Assembly: GCA_963693055.1 (NCBI GenBank)
Contig: OY843751.1
Span: forward strand, 1,632,001-1,696,000
Reading direction: 5' to 3'
Source of the DNA: a bacterium
GTDB lineage: Bacteria > Zhuqueibacterota > Zhuqueibacteria > Residuimicrobiales > Krinioviventaceae
Length of the DNA stretch: 64,000 bases
A program made the position numbers and the translations under genes. This document shows positions 1 through 64,000 of this stretch, in pieces. Each line of letters opens with the position of its first letter. The stretch's first letter is position 1. Below the pieces are notes generated by a model. That model ran no database searches and had not been told where the DNA came from. It saw nothing but the letters and a program-made list of their open reading frames with translations.

Positions 1-1
1 T

Positions 2-1417
2 ATCCTGAAACATGAAAAATATGTACCTCTGCGTGAACAGGAGGATAATAAATGGGCGTTTTGTCCGTTGAATCCGGAAACCTATGATGTATTGTTTGAT
101 CTGTATCTGGATGCTATGGAGGCAACACCCAATACCAAATATTTTCATGTGGGTGGTGATGAGGTTGGCAGCATTGGTATTTGTGACCGTTGCAAGGGGT
201 ATGGTCAGGAATATGGACAGTTGGGATTAAATCTGTACTGGTTAAACAAAGTTTGTGAGTTTATTAGAGAACAGGGACGTATTCCTATTTATTGGGATGA
301 TATGCTGTTCAAAGAAGCCGATTTGTGGAAATCTGTGCAACGCGACGGTGAAACATCTCCGGAAGAGACAGCCGCCATGTGGGAAAAAGGATTGGGGAAA
401 TTGAACGCGTTCCGTAGCAAGCTACCCAATGATGCTGTGTTTATGCGCTGGAATTATGATAATGGAGATTCACCCGGTAGCGGCAGAGCATTGGATTTTT
501 ATATTGATCAGCACTTGCCTGCTGTAATAGCAACTGCCGCGCAAACAACGAATACACTGGTTCCTGGATTGGAAAGAACCACAACCATCAAAAGGTTCAC
601 GGAATTCGCTCATGAACATGGAATTAACGGATCTTTATGTACCGCATGGGATGACAGTTCTCCGCTAATGGAACTCTATTGGCGGGGGTGGGTTACCTCG
701 GCTGAATATACCTGGGCACCGGGTAAACGAAGTATGGATGAATTTGAAACGGCAATGTTTCAGCGAGAGTTTGGTTTAAACAGATTCCCGGTATATGAAA
801 CCCTTGCGCCGGGTACGGAATTTTGGGACCGTTCTTATTTCAAGTCAGGAACGCGCAGAAGCCGTTCAAATGCAATGGTGCCAATTGCTTCTGCCAGTCA
901 CTGGACCAGTAACAAAAAAATTGAATACATTGAAAATAATGAGAAATTTATTGCCTTGCCTAATCCTGAAAAACCGGGTGAATGGAGAAAACAGAACCGG
1001 GAAAAGCTTGATAAAGCAAAAGAACTGGTAAACAGTGATAAGAATACCCAAGCCCTGCTGAAAAAAATGTACAACAATGCCAGCCGAAATCGTTATGGGA
1101 TTGAAGTGTTGATGGCAATTCATGAACTTCAATCTACTGCTCCCCGCATGTTTCTGGCAATGGCTGCATGTGATGTTGCAAACAAAACAAAAAGAGTAAA
1201 AGGATTTGAGCAGATCAAGATTGAAAGAGAAAAGTTTGAAAAGGCTGCTGAAAACCTTGAACGGGTTTATGGTAAAATCCGCTTTTTATCGAATCCTGAT
1301 GGGTATGTGCCAGACCGTTATTTTCATTGGGCCAGTCAGGCTGAAGATATTTCGTTCATGTTCCAGGTTGAACGTGGATTTCATCAATGTCTTGATGAAT
1401 GGATGTCTAAAAATTAA
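2..1417 (+). CDS. GH20-family beta-N-acetylhexosaminidase-like protein, 5' end outside window
   Basis: Frame open from the window edge; FHVGGDE catalytic motif, WDDM and TAWDD motifs typical of GH20. Confidence 0.8.
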   Translation: MLKHEKYVPLREQEDNKWAFCPLNPETYDVLFDLYLDAMEATPNTKYFHVGGDEVGSIGICDRCKGYGQEYGQLGLNLYWLNKVCEFIREQGRIPIYWDDMLFKEADLWKSVQRDGETSPEETAAMWEKGLGKLNAFRSKLPNDAVFMRWNYDNGDSPGSGRALDFYIDQHLPAVIATAAQTTNTLVPGLERTTTIKRFTEFAHEHGINGSLCTAWDDSSPLMELYWRGWVTSAEYTWAPGKRSMDEFETAMFQREFGLNRFPVYETLAPGTEFWDRSYFKSGTRRSRSNAMVPIASASHWTSNKKIEYIENNEKFIALPNPEKPGEWRKQNREKLDKAKELVNSDKNTQALLKKMYNNASRNRYGIEVLMAIHELQSTAPRMFLAMAACDVANKTKRVKGFEQIKIEREKFEKAAENLERVYGKIRFLSNPDGYVPDRYFHWASQAEDISFMFQVERGFHQCLDEWMSKN

Positions 1418-1431
1418 TTTAGTTTGTATAG

Positions 1432-3501
1432 ATGAAAATAAATTTTAAAAATATTCTTCTGATTATAATGCTACTCATTGTTTGGGTGAATAGTACATTT
1501 TCGGCATCAGACAAGGATCAGTATAATAATCTGGTTAACTGGCAGGCCCGTTGGGGAGATTCTCCTCTAGATTCTGCCGGGGTACCATTATGGAGCTATA
1601 CAGAACAGTCTGATGCGTATTGGGTGAATGTTGATCGCAGTGATTTTTATGGGCATCTCAGTTATGATACGATATGGCTGCGTACCCGATGTCCGGATGA
1701 GGGGTGGGCTGATCCTACTTTGTTTTTGACAGTCGTATTTTATTCTTTAAATGTTTATGTAGATGCAAAAGAAATATATTCTTTTGGTGATTTTGACGGC
1801 CCCGTCAACAAATATACATCCATGCACTGGCATATGTTGCCCCTGGGGAGTGAGGCTGGTGGAGAATGGATTTATTTTCGTGTATATTCGAGTTTAAAAA
1901 CACATATCGGAATACCGGTATTTGCTGATAACAGGGCATTTGTTGCTCCTCAAAAAAAGATTATTTCCTTTTTAATCAATGCCAGTATTGACAGATTTGC
2001 ACTGGGCTTTTTGTTTATTCTTATAGGCATCTTGTCTGTTGATCTGTTTTTTCATCGCTGGCAGTTGAAAAATTATATTTATCTTCCTTTTGCATTGTTT
2101 ACATTGTGCGTAGGTATGGCGTTTCTTTTTTCTTCCGAAGTGTCGCAATTCATGTTTCCCAATGATGTTTTTCGGTTGTCAGGGGCTTTAGTGGGTGTGT
2201 TGTTTTTTCCCGTAGGTTTGTTCATGTTTTATGAATATATCGTTTTCCCGGCCCATAAACGCATTATGCGCATGCTGTGGCAGTCCATTCTCATTATAGC
2301 AGTTTTGATCATCTTGTTTGAATTTACCAATGTTATCTCGTTCGATTCTATTTTGTACCCGGTTTGGGTAGTTTTGATTTTTTTGACTTTTCTGGTAGCT
2401 ATAGGTTTTGGTATTTATGGAACACTCAAGGGAAACATGGAGACCAAAACATTTAATGTTGGTTTTATAATTATGACCCTTTTTATTTTGCATGATATTT
2501 TGTTCATGTTTGGTATCATTCCATACTGGAGATGGACTGCACAGTGGGGTGTTTTGGTTTTTGTATTGTCTTTGCTGCACATTATTGAGAGACGTAATCT
2601 GGAGGATCGTGAAAAACTGATTCAATATTCGAATGAACTCAAAGAGTATGGCAATACACTTGAACAGCGAGTTAAGGAACGCACATTGGACTTGCGTAAT
2701 AAAAATATAAAGCTCGAAGAAACCATGCGCGAGCTGCAAGAAACGCAGCAGCAACTTGTACTGAAAGAAAAAATGGCATCTTTGGGCCATCTGGTAGCAG
2801 GAGTAGCGCATGAACTCAATAATCCTATTGGTGCGGTTATCAGTGCCGCAAATGTGTTGCATCGCGGTGTTGAAAAGATCAAAAACAGCATAATGTCGGC
2901 CAAATCTCTTGATGAGGTTAAAACAGACAAGGTTGAACAAACGTTAGAGATTCTGGCCCAGAATAACGCCATTATTACAGAGGGCGGAAAACGGGTAGCG
3001 CAGATTGTCAAGAGCTTGAAAAATTTTGCTCGTCTGGATGAAGCAGAGTTTCAAAAAGCGGATATAAATGAGGGGCTTGATAGTACCATTGAATTGCTTC
3101 ATCATGAATTGAAAAATCGTATTGATGTAATCAAAGAGTATGGGACTTTGCCCAGGATTTCCTGTTTCCCAAATCAATTGAACCAGGTGTTTTTAAATAT
3201 TATTGCCAATGCTGCCCAGGCAATACCAGGTGACGGAGAAATTCGTGTCCTGACCCGGCACATTAATTCAAGCGTAGAGGTTTCAATTGCAGATACCGGA
3301 ACCGGTATTCTCCCGGAACATATTGAGCATGTTTTTGATCCCGGGTTTACTACCAAAGGTGTTGGTGTGGGCACTGGATTGGGACTGTCTATCAGTTATA
3401 ATATTATTAAAAAGCACAATGGGGATATAAGTGTTAAAAGTGAACCGGGAAATGGTGCTGTCTTTACAATTACCCTGCCTCTTGAACAAAAACCATCATA
3501 A
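1432..3501 (+). CDS. Membrane sensor histidine kinase (periplasmic domain + 7TM-DISM-like region + HisKA/HATPase, NtrB-like)
   Basis: Signal peptide, about 7 hydrophobic segments, AHELNNP H-box, NQVFLNIIANA N-box, DTGTGI, FTTK, GTGLGL. Confidence 0.9.
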   Translation: MKINFKNILLIIMLLIVWVNSTFSASDKDQYNNLVNWQARWGDSPLDSAGVPLWSYTEQSDAYWVNVDRSDFYGHLSYDTIWLRTRCPDEGWADPTLFLTVVFYSLNVYVDAKEIYSFGDFDGPVNKYTSMHWHMLPLGSEAGGEWIYFRVYSSLKTHIGIPVFADNRAFVAPQKKIISFLINASIDRFALGFLFILIGILSVDLFFHRWQLKNYIYLPFALFTLCVGMAFLFSSEVSQFMFPNDVFRLSGALVGVLFFPVGLFMFYEYIVFPAHKRIMRMLWQSILIIAVLIILFEFTNVISFDSILYPVWVVLIFLTFLVAIGFGIYGTLKGNMETKTFNVGFIIMTLFILHDILFMFGIIPYWRWTAQWGVLVFVLSLLHIIERRNLEDREKLIQYSNELKEYGNTLEQRVKERTLDLRNKNIKLEETMRELQETQQQLVLKEKMASLGHLVAGVAHELNNPIGAVISAANVLHRGVEKIKNSIMSAKSLDEVKTDKVEQTLEILAQNNAIITEGGKRVAQIVKSLKNFARLDEAEFQKADINEGLDSTIELLHHELKNRIDVIKEYGTLPRISCFPNQLNQVFLNIIANAAQAIPGDGEIRVLTRHINSSVEVSIADTGTGILPEHIEHVFDPGFTTKGVGVGTGLGLSISYNIIKKHNGDISVKSEPGNGAVFTITLPLEQKPS

Positions 3502-3518
3502 AAAAAACAAAATTCAAT

Positions 3519-3576
3519 GTAAAGTTTGCTTGACTTTTTTATTCTGAAATGTTATATTATGTCAAGTTAACTTTAC
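3519..3576 (+). promoter_or_regulatory. Sigma70 promoter with two palindromic operators (probable XRE autorepression)
   Basis: TTGACT(3530)-17 bp-TATATT(3553); GTAAAG-N4-CTTGAC at 3519-3534 and GTCAAG-N4-CTTTAC at 3561-3576. Confidence 0.7.
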
Positions 3577-3589
3577 TTTTAGAGATGAT

Positions 3590-3796
3590 ATGAATGAGAA
3601 AATAGTCAATTCTATTAAAGAGCGACGGTCGCAATTGGGGTGGACCCAGGAAGAGCTTGCCAAACATAGTGGTGTTTCGCGTCAGAGTATTATCAGTATA
3701 GAGCGCGGAAAATATATACCCAGCTTGCCTTTGGCATTTCGGTTTGCCCGATTGTTTGAATGTACAATTGACGATTTGTTTCAATTAGAGGAGTAA
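3590..3796 (+). CDS. XRE/Cro-family HTH transcriptional regulator
   Basis: TQEELAKHSGVSRQSIISIERGKYIPSL is a typical HTH_3 sequence. Confidence 0.92.
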   Translation: MNEKIVNSIKERRSQLGWTQEELAKHSGVSRQSIISIERGKYIPSLPLAFRFARLFECTIDDLFQLEE

Positions 3797-3801
3797 TCAT
3801 C

Positions 3802-3996
3802 GTGGATGAACGTTATATTATGCATCGGCTTTATTCTACTCGCCTGGCAGCTCTTGTAGGAGCAGTATCTCTGGGTGTTTGGTTTAATGTTGAAATGTTT
3901 CGCAAAGACATTTATCGCTGGGACCTGTTCATTATCTTGAGTATGATGGCAGTTGTCAAAGTGGTTGCACTGTTGTATTATAAACGTACGAATTAA
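3802..3996 (+). CDS. Small 2-TM membrane protein
   Basis: GAGGAG RBS, two hydrophobic segments, follows the XRE gene. Confidence 0.7.
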   Translation: MDERYIMHRLYSTRLAALVGAVSLGVWFNVEMFRKDIYRWDLFIILSMMAVVKVVALLYYKRTN

Positions 3997-4009
3997 AAAG
4001 GAGTATTTG

Positions 4010-4246
4010 ATGCTGTTGTTGAGCAAAATTAAGAATTATAAACATATGATTGCAATTGGTCAGATATTAATGGTGGTTAGTATTTTATTTTCGACTATCT
4101 CATTTTTAAGGATTATTGATATTCGTGATTTTTGGTTAGGATTATTAGAAGGAATGGGAATGACCCTGATTGTAATATCTGTTATCTTAAACGTTCGTGG
4201 AATACTCATGTACCGTAAAGAAAAACAGCAAGCAACGTTGAATTAA
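4010..4246 (+). CDS. Small 2-TM membrane protein
   Basis: AAGGAG RBS before ATG 4010; two hydrophobic segments. Confidence 0.65.
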   Translation: MLLLSKIKNYKHMIAIGQILMVVSILFSTISFLRIIDIRDFWLGLLEGMGMTLIVISVILNVRGILMYRKEKQQATLN

Positions 4247-4319
4247 TTTTATTAAATTGATATTTAAATCGGTCTCGATGAGGAACTAGTCTGTAAATAC
4301 GGAATGGAAATATAAATAT

Positions 4320-6209
4320 ATGGCACTTTTATCTTTACAAAAGATCAGTATTGCTTTTGGGGGCCCCTTGGTTTTGGATGGGTTGGATTTACAAATTGAG
4401 CGCAATCAGCGGGTGTGTCTGCTGGGACGTAACGGCGAAGGCAAGTCCACGTTGATGAAGATCATACATGGTGAGCTGGCTCCTGACGACGGAGTTGTAC
4501 AAAAAGAGCAGAATACAAGTATCTCTTATTTTACCCAGACTATTCCTCATGACCTTGAGGGACCAGTGTTTGAGATTATTGCAAAGGGTTTGGGAATAAA
4601 GGGAGAGCTTTACGCAAAATATCATCGTGAAGAGCGGCGTCTTTTAAATGCAGGTGACAGTGATCACAGCACACTCGGTGCAATTCATCAGGAGCTTGAC
4701 GCGGTAAACGGCTGGAGCTCGGTTGAGGCAATTTCCAAAATCATGTCTTTGATGAAGCTGGATGAGGATTGGCAGTACCAGGAACTGTCCGGCGGGCAAA
4801 AGCGCAGGGTTTTGCTAGCTGCTGCTCTGGTGGCAGAACCGGATCTGTTGCTGCTGGATGAACCCACCAACCATTTGGATATTGATACCATTGCCTGGAT
4901 GGAATCGTTCCTGCTAAAGTCCGGGACTACATTGTTGTTTGTTACTCATGATCGTACATTGTTACGAAATCTTGCTACCCGCATCATAGAACTGGACCGG
5001 GGCAAGATCTATGACTGGTCTTGTGATTATGATACTTTTCTGGAACGCAAGCAGGCGGTGCTGGAAAATCAGGAAAAAGAGTGGGAGCGGTTTGATAAAA
5101 AGCTGTCCGAAGAAGAGGTATGGATCCGAAAGGGCATTAAAGCCCGACGTACCCGTAACGAAGGCCGGGTACGCGCGCTGTTAAAAATGCGTGAGGAACG
5201 CATGCAGCGACGTGAGCAGATGGGCTCCGCAACACTCAAAATCAGCGAAGCGGACAGATCCGGCAAGCTGGTGATAGAGGCCAAAGATATTACGTTTGCG
5301 TATGAGACTGATCCGGTAATCCGTGATTTTAGCACTGTGATTATGCGGGGAGACAAGACCGGTATTCTGGGATCCAATGGATGTGGGAAATCTACATTGG
5401 TGAATTTGTTGCTGGGGAATTTGAAACCCCAATCCGGCAGCATCCGTACGGGAACCAATCTTTCCGTTACCTATTTTGATCAATTGCGGGAAGAACTGGA
5501 TGGGGAAAAATCGGTGCGGGAAAATGTACTGCCTTTTGGGGATATGGTTACCATCAACGGGCGGGACAAGCATATTTATACATACCTGCAGGATTTTCTG
5601 TTTACGCCAGATCGGGCCAAATCCCCGGTCAAGAGCTTGTCCGGGGGAGAACGCAATCGTTTGTTATTGGCACGGCTGTTTATTAAACCCACCAATTTTA
5701 TGGTGTTTGATGAACCTACCAATGATCTGGATGCAGAAACTCTGGAGCTGCTGGAAGAACTGTTGGTGGATTTTCAGGGTACGCTGTTGCTGATCTCGCA
5801 TGACCGTGCATTTTTAAACAATGTGGTGACCAGTACATTTGCTTTTGAAGGTAATGGGATAGTTAAAGAATATGCCGGTGGATATGATGACTGGCTGCGT
5901 CTGCAACCGGACAAGGAAGCGGCAGAAAAGTCAAAAGAAAAAGTTGATAAAAAGGCAAAGTATCTGAAAGAAAAAAAGGCAAAGCAGAAAAAGAAACTCT
6001 CGTACAAAGAAAAACAGGAATATGAACAACTGCAACCCAGAATTGAGGCGCTTGAAGCTGAACAGACGGAGTTGTATGAAAAAATGGGCGACCCTGATTT
6101 TCTGCGGGACAAGGACAGTATGGTAGCTGCCAAAGCGCGCCTGGAAGAGCTGGAAGCCGATATAGATACCGCTTATGAACGGTGGGAGTATTTAGAATCA
6201 TTGGTTTAG
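4320..6209 (+). CDS. uup: ABC-F family ATPase Uup
   Basis: Two Walker A motifs (GRNGEGKS, GSNGCGKS), LSGG signatures, DEPTN, GIKARRTRNEGRVRAL linker, C-terminal KLSYKE...YERWEYL coiled coil. Confidence 0.92.
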   Translation: MALLSLQKISIAFGGPLVLDGLDLQIERNQRVCLLGRNGEGKSTLMKIIHGELAPDDGVVQKEQNTSISYFTQTIPHDLEGPVFEIIAKGLGIKGELYAKYHREERRLLNAGDSDHSTLGAIHQELDAVNGWSSVEAISKIMSLMKLDEDWQYQELSGGQKRRVLLAAALVAEPDLLLLDEPTNHLDIDTIAWMESFLLKSGTTLLFVTHDRTLLRNLATRIIELDRGKIYDWSCDYDTFLERKQAVLENQEKEWERFDKKLSEEEVWIRKGIKARRTRNEGRVRALLKMREERMQRREQMGSATLKISEADRSGKLVIEAKDITFAYETDPVIRDFSTVIMRGDKTGILGSNGCGKSTLVNLLLGNLKPQSGSIRTGTNLSVTYFDQLREELDGEKSVRENVLPFGDMVTINGRDKHIYTYLQDFLFTPDRAKSPVKSLSGGERNRLLLARLFIKPTNFMVFDEPTNDLDAETLELLEELLVDFQGTLLLISHDRAFLNNVVTSTFAFEGNGIVKEYAGGYDDWLRLQPDKEAAEKSKEKVDKKAKYLKEKKAKQKKKLSYKEKQEYEQLQPRIEALEAEQTELYEKMGDPDFLRDKDSMVAAKARLEELEADIDTAYERWEYLESLV

Positions 6210-6445
6210 ATTGTGTTAATTAGGGGGACAAAAATCTTGGGGCAAAAATTAATTTTCGGCTATTCTTTTGTATTGAAAAGAAAAATCCAGTTTGGTATAT
6301 TATTCTTTATTGGGGCATTTTCATGATTAGTTAAGGGGATCCTCATTAACCTTGAATAACAAGGTTAAAATTTTCATAAATAGATAAATAGTATTTCAGG
6401 CAGTATTAGCTCATTCATAATAACATTTAGGAGGAAAGTCGCATT

Positions 6446-6850
6446 ATGAAGAAAAGACCAGATTCGATTTCGATTATTGGGTGGTATATGATTGTCAGTG
6501 CTATTTTCAGTTTTTTTTCCATAGCCATATCTTTATATATGCCTATGAGTAGAGAAATATTGAAAATGAATCCTGTACCTATCCCTGTTCAGATTTTGAT
6601 TGGGTTTTTGAGTGCAGCTTTTTCTTTAATTACTGGTTTCTTTATGTTAAAGGGGAAAAACTGGACCCGTTGGTTTTATTTGATCTGGATGAGTTGTAGC
6701 CTGATTTATAGTGTTTTTGCCTCACCTATGAAATTCTTGTTAATTCCCGGATTGTTGATTGTAATTTTAATACTCTATTTTTTATTCAGGCCTACGGCAA
6801 GTGCCTATTTTTTATATGAGGAGGACACAAATGTTTCGGCGGGTGCTTAG
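6446..6850 (+). CDS. Hypothetical 4-TM membrane protein
   Basis: AGGAGG RBS; RPxSISII N-terminus, LKGKNWxR loop, hydrophobic. Confidence 0.75.
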   Translation: MKKRPDSISIIGWYMIVSAIFSFFSIAISLYMPMSREILKMNPVPIPVQILIGFLSAAFSLITGFFMLKGKNWTRWFYLIWMSCSLIYSVFASPMKFLLIPGLLIVILILYFLFRPTASAYFLYEEDTNVSAGA

Positions 6851-7265
6851 TATTATTGTTTATGTAATAGCTGGACATGTTTTTGGTAGCGTGGGAATGG
6901 TGGCTTTTATCAGTATTCCTGCTGATGGTATGTTTAAACTTTTTCTCCTCGGGTTGTTTTTATTTTTTGCGGTTCTGAGTTTAGTAATAGGTTTATTGAT
7001 CTCACCTTCACGCAAGAAAAAACGTGAAGCGGGAATTGTACTGTTTGCGTCGGCAGTTGAAATTGTTTTTATTATTCTGTCGATTATTTTTGTAATACTT
7101 GAACCCAACAAACCGGAAGGGCTGGATTTGGAGCCTTTGTTTATGTTCAATGATTATGTTTGTGGGATTGGTACTTTATTGATTATTATTATTTCCGGAG
7201 TTCTGTTATTCGTGCCAACGAAACCGAATCCTGCCCCAGAAATAAAAACCGAAAGTGATCAATAA
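6831..7265 (+). CDS. Hypothetical 4-TM membrane protein
   Basis: GAGGAGG RBS before ATG 6831; overlaps the upstream stop. Confidence 0.75.
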   Translation: MFRRVLSIIVYVIAGHVFGSVGMVAFISIPADGMFKLFLLGLFLFFAVLSLVIGLLISPSRKKKREAGIVLFASAVEIVFIILSIIFVILEPNKPEGLDLEPLFMFNDYVCGIGTLLIIIISGVLLFVPTKPNPAPEIKTESDQ

Positions 7266-7433
7266 GCTCATGTGTGTTTGAATATTATTTATGAATTGAC
7301 TGTTAAATATGCTAAATTACAGTAATTCAGTCAAACCGTACAGGATTTTATTGGTTTCTGTTCTTAAACTATTCTTGTAATGATCTAATTTTAAAAATAC
7401 TATTATAATAGAAACGGTTCGTCAGGAGGATTC

Positions 7434-8165
7434 ATGACCGTTAAAGAAATGTATAACGAAATCCATACCGCAATCCAGTTTGCGTCTGAGGGCAGAGCAC
7501 CTCAGGTGGAGCAGCGGTTTCACAAGCATAATCAATATGTATCGTATGGATTAAAGACCCCGGTATTTCGGGATTTGATGAAAAATATTCGCGGACGTGT
7601 GATGCGTTTATCGTTGGATGACCGGTTATTGTTGGCGCGGCAGTTGTTCGAATCGCATTTGGGCGAACTGGCAGATGCGGGTATCTTTATTCTCGGCTAC
7701 AGTGTAAACGAGTTGACGCCTCATCATTTCAAGAAAATGGACCGCATGATGGACCATTACCGGAGCTGGTCGCAGGTGGATGCCATGTGTTTGTACGTAC
7801 TGCAACCCCTGTTGGCCGCGTATCCGGAGGATACCCTGAAACAGCTTGAGGTTTGGAACGGCTCGGAAAATCGATGGAAGCGTAGAACCAGTGTTGTGGT
7901 GTTTGTACGCAAAGTGGGAAAGACTGCGCAATATACGGATGACGGATTACGCTTGTGTGAGAAGCTGATTTGGGATACAGAAGATATTGTGCTAAAAGGT
8001 GTGGGCTGGGCGCTAAAAGATATGCTCAAAGGTGACCGTGAGCGTGTATTGGATTATGTTAAAGAGCTACGCAGACGCGGAGTATCGTCAGTAATTACTC
8101 TGTACGCAATCCGCGATATAAAGGGGGCAGAAAGAAATGCGATTTTGGATATAGAAAAGCAATAA
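7434..8165 (+). CDS. DNA alkylation repair protein (AlkD-like HEAT-repeat family)
   Basis: SWSQVD, NRWKRR and VLKGVGWALK motifs. Confidence 0.85.
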   Translation: MTVKEMYNEIHTAIQFASEGRAPQVEQRFHKHNQYVSYGLKTPVFRDLMKNIRGRVMRLSLDDRLLLARQLFESHLGELADAGIFILGYSVNELTPHHFKKMDRMMDHYRSWSQVDAMCLYVLQPLLAAYPEDTLKQLEVWNGSENRWKRRTSVVVFVRKVGKTAQYTDDGLRLCEKLIWDTEDIVLKGVGWALKDMLKGDRERVLDYVKELRRRGVSSVITLYAIRDIKGAERNAILDIEKQ

Positions 8166-8199
8166 ACGAATATATGATATAGATTTTGGTTAGACCCTG

Positions 8200-9318
8200 A
8201 TGGAGGCGATTTTGAAGAACAGGCTATTGATTATTATTATAATACTTTTGATATCGGTAATATCTATAACCGGCAAAAATGATCTGGTAGTGTTGAAAAG
8301 TGGAAAACAGATAACCGGTACTGTGGTGAATTATGTTCCGGCAAAAGAAGTTACTATTGTTTCGACTAGTGGCAAGACCCACCATTTCAAGATCAGTGAG
8401 ATCTCTAAAATGAGTCTGAATGTGAAAAAAATAGAGCTAGCCAATGGCATTGTCTATGAAAACACCAAAACCGAGATCATTCCCGGACTGTCAGTCACGG
8501 TTATGGACAAGGATTTACCTTTGGACTATGCTTATAATCGCAATCTCAGTGTAGAACTGGAAGCACCTGTAATTGGGCCCAAAGATGTTAAACCAACGCT
8601 GCCCATGGAACAGTATGCGGAAGTTAAGACCAAATCCATGCCTGAAAATCGATATGCGGTATCTGTGTTTGCAGGATATTATAATCCGTCTTTTCAAGAG
8701 ATGAATGACGGGATTGAAATGATAAAATCGTCTTTTCTGGAATCTGATGCTATTGTTACCGGAGATACCGAGATCAAGGGTTCTATGAACTATGGCCTGG
8801 GACTGGAAATGAACATGACTCCGCGATTGCGGTCCCGCTTGGATGTGTCTTATTGGAGCACCAATTTAGAGGCCCAGGTTCAGGAAAAGATAGATTTTAA
8901 TAATATTGATGTTGATTATCGGTTGAATGCTGATATGGATGTTGCATTGACATCTGTTATGGTTTCACTGCTTTATGATCTGAAAAACAGTGATGGAGGG
9001 ATTCAGCCTTATCTGGGTATCGGGTTGGGATTCAACCACACATCCATAAAATATGAAACTGATATACTGGTCCCGGATGCAGTGGCATCTGGTATGAATC
9101 TGAATACGTTTGAACCCGATGAAGATTATAGCACGAATGATATACTTTATCAAATTGTGGGTGGTGTAGATTATCCTTTATCACACAATCTGGGCGTTCG
9201 GGCAGAAGCAAAATATATTATTGGGGATTATGATCTGGAATTTAAAGAGATACCCTTTCAAGCAAAAGACAATATAAATGGATTTGAAGCGCAGGTGGGG
9301 GTGTTTTATAGGTTCTAG
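8200..9318 (+). CDS. Outer-membrane beta-barrel protein (OmpW/Opa-like 8-strand C-domain) with N-terminal periplasmic domains
   Basis: Signal peptide, PYLGIGLG, GGVDY, AEAKY, terminal YRF beta-signal. Confidence 0.75.
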   Translation: MEAILKNRLLIIIIILLISVISITGKNDLVVLKSGKQITGTVVNYVPAKEVTIVSTSGKTHHFKISEISKMSLNVKKIELANGIVYENTKTEIIPGLSVTVMDKDLPLDYAYNRNLSVELEAPVIGPKDVKPTLPMEQYAEVKTKSMPENRYAVSVFAGYYNPSFQEMNDGIEMIKSSFLESDAIVTGDTEIKGSMNYGLGLEMNMTPRLRSRLDVSYWSTNLEAQVQEKIDFNNIDVDYRLNADMDVALTSVMVSLLYDLKNSDGGIQPYLGIGLGFNHTSIKYETDILVPDAVASGMNLNTFEPDEDYSTNDILYQIVGGVDYPLSHNLGVRAEAKYIIGDYDLEFKEIPFQAKDNINGFEAQVGVFYRF

Positions 9319-9332
9319 TGTGTTGCTTTAAA

Positions 9333-9356
9333 AACCAGGCATTGAGTGCCTGGCTT
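9333..9356. terminator. Intrinsic terminator hairpin between convergent genes
   Basis: CCAGGCA-ttgag-TGCCTGG flanked by A and T runs. Confidence 0.6.
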
Positions 9357-9373
9357 TATTGTTAATACCGAAC

Positions 9374-10282
9374 TCACGATTCCACCGACTCGATAAACTT
9401 TTCAATCTCTGCTTTATACGTCTCTCTGCGTTCCAGAAATCCATAATGCACACACTCGTTGAGAAAAACGATTCTCGAGTTTTTGTACACCTTTTGTGCT
9501 TCATAGGCGGTGCCGTCTCCTAACAGGTCCTGTCTGCCCTGAATGATCAATACCGGTTTTTCAAAGTTTTTCAGTTTTTCTCTGCAATTGTATTGGATCT
9601 TGTACATATCCTTGTATACCAGGCTGGTGATCTCTTTATTGCCTTCGGTGAGACGTTTGGCAATCATGGGGACATATTCTTTATGATACACATACGCCGG
9701 GGCCAGGTTCTTTGCCCATTCGATCTGCGCGGTGTAGGTGGTATCACCCTGTTTGATTCGATCGTTCCAGTATTTGAGTGAATCTATTTGTCCCTGACTC
9801 AGACGGATATTTTTATTGGCATTGAAATATTTCAAAATACCCATATCAATTCCACCGGAACTGGAGAGTACCAGGCCCTTTATGTTTTCAGGATAAAGTG
9901 TGGCATAATGCTGAGAGAGCCAGCCACCAAATGAATGACCCAGAAGTACCCATTTGTTGATCTTTAGATGTTTGCGCAAGGTCTCCATATCCTGTGCCAT
10001 AAGATCGAGTGTGACCGTTGTGCTGTCGGTTTTATCGAGTGTGGACCCACCGGTACCGCGTTGATCAAATAGAATGGTTTGGTAATGGTCAGCAAACAAT
10101 TCGGCAACGGATTCAAATCCATTGCAGTTTAATCCGGGACCGCCATTCACAATCAGCAGCGGTTCACCACTGCCATAGGTGATATAATGGAGTGTACCTT
10201 GTTGAGTTTTAATGTAACCGTCATTGCCGGCAAAAGAAATGGAAACCAGTAACAGTACAAATAGTATTTGTGTTTTCATCAT
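9374..10282 (-). CDS. Secreted alpha/beta hydrolase (proline iminopeptidase-like)
   Basis: GGPG, DQRGTG, GHSFGG nucleophile elbow, GRQD, C-terminal His; signal peptide. Confidence 0.85.
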   Translation of the reverse strand: MMKTQILFVLLLVSISFAGNDGYIKTQQGTLHYITYGSGEPLLIVNGGPGLNCNGFESVAELFADHYQTILFDQRGTGGSTLDKTDSTTVTLDLMAQDMETLRKHLKINKWVLLGHSFGGWLSQHYATLYPENIKGLVLSSSGGIDMGILKYFNANKNIRLSQGQIDSLKYWNDRIKQGDTTYTAQIEWAKNLAPAYVYHKEYVPMIAKRLTEGNKEITSLVYKDMYKIQYNCREKLKNFEKPVLIIQGRQDLLGDGTAYEAQKVYKNSRIVFLNECVHYGFLERRETYKAEIEKFIESVES

Positions 10283-10301
10283 CTTTTCTTTTCCTATTGT
10301 G

Positions 10302-10793
10302 TTATGAATGGGTTTGACAAATCATTATAAAATCGTTTTCATTTTCTGACACAATGCTAAATCCATTTTGTTTATAAAACTGAACAGCGCGATTGCGCTT
10401 GTCTACGCTCAGAGAGACATTGCCAATACCCAGATCGGTATAATGTTGTAACAAAGATTTCAAGAGTTGGGTGCCTATACCTTTATTGCGATATTCGGGC
10501 AGTATAGCCATGGCGATTTCGGGCGTTTGGGGATTAATGTACCCGTATCCCGTATCGGGCGGCTGATAGGTTCTTGCCCAGATTAAACCGATGCGGGTTT
10601 TGTTGTGCTCTGCAACAATGGCTGCATCATGCTCTCGGCCCCAATTTTGAATATATCTCGAGATTTCCGGATACGTTAACACTGAACGATGGACAGGAGG
10701 TTGATCGTCTGGAACAAATATAGCCAGGAACATCATGTCCGCAAGAAACTTGTAATCCAGATTTGTTACAGGATAGTATAGAGTGTTATCCAA
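10302..10793 (-). CDS. GNAT N-acetyltransferase
   Basis: YRNKGIGT acetyl-CoA motif; NRAVQFYKQNGF. Confidence 0.88.
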   Translation of the reverse strand: MDNTLYYPVTNLDYKFLADMMFLAIFVPDDQPPVHRSVLTYPEISRYIQNWGREHDAAIVAEHNKTRIGLIWARTYQPPDTGYGYINPQTPEIAMAILPEYRNKGIGTQLLKSLLQHYTDLGIGNVSLSVDKRNRAVQFYKQNGFSIVSENENDFIMICQTHS

Positions 10794-10810
10794 AGTACTT
10801 CCTTTTCGCT

Positions 10811-11245
10811 TTATGCCCGGGTCAGTTCTACCGCCCAGGATGATATTTTTTGATCACCCTGCATCAGTGTTCCGCGGATGAGATATTTATACTCCTCTAA
10901 TTGTGTCATGAATTCGGTGCCGGAGAATTTTTTGTCTTTGGTTGAATGAATGGACAAGATAGAGTCCTGAACGATTATGAAATTACCAATCAATTCTCCC
11001 AAAGCGGGATTAACAGATTTCCATGTTGTATGATCTTTATCCTTTGGGATGGGTACAATCTCGTAACTGTTTTGGAATTCTACCGGTTCCTCATATAATA
11101 CACGCATATAGCCGTTGATAATCCATTTGTCAGTCAAATGTTCAACAATTGTTCTGCTGGACAGAGGGGTGCTGTTCCCGTTTTGATCGATATAGTACCC
11201 TGTTGCCTGCCATTCACCCGGTTGTAGTAAAAAGGTGTGTTTCAT
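10811..11245 (-). CDS. Hypothetical protein (probable beta-barrel fold)
   Basis: GAGGGG RBS before ATG 11245; same strand as neighbours. Confidence 0.65.
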   Translation of the reverse strand: MKHTFLLQPGEWQATGYYIDQNGNSTPLSSRTIVEHLTDKWIINGYMRVLYEEPVEFQNSYEIVPIPKDKDHTTWKSVNPALGELIGNFIIVQDSILSIHSTKDKKFSGTEFMTQLEEYKYLIRGTLMQGDQKISSWAVELTRA

Positions 11246-11442
11246 GTTTTGCCCCTCGTCATTTGGATTTTGTATAGCCAAATAAAAAGTGCGATGTTTT
11301 ACTAACTTGAATTCAGTATTTACCGGTAATATGTTTTTTTGCTTTGGTGCGTATTATTGGATGGTATTATAATCGTTGATTTATACGTTGATGGGGTATT
11401 TTTGTTCCAACGTAGGGTTCTTTAGCAATTTAATGAACTCGG

Positions 11443-12204
11443 CTAATAAGACCATTCCCATTTCCAGTTTTTAAAATTAACTGAAAATGAAGGATTTGTT
11501 TCAAGTTGCGATGCTGTAGCATTGATTGCGCTGAACTCGAGTCTTGCTGTTACTCCGCTGGGCTGGTCTTCCGGTACCATGGATGAAAACGCATTTGTAA
11601 ACGTTTGATCATCAAAATGCAAAATGCCGATGCCATCAATTCGGTCCATTTCGATTTCAACGTTATGTTCGGTTGTGTCAGGAGTTATTGACACACGGAA
11701 TTGCCAGGTATTACCAGTCCATGTGTAGAGCTGGCCATAATTGATACTCCATGGATCGACCACCCACCTGAAAGCAACCGCGTATTCTGTCTTTGAACTG
11801 CTGCCGTCCCAGATGAACAGTCCTGCCTGAACGGCTTGACCATTCTTTTCCGAGTTGCTGCTTGAGGGAGTGTCATTCAGACTGAACACAAATGCGGCAT
11901 TGTGTGTAATGTTCATGGCTTTGACATCTGTTTTTGCATAATAATTGAGATTGTGGGCCTTGATGTTGCGGTTGTTTATGTTGACCTGAACAATTGAACG
12001 GTCATTGAGATGCCGGGTATAAATATCTGAGTATCTTACCGGCCCTGTATCGTAATCTCCCACGAGTGAATCTCCCAGGGTGGTTTGCCAGTATTGCATA
12101 TTTCTTCCGCTGATCCTGAAATACATGGATTCCGGTTCTGTGCTGTTTTTTTCGCAAGCTGTTATCAATGCGATAAATATCAATAATAATATAGTCTTTT
12201 TCAT
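11443..12204 (-). CDS. Hypothetical lipoprotein
   Basis: MKK signal peptide with ITAC lipobox; beta-rich body. Confidence 0.75.
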   Translation of the reverse strand: MKKTILLLIFIALITACEKNSTEPESMYFRISGRNMQYWQTTLGDSLVGDYDTGPVRYSDIYTRHLNDRSIVQVNINNRNIKAHNLNYYAKTDVKAMNITHNAAFVFSLNDTPSSSNSEKNGQAVQAGLFIWDGSSSKTEYAVAFRWVVDPWSINYGQLYTWTGNTWQFRVSITPDTTEHNVEIEMDRIDGIGILHFDDQTFTNAFSSMVPEDQPSGVTARLEFSAINATASQLETNPSFSVNFKNWKWEWSY

Positions 12205-12241
12205 GGTCTTTTCTGATTAAATTTAAATATGTGAAAAGGTA

Positions 12242-12257
12242 TGCAATTCTTTTGCCA
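12242..12257 (-). promoter_or_regulatory. Sigma54 (-24/-12) promoter for the lipoprotein gene
   Basis: Minus strand TGGCA-aaagaa-TTGCA with correct GG/GC spacing, about 40 bp upstream of the ATG. Confidence 0.65.
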
Positions 12258-12301
12258 GAGATGAAAGATTGCCGGAATATCATCATATTCCGACAATTGA
12301 T

Positions 12302-15052
12302 TTATTTAACAAGGGTAGTTTTGTATCTTTTAATTATATTGTCAGCTCTGAATTCAATGATATAAATACCAGTAGCAACCGGTAGGTTGTGAAAATCGGT
12401 TCCCTGCCAGTTGATCTGATAATATCCAGCGGGGTGTTCACGGTCAACCAGTGTTGCTATTTTTTTACCCAGCAGGTTGAATACACTGATATTGACATTT
12501 GCCCGGTTGGCGATTTGATACCTGATCAGTGTAGATGCATTAAAGGGATTGGGATAGTTTTGGGACATATAGTGTTTATCCGGTCCCGCTGTTTGAATAT
12601 GAATGGGGGTGGTGTATGCGAAAGATCCATCATGATCTATGACCTTTAATCGATATGTATGTTCACCAGCGCCGGGATTATTTTCTGTAAAGGAATACGC
12701 TTGTCTTTCTTGCTGAGAATTGAGCGGCACAAATCCCAATACCTGGTATGCATTTCCTGATTTTTTCTCTATCTCGAACCCATAGCCATGCAAAGTGTGC
12801 TGAACTGACCAATTCAGGGTAATAGCATTGTTTTCATAACTGCCTGAAAATGACAGCAACTGCACAGGCACAGGATAAGAGTCAAGATCATTGATCCAAT
12901 CTGCAATGACTTGAGCGGCCTGTTCATCCACAAGACTGGTGGCTATGGGAGGCATGCGGTTTTCATTCAGGGCCATCATGCGCAAGTAAAGAATAGATTC
13001 CTCCGGACTGCCGGGTTTAACTCTGGCCGCATTGGCGGCACCTAAATCACCAAAGTCTGGTATTTCATCAACAAGCATCATTTCTTCGAGACTGGTTGCA
13101 AAGCGAAGGTCCATGTTTGAACGTCCGCTGCTGTTGGGTTGATGACAAAACGCGCAATTGGCATCAAGATAAGAACGGGCACGGTCAGAGATATCCTGTG
13201 TTTCATCATTTACATCAACCCGTTGGGGCCAGTTTGAATAATCCTCTCCAATATCCTCAGTAAAAAGATTAATATGGTTGAGTGTACGGAGTTGGTTGTC
13301 TGTGACCTCACCATAATCGTGGTTTTTGTTAAGCTGGCTGGTTTTAAATCCCAATACATAGCCCGATTCCGGCACATGGCAGGTTAAACATTCGTTGCGG
13401 GAAGGATAGTGGTAAACCTGATCGTATTGTCCGCCGGGTGCGTCACTGTCTGTAATTGTAAATGTAACATCCTTGGCATCTGTCAGCAAGTTTGCTTCGG
13501 TCCCGGCCTGGTTCCATTCGTAACTGAATCCATCCCATAGTTCACCGTAGGGACGTTTAACCAGAAACCGGGTTTCTATTAAACGACGGCTTGCTGAATT
13601 GCCTTTTTCCATTTCCAAACTAAAGTTTTTCACCAAAACTGTACCCGCGGGATAATCAAAGGGGTTTTCTTGAGAGAATGTGAGCTGCTCGGTTCCGGGG
13701 AGAGCAATATACCGGTCCTTGTATGCATTGTCTGACCAGAGCTGCGTATTCACAGAATAGGGGATAATTCCCGGTGCAATTGTTTTTGTATTCATGTTTG
13801 AATAAAAACCTGATGTGGATATAATTGAAGGCACATCGCCAGGAGGAGGAGAATCCTGGCGGGCGATGACTTTATAAATATTGCCATTATAGCCTACAAT
13901 ATACAATTCCCCGGATTCATCTTCTCCAAAGCTGGTGATGTGAGCAGGACTGGTTAATACCTGGTTTGAGGACAAGACATCTCGTCCATCGTAATCATAT
14001 TTCAGGGCCCATATTCTGCGGGATACATAATCGCCAAAGATGTAAAATCCATCCAGTTGGGGGAGAGATGTACCACGATATACATACCCACCGGTGACGG
14101 ATTCGCCAAGTGCGTGACTGTATTCAAAAACCGGTGTGTTGAATTCCCATGGATTACAACCTGACTGGTAGCAGTGTAGGCCTTCTGTAATGTTCCAGCC
14201 AAGATTGTTGCCCTTGCCTATAATATCAATTTCTTCCCAACTGTTTTGCCCAACGTCACCACACCAAAGCTTTCCGTTTGTCCGGTCAAAGCTAAAACGC
14301 CAGGGATTCCGTAATCCCCAGGCATAAATCTCTTTACGAAAAGCATTATCACCCACTAGCGGATTGTCCGGTGGAATGGCGTATTCCAGACCTTCATCTT
14401 TATTATCAACATCAATACGCAGTATGCTTCCCAGTAGGGTATAGCGGTCCTGGGCGTTACCCCAGGGATCACCCGCGCTGCCGCCGTCACCAAGGCCGAT
14501 GTAGAGATAGCCATCAGACCCAAACTCGATCATACCGCCATTGTGATTTGTGGCAGGCTGTTCCAGTGCAATCAGGATACGCTCAGAGTTTGGATCTGCA
14601 ATGTTGGGATCAGAAGAAACCTGAAACTCTGAAATTCTTGTGCTGCGTGTTGTAGGATTGTAATGTACATAAAATAAACCGTTTTGCTCAAAGTTGGGAT
14701 GAAAGGCCAGCCCCAGCAGACCGGTTTCGCTGCTGCTGGATGCTACTTTGTTCCGAAGGTCAATGAACCTTGTGAATTCTGAGGTGAGGGAGGCGTTATT
14801 GAAAACTTTGACTAGCCCGGGTTTTTCCACAACAAAAATTCGGTCTGTGCCATCATGCGAATGCGTAAGATAAATAGGCGAAGAAAAATTAAGATTTGTA
14901 AACACCTGTTCAAGGTCAAGATCGCCAACCTCATCACCCGTGGAGGTAATGAGCAGGGAGGTGTTGGGTGTGCGCTCGTTAATACCATATGGTTGTGAAA
15001 ACGTAACAGTGACTGTTAACAATATATAAAGTATACTTTTTGTGATATACAT
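12302..15052 (-). CDS. PQQ-dependent glucose/sorbosone dehydrogenase-family propeller + diheme cytochrome c + T9SS-type C-terminal domain
   Basis: GLLGLAFHP, NHNGG, DGYLY, GLRNPWR; two CxxCH (CLTCH, CAFCH) and RMPP; QNYPNPFN...VFNLLG sorting domain. Confidence 0.85.
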   Translation of the reverse strand: MYITKSILYILLTVTVTFSQPYGINERTPNTSLLITSTGDEVGDLDLEQVFTNLNFSSPIYLTHSHDGTDRIFVVEKPGLVKVFNNASLTSEFTRFIDLRNKVASSSSETGLLGLAFHPNFEQNGLFYVHYNPTTRSTRISEFQVSSDPNIADPNSERILIALEQPATNHNGGMIEFGSDGYLYIGLGDGGSAGDPWGNAQDRYTLLGSILRIDVDNKDEGLEYAIPPDNPLVGDNAFRKEIYAWGLRNPWRFSFDRTNGKLWCGDVGQNSWEEIDIIGKGNNLGWNITEGLHCYQSGCNPWEFNTPVFEYSHALGESVTGGYVYRGTSLPQLDGFYIFGDYVSRRIWALKYDYDGRDVLSSNQVLTSPAHITSFGEDESGELYIVGYNGNIYKVIARQDSPPPGDVPSIISTSGFYSNMNTKTIAPGIIPYSVNTQLWSDNAYKDRYIALPGTEQLTFSQENPFDYPAGTVLVKNFSLEMEKGNSASRRLIETRFLVKRPYGELWDGFSYEWNQAGTEANLLTDAKDVTFTITDSDAPGGQYDQVYHYPSRNECLTCHVPESGYVLGFKTSQLNKNHDYGEVTDNQLRTLNHINLFTEDIGEDYSNWPQRVDVNDETQDISDRARSYLDANCAFCHQPNSSGRSNMDLRFATSLEEMMLVDEIPDFGDLGAANAARVKPGSPEESILYLRMMALNENRMPPIATSLVDEQAAQVIADWINDLDSYPVPVQLLSFSGSYENNAITLNWSVQHTLHGYGFEIEKKSGNAYQVLGFVPLNSQQERQAYSFTENNPGAGEHTYRLKVIDHDGSFAYTTPIHIQTAGPDKHYMSQNYPNPFNASTLIRYQIANRANVNISVFNLLGKKIATLVDREHPAGYYQINWQGTDFHNLPVATGIYIIEFRADNIIKRYKTTLVK

Positions 15053-15435
15053 AGATTTACCCCTTAATTGTTTCTTTTTTCAATGTAAAAGAATCGTAGC
15101 AATGAAGCAAGGGAATTCATAATGAATAAGTATTGCAAGGCCATAATGCGGTAATTTGTCCCTATTGGGAAACATTTACCACCTTAAAACTGTGCCAAAA
15201 AATAAATTTTTGAGCATTTTTTTTAGTGAATAAAATATTTTTTCCCCCTGTTTTTAGAATAATTATTGGTTACGTGAATGTACAATGGATAAACGGTGCT
15301 TGATTGTTATTATTTACGGATTTTTAGTGATTTATTGCGTTTATTGTGGGATTTATTGGGAGGAGCTTCTATAGTTTTTTACGATATCTTGAAGTTGCAA
15401 TGGGATTGAATTTTTTGGTCTGATTTGCCATATAC

Positions 15436-15451
15436 GGGCATTTGAGTTGCG
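15436..15451 (+). promoter_or_regulatory. Putative sigma54 promoter with no downstream CDS
   Basis: gGGCA-tttgag-TTGCg; GG 15437-38 and GC 15449-50 exactly 12 bp apart. Confidence 0.5.
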
Positions 15452-15461
15452 ATAGTAAAAG

Positions 15462-15892
15462 TAGATTTGAAATTAAAAACTCCCTTTATCGGGAGTGCTC
15501 ATTGACAACAACAACAACAGTAACCCAATAAAACAGTTGACTGTGAATCAATCGCCGGACGGCAAGAGGATTTTTTTTTCTTTGCATAGTTGTACTTTTG
15601 TATAGATATATTTTGTGTGGATTCATTATGTTTCAGGTGATTTGAATATTATATGATGTGATTGATGATTTGGTGGTATTCTCTTGACCGTCCAGCGTCG
15701 ATTCCGGAAGACTGTTTAGAATCACTCCCCCTCCATACGGCCGCAAGGCCTGCAATGTGCTACGCGAATTGGATGATTATATGAGATATGCCGTGCAACG
15801 AGTCAATTGCAGGCCTTGTGGTTGTTCTTGTTTTACAGTACCAAGTTACCCTTACCCAAAAAAAGCCCCGTTTCATGCCGGGGCTTTTTTTT
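15462..15892 (+). ncRNA. Candidate long structured non-coding RNA (family unknown)
   Basis: Promoter-to-terminator unit without a credible ORF; stems 15531-15570/15679-15717 and 15737-15756/15806-15825. Confidence 0.5.
15858..15892. terminator. Bidirectional intrinsic terminator
   Basis: A7-GCCCCG-tttcatgc-CGGGGC-T8. Confidence 0.85.
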
Positions 15893-15893
15893 A

Positions 15894-16640
15894 TTAGAGC
15901 TTTTTAACAACATAAAAAACATTGCTGTAATATTTTGAGTATTTTTTATAGATCTCAATTTCTCTTTCTTCCATTTTCAATACTTGCAAAACATCATTGT
16001 TATTTTGATATTTTTTATACATGTATTGAATTCGCTCTTTTAGCGGATTATAATAACCATCCCACCAGTCTGAAGGAGGTTCAATATGATAAGAAATTGG
16101 ATCATAACCCAATGACTTGAATGTTTCCAGATTGTTTTCAATGCTGGTCATTGGCGGATATATCTCTTGAAAGTACTCTTGCAATTCGTCAGGTATGTCT
16201 TGACGAATCCAGGAAAGTTCCGAAACTGCCATAAAACCACCGGGTTTTAACAAGCGTTTCCATTCCTGCAATCCCTTTTCAAATCCAATAATAAAGATTG
16301 CACCTTCAACCCACAGTACATCAAACGATTCGTCAGGATATTCCAACTTGCACATGTCACCTTTTTGGATGACGATTCTTTTTTCTAAACCTTTTTCCAT
16401 TACAGCTGTTTGTAACTGGTCAAGAAAAGGTTGGTGAAAATCCAATGCGGTAATGTGTCCGTTGCAAAGAGAGGCCAGGGTTATGGTTTGTTGACCCGGA
16501 CCGCAGCCAATATCCAGTATTTTGGCGTTGTCAATATTAACGGATTGCCATGCTTTGGTTGTTGATTGTACACTACCGGGACCTTGTCTCGGCATGTTTG
16601 AATGGGTTTCCAGAAAATATTGCCATTGTTTTTCGTCCAT
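15894..16640 (-). CDS. Class I SAM-dependent methyltransferase
   Basis: PRQGPGS, ILDIGCGPG motif I, LKPGG. Confidence 0.9.
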   Translation of the reverse strand: MDEKQWQYFLETHSNMPRQGPGSVQSTTKAWQSVNIDNAKILDIGCGPGQQTITLASLCNGHITALDFHQPFLDQLQTAVMEKGLEKRIVIQKGDMCKLEYPDESFDVLWVEGAIFIIGFEKGLQEWKRLLKPGGFMAVSELSWIRQDIPDELQEYFQEIYPPMTSIENNLETFKSLGYDPISYHIEPPSDWWDGYYNPLKERIQYMYKKYQNNNDVLQVLKMEEREIEIYKKYSKYYSNVFYVVKKL

Positions 16641-16782
16641 TATAATTGTCCTTTATACTCGTAAATCATCAATTTGGGATTTATTTCGTGATCGAGCTTA
16701 ACCATCCCAATTCCTGATGACCGGGATGGTATTACAGGACAATAACCAAAGTATTCGTCAAAGTGTACATACATCCTTTCAG
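16641..16782 (-). promoter_or_regulatory. Putative translational-attenuator leader with a 12-aa uORF (16770-16732)
   Basis: GAAAGGA then MYTLTNTLVIVL*; uORF end ATTGTCCT is complementary to the RBS region AGGACAAT; alternative hairpins. Confidence 0.45.
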
Positions 16783-17250
16783 TTAAAAATAGATCTCATA
16801 AAATTGATAATTGGTTTTCTTCATACCCAAAGACTGATAAGTACTTTGGGCAATTTGATTTTCATGGTCAACATATAGACGCAATCCACGAACATTGGTT
16901 TCATTTTTGGCCAGATTTTCTGCTTTTTGATAAAGTGACGAGAAAACACCTTTTCTGCGCCATTGGGGATCAATATAAACACTTTGGATCCACCAGAACA
17001 GGCCATTACGCCAATCAGTCCATTCAAAGGTGATCATCAGGCTGCCAATAACGGCCCCTGCAGATTCAGCTATTAGATAGAATCCATAGTGCGGATTTTG
17101 CATCAATCCCAAAGCTCCCTGCTTCACTGTATCTTTATCGAGTTTTGTATCCTCGGTCTCACTTGCCATATTGACATTAAATTGTGCTATTGTTTCTGCA
17201 TCCTGGGGAACTCCCTTGCGAACTGTGATATCTGATGATTGTTGGGCCAT
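16783..17250 (-). CDS. GNAT N-acetyltransferase
   Basis: EWTDWRNG, WIQSVY, RRKGVF, LRLYVD...N..AQ..Y..LGM. Confidence 0.9.
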   Translation of the reverse strand: MAQQSSDITVRKGVPQDAETIAQFNVNMASETEDTKLDKDTVKQGALGLMQNPHYGFYLIAESAGAVIGSLMITFEWTDWRNGLFWWIQSVYIDPQWRRKGVFSSLYQKAENLAKNETNVRGLRLYVDHENQIAQSTYQSLGMKKTNYQFYEIYF

Positions 17251-17293
17251 TCGAATGTTCTTTCTATACTAACTGTTTCAGATTTTTTAATAT

Positions 17294-17650
17294 TTAGGTG
17301 TTGAGGAGTGCTGCAAATCCTGCCAATCCTGCAATGATTGCAAATACAATATAGATGGCAAAGATTACCAATGAGATGATCATCAGGATCTTCATAATAT
17401 TGAAAAAGCTGCCCTGTTTCTCAAGTGCAAGAGCCATAGCGTTTTCATCATTCTGATTTTGGAATGTACTGAAATAGTCTGCAGATTCGCGCAAGCGCAA
17501 TCCGGAAATTATCATAGGTACACCAATCAATGCACCAATGATAGATAAACATGTTAAACCACCATAAACGATATAAAACATGCCTACAAAACGCATATCT
17601 TTGATCATCCGGCCAACATTCTGTGTTTGAACCGGAGTTAAATTGTTCAT
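17294..17650 (-). CDS. Membrane protein, DUF5362-like
   Basis: MRFVG...GGLTCLSIIGALIGVP pattern, three TM segments; family name from recall. Confidence 0.7.
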   Translation of the reverse strand: MNNLTPVQTQNVGRMIKDMRFVGMFYIVYGGLTCLSIIGALIGVPMIISGLRLRESADYFSTFQNQNDENAMALALEKQGSFFNIMKILMIISLVIFAIYIVFAIIAGLAGFAALLNT

Positions 17651-17737
17651 AGTGGTGCCCTCCCTTGATTGAATTTTAAATACCCTTGGTATGGAAAGAT
17701 ATTAAAACCAAGCGAGTCAAACAAGATAAAATTCAAT

Positions 17738-18427
17738 TTAATTTTCTATTTCAAAAACCAGATTGTCAAAATAAACAATTGCATCTGCTTTTGTACACAA
17801 ACCTACTTTGCCAGAAGTAAAAGTGTTGTCAGTAAAGTCGATAAATTTTTTATTATCAAACCAGCATCGTATACGGCCCTTTTCATGAATTACTTTTAAT
17901 CGCTCCCATTCATGAGGTTCAATTTTAGAAGCCCATACACTCTGTAGCAATCTTTTTTCTCCATTTTCTACCTTGTAAACTCGTAATCTTTCTTTTAGTG
18001 GATCAGAGAGACATGTATAGTAATTATTGGGATCCTGGTAATGCCACACGGGCCCACCAGCCTGTTCCTCCTGGCCGTCTACCATTTTCAGTTCCATTTC
18101 AATATCAACATCATTGAACCATGAATTCTCGAGAATGGCAAGATGGAAATGGTTTCCAAGGCTTTTTTTCCCAAGCTGTGCAATTACATTTTTATGTTTT
18201 TGGGCTATGGTGTCGGGTATTATTTGCCATGTGCCAATTTTACCATTTCCTGTTTTATGTATACTCCATTCCGGGGGTAGCCCGCCGGTTTTGTTTTGAT
18301 CAAAATTCAATTCTAATTCTTTGATGTTTGTTTTAACTATAGATTTTTCTATTTCATTCTTTTTACTGCAAACCCAACTGGTAGATAATAGGCATAGAGC
18401 AAGTATAATGGTTATTTTTTTATTCAT
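17738..18427 (-). CDS. Exported lectin-fold protein (DUF1080-like)
   Basis: Signal peptide ending in Cys; QDPNNYY, WERLKV, D.TFTSGKVGL.TKAD..YFDN. Confidence 0.7.
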   Translation of the reverse strand: MNKKITIILALCLLSTSWVCSKKNEIEKSIVKTNIKELELNFDQNKTGGLPPEWSIHKTGNGKIGTWQIIPDTIAQKHKNVIAQLGKKSLGNHFHLAILENSWFNDVDIEMELKMVDGQEEQAGGPVWHYQDPNNYYTCLSDPLKERLRVYKVENGEKRLLQSVWASKIEPHEWERLKVIHEKGRIRCWFDNKKFIDFTDNTFTSGKVGLCTKADAIVYFDNLVFEIEN

Positions 18428-18438
18428 TATAATTCTTT

Positions 18439-19935
18439 TTAATAATTGAGACTGAATTGTACATCTAATAAAGACGTTGATTTTTCAAAGTCATAATATG
18501 TATTAATCATTAATTCCAGTAAAGAACGACGATATTTAATATATGTATCCATAAAATTCAATTCAATATCTTTGTGTCGTTCAATAATTTGCATTAAATC
18601 TTGTAGTGCTATTTGATTTTCTTCATATTGTTCAATACTCATGTTTAATAATTTATTAGAAATGTTTAAGCTTTTTTCAAGATTCTGACAACGAGCTTGA
18701 TAATCTTGCAGGTTTGTAAAAGCATTTATTATATTTTTTTGAATGTTTTCCCGTTCTTCCTGGATTTGTAAATTCCGCCTGCGAACATCAACCATTTCTG
18801 CTTGGATAGATGCTTTACGTTCGCCCCAATCCCATAGTGGGATGTATGCGTTGATTGTTGCGGAATTACTATTGTCATATTCATCCCATATTCTTTTAAA
18901 ACGCTCATCTTTTTTTTCCAGGCCATAGGTTAGCTCAAGGTTGACTTGAAATGCATTATCACCTTTTTGATCATCCACATCGAGTTCTGAAAACCTTTTA
19001 TAGATGTTGAGTTGTTCTAAGCGAGGATTATTTTCATAACCTAATTCAAGTGCATCATTCAGTTTTATTGTAACCGGAGTAACGTGAATTTCCGGTTTGA
19101 TTATTAATGAATCATTAATATTTATTCTCAATCGTTGTTTTATATTTGCTAATTTTCGACGTTGATTGCTGTTATTTTCAAGCAGGTCTTCTGTCTCGTT
19201 TGTGATTTCCAGTTCTACCTGAATTCTTTCCATTTCATTTGATATTTTTTTTTCTGCATGCTGTTTTGCAATTTCCAAAGTTCTTTCAAGTATGTTTAAT
19301 TGTTTATTAAATATAGTTTCAGCAAAAACGAGTTCAAATACATCATAATAGTCGTCACCAATATCCCTAATGAGCCTTACACGGTCATCGATATATTCCA
19401 GTTGATTATCTTGCAACGCGAGTTGTGCTCTTTCAAGATCATTTTTCAGTTTATTGGTTGTAAAAAAAGGTTGTTCATATTTTAAGTACATTCGATTATA
19501 AAAATCAACCTCTCGGTTACCATTGTCCCGTTGTTGATAGCGATACATTTTATAATTCAGTGAAATATAACCGTTTGTGGGATATCCGAATAGAATAACA
19601 GGTTGACTGATGGATAACTCTGATTGCCAGCGTTGTGTGTTTTCTCGAACGATTTCATCTCTATAGAGTGTTGAATTCCATTTATTTTCTGAAACCCGGC
19701 TGATATCCGGAGTTTGCAAATTCAAAAATACTTTGGACTTTAATCCTGCCCGTCTGGCTCTCAGATCAAACATGGTTTTTTCGATCTCCATCTCGAGCTC
19801 TTTTATCCGATAGCTATTATTCAGGGCAATGTCTACAGCTGATTCCAACGTAAGATCTATCGTTTGTTTGGGTGCAGCTAAAATTGTATAATTCAATAAG
19901 ACACAAAAAAAGAAAACCGCGTTTTTCATTTCCAA
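18439..19935 (-). CDS. TolC-family outer-membrane channel
   Basis: LTLESAVDIALNN start, IPLWDWG, helical repeats. Confidence 0.85.
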   Translation of the reverse strand: MEMKNAVFFFCVLLNYTILAAPKQTIDLTLESAVDIALNNSYRIKELEMEIEKTMFDLRARRAGLKSKVFLNLQTPDISRVSENKWNSTLYRDEIVRENTQRWQSELSISQPVILFGYPTNGYISLNYKMYRYQQRDNGNREVDFYNRMYLKYEQPFFTTNKLKNDLERAQLALQDNQLEYIDDRVRLIRDIGDDYYDVFELVFAETIFNKQLNILERTLEIAKQHAEKKISNEMERIQVELEITNETEDLLENNSNQRRKLANIKQRLRININDSLIIKPEIHVTPVTIKLNDALELGYENNPRLEQLNIYKRFSELDVDDQKGDNAFQVNLELTYGLEKKDERFKRIWDEYDNSNSATINAYIPLWDWGERKASIQAEMVDVRRRNLQIQEERENIQKNIINAFTNLQDYQARCQNLEKSLNISNKLLNMSIEQYEENQIALQDLMQIIERHKDIELNFMDTYIKYRRSLLELMINTYYDFEKSTSLLDVQFSLNY

Positions 19936-19993
19936 CTCCTAATTGATTTCTCATTTTCTTGCTTAAAGATAGAAATCAATCATTAAAATTTAA

Positions 19994-21412
19994 TTAAAAA
20001 GCAGTTTTTTCTGGTTTTGTGGCTGGAAGAATTATCTCTACCCGGGTACCTTTATTTAATTTACTTTCAACATGAATTTCCCCCTGGTGTGCTTCCATGA
20101 TCCTTTTACAGATAGAAAGCCCCAAACCACTACTATGCATTTCACGACTTCTGGCTTTGTCTACTCTGTAAAACCGATCAAATATATGTGACAGTTCATC
20201 TTTGGGGATTCCTATTCCATTGTCGCTAACAGAGATGATGATCTTTTGGTCAATAATTTGAGTGGAAATTTTTATCTCTCCATTGGATGGCGTATATTTT
20301 ATTGCATTGTCTATGATGTTGCTGAGAACCTGGCGAATTTTTTCAGGATCCAGTAATTGTTTTATGATTTTATGAGAGGGATAATAATGTAAGGTTATTT
20401 CTTTTAAAGATGCTACATTTTTATGAAATTGAATGACTTGCGACAAAAGTGAATTGATATCCGTTTGACGAAGTTGAAGATATGTTTTTTCTGCATCTAT
20501 ACGGGCCAGTGTTAACAAGTCATTAATGATTTTTTCCATAAATCCAATTTCCTGTAAACTACTGTACAGAGTGTTTTGGTATTCGTGAGTATCTCTGGGT
20601 TTACGAAGAGCAACTTCAATTTCACCACGCATTATGGTTAGGGGCGTTCGTAGTTCATGAGATGCGTCACCTGTGAATCTCTGTATAGATTCAATTCCCA
20701 TTCTAATGCGCTTTATCATTTCATTAAATGTGAGTGTCAGTTGTCCCAATTCATCTTTGGGATTTGGAGGTGCTGGTAATTCTTTATTTATATTTTTTAA
20801 GGTTATTGAGCGGGCTGCAGTTGTAAGATTGGTGATGGGTACAAGAGCCCGTTTTGCCAGAAACCATCCACCTAATCCTGCAATAATTAGCAATAGTGGG
20901 ATTAATAACATACCATATAATCTTATACGTTCGAGTATATTATTTGCATATATTGTTGAACGACCCGTTATAATGTGAAAAGTGTAGCTTTTGTTACGTT
21001 TATCATAAATAGTAGTCGGGGTAATTAAAATATGATATGAATATCCATCCTTGGTTTCAATTATTTGTGAAGTGATGGTGATTTCTTTGGGGGTATCTAT
21101 ATGGAATAATGGGGGACTGTTTTTGGATTTCATTAATCTTTTTTTAGTATTATATATTTGGTAAAATATACCATTTTCTTCAAATTGAAAGCTGGAGCTA
21201 TGGTCTTTAATATAATCTTTATCCAGCTTTTTATCATCTATACGCATATGTTCATTTAGCCGTTCAGCTTTTTCTGCCAGTAATGCTTCCTGGTCATTAT
21301 AGATCTCATTGGATATGCCCCAATACACAAGGATACCAAAAGTCAGTAGGGCAATAAACATCACTATACTGTACCACAATAACAGTCTGAAGCTAAATGA
21401 ATTAAAAGTCAT
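19994..21412 (-). CDS. HAMP-domain sensor histidine kinase (CusS/CzcS-like)
   Basis: Two TM segments, DELGQL HAMP, ASHELRTPL, NIIDNAIKY, FYRVDKARSR, GLGL. Confidence 0.92.
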   Translation of the reverse strand: MTFNSFSFRLLLWYSIVMFIALLTFGILVYWGISNEIYNDQEALLAEKAERLNEHMRIDDKKLDKDYIKDHSSSFQFEENGIFYQIYNTKKRLMKSKNSPPLFHIDTPKEITITSQIIETKDGYSYHILITPTTIYDKRNKSYTFHIITGRSTIYANNILERIRLYGMLLIPLLLIIAGLGGWFLAKRALVPITNLTTAARSITLKNINKELPAPPNPKDELGQLTLTFNEMIKRIRMGIESIQRFTGDASHELRTPLTIMRGEIEVALRKPRDTHEYQNTLYSSLQEIGFMEKIINDLLTLARIDAEKTYLQLRQTDINSLLSQVIQFHKNVASLKEITLHYYPSHKIIKQLLDPEKIRQVLSNIIDNAIKYTPSNGEIKISTQIIDQKIIISVSDNGIGIPKDELSHIFDRFYRVDKARSREMHSSGLGLSICKRIMEAHQGEIHVESKLNKGTRVEIILPATKPEKTAF

Positions 21413-22085
21413 CTGCTGGCCCTTCAATTTTATAGCCAATACTTCGGACCGTTTTAATCAAGGGGTTTGCAAAAGGTTTGTCAATTTTTTTTCGTAAAAA
21501 GTTAATATATACATCAACGGCATTTGTATCCGGACTTTCGTTACGTCCCCAGATATAATCTTCAATTGCTTCACGAGACATTGCACGTCCTTGATTACGA
21601 GCTAATAATTCTAATATTCTAAATTCAAGCGGAGAAAGTGAGATTTGCTGTTCTTTGCGTGTTACTGTATGATTGTCTATGGAAATGATAAGGTCTGCTA
21701 TTTGAAGTTTTTCAGGCTCTTCCCACTTATTTCGTCTTACCAGAGCCTGCATTCTGGCCAATAATTCTTCAAAGGCAAAAGGTTTTACTAAATAGTCATC
21801 TGCTCCTGATCGGAGCCCTGAAACACGTTCTGAAATTGCATCTTTGGCAGTGAGAAACAATACCGGAACCCTATTACCTTCTTGTCGGATATTTTTAAGC
21901 AAAGTTAATCCGTCCATTTTAGGCATCATGATATCAAGTATGAGGATATCAAATTCCTGGTCCCGAAGAATGTTTAATGCTTCAATACCATTATATGCTG
22001 TAGCGACACTCCAATTTTCTTCTTCGAGCCCCTTTTTTAAAAATCCGACGACTTTGGGTTCATCTTCAACAATCAATACACGCAT
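21402..22085 (-). CDS. OmpR-family response regulator (CusR/CzcR-like)
   Basis: VEDE, LDIMMP, GADDYLVKPF, VDVYINFLRKKID. Confidence 0.93.
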   Translation of the reverse strand: MRVLIVEDEPKVVGFLKKGLEEENWSVATAYNGIEALNILRDQEFDILILDIMMPKMDGLTLLKNIRQEGNRVPVLFLTAKDAISERVSGLRSGADDYLVKPFAFEELLARMQALVRRNKWEEPEKLQIADLIISIDNHTVTRKEQQISLSPLEFRILELLARNQGRAMSREAIEDYIWGRNESPDTNAVDVYINFLRKKIDKPFANPLIKTVRSIGYKIEGPADDF

Positions 22086-22139
22086 TAATTATCCGTATTT
22101 TTATGAATTGGAAGATAAGTTCATTTTATTAAAATTAGA

Positions 22140-23138
22140 TTAAAATTCTTTAACTGACCAGGAGATTGTTTTGCCAGCCATAAAGGGAACAACGTTTCCA
22201 TAATTGTCAGGGATTATAAAATCTGATTTTTCAATCTCGATATTTTTAGGAATGGGAGAGATGTTGTAGATTTTTTGAGCATTGTCTGAAACGAATGCTT
22301 GTAATTTGTCAAGTGCATTGTGTTTATCAAACAGTTCCGCAAGTACGGCAAGCGCAACCGGGGCTGTAAAAACTCCTGCGGCACAACCCGCGCATTCTTT
22401 TTTGTGAACCGGATGTGGTGCTGAATCACTTCCAAACATGAGTTTGGGATGTGCTATCAGTGCTGCCTGCAACAAGGCTTCTCGGTCATGAGGGAATTTG
22501 GCTATAGGTTTGCAAAACAGATGTGGAGACAAGAGTCCGCCCGCAATATCGTCCAACGTGATCAGCAAGTGCTGCAAAGTAACCGTGGCAAAAATATTTT
22601 CATATTGGTCCAGCAGTTCTACCGCGTCGCGGGTTGTAATGTGCTCCATGATGATTTTAAGATCTGGAAAATTCTCCGCAAGCCATGCATAGGTACCCAG
22701 AAATTCAGATTCACGATCCAATACAAAGCCATTGGTCTCGCCATGTACCAACAAGGGGATCTGTAACTCTTGCATGAATTCAAAGGTTGTACGAGCCTGG
22801 TCAAGCGAACTGACTCCGGATTCGCTGTTTGTGGTTATACCCGCAGGATAAAGTTTGATACCAATAATATGTTCTTTTGCGGTTTCGAGTTCATTTTTAC
22901 TATACTCCCGGAAGAATAATGTCATATAGGGGGTAAAGGTTTCACTGCCAATGGCATGAATAATCTGGTCACGATAGGTCAACAGTTTATCCAATGAATC
23001 GATAGGATCGATTAAATTGGGCATAATTACAGCACCGGCAAATTGAGCAGCGCTGAGGGGAGCAACAAGTTTAAGCATTTCTGCTTCGCGCAGATGCAGA
23101 TGCATGTCTAACGGTGATTGTATGATCAGTGTATTCAT
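22140..23138 (-). CDS. pyrC: Dihydroorotase, homodimeric type II
   Basis: [44 protein letters not shown]. Confidence 0.95.
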
Positions 23139-23208
23139 TTATAAATCCAATATTTTTTAATAAAATTACTGATTTATGATTGAAAATTCAAGTTGTTTCA
23201 AGGATATT

Positions 23209-23345
23209 AAAAAGGATGCCCGTCCAAATAGGGTATTGATGTTTTGGGGTAAGGGTTGGACGGGCATGGGGGGTAAGTTGTTATATTTTACAGCAAATTT
23301 TGTAATTTGCAGAAAAAAATTTTAATATTTTTTGTTTGGATTGAT
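23209..23345 (-). ncRNA. Candidate ~135-nt sRNA or attenuator leader upstream of pyrC
   Basis: Perfect promoter upstream; 12-bp stem 23216-23227/23256-23267 with a C-rich loop, then CCUUUUU. Confidence 0.45.
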
Positions 23346-23350
23346 TAAGA

Positions 23351-23379
23351 ATTATACGCTTTTTTTTTAATTTTGTCAA
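23351..23379 (-). promoter_or_regulatory. Perfect-consensus sigma70 promoter
   Basis: Minus strand TTGACA-17 bp-TATAAT. Confidence 0.85.
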
Positions 23380-23400
23380 GTGTTTATTTTAAGATTTATG

Positions 23401-23430
23401 GGGAAAATATCGAGCATTTCGATATTTTCC
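23401..23430. terminator. Inverted repeat downstream of the NRAMP gene
   Basis: GGGAAAATATCGA / TCGATATTTTCCC 13-bp arms. Confidence 0.55.
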
Positions 23431-23471
23431 CTTTATGAGGTTGTTTTTCATGATTTTATGAGGTGGTGTGA

Positions 23472-24695
23472 TTATAACGTTTTTGCCAAATTTAAAAAAC
23501 CTATAAATGATTGATATGCCATAAATAATGCAAATAAAAAAGTGATTCCGGTCATTATATTTATAGATTTGGAATTTTTATGTTCATGTACAATTTTTTC
23601 TTTATTGAGAAGTATGAGTAGAAACAGGACCAAAAGTGGTAAAAATAATGCCTGTATGGCAAGTGAAATGATTTGCAGGAATACCGGCTTGCCACCAAAT
23701 ATGGGAGCAATAAGCCCGGCTGCACTGAAAATAAAAGCCATGATCATAAAATGTGGAGCTTTGGGATCTCGTGATAATCCGAAAAATTCTGATATGGTCC
23801 ATGTGGAGACAAGGGCATTAGGAAAAGCTGACGAGAGTCCTGCTGCCATAATACCAACTATAAATAATGTTGCGGCAAACTTGCCAAAAAGGGGAACCAG
23901 TGTATATGCCATATCGATTGCTTTTTCAACATGAATTCCCCGAACATGTAATGTTGCTGCGGCTCCAGCCATAACCACAGCGGATACGACAAAAACCAAA
24001 ACGCCGGTAACAATGGCATCCTTGTTGGCGTGTTTCAGATCATTGATTGTCCAGCCCTTGTCCATGACCACGAATGATCGCATTACAACTACACTCCCTG
24101 CCAGTGTGGTTCCCACCATTGCGGCTGCAATCATGCTTCCGCCCTGGGGCACATTGGGTATAAAACCTTTTGCAAAGCTCAAAGCTGAAGGATGCGCATA
24201 AAACAAATTGATTATAAAACTCACACCAAGAACCGTAACAAAGATGATCAATACCCGTTCAAATATTGAATATTTGCCCATTATTATCAGCAAAAAAATG
24301 AACGTGCACCAGATAATACTGGAAAGTAAAAAGTTCATACCGGTCCATGATGCAAAAGCTTCGGCAACAATTCCAAGTACTCCTATATTGGATGTGAATT
24401 GACTAACCACCACGGCAAGTACAATGTAAAAACCTGCTACCGGACCAAAATGCTCCCGGGTCAATGCTACAAACGTTTTTCCTGAAGCAAAAGTGAGCCT
24501 GCTTACAGAACCAATCAATACCCAGAAAAATAGGCAGGAGAGAAACAACGTCCACATTAAGCTCATGCCATGTTCAGCACCTGCTACCACCAGAGAGGAT
24601 ACACTGCCCGTGCCGATTGTTGCACCAATCATAAAAATTGCCGGCCCATAAGAAACAATTGTGTCTTTGAGTTTGGTAAGGAAAGAGTTTTGCAT
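23472..24695 (-). CDS. NRAMP/MntH-family divalent cation or solute transporter
   Basis: YGPA..IGTG, AGA.HG..L.W, AMVGTT, 11 TM; lacks canonical DPGN so a divergent subgroup. Confidence 0.8.
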   Translation of the reverse strand: MQNSFLTKLKDTIVSYGPAIFMIGATIGTGSVSSLVVAGAEHGMSLMWTLFLSCLFFWVLIGSVSRLTFASGKTFVALTREHFGPVAGFYIVLAVVVSQFTSNIGVLGIVAEAFASWTGMNFLLSSIIWCTFIFLLIIMGKYSIFERVLIIFVTVLGVSFIINLFYAHPSALSFAKGFIPNVPQGGSMIAAAMVGTTLAGSVVVMRSFVVMDKGWTINDLKHANKDAIVTGVLVFVVSAVVMAGAAATLHVRGIHVEKAIDMAYTLVPLFGKFAATLFIVGIMAAGLSSAFPNALVSTWTISEFFGLSRDPKAPHFMIMAFIFSAAGLIAPIFGGKPVFLQIISLAIQALFLPLLVLFLLILLNKEKIVHEHKNSKSINIMTGITFLFALFMAYQSFIGFLNLAKTL

Positions 24696-24965
24696 AACCA
24701 GATCCTTTATATTGTTTGATTCCCCGTTTAATTAATGTACAATAACTAGTATTAACTTCAAGCTCAATTTTCTTTTTATTCAAGAGATTCATTATTTTTT
24801 TGTAATGTCATATTCTGCTTGCTTATTTGTAGTTATTTTGTAATATAATCTATCAATTGTTTGCTATCTGTCACATCTTTTTTGGGTATGATTTACTAGC
24901 CTGAATATATTTTTATTTTAAACTGTTTACATGTAATAAAAGCTATTGCATTGATGGAGGAGAAA

Positions 24966-26255
24966 ATGTCTTTCAAGCGTCAATTTGTGCTAATAATTGT
25001 TATTGTTTTACTGGGTATGTTTGCCATCAGTCCGGTATTCAGCCAGAATGCTGCAAAAGGAATAATGTCATTTTATCGGGATGTGTTTGAGCAGGATGAA
25101 AAGAATTTATATGATTACCTGATAGATGAATTGTTAAATTATATACAAGACCATCCGGACAGTACAGATACTGCTGAAGCATTATTGCTGTTGAGTAAAT
25201 CATATCAAAACAGAGGTAAAGAGTACGAGGCGCTTGCTGCCAGCCTGGAATTACTGTATCTGTTTCCCGGAGCGGCAAACCGGCAGGAATGTTTAAATTT
25301 TGCCACCAGTATTATTACCACAGAGAGAAGTTTTGATGCTGATGAAGCAAAGTATACTGCGCTTGTTAATGAAACGGTTGCAGGCATTAGTAGAGCTGAT
25401 CGATTTTATGAATATCTCGGTATGTTGATCAAGCTTGATGAAAAGGACCTTTACGATTGGACAATCAACGCTGCCCGGTCCTATTGTTCACAATTCCCCA
25501 ATGATGGCCGTTTAGATAATGTGCAAAAGTGGATTGGGGATATCTATCTTGAAAAGGGGGACGAGTGGCAGGCTTCTATGAGTTATTTGAAACTGGATTA
25601 TACTCACCCGAACAGTCCCTTATTACCAGAAACCCGTTATTTGAGAAGCAAGATTTTGTACGAGGAATTACGCGAGTATGAACTGGCAGTGCAATCTCTT
25701 GAGCAAATAGCCGCCACCTGGCCCACTCATGAATATGCTGCTGCATCCCTGTTTATGATTGGTGAAATTTATGAAAATAAATTAAAAGATTATGATAAAG
25801 CTATACTTTATTATCGCAAGCTGGTAGATATGTTTCCACAATATCCCAAATCTGTAAATGCCTTGCTCTCTATTGGTGAAATAAACGCCAAACGATTGGA
25901 TAAATACCCGGAAGCTATTGCCGCTTATAATGAATTTGTTGAAAAATATCGATCTAACCCCCAGGGTGTAGAAGCTTTGTTACGAGTTGCCGAGTTGTAT
26001 GAAGATGAGGTTAAGGATTATACACAGGCAGCCGCTTATTACGCTCAAGTGGCAGAGATTTATCCCACTTATGACGATGCACCTGACTGTTTGATTAAAG
26101 CGGGTGAAATCAGTGAAGATAAATTGGGAGATTACAAGCAGGCAGTGATCTATTATCAAATGGTGTTGAATACTTTTCCTGATCACAAAAAGGCCAAAGA
26201 CGCAAAAAAGAAACTGGACAAAGCTCAGGAAAATTTACCTGCAGGAACATTTTAA
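24966..26255 (+). CDS. Exported TPR-repeat protein
   Basis: GGAGGAG RBS, signal peptide, ~38-aa repeats L.IGEIY..L.DY..A...Y..V..P. Confidence 0.85.
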   Translation: MSFKRQFVLIIVIVLLGMFAISPVFSQNAAKGIMSFYRDVFEQDEKNLYDYLIDELLNYIQDHPDSTDTAEALLLLSKSYQNRGKEYEALAASLELLYLFPGAANRQECLNFATSIITTERSFDADEAKYTALVNETVAGISRADRFYEYLGMLIKLDEKDLYDWTINAARSYCSQFPNDGRLDNVQKWIGDIYLEKGDEWQASMSYLKLDYTHPNSPLLPETRYLRSKILYEELREYELAVQSLEQIAATWPTHEYAAASLFMIGEIYENKLKDYDKAILYYRKLVDMFPQYPKSVNALLSIGEINAKRLDKYPEAIAAYNEFVEKYRSNPQGVEALLRVAELYEDEVKDYTQAAAYYAQVAEIYPTYDDAPDCLIKAGEISEDKLGDYKQAVIYYQMVLNTFPDHKKAKDAKKKLDKAQENLPAGTF

Positions 26256-26335
26256 CTAATTTATAATTGAACAAGCCGGTGCTTTGTTACATCAACTAAA
26301 GTTGGATACTCTGCTACCGGCTTTTTTTATATGGA

Positions 26336-27007
26336 TTAAGAACTGAATCCCGGCATACCTTCAATTGCATATGCGCGAACAGAGCAGGAATCCAATCCTT
26401 TGATTGGCATAGGGGTATACGAGATGAAAAAGATATCGTCCTGCAGTTTGTCAATATTCTGCATGACTTCAAGAAACATGATGTCTTGCGGCATAACAAT
26501 TTCATGAATATCACATGCATCTTTAACAGAATGTTCAATAGCAACACCGTCACCAAAACCAATACATTTTACTTTTTTCTCAGCAAACCATTCTCCTGAT
26601 TCTTTACCGAGATAGGGACGTTTGTCATTAGGATCATTACTGAATGGCACATTGTGGTATGGACTGTCGAGTATCACCACATCTCCCTCTTTGACCCTAC
26701 CTTTGTCCGCTTTATCCAGCATTTCTTTGGTAATGGGCGCCAAGGGATCACATTCCAGTTTTAACAGTACACCCCGACCAATAAAAGCGGTTACCGGTAA
26801 TTGTACAATGTCTTTCCAATCCGAGTCATAATGATAGGGTGTTTCGATATGTGTGCCCAGATGAGAAGCTACCGTTACCTTGGAATGGTAATCTTTGGTA
26901 CTCTCTTGAAAGAACCGTTCAACCTTGCATAAACGTGTTGTATTTTCAGGATCTACATGCAGGCTGAGATCAATAGCCCGGTATCCATTGATAGTAAATA
27001 CTGACAT
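26336..27007 (-). CDS. Cyclase / kynurenine formamidase-family metallohydrolase
   Basis: IDLS, HLGTHIETPYH motif, P.PIKGLD...VRAYA. Confidence 0.85.
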   Translation of the reverse strand: MSVFTINGYRAIDLSLHVDPENTTRLCKVERFFQESTKDYHSKVTVASHLGTHIETPYHYDSDWKDIVQLPVTAFIGRGVLLKLECDPLAPITKEMLDKADKGRVKEGDVVILDSPYHNVPFSNDPNDKRPYLGKESGEWFAEKKVKCIGFGDGVAIEHSVKDACDIHEIVMPQDIMFLEVMQNIDKLQDDIFFISYTPMPIKGLDSCSVRAYAIEGMPGFSS

Positions 27008-27019
27008 ACTTTTTACCTC

Positions 27020-28072
27020 CTAAAAAATATCTGAAAAAGGTCTGAGATCGACTGTATCCAGATTTTTCATACTCAATTGTTCTTTATTGTTTTGAATATT
27101 ACGGATGATTTCTGTAATGGTATCGTTAACTGGTGCTGCGATTCCGGATTCTTTAGATTTTTTTGCCAAAAATCCATTTATGCTTTCTACCTCGGTCATT
27201 CTGCCTTTTTCAAGATCCTGCAGCATACTGGGTTTTCCACTACGCTGAGGTTCAAAGAATTTGCGTAATTGCGCGCGCATGGCATCCGGATTGATTACCA
27301 GTGCGGTTTTGAATTCCTGCGGATCGATTCCGTTGACCTGATCTACCTGTATCCCGAGTTTTTCTGCAACGGACAAGGTTTCAGCTTTTAGCGAAAGCGC
27401 AGTATCGAGTGCTTTGGGATTGTCAAGGATTTCACCAAAGGTGCAGCCCAATGCTGCTGAAAGTCCGCTCATGGATACATTAATTACCAACTTGGTCCAA
27501 CGCATACCGGCAAGATTGGTAGATATCTCTACTGCACCGGCATGTTCCAAAATGGATTTGACGGCTTGAATTCTATCCGATATGCTGCCATCGGGTTCAC
27601 CAATTTTGTAAAGCATACTGCCCGGTTCACCTGCTAGACGTGCAACACCCGGTGCATCGAGCCCAGCAGCCCAACCGACTATAGATCCTCCCAGGGTACG
27701 ATTTTCACCAACATATGAAGCAATTTTTTCTTCAGGAACACCATTTTGTGTAGAGAGTACCATGCTGTTATCATGCAGATGTGGCAAAAGTCCGGAAAGG
27801 GCTGCATCATCCGCAGTACTTTTTACAGAATAGATGACAAGATCATAAGGTCCGTTCATCCTGTCCGGGGTAACTGCATTAACCGGAATGGTAACATCCA
27901 TTCCGCCAGTAATTTTAGCCCCGTTCTGATTCAGTGCATTGACATGATCTGTATCTACCGAAACCAGGTCAATATCATAACCTGCTTTTGCAATCAGGGC
28001 CCCAATAATAGTTCCGGTTGCTCCGGCGCCCAGAAGTACAATTTTTTTGATCTCTGGTTTGCTCACAATCAA
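27020..28072 (-). CDS. Ketopantoate reductase-family (PanE/ApbA) oxidoreductase
   Basis: GAGATG, QNG, RWTKLVIN, SMLQD, TEVESING. Confidence 0.88.
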   Translation of the reverse strand: MIVSKPEIKKIVLLGAGATGTIIGALIAKAGYDIDLVSVDTDHVNALNQNGAKITGGMDVTIPVNAVTPDRMNGPYDLVIYSVKSTADDAALSGLLPHLHDNSMVLSTQNGVPEEKIASYVGENRTLGGSIVGWAAGLDAPGVARLAGEPGSMLYKIGEPDGSISDRIQAVKSILEHAGAVEISTNLAGMRWTKLVINVSMSGLSAALGCTFGEILDNPKALDTALSLKAETLSVAEKLGIQVDQVNGIDPQEFKTALVINPDAMRAQLRKFFEPQRSGKPSMLQDLEKGRMTEVESINGFLAKKSKESGIAAPVNDTITEIIRNIQNNKEQLSMKNLDTVDLRPFSDIF

Positions 28073-28094
28073 CTCCTGTTTGATTTATTTTTAC

Positions 28095-29486
28095 TTATTG
28101 TTGCCAGGGTATACGACCTGCCTTTTGAATATGCAACATTAATGCTTTGAGCAGGAACTGGTATTGTGGATGCTGATCATCGGTAATGGGATGCTGTTCA
28201 GAGGGATCATCATCCAGATTGAAAAGAACATATGGTTCAAAGGGATTGTTTGCCAATAATTTCCAAGGACCACGTCTGGCTGCATAATAATCACTGCCGC
28301 GATAGCGGTTGTTACCTTCCCGTCGTACCCAGAATATGACACGGTCAGGGTCGCCCGCATCTTCTTTTCCCAAAAGCGCGTTGAGCATACTTTTGCCTTC
28401 AATCTCATGAGTTAGCGGCACACCGGCTGCTTCACAAAAAGTGGGAAAGAGGTCCATGGTCAGGGCCACGCCATTGCCGCTGCTTCCGGGTTTGATTTTA
28501 TCTTTCCAAACCGCGCACATGGGCTCACGGATGCCGCCTTCGTACATGTTTTGTTTTGCTCCACGCAGATGTAAATGATTTGCGCCCAGATCAACTCTGC
28601 CGCCATTGTCGGATGTGAATACAATGAGGGTATTGTTATATTGCCCGGTTTCTTTGAGCGCCTGAACAACCCTGCCTATACCGGCATCGAGATGTTCTAT
28701 GAGTGCTACCAATTTGACCCGTTTGGCATCCATTTGCGGTTCACGTTCACGTACCCTAGTCACCCAGTCTTTGGGCGGCTGAATTGGAGTATGCGGGGCA
28801 TTGTATGCCAAATAGAGAAAAAATGGATTGTCTGTTTCTGCCCGGCTTTTAATATAATCTGCCGACCAATCGGAGAAAAGATCGGAAGCATGTCCTTTGG
28901 GATCAATTTCTTTATCGTTCAAACGCATGTAATTATTACCATATCTTAGGTGGGTGTAATAATCATCCATCATGTCACCCAGAAAACCGTGAAAATGGTC
29001 AAATCCGCGTTCGTTCGGGGTAGAAGGAGATTTGAGTCCCAAATGCCACTTGCCAACAATGGCCGTGTGATAGTCGGCTTTTTTCAGCATCTGCGGGATC
29101 AGCACTGCATTGGGATTGAGGAAACCCCAACTGTCATCTGCATGAGTGCGGATCACACCGGGTACACCCACCAGATCGGGGTAACGACCAGTCAGCAGAG
29201 ACGCACGGGTGGGAGAGCATACGGGACAATTGGCATAAAAGGTATCGAACCGAATACCATCCGTATACAGTGCGTCAATATGGGGCGTGCGCATGTCTTT
29301 TGCGCCCATTGCGCCAAGATCGCCATAGCCCAGGTCATCCACCAGGATCATGAGAATATTGGGTTTGGGAGTTGATGCTTTAGAGTTTTGAGCGGTACAA
29401 GCTGCAAGGCCGGTTGAAACGGCTGCTGCACCCAGTGCTGTGGATTTGAGAAACGAACGGCGGGACAAACTGCTGGATTGAGACAT
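28095..29486 (-). CDS. Tat-exported sulfatase (S1 family)
   Basis: SRRSFLK Tat signal, DDLGYGD, CSPTRASLLTG formylglycine motif, GKWHLG, SDNG. Confidence 0.93.
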   Translation of the reverse strand: MSQSSSLSRRSFLKSTALGAAAVSTGLAACTAQNSKASTPKPNILMILVDDLGYGDLGAMGAKDMRTPHIDALYTDGIRFDTFYANCPVCSPTRASLLTGRYPDLVGVPGVIRTHADDSWGFLNPNAVLIPQMLKKADYHTAIVGKWHLGLKSPSTPNERGFDHFHGFLGDMMDDYYTHLRYGNNYMRLNDKEIDPKGHASDLFSDWSADYIKSRAETDNPFFLYLAYNAPHTPIQPPKDWVTRVREREPQMDAKRVKLVALIEHLDAGIGRVVQALKETGQYNNTLIVFTSDNGGRVDLGANHLHLRGAKQNMYEGGIREPMCAVWKDKIKPGSSGNGVALTMDLFPTFCEAAGVPLTHEIEGKSMLNALLGKEDAGDPDRVIFWVRREGNNRYRGSDYYAARRGPWKLLANNPFEPYVLFNLDDDPSEQHPITDDQHPQYQFLLKALMLHIQKAGRIPWQQ

Positions 29487-29701
29487 GTCAGGCTCCGTTT
29501 TTTATTCTAGTATAAGGAAAAATTTCTAATGGATAAAGGTTTTTATTGATTTTTTCATAATTTATCAGATTATTAAAATATACAGGCAATTCATTCTTTA
29601 AATTGAAATTTATATGGCTTTTGTAAACAATGTTGAGTTTGAATTCGTTTAAATAAAAAAGATCAAGTTTTTTATTAATATTTGGGGAAAGGGGTGTATT
29701 A

Positions 29702-31096
29702 ATGTACCGTTTTCAATTTGCTCTTGTAGGAATATTGGGACTTTTTCTGTTTATCTATTGCGAAAAACAGGCTCCATCTCAGGTCTCTGCAACCCCTTCT
29801 AAACAGGCTGAAATTGATAAAAATTATCAACCTTATATTTATCAACTGGACTCGCTGATTTATCCTCTTGAAGGAGCTTCTCCTTTGTTGAGTCAGGATG
29901 ATTTGAAACCGTTTGATGTAATAGGTAGCTGTAAAATAGTAGGATTGGGGGAAGCTACGCACGGGACCAAAGAATTTTTTCAACTCAAACACAGAATATT
30001 CCAATATCTTGTTGAAAATCATGGTTACCGTATCTTTGCCTTTGAATCGGATATGGGAGAATCGTGGTATGTAAATCAATATATATTACATGGTATTGGT
30101 GATTTGGATGATATTATGAGAAATAAAATGCTGTTTTGGACATGGAGAACAAAAGAGGTGAAGGAATTACTACAATGGATGAGAAAGTATAATGTTGAGA
30201 ATGATGAGAAAATATATTTTGTTGGGATTGATTGTCAAATATTGTTGTTTCAAACAGAAATTATTCTCTCATATATAACACAATACTTGCCTGATTATCT
30301 TGACCAGGTTCAATCACGGCTTGATAAATTAATAGAGCATAGTCGTAACACAACAAAACAAAAGCAAGCTTGGTGCGAGGGTATGACATCTGATGATAAG
30401 AAAGATTTGAATGATGATGTAGATTCTGTCATTGCACTGATGGATTCAAAAAAAGCAGAACTTGTTCATGTTTCTTCATATTTCGAGTTCAAGTATATGC
30501 GACGATTACTGGTGAATTTGAAGCAAATCCTGGATGTAAAGTGTACGACTGCCAATACAATGGGTACTAATTATCGTGATATGTATATGGCGGAGAATGT
30601 GATATGGCTGATAAAAGCACTTGGCATTGAATCTAAAATTGCCGTTTGGGCCCATAATGCGCATATTGAGAACAATCCTTTACTCGGGTCTACGGGTTCT
30701 ATGGGATCATATATTAAAACTGAATTGGGAGAACAGTGTAAACTCGTTGGATTCAGTTTTGCACAGGGATCTTTTATTGCCTATACCCAAAGTCAGTCAG
30801 GACAAAATCTGTCAAGAGAAACCCAAACATTGCCTGCATTGCCTGTAACCGGATCAATTAATTATTTGTTCCATTTCTCTAAAGAAGACAATTTTATTTT
30901 AAATTTAGATGAAATTAGTCCAGGATCAATTTTATTTGAGTGGTTAACCCCTGCAAGACAGTTTATTATTGTTGGTACACATTTCAATGAATATTATTAT
31001 AAAAACGCAAAAAGTAATTATCAATATACTCAATTGTTGGATTATTATGATATTGTTATCCATTATGATAAAACCAGGGCATCCGAGCCATTATAA
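29702..31096 (+). CDS. Erythromycin esterase-family lipoprotein
   Basis: VGLGEATHGTKEFF, RD.YMAENV, VWAHNAHI; signal peptide ending in Cys. Confidence 0.85.
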   Translation: MYRFQFALVGILGLFLFIYCEKQAPSQVSATPSKQAEIDKNYQPYIYQLDSLIYPLEGASPLLSQDDLKPFDVIGSCKIVGLGEATHGTKEFFQLKHRIFQYLVENHGYRIFAFESDMGESWYVNQYILHGIGDLDDIMRNKMLFWTWRTKEVKELLQWMRKYNVENDEKIYFVGIDCQILLFQTEIILSYITQYLPDYLDQVQSRLDKLIEHSRNTTKQKQAWCEGMTSDDKKDLNDDVDSVIALMDSKKAELVHVSSYFEFKYMRRLLVNLKQILDVKCTTANTMGTNYRDMYMAENVIWLIKALGIESKIAVWAHNAHIENNPLLGSTGSMGSYIKTELGEQCKLVGFSFAQGSFIAYTQSQSGQNLSRETQTLPALPVTGSINYLFHFSKEDNFILNLDEISPGSILFEWLTPARQFIIVGTHFNEYYYKNAKSNYQYTQLLDYYDIVIHYDKTRASEPL

Positions 31097-31219
31097 AATG
31101 GAATTTAATATTGATTTATATTGATAAATACACGAAATTGTTAAATCGGGGTTGTTGACTGATTTATATAACACATACTGTTACAGAAGCCGGGAATCTG
31201 AATTGGGAAGGATAATAGA

Positions 31220-32026
31220 ATGAATTGCTCAAAAACCCATATAGTAATTGTATTATTTTTATTTTTCTTTTTTTGGGGATGTGAAAAGAAATATAATCCT
31301 GTAGAAGCGGATACAAGTAATGTGGAATCAAGTTACCCAACTGTTTATTATCCGTTACCGGAAGATTATTTACAGGAACGCGCCAAAGCGTTTGACGAAC
31401 TTAATCCGGGTTTCAGCCCGGCAGAGTTTGATGAATATGGTTTTTTAAATATACCGTCCCATAATTTATCTAACATGCATTTTGGAAGCAAAGATACCAT
31501 TGCAAAAGAAAAAGCAGTAGAACTAGCACAACAATTTGTAATTAAAAACAAAAAGTTCACAAATGTGTATTCTGTTACAAATTTAAACAACTATTTTGCT
31601 GCCTATTGTGGGAATCATTGGGAAATCATTTTTAAACAGACAATTTTTGGTTACCCGATAAAGCATCCCGATGTTCAGATTTTAGTATATGTAAAAGATA
31701 ATGGTGTCTATGCTATTTATGGAGGATTTTATACAAATTCTCTGATCACTAAACCTGAAAAATATAATCGTATCAAAGCAATATCGAATCTTGATGGATA
31801 CCGCAGAAATTATAATTGTTGGGGTTCGTTTGAAATGGTAGTAGAGGCAGATATGATTGGCGAGCCCAATGATATTTTCTGGTGCGCGTTTGATATGGAT
31901 GGATGCAAGGAATTACATCTGGTGTGGCAAGTTCCCATAATGGACAATTATAACAGATATTGGATAGCATATGTTGATGCAATTACTTTTGAGGTTTTAA
32001 TTCTGGACCATTTATTTGTCTGTTAA
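31220..32026 (+). CDS. Hypothetical lipoprotein, paralog A (FTP/PepSY-propeptide-like)
   Basis: FWGC lipobox; shared blocks with the next gene. Confidence 0.75.
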   Translation: MNCSKTHIVIVLFLFFFFWGCEKKYNPVEADTSNVESSYPTVYYPLPEDYLQERAKAFDELNPGFSPAEFDEYGFLNIPSHNLSNMHFGSKDTIAKEKAVELAQQFVIKNKKFTNVYSVTNLNNYFAAYCGNHWEIIFKQTIFGYPIKHPDVQILVYVKDNGVYAIYGGFYTNSLITKPEKYNRIKAISNLDGYRRNYNCWGSFEMVVEADMIGEPNDIFWCAFDMDGCKELHLVWQVPIMDNYNRYWIAYVDAITFEVLILDHLFVC

Positions 32027-32071
32027 ATGTCCATATGAAATAAATATTTAGTGTTTTAAAAAGGGGTCGCT

Positions 32072-32851
32072 ATGAAAATTAAAAAATATTTAATCATACC
32101 CATTCTGTTTCCGATTCTTTGGGGTTGTGAGAACAGATCTGCAATTGTGCAGCCCAAACAAGAAATGCAAACCTATCCTGCAATCAATACTGCCTTGTCA
32201 CAAAAAGACATTGACAAATTACAAAATGATTTCAAGGTGGCATATCCCGAAATGAGTACAGCAACTTTTGATGAATATGGTTTTATCAGCATGTCGCACA
32301 AAAGACCAGATGCTAATGGATCCTCCGTCTGGAGTAAAGATAAAGCAATTGAAATGGCAAGATCATTTATTCTCGATGTTGCAGAATTTGTCCATCTGGA
32401 AAACTCGGAGGATTTGTTGTTAAATGATTCCAGTAAGTATGGTGATCGCTGGATTGTTACCTTTCAACAACAAAAGCTGGGAATACCGGTTTATAATAAC
32501 AAGATTCGAGTCTTAATTTACAATTCAGGCGTTAATGCGATTGAAGCGGGATTTTACCAAAACATAACCGTGCCGGAAGCACCTCCTTTTGATCAAGAAG
32601 CCATCGCAAATAAAATTACAGGCTATGAATTTATTTTTTATTGTTGGGGACCTGTAAATGTAGTGCTGGATAAAGACATGATGGGCACAGAACACCAGTT
32701 GGTTTTGTATCCGTTGCGAAAGGAAAATTATCGACAGATCCATCTTGCCTGGCAGATTCCGTTGACCGTATCAAACAGCTTTGAATTCTTGTTGTTTGTT
32801 GATGCAATCACTTTTGAGGTGTTGGCAGTTAATCCGTTGTTTATTTGCTGA
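32072..32851 (+). CDS. Hypothetical lipoprotein, paralog B (FTP/PepSY-propeptide-like)
   Basis: LWGC lipobox; FQQ..LGIPVY, LAWQI, FVDA.T.EVL. Confidence 0.75.
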   Translation: MKIKKYLIIPILFPILWGCENRSAIVQPKQEMQTYPAINTALSQKDIDKLQNDFKVAYPEMSTATFDEYGFISMSHKRPDANGSSVWSKDKAIEMARSFILDVAEFVHLENSEDLLLNDSSKYGDRWIVTFQQQKLGIPVYNNKIRVLIYNSGVNAIEAGFYQNITVPEAPPFDQEAIANKITGYEFIFYCWGPVNVVLDKDMMGTEHQLVLYPLRKENYRQIHLAWQIPLTVSNSFEFLLFVDAITFEVLAVNPLFIC

Positions 32852-32879
32852 ATGAATAATTTAAGGACAAGGTTGTAAC

Positions 32880-34130
32880 GTGAAAAAGTATCTATTAATT
32901 ATATTAACATTTTCAATATGTTTTACTGGTTGTTCGTTTAAACATGGCTCCATTTCTGGCACTGTAACCGGTCCTAATGGTAAAGAATTGAAAACATCCG
33001 GGGTATTGATTGAGGGATTTACAAATGCAATCGTTCATCAGTATACGGAAGATGGCAAATTTGCGTTTGATAACCTGGAACCCGGTGTTTACAAAGTCAT
33101 TGTATATGGATTGCATCATGAGACAATTAATTTTATACCCATAGTCCTGGAAAAGGGAGAGGATATTAATCTGAAAATTGAACTTGATCCCGTTTATTTA
33201 CAGACCGAAGCGAGTTCTCTTGATTTAATTGTTTACGAGAAAAAGTTGGTTCCACCTAATGTTATCCCTATGCCTCAAAAGCAAGATGGTACATATGCTG
33301 CCAAAATCCCAACTCCTGGCGATACTATTTATTATCAGGTGGGCGGAATATTCAAGATGAGAGATCATGATGTTGATGTCGAAAAAGTAACTGCCGGAAC
33401 ACAAGCAGATGATTACCTGTTTGTACAGCGCTTATTTGACCGAAACAGTGGTGCTATTGCCTCAATTCTTGTCACTCCAGACGAGTTGACAGAGATCGTG
33501 TTTGATCCGCCGGGATTGCAAGGAGGGGAAGAGAAAGGATCTGTCAACGTTGAACCGGAAAACAGCCTGGCCGCAAAGGTTTGTGACAAATGGTCCCGAA
33601 TCCGTAAAAAGAAACTCGACCTGGATAATGCAAGGTGGGTAAATCATGATACGTTGGATGTTGTGTATAAAGCAGAATATTATAAATGGCTAAAGAACCA
33701 ATACAAACACGAAAAAAATAAATTGGTGCAAGATTATCTGTTACTATCCATGATGGATATGGAATATTGTAAATTTGATTACAGGTTTATATACAAAAAT
33801 ATTAAAATAGAGCCTGGTTCGCTGGCATACAGTCTGATAGATATGGATCTGGTGGGAATACTGGGTAGATTGTATTCATTGTCAAGAGAACCCAAGGCGA
33901 TTAATGCTCTTGAAGCTATCATTGAAGAAAATCCCAATCCCAACATACAGGCTCAAGTACTGTTGTATTTGGTTTCAGTATTTTATAAAACGGATAATGA
34001 TCGGGCAATGGAGTATTATAAACGGCTGGTTGTTTTTTATTTTGATACGCATGTGGCCCAGGAAGCCATTCGAAAATATGATCCTGAAAATATCATAACA
34101 CAGGAGATATTGAAAAACAATAGTATTTGA
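32880..34130 (+). CDS. Lipoprotein with carboxypeptidase-regulatory-like (prealbumin-fold) domain
   Basis: FTGC lipobox; GSISGTVT..G, DGKFAFDNLEPGVY. Confidence 0.75.
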   Translation: MKKYLLIILTFSICFTGCSFKHGSISGTVTGPNGKELKTSGVLIEGFTNAIVHQYTEDGKFAFDNLEPGVYKVIVYGLHHETINFIPIVLEKGEDINLKIELDPVYLQTEASSLDLIVYEKKLVPPNVIPMPQKQDGTYAAKIPTPGDTIYYQVGGIFKMRDHDVDVEKVTAGTQADDYLFVQRLFDRNSGAIASILVTPDELTEIVFDPPGLQGGEEKGSVNVEPENSLAAKVCDKWSRIRKKKLDLDNARWVNHDTLDVVYKAEYYKWLKNQYKHEKNKLVQDYLLLSMMDMEYCKFDYRFIYKNIKIEPGSLAYSLIDMDLVGILGRLYSLSREPKAINALEAIIEENPNPNIQAQVLLYLVSVFYKTDNDRAMEYYKRLVVFYFDTHVAQEAIRKYDPENIITQEILKNNSI

Positions 34131-34258
34131 TATCTTTTGCCGGGGGAATTCAATTTTTTTAAATAAAATTACATTTTGGGGAATATGGTTACAACAATTA
34201 ATGTTTAAACATTCAAATTGACAAGATATAATTTGAATATTATATAAAGGAGAACATT

Positions 34259-35110
34259 ATGAGTAAAACTGTATTGGTAACAGGAGCAACCGGAAGTCAG
34301 GGTGGCGCTGTAGCACGCGAGTTATTGAAAAAGAAATTTAATGTACGAGCAATGACCCGTAATCCTGATAGTGAAGCGGCTAACGCACTCAAAGCCCTGG
34401 GTGCGGATATTGTTAAAGCTGATTTTGAAAATACAGAATCTTTAGTGAATGCAGTTGCAGGTGCCTGGGGAGTATTTTCAGTCCAGAATACCTGGGAAAG
34501 CGGTGCAGAGAAAGAGATAGAGCATGGTATTAAACTCGCTTCTGTAGCCAAAGACGCAGGTGTAGAACACTTTGTTTATACTTCGGTACAATCTGCTGAT
34601 CGGAATACGGGAGTACCCCATTTTGACAGCAAATTTGAAATTGAAAAAGCAGTCAGGAAAACGGGATTCCCGACATATACTATATTACGTCCTGTCTTTT
34701 TTATGGACAATTACACCGGTCCCTTTTTCAAACCCGGTTTGGATGAAGGCAAGTTGACTGTAGGCATCAGACCCAATACGCCACTGCAGGTTATAGCAGT
34801 TGATGATATTGGTAGATATGCCGCACTTGTATTTGAAAAAAACAACGAGTTTGATGGCAAAGCTTTGAGCCTTGCTGGTGATTCATTAACCATGCCTGAA
34901 ACTGTTGACATTTTGTCAAGTTTAAATGGCAAGACCTTTACATTTGAGCCAACACCCATTGAGCAGGTACGTCAGTTTAGCAGTGACTTTGCATCCATGC
35001 TCGAATGGTTTGATAGTGTAGGATATAATGTGGATATTGATGAATTAGCTCAACAAACCGGAATCAAACCCGTGACATTCAAAGAATGGTCAGCAGATAA
35101 AAAATGGTAA
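34259..35110 (+). CDS. NmrA/HSCARG-family NAD(P)-binding protein
   Basis: GATGSQGG, GVPHFDSK, LRPVFFMDN. Confidence 0.92.
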   Translation: MSKTVLVTGATGSQGGAVARELLKKKFNVRAMTRNPDSEAANALKALGADIVKADFENTESLVNAVAGAWGVFSVQNTWESGAEKEIEHGIKLASVAKDAGVEHFVYTSVQSADRNTGVPHFDSKFEIEKAVRKTGFPTYTILRPVFFMDNYTGPFFKPGLDEGKLTVGIRPNTPLQVIAVDDIGRYAALVFEKNNEFDGKALSLAGDSLTMPETVDILSSLNGKTFTFEPTPIEQVRQFSSDFASMLEWFDSVGYNVDIDELAQQTGIKPVTFKEWSADKKW

Positions 35111-35132
35111 TCTTGATATGAATCCATAATTC

Positions 35133-35169
35133 AACGCGTGGTGAGCGATATGCTCATTACGCGTTTTTT
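35133..35169 (+). terminator. Intrinsic terminator
   Basis: AACGCGTGGTGAGC / GCTCATTACGCGTT followed by a T run. Confidence 0.75.
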
Positions 35170-35351
35170 ATTATCATTTAACTGAAATTTTTTTTGTCTT
35201 GTTATGGTTATGAAAAAAACTCTGGAACTGAATTTCTTTCTTTATATATCCCGGTAATACCTTTCCTTTGATCAAGTCAATCCTTTGAAAAAATCAGGAT
35301 AAATTATCCTGGCCCTTTTTATTCTTGAATCATTAAACAAGGAGGTTTATT

Positions 35352-36244
35352 ATGATTCTGGTAATAGGTGCAACAGGAATGGTTGGTGGGCAAGTATGCC
35401 GCCAGTTGGCAATGGAAGCATTGCCTGTACGCGCTATGATCAGAAACTCTTCGGACCCGGCAAAGGTCCGTGATTTAAGTGATATGGGTGTAGAACTGGT
35501 TCGGGGGGATTTGCGAGACACATCTACTTTTGCACCCGCTTTGAAAAATGTTAGTGAAGTCATTTTAACGGCTTCGTCCATGCCATTTTCTTATATTGCA
35601 AATGTGAATGATATTGAAAATGTGGATAAAAAAGGAGTAATGAATTTTATCGACCGGGCAATGCGAGAATATGTAGAAAAGTTTATATACTTGTCTTTTT
35701 CCGGGCACCTGGATGAAGAGTGTCCCTTGCAAAAAGCCAAACGAGCAGTAGAGAACCATTTGAAAAAAAGTGGTATAAAATATACCATACTACGACCCAG
35801 TTTTTTTATGGAAGTCTGGTTAACTCCGGCTGTAGGATTTGACGCGGAACATCATCATGTACATTTATATGGAGATGGAAATAAACCCATCAGTTATATT
35901 TCGTATCGTGATGTTGCCCGGTTTGCCATTGAAAGCTTGACGAATCCCGCTGCGAAAAATGCAATTTTAGAGATCGGTGGGCCAAACCAGTTATCTCAAT
36001 GGGATGCGGTACGGATTTTTGAAGAAGTCTCGGGTGCGCACTTTGATATTGAACGGATCCCGCTCGAGGTTCTTGAAAAACAACGTCTGGATGCCAAGGA
36101 CCCCATGCAGAAATCATTTCCAACTTTGATGATTGATGCGGCCAAGGGGACCCTATTGAAATGAACGAGTTATCTAAAAAATTTCATGTGCCGTTAACCT
36201 CGGTGCGTCAATACGCATCAATTGTTGTAAATCGGCGACATTGA
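35352..36244 (+). CDS. NmrA-like atypical SDR; probable one-base frameshift near the 3' end (as given, stops at 36164)
   Basis: GATGMVGG, LRPSFFME; alternative frame after the G4 run at 36146-36149 continues DPIEMNELSKKFHVPLTSVRQYA to TGA 36244. Confidence 0.75.
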
Positions 36245-36258
36245 AATGGAGGTGTTCC

Positions 36259-37182
36259 ATGAAAAGTTTTAAGAAATTTTGGTTAATTAATACTTTGATT
36301 TTGCTATTTCTGACTCTGGGAATTCATGCGGAAACAGGTATGAATAGTGAAACAGCAGCAAGACTCGATTCCATAGGATTGGAATTTTTTAATCAGGGCG
36401 AGTTTGATAAAGCAATTGAGAGTTATCAAAGCGCGTTAAAAATGGATCCAACATTTACCAGACCCTTGTGGGGATTGGCAGCTTCATATGTTCTAAATGA
36501 CGAAACGGACAAGGCAATTGATATGATTTCGAATCGTTTGGATAATTGTACAGATTCGGATATGAAAATTAATTTGAAACTTGAATTGAGCGGTTTGATG
36601 TACATCGAAAAGAAGAATGTTCAAGCAAACAAAATTTTAATGGATATACAAAACAATCTTGATGAGATACCAGATGCAACAGATCAGTTACTGCTGCTGC
36701 AAACAATGGGTATGATCTGGCGTGAAGGGGGAGACATGACCCATGCTGAATTGGCCAACCAAAAGCGTTTAGAGATTGTGAAAACTGCTGATATTGCTGA
36801 TTCTTTAAAATTACCTCATCATGCAAATTCTTTGTGGGACCTGGCCCATTTTGCGATAATAAGGGGGGATATGACCAAAGCTAAAGAATGTGAAATTGCA
36901 ATGCTAAATCTGGATATTGAAAATCCTGAAGAAACTTTGCCATATCAGAAAATGCAGGCCGTGTTTGCATTATATGGCGGGCGTTATGATGAAGCTATAG
37001 ACTTTTTTAAAACACAAAAAACAAATGTTGGCATGAAACGTCTTGCTTTTGCATATACCCAAAAAGGTGATTCTGAAATGGCAAACCAGGTTATTGCTGA
37101 ATTGGCATCAAACTATCAAAGGGGAATACTTTACCTTATGATCCGTAACAACATGGTTAATGGTTTGAATCCTGTATTATAA
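36259..37182 (+). CDS. Exported TPR-repeat protein
   Basis: GGAGGT RBS, signal peptide, G.FDKAIESY..AL..DP TPR. Confidence 0.78.
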   Translation: MKSFKKFWLINTLILLFLTLGIHAETGMNSETAARLDSIGLEFFNQGEFDKAIESYQSALKMDPTFTRPLWGLAASYVLNDETDKAIDMISNRLDNCTDSDMKINLKLELSGLMYIEKKNVQANKILMDIQNNLDEIPDATDQLLLLQTMGMIWREGGDMTHAELANQKRLEIVKTADIADSLKLPHHANSLWDLAHFAIIRGDMTKAKECEIAMLNLDIENPEETLPYQKMQAVFALYGGRYDEAIDFFKTQKTNVGMKRLAFAYTQKGDSEMANQVIAELASNYQRGILYLMIRNNMVNGLNPVL

Positions 37183-37191
37183 AATAACAAT

Positions 37192-37232
37192 CCACAAAAG
37201 AGCTGATTAAGAAAATTTCAGCTCTTTTGTGG
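37192..37232 (+). terminator. Long inverted repeat / terminator
   Basis: CCACAAAAGAGCTGA / TCAGCTCTTTTGTGG 15-bp arms. Confidence 0.6.
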
Positions 37233-37317
37233 GTAACCTGAAATTTTTTTATTGCCCTGTGTATTGAATTTGCTTATGTTAAATCATGGCAAAACACATT
37301 AATCAGGAGGTTGGGTA

Positions 37318-38907
37318 ATGAAAAAAGTATTACTGGTTTTATGCGTGTTTTTAAATTTTGCAGTTGTTCAGGCGGGTAACTCTTTTCTTTCTGTCATGGA
37401 TTATGGTGCCAAAGGAGACGGAAATACTCTGGATACCCAGGCGATCCAACAGACAATTGATGCTGTAGCAGAGAATGGAGGCGGTTCGGTTTATCTTCCG
37501 TCTGGTACCTATTTGTCCGGTACTTTATTTTTCAAAAGTCATGTCAGTTTATATCTGGAAGCGGGTGCAACTTTACTGGGCAGCACGAATCTGGATGATT
37601 ATCCGGTTACGGTATGCGAATACCGGTCCTATACGGATAATTATACCGTGCGCAGTTTGATTTATGCCGAAAAAGTTGAAAATGTGTCTATTCTGGGACG
37701 TGGTACACTGAATGGCCAGGGTGCGGCTTTTAAAGAGCGACGTACCAAAGAAAATCCTTACAAAGACCGTCCGTATATGATTAGAATGATTGAATGCAAG
37801 GACGTAACGATCAGGGATGTTACAATTATCAACTCTCCCATGTGGGTACAACACTATATTGCTTGTGATGATTTGCTGATTGACGGGATAACCGTAAGCA
37901 GTTTTGTCGCGGGGAATAATGATGGTATTGATGTTGACAGTTGTCATCGTGTTCGGATCTCCAATTGTGATATTTACAGTGGTGATGATGCTATTGTGTT
38001 AAAAGCAACATCGGCACGTGCCTGTAAAGATGTTACGGTAACCAATTGTGTGTTGTCAACACATTGTAATGCATTCAAACTGGGTACCGAATCTAATGGC
38101 GGGTTCCAGAATATCACTTTTAGTAACAGCACCGTGTTTGATACCCGGTTATCTGCCGTTGCTCTTGAAATGGTTGATGGCGGATTACTGGAGCGTGTAA
38201 CGGTGAACAATATTGTGCTCAATAATGTGGGTAATGCAATATTTATCCGTTTAGGAAACCGTGCACGTCCATTTTTGTCAAAAGGTCCTGGCGGATCACA
38301 AGGAACCTGGGAACGAAAAGCCGAGCTTGAACCTCCCGGAATGGGCGCGTTGCGCAAGGTTGTCATCTCGAATATGCAGGGAATTGATGTAGGACCTGTG
38401 GGATGTTCCATCACCGGTTTACCCGGCTATGATGTAGAGGATATAACCATTTCCAATATCAATCTGGAATGTGTTGGCGGCGGTACAGCAGACATGATTG
38501 ATCGGGAAATTCCAGAAAAAGAAGATGCCTACCCCGAGTTCAAAATGTTTGGTGAATTACCGGCATATGGATTTTATGTGCGTCATGTTGATGACATAAA
38601 ATTTGACAATATAGAGCTGACGTACAAGAATGACGATGTTCGTCCTGTTTTTGTTTTTGATGATGTAAAAAATCTGGATCTGTTTGATGTTGACGGCGAA
38701 TTGGCTGCAACGGCTCCTGCATTTATGATCATGAAAAATATTGATGGTGCTTTTGTGCATGGCAACCGTCCCACACGAAATATGGGCGTGTTTATTAAAG
38801 CAGAATCTGCAAAAAAAGTTATGGTTATGAACAATGATTTATCGAATGTGAAAACTGTTTTGGATAAATCAGATGCTGTGAAAAAAGAAGATATTGTAAT
38901 AAAATAA
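37318..38907 (+). CDS. GH28-family glycoside hydrolase (polygalacturonase-like beta-helix)
   Basis: DYGAKGDG, NNDGID, GDDAIVLK, KLGTES; signal peptide. Confidence 0.9.
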   Translation: MKKVLLVLCVFLNFAVVQAGNSFLSVMDYGAKGDGNTLDTQAIQQTIDAVAENGGGSVYLPSGTYLSGTLFFKSHVSLYLEAGATLLGSTNLDDYPVTVCEYRSYTDNYTVRSLIYAEKVENVSILGRGTLNGQGAAFKERRTKENPYKDRPYMIRMIECKDVTIRDVTIINSPMWVQHYIACDDLLIDGITVSSFVAGNNDGIDVDSCHRVRISNCDIYSGDDAIVLKATSARACKDVTVTNCVLSTHCNAFKLGTESNGGFQNITFSNSTVFDTRLSAVALEMVDGGLLERVTVNNIVLNNVGNAIFIRLGNRARPFLSKGPGGSQGTWERKAELEPPGMGALRKVVISNMQGIDVGPVGCSITGLPGYDVEDITISNINLECVGGGTADMIDREIPEKEDAYPEFKMFGELPAYGFYVRHVDDIKFDNIELTYKNDDVRPVFVFDDVKNLDLFDVDGELAATAPAFMIMKNIDGAFVHGNRPTRNMGVFIKAESAKKVMVMNNDLSNVKTVLDKSDAVKKEDIVIK

Positions 38908-39026
38908 TTTGAATTTTTAGATACTGATGAAACAAAACACCCTGTCATACACGTAAAAATAATCATATTATGATAATGTCAGGTGGTTTTGTTTTCATCA
39001 GTTTTTTATAAAAGGAGTGTAAAGAA

Positions 39027-39215
39027 ATGGCTGAACCCGGATGTACAGAATGTCCTTTTCGAGCAAAGTATGGCAATAATCCCAAATCAATACTGGGCAG
39101 ATTGTGGCGGTGGCATATTAATTTTTGTCCCGGATGGAAAGAGTATTTTACCAACCTGCCCGAAAATGAAAGGATTGATCTGGCAAAGAAATACAGTTTT
39201 ACCAAATATCAATAG
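39027..39215 (+). CDS. Small Cys/His-containing hypothetical protein
   Basis: AAGGAG RBS; CxxC...WRWHxxFCPGW. Confidence 0.7.
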   Translation: MAEPGCTECPFRAKYGNNPKSILGRLWRWHINFCPGWKEYFTNLPENERIDLAKKYSFTKYQ

Positions 39216-39979
39216 AGCAGCACGTCTTGTGTTGTAATTTCGTAATCACTGGTTACTTTTAACGCAATCTTGTAATGATCTACTTTGACTACGGTAGCTG
39301 TACCAATGCTAAAACCGTTTCTTGAGAGGGTATAGGTGTCATTTACTTTCATGGGGGTTTTATCTGTAATCTCTACAAGAATATAATTTTTAACCACATT
39401 TGCAATTTTCAAGGGGGTTGTGATCTGCATACCCTCATCTTTGACCAGAGGTTTTGACTGTACAGGTTTTTCCTGCTTCGGAGCCGGTTGTGTTGGCTGT
39501 ACCGGTTGCTCGGGTTTGGATTTGCCCAAGCTGGAGCTTAGCTTGTCAAAAAGTGCTTGTTCTAAAACGCCTCTTGAATTACAATCGTACCAGCTTTTGG
39601 TTACCTTGGTTTCATAGCCTTCAATTTTCAATGCAATTCGAACCGTTGTCTGTTTTTCTGATAATCTATACAGAGTAATAGTATAGCTGTATTCAGCGCG
39701 GTTCCAAATACCCATACCTACTCGTGGTTTGTAAGCAATTTCGTTCAACCGGGTATCTACATCTCCATCCAGGTTGATGGATTTAGATACAAACTGCATA
39801 TTATTTTTGTCAATGGATTCCATCGGAATATCCATTTCAGATATTACGGATAATAATGCGTTCCAGACTTTAGTATAAGAACTGTCAAACGTCTTTGAAT
39901 TGTTGACAGGTGCAACAGGTGTTTGTGTTGCTGCACATCCCAGAAACAAAAGCAAGAGAATTGGAATATATTTTTTCAT
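39209..39979 (-). CDS. Hypothetical lipoprotein
   Basis: FLGC lipobox, Pro/Gln-rich linker between two domains. Confidence 0.75.
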   Translation of the reverse strand: MKKYIPILLLLFLGCAATQTPVAPVNNSKTFDSSYTKVWNALLSVISEMDIPMESIDKNNMQFVSKSINLDGDVDTRLNEIAYKPRVGMGIWNRAEYSYTITLYRLSEKQTTVRIALKIEGYETKVTKSWYDCNSRGVLEQALFDKLSSSLGKSKPEQPVQPTQPAPKQEKPVQSKPLVKDEGMQITTPLKIANVVKNYILVEITDKTPMKVNDTYTLSRNGFSIGTATVVKVDHYKIALKVTSDYEITTQDVLLY

Positions 39980-40016
39980 AACAGTCCCGTTATTTATTGC
40001 TATGTTTTTAAAATTC

Positions 40017-40050
40017 ACAGGGATCCGTTTATCAAAAAACGGATCCCTGT
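40017..40050 (-). terminator. Hairpin downstream of pepF
   Basis: ACAGGGATCCGTTT / AAACGGATCCCTGT. Confidence 0.65.
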
Positions 40051-40055
40051 TGAAA

Positions 40056-41960
40056 TTATTTGGAAATCAATTTATCCAACTCGTCCACGGTTTTATCAAA
40101 CAGCTCCAGCGCTGATTGAATGGCTTCCGGTTTTGTAAGATCCAGACCAGCTTCTTGCAGCATGAGAACCGGTGCTTTTGAATTGCCGCCTTTGAGCATG
40201 TTCAGATACGCGTCTCTTGCCGGTTCGCCTTCTTCTTTGATCTTTTTGGCAAATGCAATACCGGATGACAAACCTGTAGCATAGGTGAATACATAATATT
40301 TGTAATAAAAGTGGGGGATATATGCCCATTCCATATGGTCGTTTTCATCCATGGTAAAACCAGAACCATAATAAGTTTTGATCAATTCCGTATAAATATC
40401 GTTGAGCTTGTTGGCAGTTATGGGTTCACCCGCTTCGGCAAGCTGGTGAAAACGGAGCTCAAATTCTGCAAACAGGGTTTGACGATAAATAGTAGTACGG
40501 ATGGTTTCCAACAGTTCACTGAGCAGCCAGGCTTTTTCTTCATCAGACTTGGCGTGATCGATCATGTATTGTGAGAGTAGAGCTTCGTTACAGGTTGAAG
40601 CAATTTCTGCCAGAAACGGGACATATCTCCATGACAAATAAGACTGGTTATTCATGGAATAATAACTGTGCATAGCGTGTCCATATTCATGTGCCAGTGT
40701 TGAAACGTCATTAAAAGAGTTTTGAAAGTTCATCAAAACATAAGGGTGTCTTCCGTATGTTGAGGAAGAAAATGCACCACTGTCTTTATTCTTGTAGGGA
40801 TATATGTCGATCCAGCCGTTAGCGGGATCCATAGCGGTTTTCAACATTGTGTTGTATTCCTGTCCAAGTGGTGTTAGTGCTTGTTGGATATATTGAATAC
40901 CGCTGTCATAATCCATTTCCATATCGATTTGTTTGACCATGGGAACATAGAGATCGTAAATGTGAATGTCATCCAATTTGAGTGCTTTTTTACGTAACTC
41001 TATGTATTTGTGTAAAGGTTTAACATTAGCTTTAACTGTGTTGATGAGATTCATATACACTGCAGGATCGATATCGTCTTTATCCAAATAGGCATCAATG
41101 ACCGTATCGTATCCACGTGATTTGGCCAGAAAAAGACTGAATTTTGCCTGTTCACCCAGGGTGGTTGCAAATGTGTTTTCGTAGGTTTTCAGAGTGCCGA
41201 ACATGGCATCTACAGCAGCTTTACGAACCTCGCGGTTTGGTGAATGGCGAAGCAATCCATAATTGGAAAAAGATAGTTGTACCTCTTTATCTTCACCTTT
41301 AATCATAGGCAAAGGCATTTCAGAAACCAATGCACCAAAAGCTTTTTCAGGAGCGGCGGGCAATTCATTTAAATCGATTTGCGCCCAGAGATTATCTCCG
41401 GCAAGAGATAAAATGCGTTCTTCTTCCGGCGAGAGTACCCTGTCTGCTCTTCGTCGCAGGCTGTTGATATACGGCATAAACGTTTTTAATTCTGGGGCTT
41501 TGGATATTGCGTTTTCAAGTTCCGAATCAGACAAGCCCAGAATAGTCTGACGTAAAATTGCACCTTCCTGCATAATTCCTTCGGTAAGGGTTAATGCTGT
41601 TTGGTGACGCGCAATTACGGCCTGATTGGTGGTTGCTGTTTCCCGCTGCAGGTTTGCATAAAGGGTTAACCGGTTAATGCGGTCATCCAGATTGAAATAT
41701 GCCTGCATGTAATCGGCAATCCCTTTGGGAGATGACAGCGCATTGTGCATTTCTGGCAATGCTTTAAGATCAAGTTCGCACTGATCAATTTCAGTTTGCC
41801 ATTGCGCATTGCTGCTGCAGAGAGGGGTGAGGTCCCATTTGTATTCATTGGGTACATCAGATGCTTTCATGTTCGCATCGGGAGTAAAGGGTGCAGCCTG
41901 GATTGTGAAAAAGGAAAGTAGAATCATGGTGATAGTCCAGCGTTCAAGTCTTGTTCTCAA
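40056..41960 (-). CDS. pepF: Oligoendopeptidase F (M3B), exported
   Basis: WDL, SGAFS, TLAHEYGHAMHS, AEIAST.NE, RQT.FAEFE, WAYIPHFY; signal peptide. Confidence 0.93.
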   Translation of the reverse strand: MRTRLERWTITMILLSFFTIQAAPFTPDANMKASDVPNEYKWDLTPLCSSNAQWQTEIDQCELDLKALPEMHNALSSPKGIADYMQAYFNLDDRINRLTLYANLQRETATTNQAVIARHQTALTLTEGIMQEGAILRQTILGLSDSELENAISKAPELKTFMPYINSLRRRADRVLSPEEERILSLAGDNLWAQIDLNELPAAPEKAFGALVSEMPLPMIKGEDKEVQLSFSNYGLLRHSPNREVRKAAVDAMFGTLKTYENTFATTLGEQAKFSLFLAKSRGYDTVIDAYLDKDDIDPAVYMNLINTVKANVKPLHKYIELRKKALKLDDIHIYDLYVPMVKQIDMEMDYDSGIQYIQQALTPLGQEYNTMLKTAMDPANGWIDIYPYKNKDSGAFSSSTYGRHPYVLMNFQNSFNDVSTLAHEYGHAMHSYYSMNNQSYLSWRYVPFLAEIASTCNEALLSQYMIDHAKSDEEKAWLLSELLETIRTTIYRQTLFAEFELRFHQLAEAGEPITANKLNDIYTELIKTYYGSGFTMDENDHMEWAYIPHFYYKYYVFTYATGLSSGIAFAKKIKEEGEPARDAYLNMLKGGNSKAPVLMLQEAGLDLTKPEAIQSALELFDKTVDELDKLISK

Positions 41961-42064
41961 AATGACCTCCTTGTTAGTATGTGGAGTAATTTACAGGTCA
42001 AGATACGTACAAATTATAATAAAGGGTACAAAAAAATGGTATTTAATTTATTCTGATTACTTTT

Positions 42065-42376
42065 CTAGTCCATATGAAAGACTTCTGTCAGTGGTTTGGT
42101 AACCGGAGAATTATCCGGATTGGTTTCCATAATATCTTGCATGTATGCCCACCATTTTTGAACCAGGGGGTTTTTGCCCAGATCCTGCGATGAAGCGCCC
42201 GCTACCATTTGATACCCAAACAGAATATTTGTTTCCGGATCATAGAATATACTATAATCCGAAACACCTGTTTCTTTTAATAATGCTTCGAGTTCGGGCC
42301 AGATCTCGTTGTGACGTTTAATGTATTCCTGTTCATAACCCGGATTTAGTTTCATTTTAAAAGCAACACGCTGCAT
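42065..42376 (-). CDS. rhaM: L-rhamnose mutarotase
   Basis: EYIKRHNEIWPE, KWWAYMQDIM, EVFHMD. Confidence 0.92.
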   Translation of the reverse strand: MQRVAFKMKLNPGYEQEYIKRHNEIWPELEALLKETGVSDYSIFYDPETNILFGYQMVAGASSQDLGKNPLVQKWWAYMQDIMETNPDNSPVTKPLTEVFHMD

Positions 42377-42379
42377 GAT

Positions 42380-43156
42380 TTACTCCTGATTATTGATGTT
42401 TACATCGATTATATTACACTGCCATTTGTTCTGGTCTAGGGCTGCTATTATCAAAGCATTTCGGGTATCCGGGATTTGCACCAAGAGTGTACCCTGGTTG
42501 TCCCAAACCGCACTTTTACCTGCGGTATCAAAACCTCCGGTTTTTTCACTGTGATTGGCAAGGAAAACCGGTATTTTGTATTTTGTAGCAATAGACTGCA
42601 GGATCTCTGCATCCTTGTCATATCCTTTAGGTGTTATAAACGCCCCTGCAAGGTAAAGGGTTGCGCCATTTTGGGCGGCATCATGTGAGTGTTGGGGATT
42701 GGTGAAATCCGCGCAAATTGCCTGGGCGATTTTGTGGTTGTTTGTTGAAATCATAATTTGATGATTTCCCGGAACAAAATATTCCTCTTCACCCGGGTGC
42801 AGATAGCGTTTGGTATGAGTATCAATGCTGCCGTCTGGAAAGAAACAGAGATTTGCTATATTAGATTTTCCCCCGGAATCTGGCACCGGGGCCCCTGCAA
42901 GGATGATGATATTGTTTTGAACAGCTTGCTGCTGCAATGTTTTTAAGCAGGAATCATTTGGTAATATGCTGCATTTTTGTGACAGTTTGGGTTCATAACC
43001 TGTTAATGACAATTCAGGAAACAGGATGAGATTTGCTCCTGCCTGTGTAGCTTTTTTGATATATTTTGAATGGATTTTGATGTTTGCTTTTATATCCGCC
43101 TTGATGGATGGCGTTTGAGCAATGGCTATGGTTATAGAATACATACAGATTTCCAT
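42380..43156 (-). CDS. Carbon-nitrogen hydrolase (nitrilase superfamily)
   Basis: FPELSLTGY, KRYL, ICAD (Glu-Lys-Cys triad). Confidence 0.88.
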   Translation of the reverse strand: MEICMYSITIAIAQTPSIKADIKANIKIHSKYIKKATQAGANLILFPELSLTGYEPKLSQKCSILPNDSCLKTLQQQAVQNNIIILAGAPVPDSGGKSNIANLCFFPDGSIDTHTKRYLHPGEEEYFVPGNHQIMISTNNHKIAQAICADFTNPQHSHDAAQNGATLYLAGAFITPKGYDKDAEILQSIATKYKIPVFLANHSEKTGGFDTAGKSAVWDNQGTLLVQIPDTRNALIIAALDQNKWQCNIIDVNINNQE

Positions 43157-43241
43157 TAAACATAGGATTCAGAGTGAAATATAATAAATAATAAATTGGG
43201 AATCATGTTTTTTTACTGCATGTATCCATTAATTTAATGGA

Positions 43242-43856
43242 TTATATAGGTTTTACCCTGTATATATTATTTTTGCTAGATATTTTTCCTTTATTAATAC
43301 CTGTTTTTAACACTTTTTCATATAATTCCTGGTAATCCTCGCTTTGCGCGAGTCCGCTTTGTTCTAGCACTCCGTCTGAATTATTGTCGAAAAATGTGGT
43401 TTCAAAACCCGTTCTGTTGTCTATTACAGTGAATTTATTAAAAGATTCATTTTGAGAAATAAAATGCGTTTGTACAATGCACGAACGTACATCGCCTGGG
43501 CATTTGTAAACTCTAATATATGCAAGTGTTTGAAATCTTTTTTTTAGATTTGCCGATTTCAGACCCGTATTGTAAATTTTGTTTGCTTCATCAATGCTCA
43601 GGTTGCCAACAATTACCTTGTCTATAGATTTGTCCTGATCATAATCAAATGCACGTAAAACAACCTTGCTGTCTGATCGCTGAAGTAACATATTACCGCC
43701 ACCTCCGTCGGTAATGCGAGAGCTTAGTATTTCATAATGATTTCCGTTTATTTGAAAGGCAAAAAAACCAATTTCAGTCTGTTTGGGTGGAGTGGATAAG
43801 CATCCCAACATAGAGGCGGAAAGAAATATGATGATCAATAAATATAATGATCTCAT
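43242..43856 (-). CDS. Hypothetical lipoprotein
   Basis: GGAGG RBS, MLGC lipobox, two DxDxD-like loops (DYDQDKSID, DNNSDGVLE). Confidence 0.7.
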   Translation of the reverse strand: MRSLYLLIIIFLSASMLGCLSTPPKQTEIGFFAFQINGNHYEILSSRITDGGGGNMLLQRSDSKVVLRAFDYDQDKSIDKVIVGNLSIDEANKIYNTGLKSANLKKRFQTLAYIRVYKCPGDVRSCIVQTHFISQNESFNKFTVIDNRTGFETTFFDNNSDGVLEQSGLAQSEDYQELYEKVLKTGINKGKISSKNNIYRVKPI

Positions 43857-43978
43857 TTTGTACCTCCATAATTTGGTATAAAGTTTTACCTTTTCTATAT
43901 ACTAGAACATTAGAAAATGGGAAATGAATCCAAAAATGAGAACAGGATTGATATATTTATTTTGATTTTATTAGTGAG

Positions 43979-44200
43979 CTATCTGTTTATCAGAACACTT
44001 GTCCCATGAAATGGCTTTGAAATACAAGCATTTTCAAGAACACCATCTACTTTTACCAGACATTTATTGCAGCATTGTGATGAATTTTGGGTTCTATAAC
44101 AAGGTGCATTAATTTGAATATTTAACCTGTCTGCCAACTCTACCAGATTGTTTTCTCCCGGGAGTATTTCGGTCTTAATTCCTTCAATCAATAGTGACAT
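43979..44200 (-). CDS. Stand-alone 2Fe-2S ferredoxin-like protein
   Basis: APCY...CCNKCLVKVDG...AC resembles the N-terminal 2Fe-2S domain of NuoG/hydrogenases. Confidence 0.6.
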   Translation of the reverse strand: MSLLIEGIKTEILPGENNLVELADRLNIQINAPCYRTQNSSQCCNKCLVKVDGVLENACISKPFHGTSVLINR

Positions 44201-44209
44201 GATCTTTCC

Positions 44210-45043
44210 AATAGTTAATTAAAAATTTGTTTTGCATGGATGTTGTAAAAATATGACCATTTGAAAACTGGTCCAGAATTTCTATAATTAAAGATTCTCT
44301 GTCTTGTTTGGGTAAATGCATAAATATGATTTCTTTGGGTTTTCAATATGTGTTTAATATTGATACTGCGTTTTCTGAACGATCATAACGCTCCATAAAA
44401 ATAATATCAACAGGTCCCAGTGTACTGAATATTTGTTTATTCATATAAAGTAGTGCGTCACCCACATGAAGAATTCTTTTATTATGCTAGTTTACAACAA
44501 AGCTAAGGTTCTCTACATTCCTGTGACAATTTATTTTTTTCCGGTTTGCGGATCAATGTCATAAAATGGACCATGTTGAACCCTGGAAATGGATATGGGG
44601 ATATTATTAATGGTTGTATCTACTTTAGTAAATAAATCTGGGGTGATTTCTATAATTTGATCTGCAATTATATTGAAGTTTTCCAATTCTTTTATTTTGT
44701 TCAAAGCCTGCCTGGGACACACCAGCTTGCATTGCTTGTTGTTTTGTAAAATCGTACCCGTCAGTTCAGCATTAAAATGGTCCCGATGGGAGTGCGTTGA
44801 AAAAATAACATCAAGATTATCAAAAGGAGGGTGGGCGGTTTTCATGTTTTGAATAACCTGTGGTGCAGGCACATCGCGGTAAGTGATGGTTGAATCATTA
44901 AAAGCTGCATCAATCAAGATTTTTTGTGTTGAATTTTTGAGCAGAAAACCTTCATTGGCTATATAGGTGACCGCTAGAGAATCTTTGGGAGCTGATAATA
45001 AATTAACTGAAATGATCTAGATGATTAATAATGAATTTTTCAT
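44210..45043 (-). pseudogene. Decayed exported MBL-fold metallohydrolase
   Basis: VTYIANEGFL, LIDA, THSHRDH, LHVGDA, IIFMHL; TAG at codon 9, frameshift near 44535, further TAG and TGA; 3' boundary approximate. Confidence 0.8.
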
Positions 45044-45052
45044 CCATAACCT

Positions 45053-45589
45053 CTAGACATTTATTTGTACAATTTTATTTTCAGGAATTTTGAAATTTTC
45101 TTTAATATAACCGATTTTAAAGCTGCTGGATTTGCTATTATCAAACTTGACTTTATTTTGATCTCCTCGATATTCTCTGATATGTAAATAGAAACTTTGT
45201 TTTCTATATTCATATTTATACATGACAAGCCAGTCCCACAGATCTTTATCCAGGCCATGTATGTATTTAAAATATTGGTTCTCTGTTTTGTTTTTGTTTA
45301 TATCTTCCAGGGCTCTATTAATTTTATGCTCTGACCAGCCTTTTTTTTGATATTTCTTTTTTTGCCTCTGAGAATAATTCAATTCTGTATCAGAATCAGA
45401 TCCATATTCCGGGTCAAATAGACCGCATGAGCAAAATTCCATTATAATATAATAGCTCGAATAATTGTTAGGTAATGCATCAATAAAACATTTATTGTTG
45501 GATTGGAAATAAGATAGTTGGTCCGGAAGTTGGTTCAGCATTATTATATCCGGACCTTTGGGCAGACCGATATTGATGAAATAACACAT
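45053..45589 (-). CDS. Hypothetical protein
   Basis: AGGGGG RBS; MC...CSC motif; KYQKKGWSEHKINRAL. Confidence 0.65.
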   Translation of the reverse strand: MCYFINIGLPKGPDIIMLNQLPDQLSYFQSNNKCFIDALPNNYSSYYIIMEFCSCGLFDPEYGSDSDTELNYSQRQKKKYQKKGWSEHKINRALEDINKNKTENQYFKYIHGLDKDLWDWLVMYKYEYRKQSFYLHIREYRGDQNKVKFDNSKSSSFKIGYIKENFKIPENKIVQINV

Positions 45590-45609
45590 AATCCCCCTCT
45601 TGATTTTTT

Positions 45610-46908
45610 TTATTGAAAAGTCAGTTTGATAACGGTAAACGGCATTGCTTTGTCAGAGTCCGGCAGACTGATCTCAAGTCCTTTAGGTGTAGATTGGTAT
45701 ATTACTTTATTGCTGTTTGATAATTGAACAGCAAAAGTAACGGTTTTGTTGAAATCCGGTAAGAGGATTTTTTTCTGCCAATTTATAACATGTATAAAGA
45801 TAAAATTATCTTTATGGGTTGTAACTCCCCATTCCTGCGGAGGTATGGGGCCGCCACGAGTACCATAGACAGATTCTCCATTCACATCCAGCCATTCACC
45901 TATCTCTTTTAGTACATCGATCTGGCGCTGTTCAATACGACCGTCTAGCATGGGGCTAATATTGAGTAAAAGGTTGCCACCGCCGCCAACGGTGTTGAGC
46001 AGAATGCTGAGGCATTCATCTGTGGATTTGAGTTTGTCGTTGGGCTTCCAGGCCCATTGCGTGCAAATGGTCATACAGGTTTCCCAGGGAGTTTGGGGTC
46101 TGTATGCCCCAACGGTTTGTTCCGGGGTTTCAAAGTCTCCTGCAAAATCCGGACTTTTGGTAATGCCTTCCATGCCTACCCGGCCTTTATCAACCCGGTT
46201 GTTTATCAATAATTCATCGTTCAGTTTACGAGACCATGTATAGAGATCGAGACCCCTTTCGTGGGTCCAGGGTTCTTCCCATTCACCGTCAAACCACAGC
46301 ACTTGTGTGTCATATTTCTCTACCAGCTCCGTAAGCTGGTTTTTCATAAACCGGATGTATGATTCCATATCAGGATTTTCTTTCATGATTCTTTTATCAC
46401 CTCGTCTGACCAGGAACGGATAATCCGGGTGATACCAGTCAGCAAGTGAGTAATAGGTGCCAAAAAAGATACCTTGTTTGCGGCAGGCATCAGAGAGTTC
46501 TTTAACAATATCCCGTTTAAATGGACCGTTCATAATATCGTAATCTGTAAATTCCGAATCCCAGAGAGAAAAACCGTCGTGGTGTTTGGCAACAAGGATG
46601 ATATATTTCATGCCCGCGGTTTTGGCGATGGATACCCATTCATCCGCGTCAAATAGTACCGGGTTAAATTCTTTGTAAAGTTGATCGTATTCGTCTACAG
46701 GTACCTGAATGCCGCGAGACAAACTAATCTCTGTACCGCGCAGCGATGAGGGACCCCAGTGTATAAACATACCAAAACGCAGGTCCTGCCAATTCTTTAA
46801 GGATTTTTGGTTCGGTACAAGATCGGGATTCTTTTCAACCGTACCGACAGGGGTTTGGCCCAAAAGCGGGATGTATAAACATAAAAGAAATAAAATTGTC
46901 TGTTTCAT
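45610..46908 (-). CDS. Alpha-L-fucosidase (GH29)
   Basis: FGMFIHWG, KHHDGF, LWFDGEW, INNR, TPEQ, WETC, NLLLN. Confidence 0.95.
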   Translation of the reverse strand: MKQTILFLLCLYIPLLGQTPVGTVEKNPDLVPNQKSLKNWQDLRFGMFIHWGPSSLRGTEISLSRGIQVPVDEYDQLYKEFNPVLFDADEWVSIAKTAGMKYIILVAKHHDGFSLWDSEFTDYDIMNGPFKRDIVKELSDACRKQGIFFGTYYSLADWYHPDYPFLVRRGDKRIMKENPDMESYIRFMKNQLTELVEKYDTQVLWFDGEWEEPWTHERGLDLYTWSRKLNDELLINNRVDKGRVGMEGITKSPDFAGDFETPEQTVGAYRPQTPWETCMTICTQWAWKPNDKLKSTDECLSILLNTVGGGGNLLLNISPMLDGRIEQRQIDVLKEIGEWLDVNGESVYGTRGGPIPPQEWGVTTHKDNFIFIHVINWQKKILLPDFNKTVTFAVQLSNSNKVIYQSTPKGLEISLPDSDKAMPFTVIKLTFQ

Positions 46909-46946
46909 CTGATTCTCTTTCTGTTAATAGTAATCAATCATGTTTT

Positions 46947-47594
46947 TTACAGATCAGATTCCTGCCATTTTTGTTCAAGAAACTCTACAGGATGAAAATA
47001 ATATTTATTTAAATCCTCAATGTCATAACAGATACCCCAATATGTCCCATAATGCATAAAGGGGCGTTTGTTGTCAGGTTTTCTGGATTTTGGCTTTTTT
47101 TTCATTACTTCAAAATGAAAATGATCAAATTGCCAGCCGTATTTATCCAGTTCGGCTTTGCTCATGTATCTGGCAATCGGTGTTTCGGGATCGACGGTTT
47201 CTCCCAAAGTGCATTCAATTCCGGCAATATGTTCGTACACCGTCCATATTAATGTAGAATCTTTTTGTAAATGTTCAATAATTATTTGAGCATAAGGCCC
47301 GTCATCTCTCAGGCTGATCACCTTGCCTTTAGCCGCGGTATAGACCGGCTCATCTGTATAATTTTTAGATGGGCGTTTAAAATCTACTCCCGTGTGCAGA
47401 TGTTCAGGCACATTGGGTCGTGCTTTACGAACCAATCCGAATTTACCTATACCCGTGAGTTTCACGGCCTGGGAGGATTGACGGTTATCGCTGTTAAAGG
47501 GCAGGTACCATTTTAGCGGAGAAGCCGCGAATGTTAAATTTGTGTTTATAATAAAACAGATGAATACAGCAAGGAGGCATAATCGTTTTCGCAT
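46947..47594 (-). CDS. M23-family metallopeptidase, exported
   Basis: HTGVD (HxxxD), YEH, HFHFE (HxH); signal peptide. Confidence 0.85.
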   Translation of the reverse strand: MRKRLCLLAVFICFIINTNLTFAASPLKWYLPFNSDNRQSSQAVKLTGIGKFGLVRKARPNVPEHLHTGVDFKRPSKNYTDEPVYTAAKGKVISLRDDGPYAQIIIEHLQKDSTLIWTVYEHIAGIECTLGETVDPETPIARYMSKAELDKYGWQFDHFHFEVMKKKPKSRKPDNKRPFMHYGTYWGICYDIEDLNKYYFHPVEFLEQKWQESDL

Positions 47595-47610
47595 TTTCTT
47601 TTTTCCTTTT

Positions 47611-48484
47611 TCAAATCTTGCTTGGTTTTTTGATGTATAATGTACTTTCAATAGTATAAATAATTAAAGCCAGCCAGATAAAAGATAAACCTGTGAGTTT
47701 TGCTTTGTCTAGTATTTCATGATAGATCAAGAGTCCTGTTAAAAAGATTAATGTGGGATATATATATTGCAAAATACCTATTGCAGACAAGCTGATGAGT
47801 CTGGCGCCTGTAATAAATATAAGTAATGGCAGTCCGCTAATGACTCCTGTGCCAATTAGTAAAAGTATAGTTTGATGAATCAAAAAAGTGAAATGATTGA
47901 TTTTGATATAGTATAATCAAATACGTAATGGATAATATTGACAAAATTAATGTTTCCAGAGTTAATCCTTCAACGGCGTTGAGTGGTGATTTTTTTCGTA
48001 AAAGTCCACAAGTACCCCAAGTTACTGCAAGGTACATGGAGAGCCAGGGGAATTGACCATATAAAACAGTCATGATTAAGACACCCAGCGCTGCGATTGT
48101 TACAGCAAACCACTGTACTTTGCGCAATTTTTCATGAAGGAAAAGGATGCCCAGAAAAATGATGACCAGAGGACAAATAAAGTAACCCAGACTGGTCTCT
48201 ATGATAAAACCAGCATTTACTGCCCAGATGTAGATACCCCAGTATGAGCCAATTAAAAAAGCAGGAACAATTATGATCCACTTGTTACGAGCAGATATAA
48301 ATTTAGTATAGAGCGGTTTCCTACCGTTTTTAGTAGTGATGATTATTGTAAAGAATATAAAGGACCAGAAAATTCGATGTGCCAGTATTTCGGTAGCAGG
48401 AATGCTTTTTAATGTTTTCCAGTAAACGGGGTGTAATCCCCAGAAAATATAAGCACTTGTGGCGTATATTGTTCCTCGGTTCAT
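47611..48484 (-). pseudogene. rarD: RarD/EamA-family permease split by a frameshift
   Basis: EILAHRIFWS, ETSLGYFI.PL in ORF 47837-48484; LQYI.PT, IWLAL in ORF 47611-47883; shift near the homopolymer at 47882-47887. Confidence 0.8.
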
Positions 48485-48679
48485 TGTTTATTCTTTCAAT
48501 TCCAGAAAATGATTGTCTAGTATGTTTAAAAACTGCATCCCCCGATGAAAAATTAATATAATGCATGAAATTTTGAAAAACAACAAGTGTAAAGGAATGA
48601 TGAAAAATATTTGGGGAATTAAATGCATGATCAGGTGAGACTGGAGGAGTACCCATATATCAAGTTTTTAAATCAGAAT

Positions 48680-49195
48680 TTATCTGCTAAAAGACATTTT
48701 TTTGTTTCTTATATGGTTGAACCATCTGTCTAACGCAAAGAGTAACACAAAAATAATCAACGCAAGTACAGGTATAGGCGTGTTGAATTCTATAGATTGC
48801 AATTGATTGCCCAGATTCTGTAAAAAAGGCTGCAACTCGACTGATTCGGTTTGTGGTGTGGTAATTACATCCTCTACCAGTTGTTTCGTATCCACATAAT
48901 AAAAAGAAACATTGATTGCCACAATTACTACAAATAACGCTATAAACATGTGCAGCAGATTGAAATGTACTTTACCCAATGTTGCGATGTTGGTTTTTTT
49001 GATTACATCGCTGGTAAAACCGGGGGATAGCTGTATGTCCTGATCGTATTCAAGGGACGCATAGAGAGAACGGTATTGATCAAGTGAATCACGTAATTCA
49101 CGATTTTTACCCAGTTCAATTTCAAACCGTTCTTCCATATCCGGAGACATGTTGCCGTCCAGATAATTCTGTATGTCATGATCTGTAAAGTTCAT
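48680..49195 (-). CDS. Putative membrane anti-sigma factor
   Basis: IQNYLDG.MS..FE N-terminal domain, SPGFT..V, two TM segments; overlaps the sigma stop codon. Confidence 0.75.
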   Translation of the reverse strand: MNFTDHDIQNYLDGNMSPDMEERFEIELGKNRELRDSLDQYRSLYASLEYDQDIQLSPGFTSDVIKKTNIATLGKVHFNLLHMFIALFVVIVAINVSFYYVDTKQLVEDVITTPQTESVELQPFLQNLGNQLQSIEFNTPIPVLALIIFVLLFALDRWFNHIRNKKMSFSR

Positions 49196-49773
49196 TGGTT
49201 ATATAGATCCTCTGTTTTATATTGTGCCACCAGTTGTTCTTTTAGCATTTTGCGGGCACGAAATAAATAATTTTTTACAGTGCCTTCGGGCATGTTCATG
49301 ATCTCACCAATTTCGTAATAACTCATTTCCTGCAGATGATAGAGTGTAAGCACACTGCGATATTTAATGGGCAGTTTGTTGATTTCCTGCTCTAGTTTAT
49401 TATGGGCGTCTCTGTTTTCCAGTTCTGTATCGGGAGCAGGGTTGTAGCCTTGCAGGTGGTCTAGGGTCATGTCTTCTGGTGCAATATCACTATAAAGAGC
49501 AGCTTTTTTCTTTTGTAAATAATTAATGCATGTATTATAAGAAATTCGAGCTATCCAGGTAGAGACTTTGCTTTCAAACTGAAAGGTATGTAGATTTTGA
49601 TATATTTTTACAAAAACATCCTGGCATAAATCTTCACGGTCTTCAGGAATATGTACCAGTCTGAAAACAATGTGAGATACCAGGTTTTTGTAATCATCTA
49701 CAAAAGCGCGAAAAGACCGGGTACTACCCTCCAGTATACTTTTAATGCGCTCTTGTTCCAGGTTTTGTTTCAT
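49192..49773 (-). CDS. ECF RNA polymerase sigma factor (SigW-like)
   Basis: EDLCQDVF, STWIARI, LP.KYR..L.L, SY.EI, GTVKNYLFRAR. Confidence 0.93.
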   Translation of the reverse strand: MKQNLEQERIKSILEGSTRSFRAFVDDYKNLVSHIVFRLVHIPEDREDLCQDVFVKIYQNLHTFQFESKVSTWIARISYNTCINYLQKKKAALYSDIAPEDMTLDHLQGYNPAPDTELENRDAHNKLEQEINKLPIKYRSVLTLYHLQEMSYYEIGEIMNMPEGTVKNYLFRARKMLKEQLVAQYKTEDLYNQ

Positions 49774-49780
49774 ATTATAA

Positions 49781-49856
49781 TAGACCTTCAAGTCCTTGTA
49801 ATGTTGCATACGAAATTTAAAAAAAATGTGCAACCTTTTTTTTTGTTTTCTGTCTG
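49781..49856. promoter_or_regulatory. Back-to-back ECF promoters TGCAAC-N17-GTCT
   Basis: Minus strand 49808-49782 and plus strand 49829-49855, same motif and spacing. Confidence 0.7.
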
Positions 49857-49898
49857 ATATTTATAGAAGGAACAAAGTTTAATAAAAGGAGAATAATC

Positions 49899-50273
49899 AT
49901 GGGAATTCTGGTACCTATAGTTTTATTTGTTGTGATCGGATGGATTATAAAAATTTTATCTGACAATAATGTGAAACGTTTGATGATCACCCAGGGCAAA
50001 CTGGATGAAAATGCCAAATATCTCTATATTGACAAGCTTGAGCGTTATGTGCCTACTTCATTAAAATGGGGAATGGTAATGATAGCGTTGGGGCTGGCAA
50101 TATTTATAGGCAAGATTGTTGATGCTATGAATATTACCGGTTTTGGTCGTAATGATGAAGAGGCGTTGATCTTTTCTCTCATGTTTATCTTTGGCGGTAC
50201 TGCTTTGATTATTTATTATGTTATTGCCAGTAAAATGGCTAAAAAGGCAGAAGAGGAAGATAACGCAAAATGA
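49899..50273 (+). CDS. Membrane protein, DUF6249-like, divergent from the ECF sigma
   Basis: AGGAG RBS; SLKWGMV..GL; three TM segments. Confidence 0.75.
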   Translation: MGILVPIVLFVVIGWIIKILSDNNVKRLMITQGKLDENAKYLYIDKLERYVPTSLKWGMVMIALGLAIFIGKIVDAMNITGFGRNDEEALIFSLMFIFGGTALIIYYVIASKMAKKAEEEDNAK

Positions 50274-50292
50274 AATTTATTAAATATTTTTT

Positions 50293-50331
50293 AAAAAAAG
50301 AGATGGAGTAACTGTTCCATCTCTTTTTTTT
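50293..50331. terminator. Intrinsic terminator
   Basis: A7-GAGATGGA / TCCATCTC-T8. Confidence 0.8.
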
Positions 50332-50412
50332 ATGCTCAAACTATAGGTTAGTTCTTGATTTATGTGAAAAAAGTTTGTATATATTATGTTTATATAAATT
50401 ACAGGATTAATT

Positions 50413-51270
50413 ATGGATAAAGTATCTGCGATTTTATTGATTTCATGTCCCGATCAAAAGGGGATTGTTGCGGCAGTTTCACGGTTTTTGTACGAAAATA
50501 ATGGCAACGTAGTACGATTAGACCAGCATGTGGATTTTGAAGAAAATATATTTCTTTCCCGAATTGAATGGGAAATGGAAGGCTTTGCAATTCCCCGGGA
50601 AAAGATTAAAGACAGTATTGAAGAGCTGGCTTTGTCTTTTAATATGAAATGGGAATTGAAATTCTCTGACTATAAACCCAAAGTTGCTATTTTTGTATCA
50701 AAGTTGAATCACTGCCTGTACGATGTATTGTCCCGTTACCAGGCAGGAGAGTGGAATATTGATATTCCACTGGTTATCAGTAACCACCCAGATGCGGATC
50801 ATATTGTCAAGAAATTTGGTATCAATTATTTTCGTTTTCCTGTTACTGCGGAAAACAAGGCAGAATTGGAACAAAAGCAGATTGAATTACTGCAGGCACA
50901 TGATATTGATTTTATCATTCTTGCCCGTTATATGCAAATTTTATCACCGGAATTTGTAGATACTTTTCCTAATCAGATCATAAATATACATCATTCATTT
51001 TTACCTGCATTCCCCGGTGCAAAACCTTATCATTCAGCATATAAGCGAGGCGTCAAGATCATTGGAGCCACCAGTCATTATGTAACATCGGAGCTTGATG
51101 GCGGGCCGATTATTGAACAAGATACCATACGCGTTACTCATCAGCATACTATATCTGATTTTGTTCGCAAAGGAAGAGATCTTGAAAAAGTTGTACTAGC
51201 CCGGGCAATTTGGCTGCATATTCAAAACAAAGTATTGGTTTATAAAAACAAAACAGTTGTATTTGACTGA
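50413..51270 (+). CDS. purU: Formyltetrahydrofolate deformylase
   Basis: ACT domain CPDQKGIVA; LARYMQIL, INIHHSFLPAF.GAKPY, LDGGPII. Confidence 0.96.
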   Translation: MDKVSAILLISCPDQKGIVAAVSRFLYENNGNVVRLDQHVDFEENIFLSRIEWEMEGFAIPREKIKDSIEELALSFNMKWELKFSDYKPKVAIFVSKLNHCLYDVLSRYQAGEWNIDIPLVISNHPDADHIVKKFGINYFRFPVTAENKAELEQKQIELLQAHDIDFIILARYMQILSPEFVDTFPNQIINIHHSFLPAFPGAKPYHSAYKRGVKIIGATSHYVTSELDGGPIIEQDTIRVTHQHTISDFVRKGRDLEKVVLARAIWLHIQNKVLVYKNKTVVFD

Positions 51271-51278
51271 GGTTAACC

Positions 51279-52409
51279 ATGAAACATATAGTAGTGTTAG
51301 GAGCGGGTCTGGTAGGCAGAGTTATTGCCATTGATCTTGCAAAAAAAAGTCAGGTTACCGTAGCAGATAAAGATGCAGATCGTCTTGCTGATTTGAATGC
51401 ATATGAAAGTATTACTACGGTTTATACAGATTTGTCGTTTCAGAACCAAATACAGCCCCTTATAATGGATGCTGATATTGTTGTGAACGCATTACCGGGA
51501 TTTATGGGGTATGAAACGCTAAAAACAATCATTCAAACGGGCAAAGATGTGGTCGATATATCTTTTTTCCCTCAAGATGCATTAGAACTGGATGAATTGG
51601 CCAGGCAACACAATGTTACAGCAATTGTAGACTGTGGAGTAGCCCCAGGATTGGGCAATTTGCTTCTAGGACATCATGCCGAAACCATGAAGATAGACAG
51701 CTTTGTATGCTATGTGGGAGGTTTGCCCATTGAAAGAACATGGCCCTATGAATACAAGGCGCCTTTTTCTCCGGTTGATGTAATTGAAGAATATATCCGT
51801 CCGGCAAGACTGGTTGAAAATTGCAAACTGGTTGAACGACAGGCTTTGTCAGAACCCGAGCTGATTGATTTTGGCGAGTTGGGAACCCTGGAAGCATTCA
51901 ATACTGACGGACTTCGCAGTCTTGTCAAGACAATGAATATACCCAATATGAAAGAGAAAACGCTCCGGTATCCCGGGCATATTGAATTAATGCGCGTATT
52001 AAGGGAAACCGGTTTTTTTAGTCAGAATCCTGTGCAAGTTGGTAAAGCTGAAATCAGTCCTCTTGATTTAACCACAAAATTGCTATTACCCAAATGGGAA
52101 TTAAAGCGTGGTGAAAAAGAATTTACAATTATGAAAATCATCATCAAAGGCAAAGAGCAGGGTAAATTGAAAAATATTGAATACCTGTTGTACGATGAAT
52201 ATGATGTTGAAACTGAAACCCATTCTATGGCAAGAACGACTGGATACACCTGTACTGCTGCAGTATCCTTGTTGATTGATGGCAACTATAAAGAAAAAGG
52301 TGTATTGCCTCCGGAATTGTTGGCAAAAGATAAGGACGCTGTATCACAAATGTTAAATTATTTAAAAGAACGAAAAATTGAACTGCAAAGAAAAGAATTA
52401 GAAAACTGA
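51279..52409 (+). CDS. Saccharopine/lysine dehydrogenase-family protein
   Basis: GAGLVG, DCGVAPG, EAFNTDGLRSL, EKTLRYPGH, MARTTG. Confidence 0.88.
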   Translation: MKHIVVLGAGLVGRVIAIDLAKKSQVTVADKDADRLADLNAYESITTVYTDLSFQNQIQPLIMDADIVVNALPGFMGYETLKTIIQTGKDVVDISFFPQDALELDELARQHNVTAIVDCGVAPGLGNLLLGHHAETMKIDSFVCYVGGLPIERTWPYEYKAPFSPVDVIEEYIRPARLVENCKLVERQALSEPELIDFGELGTLEAFNTDGLRSLVKTMNIPNMKEKTLRYPGHIELMRVLRETGFFSQNPVQVGKAEISPLDLTTKLLLPKWELKRGEKEFTIMKIIIKGKEQGKLKNIEYLLYDEYDVETETHSMARTTGYTCTAAVSLLIDGNYKEKGVLPPELLAKDKDAVSQMLNYLKERKIELQRKELEN

Positions 52410-52413
52410 AATT

Positions 52414-53049
52414 ATGGCAAAGAATAAATTGTTCCGATATGCAGAACTACCCACGCTAACAAATGTTATTAACAAACCCGAGGTCTATAAAAATCATTGG
52501 GCTTCAGGTTATTTTAAAAATTCAAAACCTATTGTTGTTGAATTGGGGAGTGGCAAAGCTGAATATACGCTGGGTTTAGCAGAAAGAGATCCTGATAAAA
52601 ACTTTATTGCTATTGATGTTAAAGGTGCCCGGTTATGGGTGGGCGCCAAAAGTGCGATAGAGCAAGAACTTTATAACACCGCATTTGTAAGAATGTATAT
52701 AGAAAAATTGACCGATGTTTTTGGTGAAAATGAATTGGATGAAATATGGATACCGTTTGCGGATCCATTTTCTAAAAAACCAAATCGTCGTTTGGTTTCA
52801 CCCATGTTTCTTGAACGATATAGGCCCTTGTTGAAAGACGATGCCAGAATTCATTTCAAAACGGATGATACAGATTATTATGAATATGCATTAACCGTGC
52901 TTGAAGAGAAAAAATGTACAATACATCACAACAACTCTGATATTTATACGGTACAGGAACCCGATGAGTCGGTATATATACAGACAACATACGAATTAAA
53001 ACATCTTGCACTTGGTAAAACTATAAAGTATATTTGCTTTAGTCTTTAA
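52414..53049 (+). CDS. trmB: tRNA (guanine-N7)-methyltransferase
   Basis: VELGSGK.EY, D.KGARL, F.DP, RRL, FKTD, T.YE. Confidence 0.92.
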   Translation: MAKNKLFRYAELPTLTNVINKPEVYKNHWASGYFKNSKPIVVELGSGKAEYTLGLAERDPDKNFIAIDVKGARLWVGAKSAIEQELYNTAFVRMYIEKLTDVFGENELDEIWIPFADPFSKKPNRRLVSPMFLERYRPLLKDDARIHFKTDDTDYYEYALTVLEEKKCTIHHNNSDIYTVQEPDESVYIQTTYELKHLALGKTIKYICFSL

Positions 53050-53094
53050 AATACGCTATTATATAATATTTGGGCAATTTGGGACACACCAAAA

Positions 53095-53820
53095 ATGGAT
53101 CAGGAATCCAAATCTACAATACCAGAAAATACTATAGAAACACTTGCCAAAAGTTTTTATAAAGAATCTTCGGGATATGGTTTCAAGCAGGTTGATTATT
53201 TAAAATTTGTAAACAATTTGCTTGATATTGCAATGAAGAATCAAAATAACGGACAGATTGTATCTGAACCCGTAAAAACCTGGTTACAGGCAAATGGGAC
53301 CGAACCCGAACGTTTTCCTCTTTGTGGTACCCGACTTTTTATCAGAAAAGCAGCACCGTTGGATGATAAAGCGGTATTGGAAAAATGGTTAAGTGACAGA
53401 TTTGGAAGATTTTTCCTGTTATCCCGGGTTACGGCCCAATTTATGAGCCTGGATGAGATGTTGTATGATGAGAAAAATCATATAGGTATAATCACGCTTT
53501 TGGATGGTACATCAATTGGGGCATTGGCGTTTCTGAATTATGATGGAAAGCAAAAAAAAGCTGAATTGCGTAAAATAATAGGTGAAACCGAGTTTAGGGG
53601 AAAGGGGTATGCTAAAGAGGCATCAAAACTCTGGTTACATTATGGATTAACTACTCTGGATTTACGCAAAGTGTATTTGAATACACTTGATACAAATATC
53701 AGAAATATTCGATTAAATGAAGAACTGGGTTTTAAAGTTGAAGGCATTCTAACAAATGAGATCATGATTGATGATGTTTATCATGATGTGTTGAGAATGG
53801 GGCTTCGGTTTAAAGTATGA
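53095..53820 (+). CDS. RimJ/L-type GNAT with an extra N-terminal helical domain
   Basis: AELRKIIGE..RGKGYA, N..N.RLNE.LGF..EG. Confidence 0.82.
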   Translation: MDQESKSTIPENTIETLAKSFYKESSGYGFKQVDYLKFVNNLLDIAMKNQNNGQIVSEPVKTWLQANGTEPERFPLCGTRLFIRKAAPLDDKAVLEKWLSDRFGRFFLLSRVTAQFMSLDEMLYDEKNHIGIITLLDGTSIGALAFLNYDGKQKKAELRKIIGETEFRGKGYAKEASKLWLHYGLTTLDLRKVYLNTLDTNIRNIRLNEELGFKVEGILTNEIMIDDVYHDVLRMGLRFKV

Positions 53821-53939
53821 AATTCTCTTGTACGGAAAAAAAGTTTTCAATTAACAAATAGTAAAATTTCAACTTGCTTATCTTGATTTATTATTTTATT
53901 ATAGATGACGCATTTTAGTATAATGATGGATATTCCAAT

Positions 53940-54260
53940 ATGATAAAACGATTGCTGATTTGCTACAATTGTGGTACTGAAGTAGAATTTGAAAGAAAGA
54001 TATTTAGACAGGCAACATGTCCGGAATGTGATTGTTATCTGCATTGTTGTTTAAATTGTGACAATCATGACCCTATGGCACCTCATGAATGCCGGGAATC
54101 TCAAGCCCAGTGGGCAAGAGATAAGGAAACTGCAAATTTTTGTGATTATTTTGAACCGGTTGAAGGAGCCAATCACAAAGTCAGCAGTGCAATGAAACGC
54201 CAGCAAGATGCCAAAAGTAAACTTGAAGCTTTATTCAAAAAAAACGATACTGAAGGGTAG
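53940..54260 (+). CDS. Cys-rich (zinc-binding) hypothetical protein
   Basis: CYNC, CPEC, CLNC, C...NFCDYF; C-terminal LEALFKK. Confidence 0.75.
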   Translation: MIKRLLICYNCGTEVEFERKIFRQATCPECDCYLHCCLNCDNHDPMAPHECRESQAQWARDKETANFCDYFEPVEGANHKVSSAMKRQQDAKSKLEALFKKNDTEG

Positions 54261-54290
54261 TGACAATAGGATTGCTAATTTTGAAATATT

Positions 54291-54306
54291 TGGCATAATT
54301 ATAGCA
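54291..54306 (+). promoter_or_regulatory. Putative sigma54 promoter of the hybrid kinase
   Basis: TGGCA-taatta-TAGCA; GG 54292 and GC 54304. Confidence 0.55.
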
Positions 54307-54395
54307 TTGTAATTATAAGTTAATAGTGCAGTTTTTTTCTAAATACAGAAAGATAACAGGTGATGAAATCACATGTGCAGTAATTGGGGAATTGT

Positions 54396-56324
54396 ATGAA
54401 TGAAAAAGCAAACATAATGGTTGTTGAAGACGAATTCATTGTGTCTATGGAGATACAAGATCGTTTGAAAGGTTTGGGCTATAGTATAGCTACAGCAGTT
54501 GCTTCTGGTGAAGAAGCAATCGAGATGGCTGAGAAAATTAAACCTGATCTTGTACTTATGGATATTATGTTAAAGGGTCAGATGGATGGAGTGGAAGCTG
54601 CGGAGATTATTCGTAACCAGTATGAATTACCTGTTATTTACTTGACTGCACACTCTGATGAGGCAACGCTTACGCGTGCTAAAATTTCCCAACCGTTTGG
54701 TTATCTTATAAAACCTTTTGATGAACGTGGTTTACATACTACAATTGAAATGGCATTGTATCGCCATGAAATGGAGAAAAAACTTAAACAGAGCGAACAA
54801 TGGCTTTCTACTGTATTAACAGGCATTGGAGATGCAGTAATAGCCACAGATGCAAGTTTATTAGTCAAGTTTATTAATCCTGTTGCTGCAACTATAATTG
54901 ATATTGACGAGAATGATGCGTTGGGCAAAAATATTAATTCAATCTTTAATCTCCAGTCTGATGATCTGGGTGAATTGAATAAACGCATTATTTCTGTTCT
55001 GGACAGTGGTAAAGTTGAGACATTTCCTTCAGATATTTATATTTATAATAATAATGGTGACCAGATACCTGTAGATTGCAGTGTTTCACCTATTCGTGAT
55101 GATAAAAACAATATTAATGGTATTGTGCTCGTTTTCAGAGATATTACTGACAAGATCAAGCTGGAAAAGCAATTAACCCAGGCACAGAAAATGGAAAGTA
55201 TTGGTATGATGGCTGGTGGAGTTGCGCATGATTTTAATAATATTCTGGCAGCAATATTAGGCTATGCTTCATTCATCAAGGTAAAAATACCCACAGATGA
55301 TCCGAATTTTAAATATGTTGAAACTATAGAACGCAGTGCCCAGCGTGGTGCTGAGCTGACTGCTCAGTTGTTAACATTTACCCGAGGTGGTAAACAGGAT
55401 ATTAAACCGGTCAATGTTAATAGTATTGTTAGGGAAACTGTTAAAATTATTTCAAGCACTTTTGACAAGGCAATTGGAATTGAAACCCGTTTGTTTGATG
55501 GTTTACCGTTTGTTCAGGCAGATGAAGTCCAGATGCAGCAATTGTTAATGAATCTGTGTGTCAATGCACGAGATGCCATGCCGCAGGGCGGAACATTATC
55601 CATTGAGACGGATATGATCATGATCCATGAGCGTGACACCACTTTTTACATGGGCGCCAAGGCTGGTAATTATGTCTCTTTGTCTATTACGGATACCGGT
55701 ATTGGTATGGACAAGGACACACTGGATAAAATATTTGATCCGTTCTTTACTACAAAAGAAAAAGGCAAGGGTACGGGTTTAGGGCTGTCTATGGTTTATG
55801 GTGTTGTTAAAAATCATGGCGGTTTTGAAAAAGTTAGCAGTGAGCCCGGCAAAGGTACAACTTTTAAAATTTATTTTCCGGCCGGTGATCATGTTGAACA
55901 GCAAGCAGAAAAACTCAAAAAAGCACCACAACATGGTGATGAAGTTATTCTTGTTGTTGACGATGAAGAACCCATACGCCTGTTTGTTAAAGATGTTTTG
56001 GAATCTTATGGATACACTGTAAAATTGGCTGAAAACGGAAATCAAGCCATTGATGTTTTTGAAAAAGAGCATAAAGATATAGATTTGGTCATTCTAGATA
56101 TGATTATGCCCAAGATGGGTGGTTTGCAGACTTATCTGAAATTGAAAATGATTAATCCCAAGGTTAGAGCATTTCTGTCTTCAGGATACAGTCCGGATGG
56201 CCAGGCGGGAGAGATCCTTCGCCGGGGTGTAAACGGATTTTTACAAAAACCTTATGAAATGAATGATCTGCTTATCAAGGTACGTGAAATTCTGGATATG
56301 GAACCCGAACATCTGGAAACCTGA
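54396..56324 (+). CDS. Cytoplasmic hybrid histidine kinase (REC-PAS-HisKA-HATPase-REC)
   Basis: VEDE/LMDI receiver, [24 protein letters not shown]-terminal receiver. Confidence 0.93.
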
Positions 56325-56365
56325 ATGCAGGATTAATGCACCCCAATTTTATTATTTTTTATATT

Positions 56366-57331
56366 CTAACGAACCAGTTTATATTCAGCTGCCAGGCTAT
56401 ACGTTTTGGCAGCTTTTTCTTTTTTAGCAAATATGGAAAGATTATAAACTCCTTTTTGGGGCAATATCAGATAAATAATTAATGTGTTATTTTTGTGCAC
56501 AATGGTAATATTTTGATCAGATATGTCATTGTCGTTAAGGTTAAGACGGACCTTGCATTGTGCTTTATCTGGGATATAGAATCTCATAGTGTCCTGTTTG
56601 TGTGCTTGAAATGTGCATTCTTTATGGGTTAATGCCTGCATCCCCAGTTCAAAGAACGTCCACTTGACATATATGTTTTTTTCAAATTCATTCAGGGTTA
56701 CATTTTGTGGTAACAGTTGCCATTGCCGGTCTTGTGGGTAATGCGAGTAGATCAATTCATTAGGGGGTGTGAGAAAATAATAATCATTAAACTTTTGTAC
56801 ATATACTCCATTGTTCATGTATCCCGCACCCCATGTGGGATCAATCAGATGCCAGGTACTGTCAATTAGTACGGCAATCCATGCGTGATTTGTTGTTTTT
56901 CCCTCAAATAAAGCTCCCGGGGTGTAATTAACACCTTTGGCCCATCCATTAATCTCGACTACTTTTAATCCAATAATATCGGCAAGGCTTTTATACAAAC
57001 CTGCGTATCCACCACAAACCGCTTTTCGTGTTTTTAAAACATCATTTGCTGATACATTGCTACTCATATGTGATATTGTAGGGCTAATATCATATATGAT
57101 GTTTTCTGTCATCCATCTGTAAAGGACCCTGGCTTTTTCGGAATCGGATTTAGCTGTTTGGCCCAAATACATGGCCAATGATTGTATGCTGGTTTCAACT
57201 GAATCCGGAGTATTAAGTGCGATTACATCCATTTGGCTTGTGGAAGAATGGGGATTATTGTTATTGCGGGTGTATGGAGAACACGCAACAAACATGAACA
57301 GGGAAAGGATGGACAAGTATTTTTTTATCAT
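56366..57331 (-). CDS. Transglutaminase-like lipoprotein (CYK3/KY type)
   Basis: FVAC lipobox; VCGGYA, NHAW, IDPTW triad; HYP. Confidence 0.85.
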   Translation of the reverse strand: MIKKYLSILSLFMFVACSPYTRNNNNPHSSTSQMDVIALNTPDSVETSIQSLAMYLGQTAKSDSEKARVLYRWMTENIIYDISPTISHMSSNVSANDVLKTRKAVCGGYAGLYKSLADIIGLKVVEINGWAKGVNYTPGALFEGKTTNHAWIAVLIDSTWHLIDPTWGAGYMNNGVYVQKFNDYYFLTPPNELIYSHYPQDRQWQLLPQNVTLNEFEKNIYVKWTFFELGMQALTHKECTFQAHKQDTMRFYIPDKAQCKVRLNLNDNDISDQNITIVHKNNTLIIYLILPQKGVYNLSIFAKKEKAAKTYSLAAEYKLVR

Positions 57332-57432
57332 AGTATTCTTGATGTTTATTAACTTGAATTTATTGAAAAAAAGAGACATATTCAATTTGCAATAAATATA
57401 ACCATGAAATGGAGAGATTTATGTCTGGACGT

Positions 57433-58461
57433 ATGCAAAAAAGTATCATAATGTTAATTGTAATTTTTGCAGTATACTGTTTTGCCGGGAATGGAGAGAA
57501 AATTGTTATTGCGCATCGGGGTGCCAGCGGATATCTGCCGGAACATACTCTGGCTGCTAAAGCCATGGCTTATGCCATGAAAGCGGATTATCTGGAGCAG
57601 GACCTGGTTATGACCAAAGATAATCAACTGGTTGTGATGCATGACATAAATCTTGACCGCGTAACCAATGTGGAATCCGTATATCCGGCCAGAAAACGCC
57701 AGGATGGAAAATATTATGTGATTGACTTTACCCTGGCCGAGTTGGAAATGCTTTTAATGACTGAAAGCTTTGATGTTAAAGATGGGGTGAAAGAACAGAG
57801 CTATAAAGGGCGTTTTCCCATGATGACGTCAAATTTTAAAATACATACTTTTCAGGAAGAGATTGAATTGATTCAGGGCTTGAATAAAAGTACGGGGATG
57901 AATGTGGGAATCTATCCGGAAATCAAAAAGCCTGCATTTCATCTGGATGAGGGCAAAGATATCAGCAAGCACGTGCTAAAAGTTTTAAAACAGTATGGAT
58001 ATGTTAAAAAAACTGATCTGGTCTATTTACAATGTTTTGATCCGCGAGAAGTTAAACGCATCCATGACGAGTTGCTGCCCGAGTTTGGAATGGATGTTTC
58101 ATTAATCATGCTAATTGGGAATGCAGACCGGGATGAAAATGGTAAAGTTGAAAATAAATTGATTGCCTGGATGTATGAAAAAGGGGGAATGGACAAAATT
58201 GCAACTATTGCGGATGGTATTGGTCCTGATTATAATTTGATTATAGAATATGATAAAATTACAAACAAGATAGAATTGACGGATTGGGTTGAGCGGGCAC
58301 ATAAAGCAGGATTAAAGGTACATCCCTATACGATCCGTTCTGACAGATTGCCGGAATATGTAAATGGATTGGAGCCATTTGTAAAGCTGTTATATGAGAA
58401 AGCGGATGTAGATGGTGCGTTTACGGATTTTCCGGACAGAGTTGTTGAGATTGTAAAATAA
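57433..58461 (+). CDS. glpQ: Glycerophosphodiester phosphodiesterase
   Basis: IAHRGASGYLPEHT, LEQDL, YPEIK, VHPYT, FTDFPD; signal peptide. Confidence 0.94.
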   Translation: MQKSIIMLIVIFAVYCFAGNGEKIVIAHRGASGYLPEHTLAAKAMAYAMKADYLEQDLVMTKDNQLVVMHDINLDRVTNVESVYPARKRQDGKYYVIDFTLAELEMLLMTESFDVKDGVKEQSYKGRFPMMTSNFKIHTFQEEIELIQGLNKSTGMNVGIYPEIKKPAFHLDEGKDISKHVLKVLKQYGYVKKTDLVYLQCFDPREVKRIHDELLPEFGMDVSLIMLIGNADRDENGKVENKLIAWMYEKGGMDKIATIADGIGPDYNLIIEYDKITNKIELTDWVERAHKAGLKVHPYTIRSDRLPEYVNGLEPFVKLLYEKADVDGAFTDFPDRVVEIVK

Positions 58462-58472
58462 CGAATATATCA

Positions 58473-58502
58473 CATCCCGGAAGACCCTATACTTCCGGGA
58501 TG
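58473..58502. terminator. Hairpin between convergent genes
   Basis: CATCCCGGAAG / CTTCCGGGATG. Confidence 0.6.
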
Positions 58503-58515
58503 CTTGCTTTGGGGA

Positions 58516-59655
58516 TCAGGGAATAAACAACCCATCCGGTGAAAAGGATTCGAACCGGATCATGTCATACCTTTTTGTCTCTCCGTATTCATACAAAATA
58601 CCAATATTCCCATTGGGTAGCCGGGTTAAACAGGAATAGGCCGACGGACCCGCATGTACCAGTTTTGCAATTGTCCATGATTCGCAATCGTCAAAGCTAC
58701 ATTTGATGGTCATATGTGTACGCCCTTTGGGCACAGCGGGATTGGAGAACAATATCATGTTTTTCTCATTATACTCTTCAAAATTCAACAGAGATGCCTG
58801 ACAGCGGGATTCTGTCAGTTGATAATCGTGGGTGATTTTACTCCAGGTTTTTCCACCGTCCGTGCTTTTTGAAATTGCACGGCAGTATTCGTCGTTATAT
58901 GAACGCATATTCATGAGTAATGTACCGTCTGATAATTCAACGATCTGGCTCTCATTGCATCCGGGAGTGATGGGCTCGCTTTTGTTCCAGGTTTTACCAT
59001 GATCATCACTGTAAAGTACGTGTGAACCGTAACCGTAAGGACCATTACGAATCGTACCCTTGGGATCATCGTAGCTGTGGTTTGCGGGGATAACCAGCCG
59101 GTTTTTAAATTTTTCATGTTTCAATTGAATGCCAATACCAGGCCCGGTAGCATACCATCCCCATGAGGGATCTTTGAGCGTTTCTGTCATATCCACTGGT
59201 GTTGACCAGGTTTCGCCATCATCGTCAGAGTAACAAATGTATACACGACGGGTATCTGTTGATTCTTTACGGATGATTTTCCCTTCATCATCCTGGCCAA
59301 GGTTCCATGTCAGAAACAACCAGATTCTACCGGTTGTCTGGTCTATTACCGGACACGGATTGCCGCACGTATTGTTTTGATCATTCCAGACGATCGATTC
59401 ACTGCTCCAGTTGGCACCATTGTCAAAGGAGCGTTTGACCAGCATATCAATATCACCGGAATCACCACCCTCGCGACCTTCACAAAACGCCAATACCGTG
59501 CCCTGTGTGGTAACAATTATTGCCGGAATACGATAATTTTTGTAATTCCCTTGTCCATTCTGCCAAAGAATGCCGGATACTTTTTCGTTTGATGTACAGT
59601 TGCTAAAAAGCATTCCTGATAGTATCATCAGTATCCATAATGATATACGTTTCAT
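58516..59655 (-). CDS. nanH: Sialidase (GH33) lipoprotein
   Basis: YRIP motif, several Asp-boxes (S.D.G.TW), NES, AYS; signal peptide ending in Cys. Confidence 0.92.
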   Translation of the reverse strand: MKRISLWILMILSGMLFSNCTSNEKVSGILWQNGQGNYKNYRIPAIIVTTQGTVLAFCEGREGGDSGDIDMLVKRSFDNGANWSSESIVWNDQNNTCGNPCPVIDQTTGRIWLFLTWNLGQDDEGKIIRKESTDTRRVYICYSDDDGETWSTPVDMTETLKDPSWGWYATGPGIGIQLKHEKFKNRLVIPANHSYDDPKGTIRNGPYGYGSHVLYSDDHGKTWNKSEPITPGCNESQIVELSDGTLLMNMRSYNDEYCRAISKSTDGGKTWSKITHDYQLTESRCQASLLNFEEYNEKNMILFSNPAVPKGRTHMTIKCSFDDCESWTIAKLVHAGPSAYSCLTRLPNGNIGILYEYGETKRYDMIRFESFSPDGLFIP

Positions 59656-59668
59656 TATAAGCTCCAAA

Positions 59669-60583
59669 TTAGTTTATCCAATCAAAGAAACCTATTTTTT
59701 TCAAATCCATTTCAAAAGAGACCAATTCTCCCTGGCTGAGTGTTCGGTTAGGAAGTCGGTTCGATCCGCAACTCATTCCAATAATTTTCATCATTCCTTT
59801 TCCGCCTATCAATCCACCACCGTATTTTATCAATATCTTGACAAATTCAACAGACCTGCGTTGGTATTCTCTAGCAGTTTCAATATCTCCATCTTGAAAT
59901 GCTTTAATGATTTGGTTATACACAGGTGCCATATAGTTATATGTGCTGCCCACAGCTCCCTGTACACCGAAGGTTAAACCAGCAAGTAAAACTTCATCAT
60001 AGCCATGTAAAATGTCCCATTTGCCTTCATCCGCATACAGGCATTGGTACAATTCCATAAAATTATTATGTGTAAATTTGATACCCGCAAGATTGGGGAT
60101 AAACTCGGTGGCCTGATTCAAGAAATCGGGCATGCTTAACGCAACGCCGGAAATGGAGGGGATATGATAATAATAAAAGGGTAATTCGGGTGCAGCCAGT
60201 GCTATAAGGGTACAAAACGCTACAAGTTCATTGACGCTGGCGGGTTGGAGGAAAGGCGGTCCCATGGCAGCTATAGCCTGGGCGCCGCTTTCTGCCGCAT
60301 GCTCGGCCAGTTCACGGGATTGACTATAAGAAGTGCTGCCCACATGGACAATGACCTTGAAATTGTCTGTAGCATATTTACACCATTCTTCAGTTAATGC
60401 TTTTCTTTCTTCCAGGTTTAACAACATACCTTCGCCGCTGGTACCAGAAATAAAAACACCAATAACATTATCATTTTGCAACTTTTTTGCATATTGTTCA
60501 ATCATGTCGAGTTTTATCTCATCATTCTGGTTGAACGGTGTAAAGGGTGCTGCAATAAGCCCTTGGGTTTTGATGATTTTCAT
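59669..60583 (-). CDS. nanA: N-acetylneuraminate lyase (DapA family)
   Basis: GTSGEG, YYYHIP, GIKFT, GAVGSTYN; nan operon context. Confidence 0.9.
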   Translation of the reverse strand: MKIIKTQGLIAAPFTPFNQNDEIKLDMIEQYAKKLQNDNVIGVFISGTSGEGMLLNLEERKALTEEWCKYATDNFKVIVHVGSTSYSQSRELAEHAAESGAQAIAAMGPPFLQPASVNELVAFCTLIALAAPELPFYYYHIPSISGVALSMPDFLNQATEFIPNLAGIKFTHNNFMELYQCLYADEGKWDILHGYDEVLLAGLTFGVQGAVGSTYNYMAPVYNQIIKAFQDGDIETAREYQRRSVEFVKILIKYGGGLIGGKGMMKIIGMSCGSNRLPNRTLSQGELVSFEMDLKKIGFFDWIN

Positions 60584-60605
60584 AGATTCTCCAAATAAAC
60601 TGTAA

Positions 60606-63224
60606 TTAATTTTTGCGTTGTAAAAAGCTAAATAACCAACCTGTTACAAAACAGGTTAAAAATCCGGTTGTGGTATAGAGTAAAACATGTACGGGTTTGT
60701 AAACGCCTACAAAATATTGTACAATGATACTAGCTGCAATTCCCAGAATTGCCCCGGTACCATTTGCTTTTTTAGAAACAATGCCTAATAGAAATACACC
60801 ACCCAGACTACCAAGAACCAGTCCCAGTACTTTGTTAAATTCATCCCAGAGGGACTTTATATCCCAGGTTGCCATAAAAATGGCAAACAGGATTCCCGCA
60901 ATACCTACAATAAATGATGCTGTTCTGGCAGCTTTGAGAAAATGGCTGTCACTGCCTTTTCCGAACCGTCTGTGTATATCATTAATATAGGCAGTAGCTG
61001 CTGAGTTGATACTGCTGGATAGACTGGACATGGATGCTGCAAATATTCCGGCAATCAGTAATCCGCTTACACCGGCAGGTAGATTGTTCATAATGTACCA
61101 GGGGAATATTGCATCTGCTTCTTTGAGTGTAAGGCTGATTTGCTGTGGATTTTGTCGATAGAATACAAATAATGCCGTACCTATTGTAAAGAATAATAAT
61201 GTAGCAGGAATGACCATAATGGCATTAGTCCATACGGTTTTAGATGCTGCTTTTGTAGAGTTGACAGTAAGGTAACGCTGGACCATGGTTTGGTCTGTTC
61301 CATACGTGGTTATGTTTGTAAAAATAGATGCAATGATAACGGTCCAAAATCCGGGTTGTTTGAGATCAAATACCATGTTAAGTATATTGAATTTCTGATA
61401 ATCGATCCCGGTTTCTATAATGCCTATCAGTCCGTGGGGTACATGTACAATAATTAAAATTAGAGAAAGAAAAGCACCTCCCAACAGTACAATGACTTGT
61501 AAAACATCCGTCCAGATTACTGCTTCAATACCCCCAATTGCTGTATAAATCAGGCTGAAAACGCCCATAAGCAGGATGCAGGTAAAAATATCAATTCCCG
61601 TGACTACATTGAGAGCAATGGAGGGAAGGAACAAAACAATACCCATTCTACCAATCTGGAATATAATAAATGTCAGACTGCCAATCAGTCTTGTAAGCAG
61701 ATTGAAACGGACTTCGAGGTACTCGTAGGCAGTGGTAATATTTAATTTGCGATAATAGGGGACGAACAGAATTACTATGACCGGTGCAATCATGAAAATA
61801 CCCATATTGAGCATAAAATAGGACCAGTCAGTGGTAAAGGTTTTTGCAGGGATAGCCATAAATGTAATTGCGCTGAGAGCAGTACCAAATAACGATAATC
61901 CTGCTGCCCACCAGGGAATACGACCACCGCCTTTGAAAAAATCGTTTGTGCTTTTTTGGCGTTTGCTGAAATACCATCCCATAGCGGCAAGTATACTAAA
62001 ATAGATAATCAGTACAATCGAATTGATCCAGCCGAATTTGTCAGTTACTTCCGGAATGGCTATAATAGATATTTGAGGCGTTCTTACTCCCGGGTGAATT
62101 TCACCGGAAGGGAGTATGAATTTATCTTTCCATGGCACGAGTGTAGTCGTGACCTGGGTGGGTACTTGCAGTGTATCAAACGTGTATAGTTTGGATGTGA
62201 TGGTGTTGTACACCCGAATTTCTCTGTTGAATCCTTTATGGTTTACCAGATGCTGTTGTAATTTATATTCAAGATCTTTGTAGGCTTTTGAACCGGTTTT
62301 TTCATTAGCCAAAGATTGTTTGATCTTTTGTTCCTTTAACAGACCGGACCCATCAGCGGCACCGGGAAATACAATGTTGTTTGCGCCAATGGCAAAGCCT
62401 GTTCCTGCCATAACCGGAAATTGTGTTTCTCCGTTGGGGGCAAGGTTTTTCCAGGTATTAAAAATCGGATCAAAGGCATACCCATCAGTAAGCACATCAA
62501 TACCTGCTTTGGTTTCGTTTCGACCGCTGAATAGATATATGTTATTGCTCACTCCGTTGCTTTGTACTACCGCAACAGGGAGTATGCGTGGCGGTCCCGG
62601 CCAGGGATTTAAGGTTTGCCATTTGAAATCCGGATTATCAATTTTTGACAGATCAAGGCTGTAAAAATGACGGGTTTGATCTCCGTTTAATGTACTTTTT
62701 CCTCCAAGAACGTATATTGTTTGGTCGATTTGTACTGCTGCGTGATTGCAAAGGGGAACAGGCAGATCCGGTAAATCAGTAAATTTAATGGATTCCGATT
62801 TCGGATCCCACATCATGATAAATACATTGGGGAATATAGAGTTTTGATCATTCCCGCCAATGCATAAAACTTCCTGTTCAAGAGTGAGGGATGTCCCATA
62901 AGCTATGGGAAAGGGGAGTGCAAAAGTCTTTGGGTGCCAGTGCAAATTGTTTTCATCTTCCAGATGCAATACATAGATTTCGTTATTGTAGATTTTTGTT
63001 CCGCCCTCCCAGGGCATCTTTTCCGGGAAATTGGCACCACCAGCAATGAGCAGGGCATTGTTGCTGATTCCTGCAAATGCACCGGCTACTCCAGGTTGTT
63101 TATCATTATCCTGAAGTGGTGGGAGCTCGGGTAGTTGATCAAGCTGGATTTGATTCGCCGCAAAAACTGAAATGTTGATTGATGTTATAAAAACGAGTAA
63201 AAATCGAAGCATTTTAATTATCAT
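60606..63224 (-). CDS. Fusion of NanM-like kelch mutarotase and sodium:solute (SiaT-like) symporter
   Basis: Signal peptide; AGGANFP, SGEIHPGVRTP; then SAITF, AVIWTD..Q, DQ..VQRYL, SSLSSSIN in one uninterrupted frame. Confidence 0.9.
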   Translation of the reverse strand: MIIKMLRFLLVFITSINISVFAANQIQLDQLPELPPLQDNDKQPGVAGAFAGISNNALLIAGGANFPEKMPWEGGTKIYNNEIYVLHLEDENNLHWHPKTFALPFPIAYGTSLTLEQEVLCIGGNDQNSIFPNVFIMMWDPKSESIKFTDLPDLPVPLCNHAAVQIDQTIYVLGGKSTLNGDQTRHFYSLDLSKIDNPDFKWQTLNPWPGPPRILPVAVVQSNGVSNNIYLFSGRNETKAGIDVLTDGYAFDPIFNTWKNLAPNGETQFPVMAGTGFAIGANNIVFPGAADGSGLLKEQKIKQSLANEKTGSKAYKDLEYKLQQHLVNHKGFNREIRVYNTITSKLYTFDTLQVPTQVTTTLVPWKDKFILPSGEIHPGVRTPQISIIAIPEVTDKFGWINSIVLIIYFSILAAMGWYFSKRQKSTNDFFKGGGRIPWWAAGLSLFGTALSAITFMAIPAKTFTTDWSYFMLNMGIFMIAPVIVILFVPYYRKLNITTAYEYLEVRFNLLTRLIGSLTFIIFQIGRMGIVLFLPSIALNVVTGIDIFTCILLMGVFSLIYTAIGGIEAVIWTDVLQVIVLLGGAFLSLILIIVHVPHGLIGIIETGIDYQKFNILNMVFDLKQPGFWTVIIASIFTNITTYGTDQTMVQRYLTVNSTKAASKTVWTNAIMVIPATLLFFTIGTALFVFYRQNPQQISLTLKEADAIFPWYIMNNLPAGVSGLLIAGIFAASMSSLSSSINSAATAYINDIHRRFGKGSDSHFLKAARTASFIVGIAGILFAIFMATWDIKSLWDEFNKVLGLVLGSLGGVFLLGIVSKKANGTGAILGIAASIIVQYFVGVYKPVHVLLYTTTGFLTCFVTGWLFSFLQRKN

Positions 63225-63924
63225 TTTCGTTTTCCTGTTGAATAAATTCCCAATACGGTGCAAGATGAGCTTTGATGGCAAGACGATATGATTCTGCATC
63301 TGATTCTTTTAAACATTTAAATATATCCCGATGAGTTACTATACTATTGCTTTTATCAAGGTTTTCATTTATAGGACGCCAGTATTCTTCATAATGGGTT
63401 TTAACAAATGAAAAGACAGGATACATGATACTTTGCAGCTGGTCTATAAAATCGTTTCCGGCAATTTGATGGATACGCTGATGAAATTCCTGTTCGCTTT
63501 CAATGCTTCTGTAATTTAACCCAAGCAAATGCTCCCGTTCCAGGATTTGTTGCAGATCGTCTATATCCTTTTCCTGTAATTTGCTAAAGATAAAATCGGT
63601 CATACCAATCTCGAGTGCAAAACGCATTCCCATCAGATTTTTAATGGTCTTTTCGCTAAGTAGCTTGGGTGCAAGTGTGCGTTGAAATCCAATTAGAGGT
63701 TTAGGTTCTGTGATTACAATCCCCCGTTTGGTACGGGATTGTAATATGCCCAGCATTCTCAATCTACTCATGGCTTCTCTGACCACATTTCTGCTTACGC
63801 CAAACATCTCTGTGAAACGGGCTTCATTTGGCAAGGTGTCACCCGGTACTAGGTTTTCTTTTTTGATATAGTCTAGTATTTTTTCTTCTATTTGGTCGGC
63901 CAGGGGCCTGGAATCTATTTCCAT
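63214..63924 (-). CDS. GntR/FadR-family regulator of the sialic acid operon
   Basis: PGD.LPNE, GVSRNVVREA wHTH; FCD domain with R..LE and FH..I..IAGN. Confidence 0.9.
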   Translation of the reverse strand: MEIDSRPLADQIEEKILDYIKKENLVPGDTLPNEARFTEMFGVSRNVVREAMSRLRMLGILQSRTKRGIVITEPKPLIGFQRTLAPKLLSEKTIKNLMGMRFALEIGMTDFIFSKLQEKDIDDLQQILEREHLLGLNYRSIESEQEFHQRIHQIAGNDFIDQLQSIMYPVFSFVKTHYEEYWRPINENLDKSNSIVTHRDIFKCLKESDAESYRLAIKAHLAPYWEFIQQENENDN

Positions 63925-63935
63925 GATACAACTCG

Positions 63936-63967
63936 TTTAATTTGTCCTATTTGTAGGACAAATTAAA
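63936..63967. promoter_or_regulatory. Perfect 14-bp-arm palindrome, probable FadR-type operator
   Basis: TTTAATTTGTCCTA-tttg-TAGGACAAATTAAA, 12 bp upstream of the regulator ATG. Confidence 0.75.
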
Positions 63968-64000
63968 TATTTATACTATTATTATCAAGGAATATCTTTT

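Follow-up and report, generated by a model that had tools for sequence, protein, structure and literature searches.

A conserved two-stem element found in one bacterial genus is likely an uncatalogued non-coding RNA and possibly a precursor of two small RNAs

Does the 841-bp gap that lies between two minus-strand genes in the stretch of DNA analysed here (64,000 nucleotides, hereafter the window) contain a gene for a structured RNA, and if so, how might that RNA be produced and used? The window lies within a single-contig bacterial genome of 6.5 Mb (the source genome), whose gene content, as called with a simple ORF model, includes T9SS-type tails and flagella together with many sigma54 promoters. 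This content suggests that the host is uncultured and FCB-related, probably of the phylum KSB1. An earlier note on this DNA had proposed that the gap carries a sigma54-driven RNA made of two long stems closing large loops. The parts from which this proposal was assembled, namely a promoter-like motif, a small hairpin, an AAC tract, two stems, a linker and a terminator, are all found where that note had placed them. We refer to positions 15462-15892 (~430 nt) as the element; it occurs in a single copy in the source genome, and its features and neighbours are collected in Table 1.

Table 1. Features of the element and of its surroundings (positions within the window; 'congener' denotes the one other genome that carries the element)
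Feature	Position	Strand	Remarks
PQQ-dehydrogenase-like / diheme-like protein with T9SS-type tail	12302..15052	-	divergent neighbour; NCBIfam matches below cut-off
Conserved upstream block	15374..15461	+	likely promoter and regulator-binding region; 87 of 88 positions identical in congener
Imperfect dyad, 6-3-6	15396..15410		possible transcription-factor site
Sigma70-like frame, weak	15406..15434	+	-35 at 15406, 17 nt, -10 at 15429 without final T; alternative promoter
Degenerate -24/-12 (sigma54-like) motif	15437..15450	+	GGCA-N6-TTGC; start would fall near 15462
5' hairpin, 6 bp	15479..15496	+	boxB-like position; terminator-like when read on minus strand
boxA-like motif, 13 nt	15497..15509	+	directly after 5' hairpin; putative NusB/NusE loading site
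AAC tract (15505-15520) and A-rich spacer	15505..15530	+	mostly unpaired by pair probabilities; invariant in congener
Stem 1, 5' arm	15531..15571	+	34 predicted pairs with 15678-15717
Loop 1, 106 nt, U/G-rich	15572..15677	+	weakly structured; candidate released RNA
Stem 1, 3' arm	15678..15717	+	partner of 15531-15571
C-rich single-stranded linker	15718..15736	+	predicted unpaired; complementary to Shine-Dalgarno-type sequence; invariant in congener
Stem 2, 5' arm, 20 bp uninterrupted, three G-U on plus strand	15737..15756	+	partner of 15806-15825
Loop 2, 49 nt, partly paired	15757..15805	+	candidate released RNA
Stem 2, 3' arm	15806..15825	+	partner of 15737-15756
Pyrimidine-rich tail	15826..15857	+	invariant in congener
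Bidirectional intrinsic terminator	15858..15892		13-bp hairpin 15858-15891, A-run before, T-run after; common to convergent methyltransferase gene
SAM-dependent methyltransferase	15894..16640	-	convergent neighbour

Only one other genome, from the same genus, was found to carry a homologue, and there the element resides in the same context. The two copies agree at 420 of 433 aligned columns (97%), a value that none of 18 other intergenic regions compared between the two genomes reaches (range 69-96%, median 88%); four-fold sites are identical in 3621 of 5088 cases (71%). Identity is 58% in the ~170 bp (15201-15373) that adjoin the conserved upstream block, and at the other end strong conservation stops at the terminator. 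On the strength of this comparison, we judge that the element is under strong sequence constraint. Loop 1 differs by two substitutions and one insertion and loop 2 by two substitutions, such that the 155 nt of both loops hold four substitutions where about 45 would be expected at four-fold divergence, and therefore the sequence of the loops matters. The 5' hairpin exhibits one compensatory change (C-G to U-A). All 68 cells of stem 1 are paired in both species, and its two one-sided substitutions are A-U/G-U swaps on the plus strand that keep the pairs intact. In these two near-identical sequences, neither stem exhibits a two-sided change.

Searches by BLAST, covariance models, sequence patterns and synteny returned no homologue outside the genus. 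BLAST of 61 and 167 genomes recovered the congener only, the other matches being terminators or coding sequence (five weak loci were inspected), and covariance models built on stem 2 (125 and 39 genomes) and on stem 1 (39 genomes) found the same two genomes, with five weak stem 1 matches inspected and rejected. Patterns that combine the promoter with the boxA-like motif discussed below gave eight matches in 125 genomes and, when run on the full set of species genomes, 82 loci, nine of which were folded; in both sets only the two known copies are genuine. A boxA-plus-AAC pattern, run on 167 genomes, gave no homologue; of its 18 matches, 15 fall in coding frames and one lies before a gene. Among five genomes of the family, 87 matches to the boxA pattern were found and no two-stem analogue was recognised at the 71 sites inspected, the uninspected matches being mostly paired repeat matches in one genome (G004). 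Loci in two further genomes, G116 and G120, are chance matches only, and viral, phage and plasmid collections held no match to the element. Synteny in 16 further genomes of the order placed no comparable element next to the convergent methyltransferase gene, and the corresponding 20 metagenome loci reach at most 49% identity.

Rfam 15 gave no match at the gathering threshold anywhere in the window, and the best score in the region (31 bits against 47) covers the terminator only. The locus likewise matches none of 6S RNA, tmRNA and RNase P, the first two of which the earlier note had named as examples of known families. The tmRNA and RNase P genes of the source genome lie elsewhere (C1:4992653 and C1:4382527), and a 6S-like match below the cut-off is located at C1:2762068. 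A CrcZ-type Hfq sponge does not fit the element, which scores 11.6 bits with the CrcZ model (cut-off 95) and is encoded in a genome, 100% complete, in which Hfq was not found. CsrB and RsmZ are sponges with many ANGGA/GGA motifs in their loops. The element is of similar length and CsrA is encoded in the source genome; however, the element is not enriched in GGA (six, versus 5.6 +/- 1.9 in shuffled sequences) and lacks ANGGA, and we consider a sponge for CsrA unlikely. Retron msr-msd RNAs are adjacent to a reverse transcriptase gene, and none was found among the eight neighbouring proteins scanned. A strong sigma70 promoter of the left neighbour itself lies at 15110 (17.0 bits, and 18.7 bits in the congener), and therefore the element was rejected as the leader of that gene. 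A literature search that covered mainly open-access journals found no such RNA. Given the constraint evident in the congener, the Rfam result and the stem 1 substitutions that keep pairing on the plus strand, the claim that this is a new structured RNA of an unrecognised family has stood, and we conclude that the element is likely an uncatalogued non-coding RNA.

The region 15460-15895 folds better than all of 100 dinucleotide-shuffled controls on both strands (z = -5.08 on plus and -5.35 on minus), and the fold still beats shuffled sequences when the terminator and the 5' hairpin are removed (z = -5.46). Loop 1 alone is no better than shuffled sequences (z = +0.33) and is without a stable fold of its own. 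Stem 2 conforms to its earlier description as a 20-bp helix that closes 49 nt, including the three G-U pairs. In a scan of the first 1500 nt of each of 547 intergenic regions of the source genome, it ranks third in strength among uninterrupted long-range helices, and it passes on the plus strand only. Stem 1 is interrupted several times and is therefore not an ideal substrate for RNase III. A 17-nt repeat (15640-15656 and 15768-15784; 82%) is common to both loops, a hint that the two stem-loop units may have arisen by duplication, and three of the four loop substitutions in the congener fall within this repeat. A TolB-like SPDGKR reading in stem 1 was rejected; it accounts for BLAST noise, and its frame shifts between species.

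Folding energy is not strand-selective, as is evident from the z scores just given and from the congener (-129.8 on plus versus -129.7 on minus). We nevertheless consider plus-strand transcription probable because the stems contain six G-U pairs on this strand versus two A-C positions, because both stem 1 substitutions preserve pairing there, and because the 88 conserved bases 5' of the hairpin and the direction in which the boxA-like motif reads point the same way.

Sigma54-linked small RNAs such as CrcZ, Qrr and GlmY are well known, and the element had been proposed as a further example. The letters GGCA-N6-TTGC are indeed present, and they form the best sigma54-like site in the gap, well placed with respect to the element. 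However, the label sigma54-driven is not supported by a matrix trained on the genome, in which the site reaches 6.4 bits, carries a G at -26 and is a poor match to the sigma54 sites of the source genome. As many as 321 intergenic sites in the source genome score at least as high. Of the 2277 sites with 5-7 bits, 157 lie between genes (7%, versus a background of 9.5%), and a count of 17 of 195 for the score class of this motif likewise shows no enrichment over background. In contrast, sites of at least 20 bits are intergenic in 31 of 33 cases, and each of the 16 strict consensus sites lies between genes and is directed towards one of them. The RpoN gene is present, and a sigma54 promoter for the element is, on sequence grounds, doubtful. 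The large sigma54 regulon of the source genome includes genes whose translations resemble dnaK, grpE, a small heat-shock protein, dps, nifH and flgB.

Other promoter classes fare no better. The genome-trained model finds no good sigma70 site on the plus strand of the gap; the weak sigma70-like frame scores -3.7 bits in the source genome and +3.3 bits in the congener, and it is the most enriched bipartite pair in the upstream block. The sigma28 match is poor and an ECF-type pair is absent from the gap. There is thus no convincing promoter of any class, and the strongly conserved upstream block is likely a promoter and regulator-binding region. The pattern of its dyad has 11 matches in the source genome, only two of them intergenic, and therefore no regulon was found. 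An imperfect direct repeat with copies ~53 bp apart (15389-15403 and 15442-15455) overlaps the -12 element with one copy. Ten bases at 15400-15409 match the 3' end of a CRISPR repeat of the source genome, probably by chance.

The earlier note had overlooked the boxA-like motif. A pattern that admits both this motif and the rrn boxA of the source genome has 19 matches in that genome, and the five intergenic ones are the element, the 16S leader, the 23S spacer and two CRISPR leaders, one of which carries the same A at position 5 as the element. The congener has 11 matches, of which four are intergenic: the homologue, one CRISPR leader and two rrn sites. This pattern was fitted after the site had been seen, and therefore the co-occurrence is suggestive only. 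The motif departs from the rrn boxA of its genome at three of 13 positions, a distance at which 1201 intergenic sites are equally close. When the pattern is relaxed, copies of an insertion sequence and unexplained sites are picked up as well, the third CRISPR cluster of the source genome has no exact match, and in four other genera many intergenic-looking matches head nothing recognisable. The E. coli boxA consensus permits a C at position 2 (PMC5725501). According to two further sources, boxA loads NusB/NusE and blocks Rho, the rrn leaders of B. subtilis start with a small hairpin that is directly followed by boxA (PMC13753749), and RNase III sites may form with the help of the Nus complex, which would bring remote arms together (PMC8632103). 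Genes for RNase III, NusB and Rho are present in the source genome. A working boxA at 15497-15509, which would load NusB/NusE, shield the RNA from Rho and assist the annealing of the arms, is in our judgement reasonably probable.

Several other boxA-like motifs were observed along the way. Two CRISPR arrays of the source genome (C1:2797900-2798500 and 2565350-2565950, minus strand) are broken by non-spacer modules of ~190 nt that recur along the array. Every module contains a boxA-like motif, and beyond it the repeat variant changes. An insertion-sequence end with a near-perfect boxA-like motif is located at C1:557453, 1352964 and 5160303 and in seven further copies, where the motif points away from a transposase-like gene. 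Another genome (G010; loci L194, L199 and L204) carries three copies of a hairpin with a boxA-like motif, located immediately upstream of an integrase/transposase-like pair, and a planctomycete locus (L116) combines a sigma54-like site and a hairpin with the same boxA-like motif. In the source genome, the tmRNA gene is directly bordered at its 5' end by a boxA-like motif (C1:4993016-4993030, minus strand), and about six sigma70-type promoters stand in tandem at the single rRNA operon (C1:4560600-4561150, minus strand).

Our best reading, to which we assign a probability of roughly 0.4, is that the plus strand encodes a Nus/boxA-protected precursor from which RNase III releases loop RNAs that act in trans. 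A precursor of ~430 nt would be transcribed from the gap, and NusB/NusE on the boxA-like motif would shield this untranslated RNA from Rho, while Nus factors would help the distant stem arms anneal, as in pre-rRNA. RNase III would cut both stems and thereby free the two loops (106 and 49 nt), and these small RNAs would likely regulate mRNAs by Hfq-independent base pairing. We favour this arrangement because of the pre-rRNA-like layout, the parallel with CJnc190 described below and the finding of no Hfq. The element is plausibly an RNase III precursor, and we give cleavage with loop release about even odds. A more specific version, in which the element is a kind of 'empty rRNA operon' (a stand-alone chromosomal transcript that uses the rRNA route, from 5' hairpin and boxA through Nus-assisted annealing to RNase III cleavage, so that one precursor yields two small regulatory RNAs, each shielded by the paired ends that cutting leaves behind), strikes us as rather unlikely.

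Target predictions do not single out a partner for the element. No segment exceeds shuffled sequences in complementarity to start regions once the five tests are allowed for (a single p of 0.025 among five segments). Of the three top sites, panC and dnaA were rejected since pairing is lost in the congener, and the third, which keeps 17 of 18 bases there, was set aside as it appears to lie within coding sequence; a groEL site apparently coincides in part with a -10 box. The element exhibits no complementarity to the rRNA of its own genome, and cross-pairing between its unpaired segments is not above that of shuffled sequences.

The conserved loops, the G-U pairs on the plus strand, the co-occurrence of the boxA-like motif with rRNA and CRISPR loci, the encoded RNase III, NusB and Rho, and the finding of no Hfq all speak for loop release; against it stand a boxA pattern fitted post hoc, predicted targets that are not above shuffled sequences, the interruptions of stem 1 and a strand that is not set by energy. 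The near invariance of the single-stranded parts, considered together with the lack of target complementarity above shuffled sequences, would also suit an uncut RNA that serves as a decoy or scaffold, whose stems display the AAC tract, the U/G-rich loops and the C-rich linker to a cold-shock or RRM protein, or, in a variant of this idea, one that titrates Nus factors or RNase III. The repeat common to both loops would make sense for such an RNA, and the source genome has one RRM gene as well as cold-shock-like genes among the script gene calls. However, the clustering of loop substitutions in that very repeat is unlike a protein site, the number of GGA motifs argues against CsrA as the ligand, and no Hfq was found that could bind the AAC tract. 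Protein binding by an uncut RNA is the main competing explanation, and we regard it as rather unlikely. Less probable still is an unprocessed small RNA whose linker (and tail) would cover G-rich ribosome-binding sites in the manner of H. pylori RepG, with the stems holding the seed open. The linker, predicted to be unpaired and without change in the congener, could pair with sites of the GGAGG type, one report describes how C/U-rich seeds act on G-rich sites (PMC8687705), and the start-region ratio is 3.0 versus 1.7 in shuffled sequences; but the corresponding p value is 0.08, the best helix is no better than in shuffled sequences, and the 155 conserved bases of the loops would be left without explanation.

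A transcript of the minus strand, or an antisense pair, would end at the small hairpin near 15474 and might encode a 30-residue protein. The minus strand folds as well as the plus strand, a minus-strand terminator scan marks this hairpin and the U-run that follows it as terminator-like, and a 30-codon frame, open in both genomes, lies behind a G-rich Shine-Dalgarno sequence opposite the linker. This scenario is nonetheless improbable: a conserved minus-strand promoter is lacking (2.4 bits in the source genome and below zero in the congener), a strong terminator sits just upstream on that strand, both stem 1 substitutions would there create A-C mismatches, no reason would remain for the conservation of the 88 bases past the 15474 end, and frames that cross the poly-T tract shift between species. 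Finally, the inverted repeats and high identity could have another cause, such as a site that acts at the level of DNA or the recent exchange of a segment, and the finding of the element in one genus only would agree with this. We consider such an origin highly improbable, given that the stems tolerate G-U pairs, the hairpin exhibits a compensatory change, identity ends at the terminator and falls to 58% just upstream, and the element is single copy.

Loop release from a protected precursor is our working model, and comparison with known systems indicates where it would be familiar and where it would be new. The order of hairpin, boxA-like motif, spacer, long stems closing domains and terminator resembles that of rRNA operons (PMC13753749, PMC8632103). 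The element differs from such operons in that it encloses merely 106 and 49 nt, has only 9-12 nt matches to the rRNA operon of the source genome, carries a motif with three mismatches from the rrn boxA, and exhibits no second boxA before stem 2. CRISPR leaders led by boxA are stated for gammaproteobacteria (PMC13753749), and such leaders also occur in the source genome; in both cases a boxA-like motif precedes non-coding sequence, whose transcript is cut into small RNAs in CRISPR arrays and would be so in the element, but the element lacks repeats and spacers, the upstream 10-nt match to a repeat end being probably fortuitous. Among sigma54-linked small RNAs, CJnc230/FlmE (with FlmE processed with RNase III; PMC11187230) and Pxr (PMC10217877) have been described. 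The element resembles them in its possible -24/-12 promoter and differs in the weakness of that site and in a host where Hfq was not found.

The closest parallel is CJnc190 of Campylobacter jejuni, which is freed by RNase III in a host without Hfq; its precursor starts with a 5' hairpin, and a long duplex flanks the released RNA (PMC8687705). The element also has a 5' hairpin and a long intramolecular duplex around a loop, its predicted 34-pair and 20-pair stems flank the candidate loop RNAs, and the source genome encodes RNase III and appears to lack Hfq. It differs in having two tandem stem-loop units and a boxA-like motif, in U/G-rich loops with a C-rich tract outside the stems, and in having no shown sequence likeness to CJnc190. 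Although the evidence comes from two sequences of one genus, the model, if true, would mean that boxA/Nus antitermination, known from rRNA operons and CRISPR arrays, also serves the production of small RNAs, and would add a two-unit version of the CJnc190 RNase III route in an uncultured lineage without Hfq.
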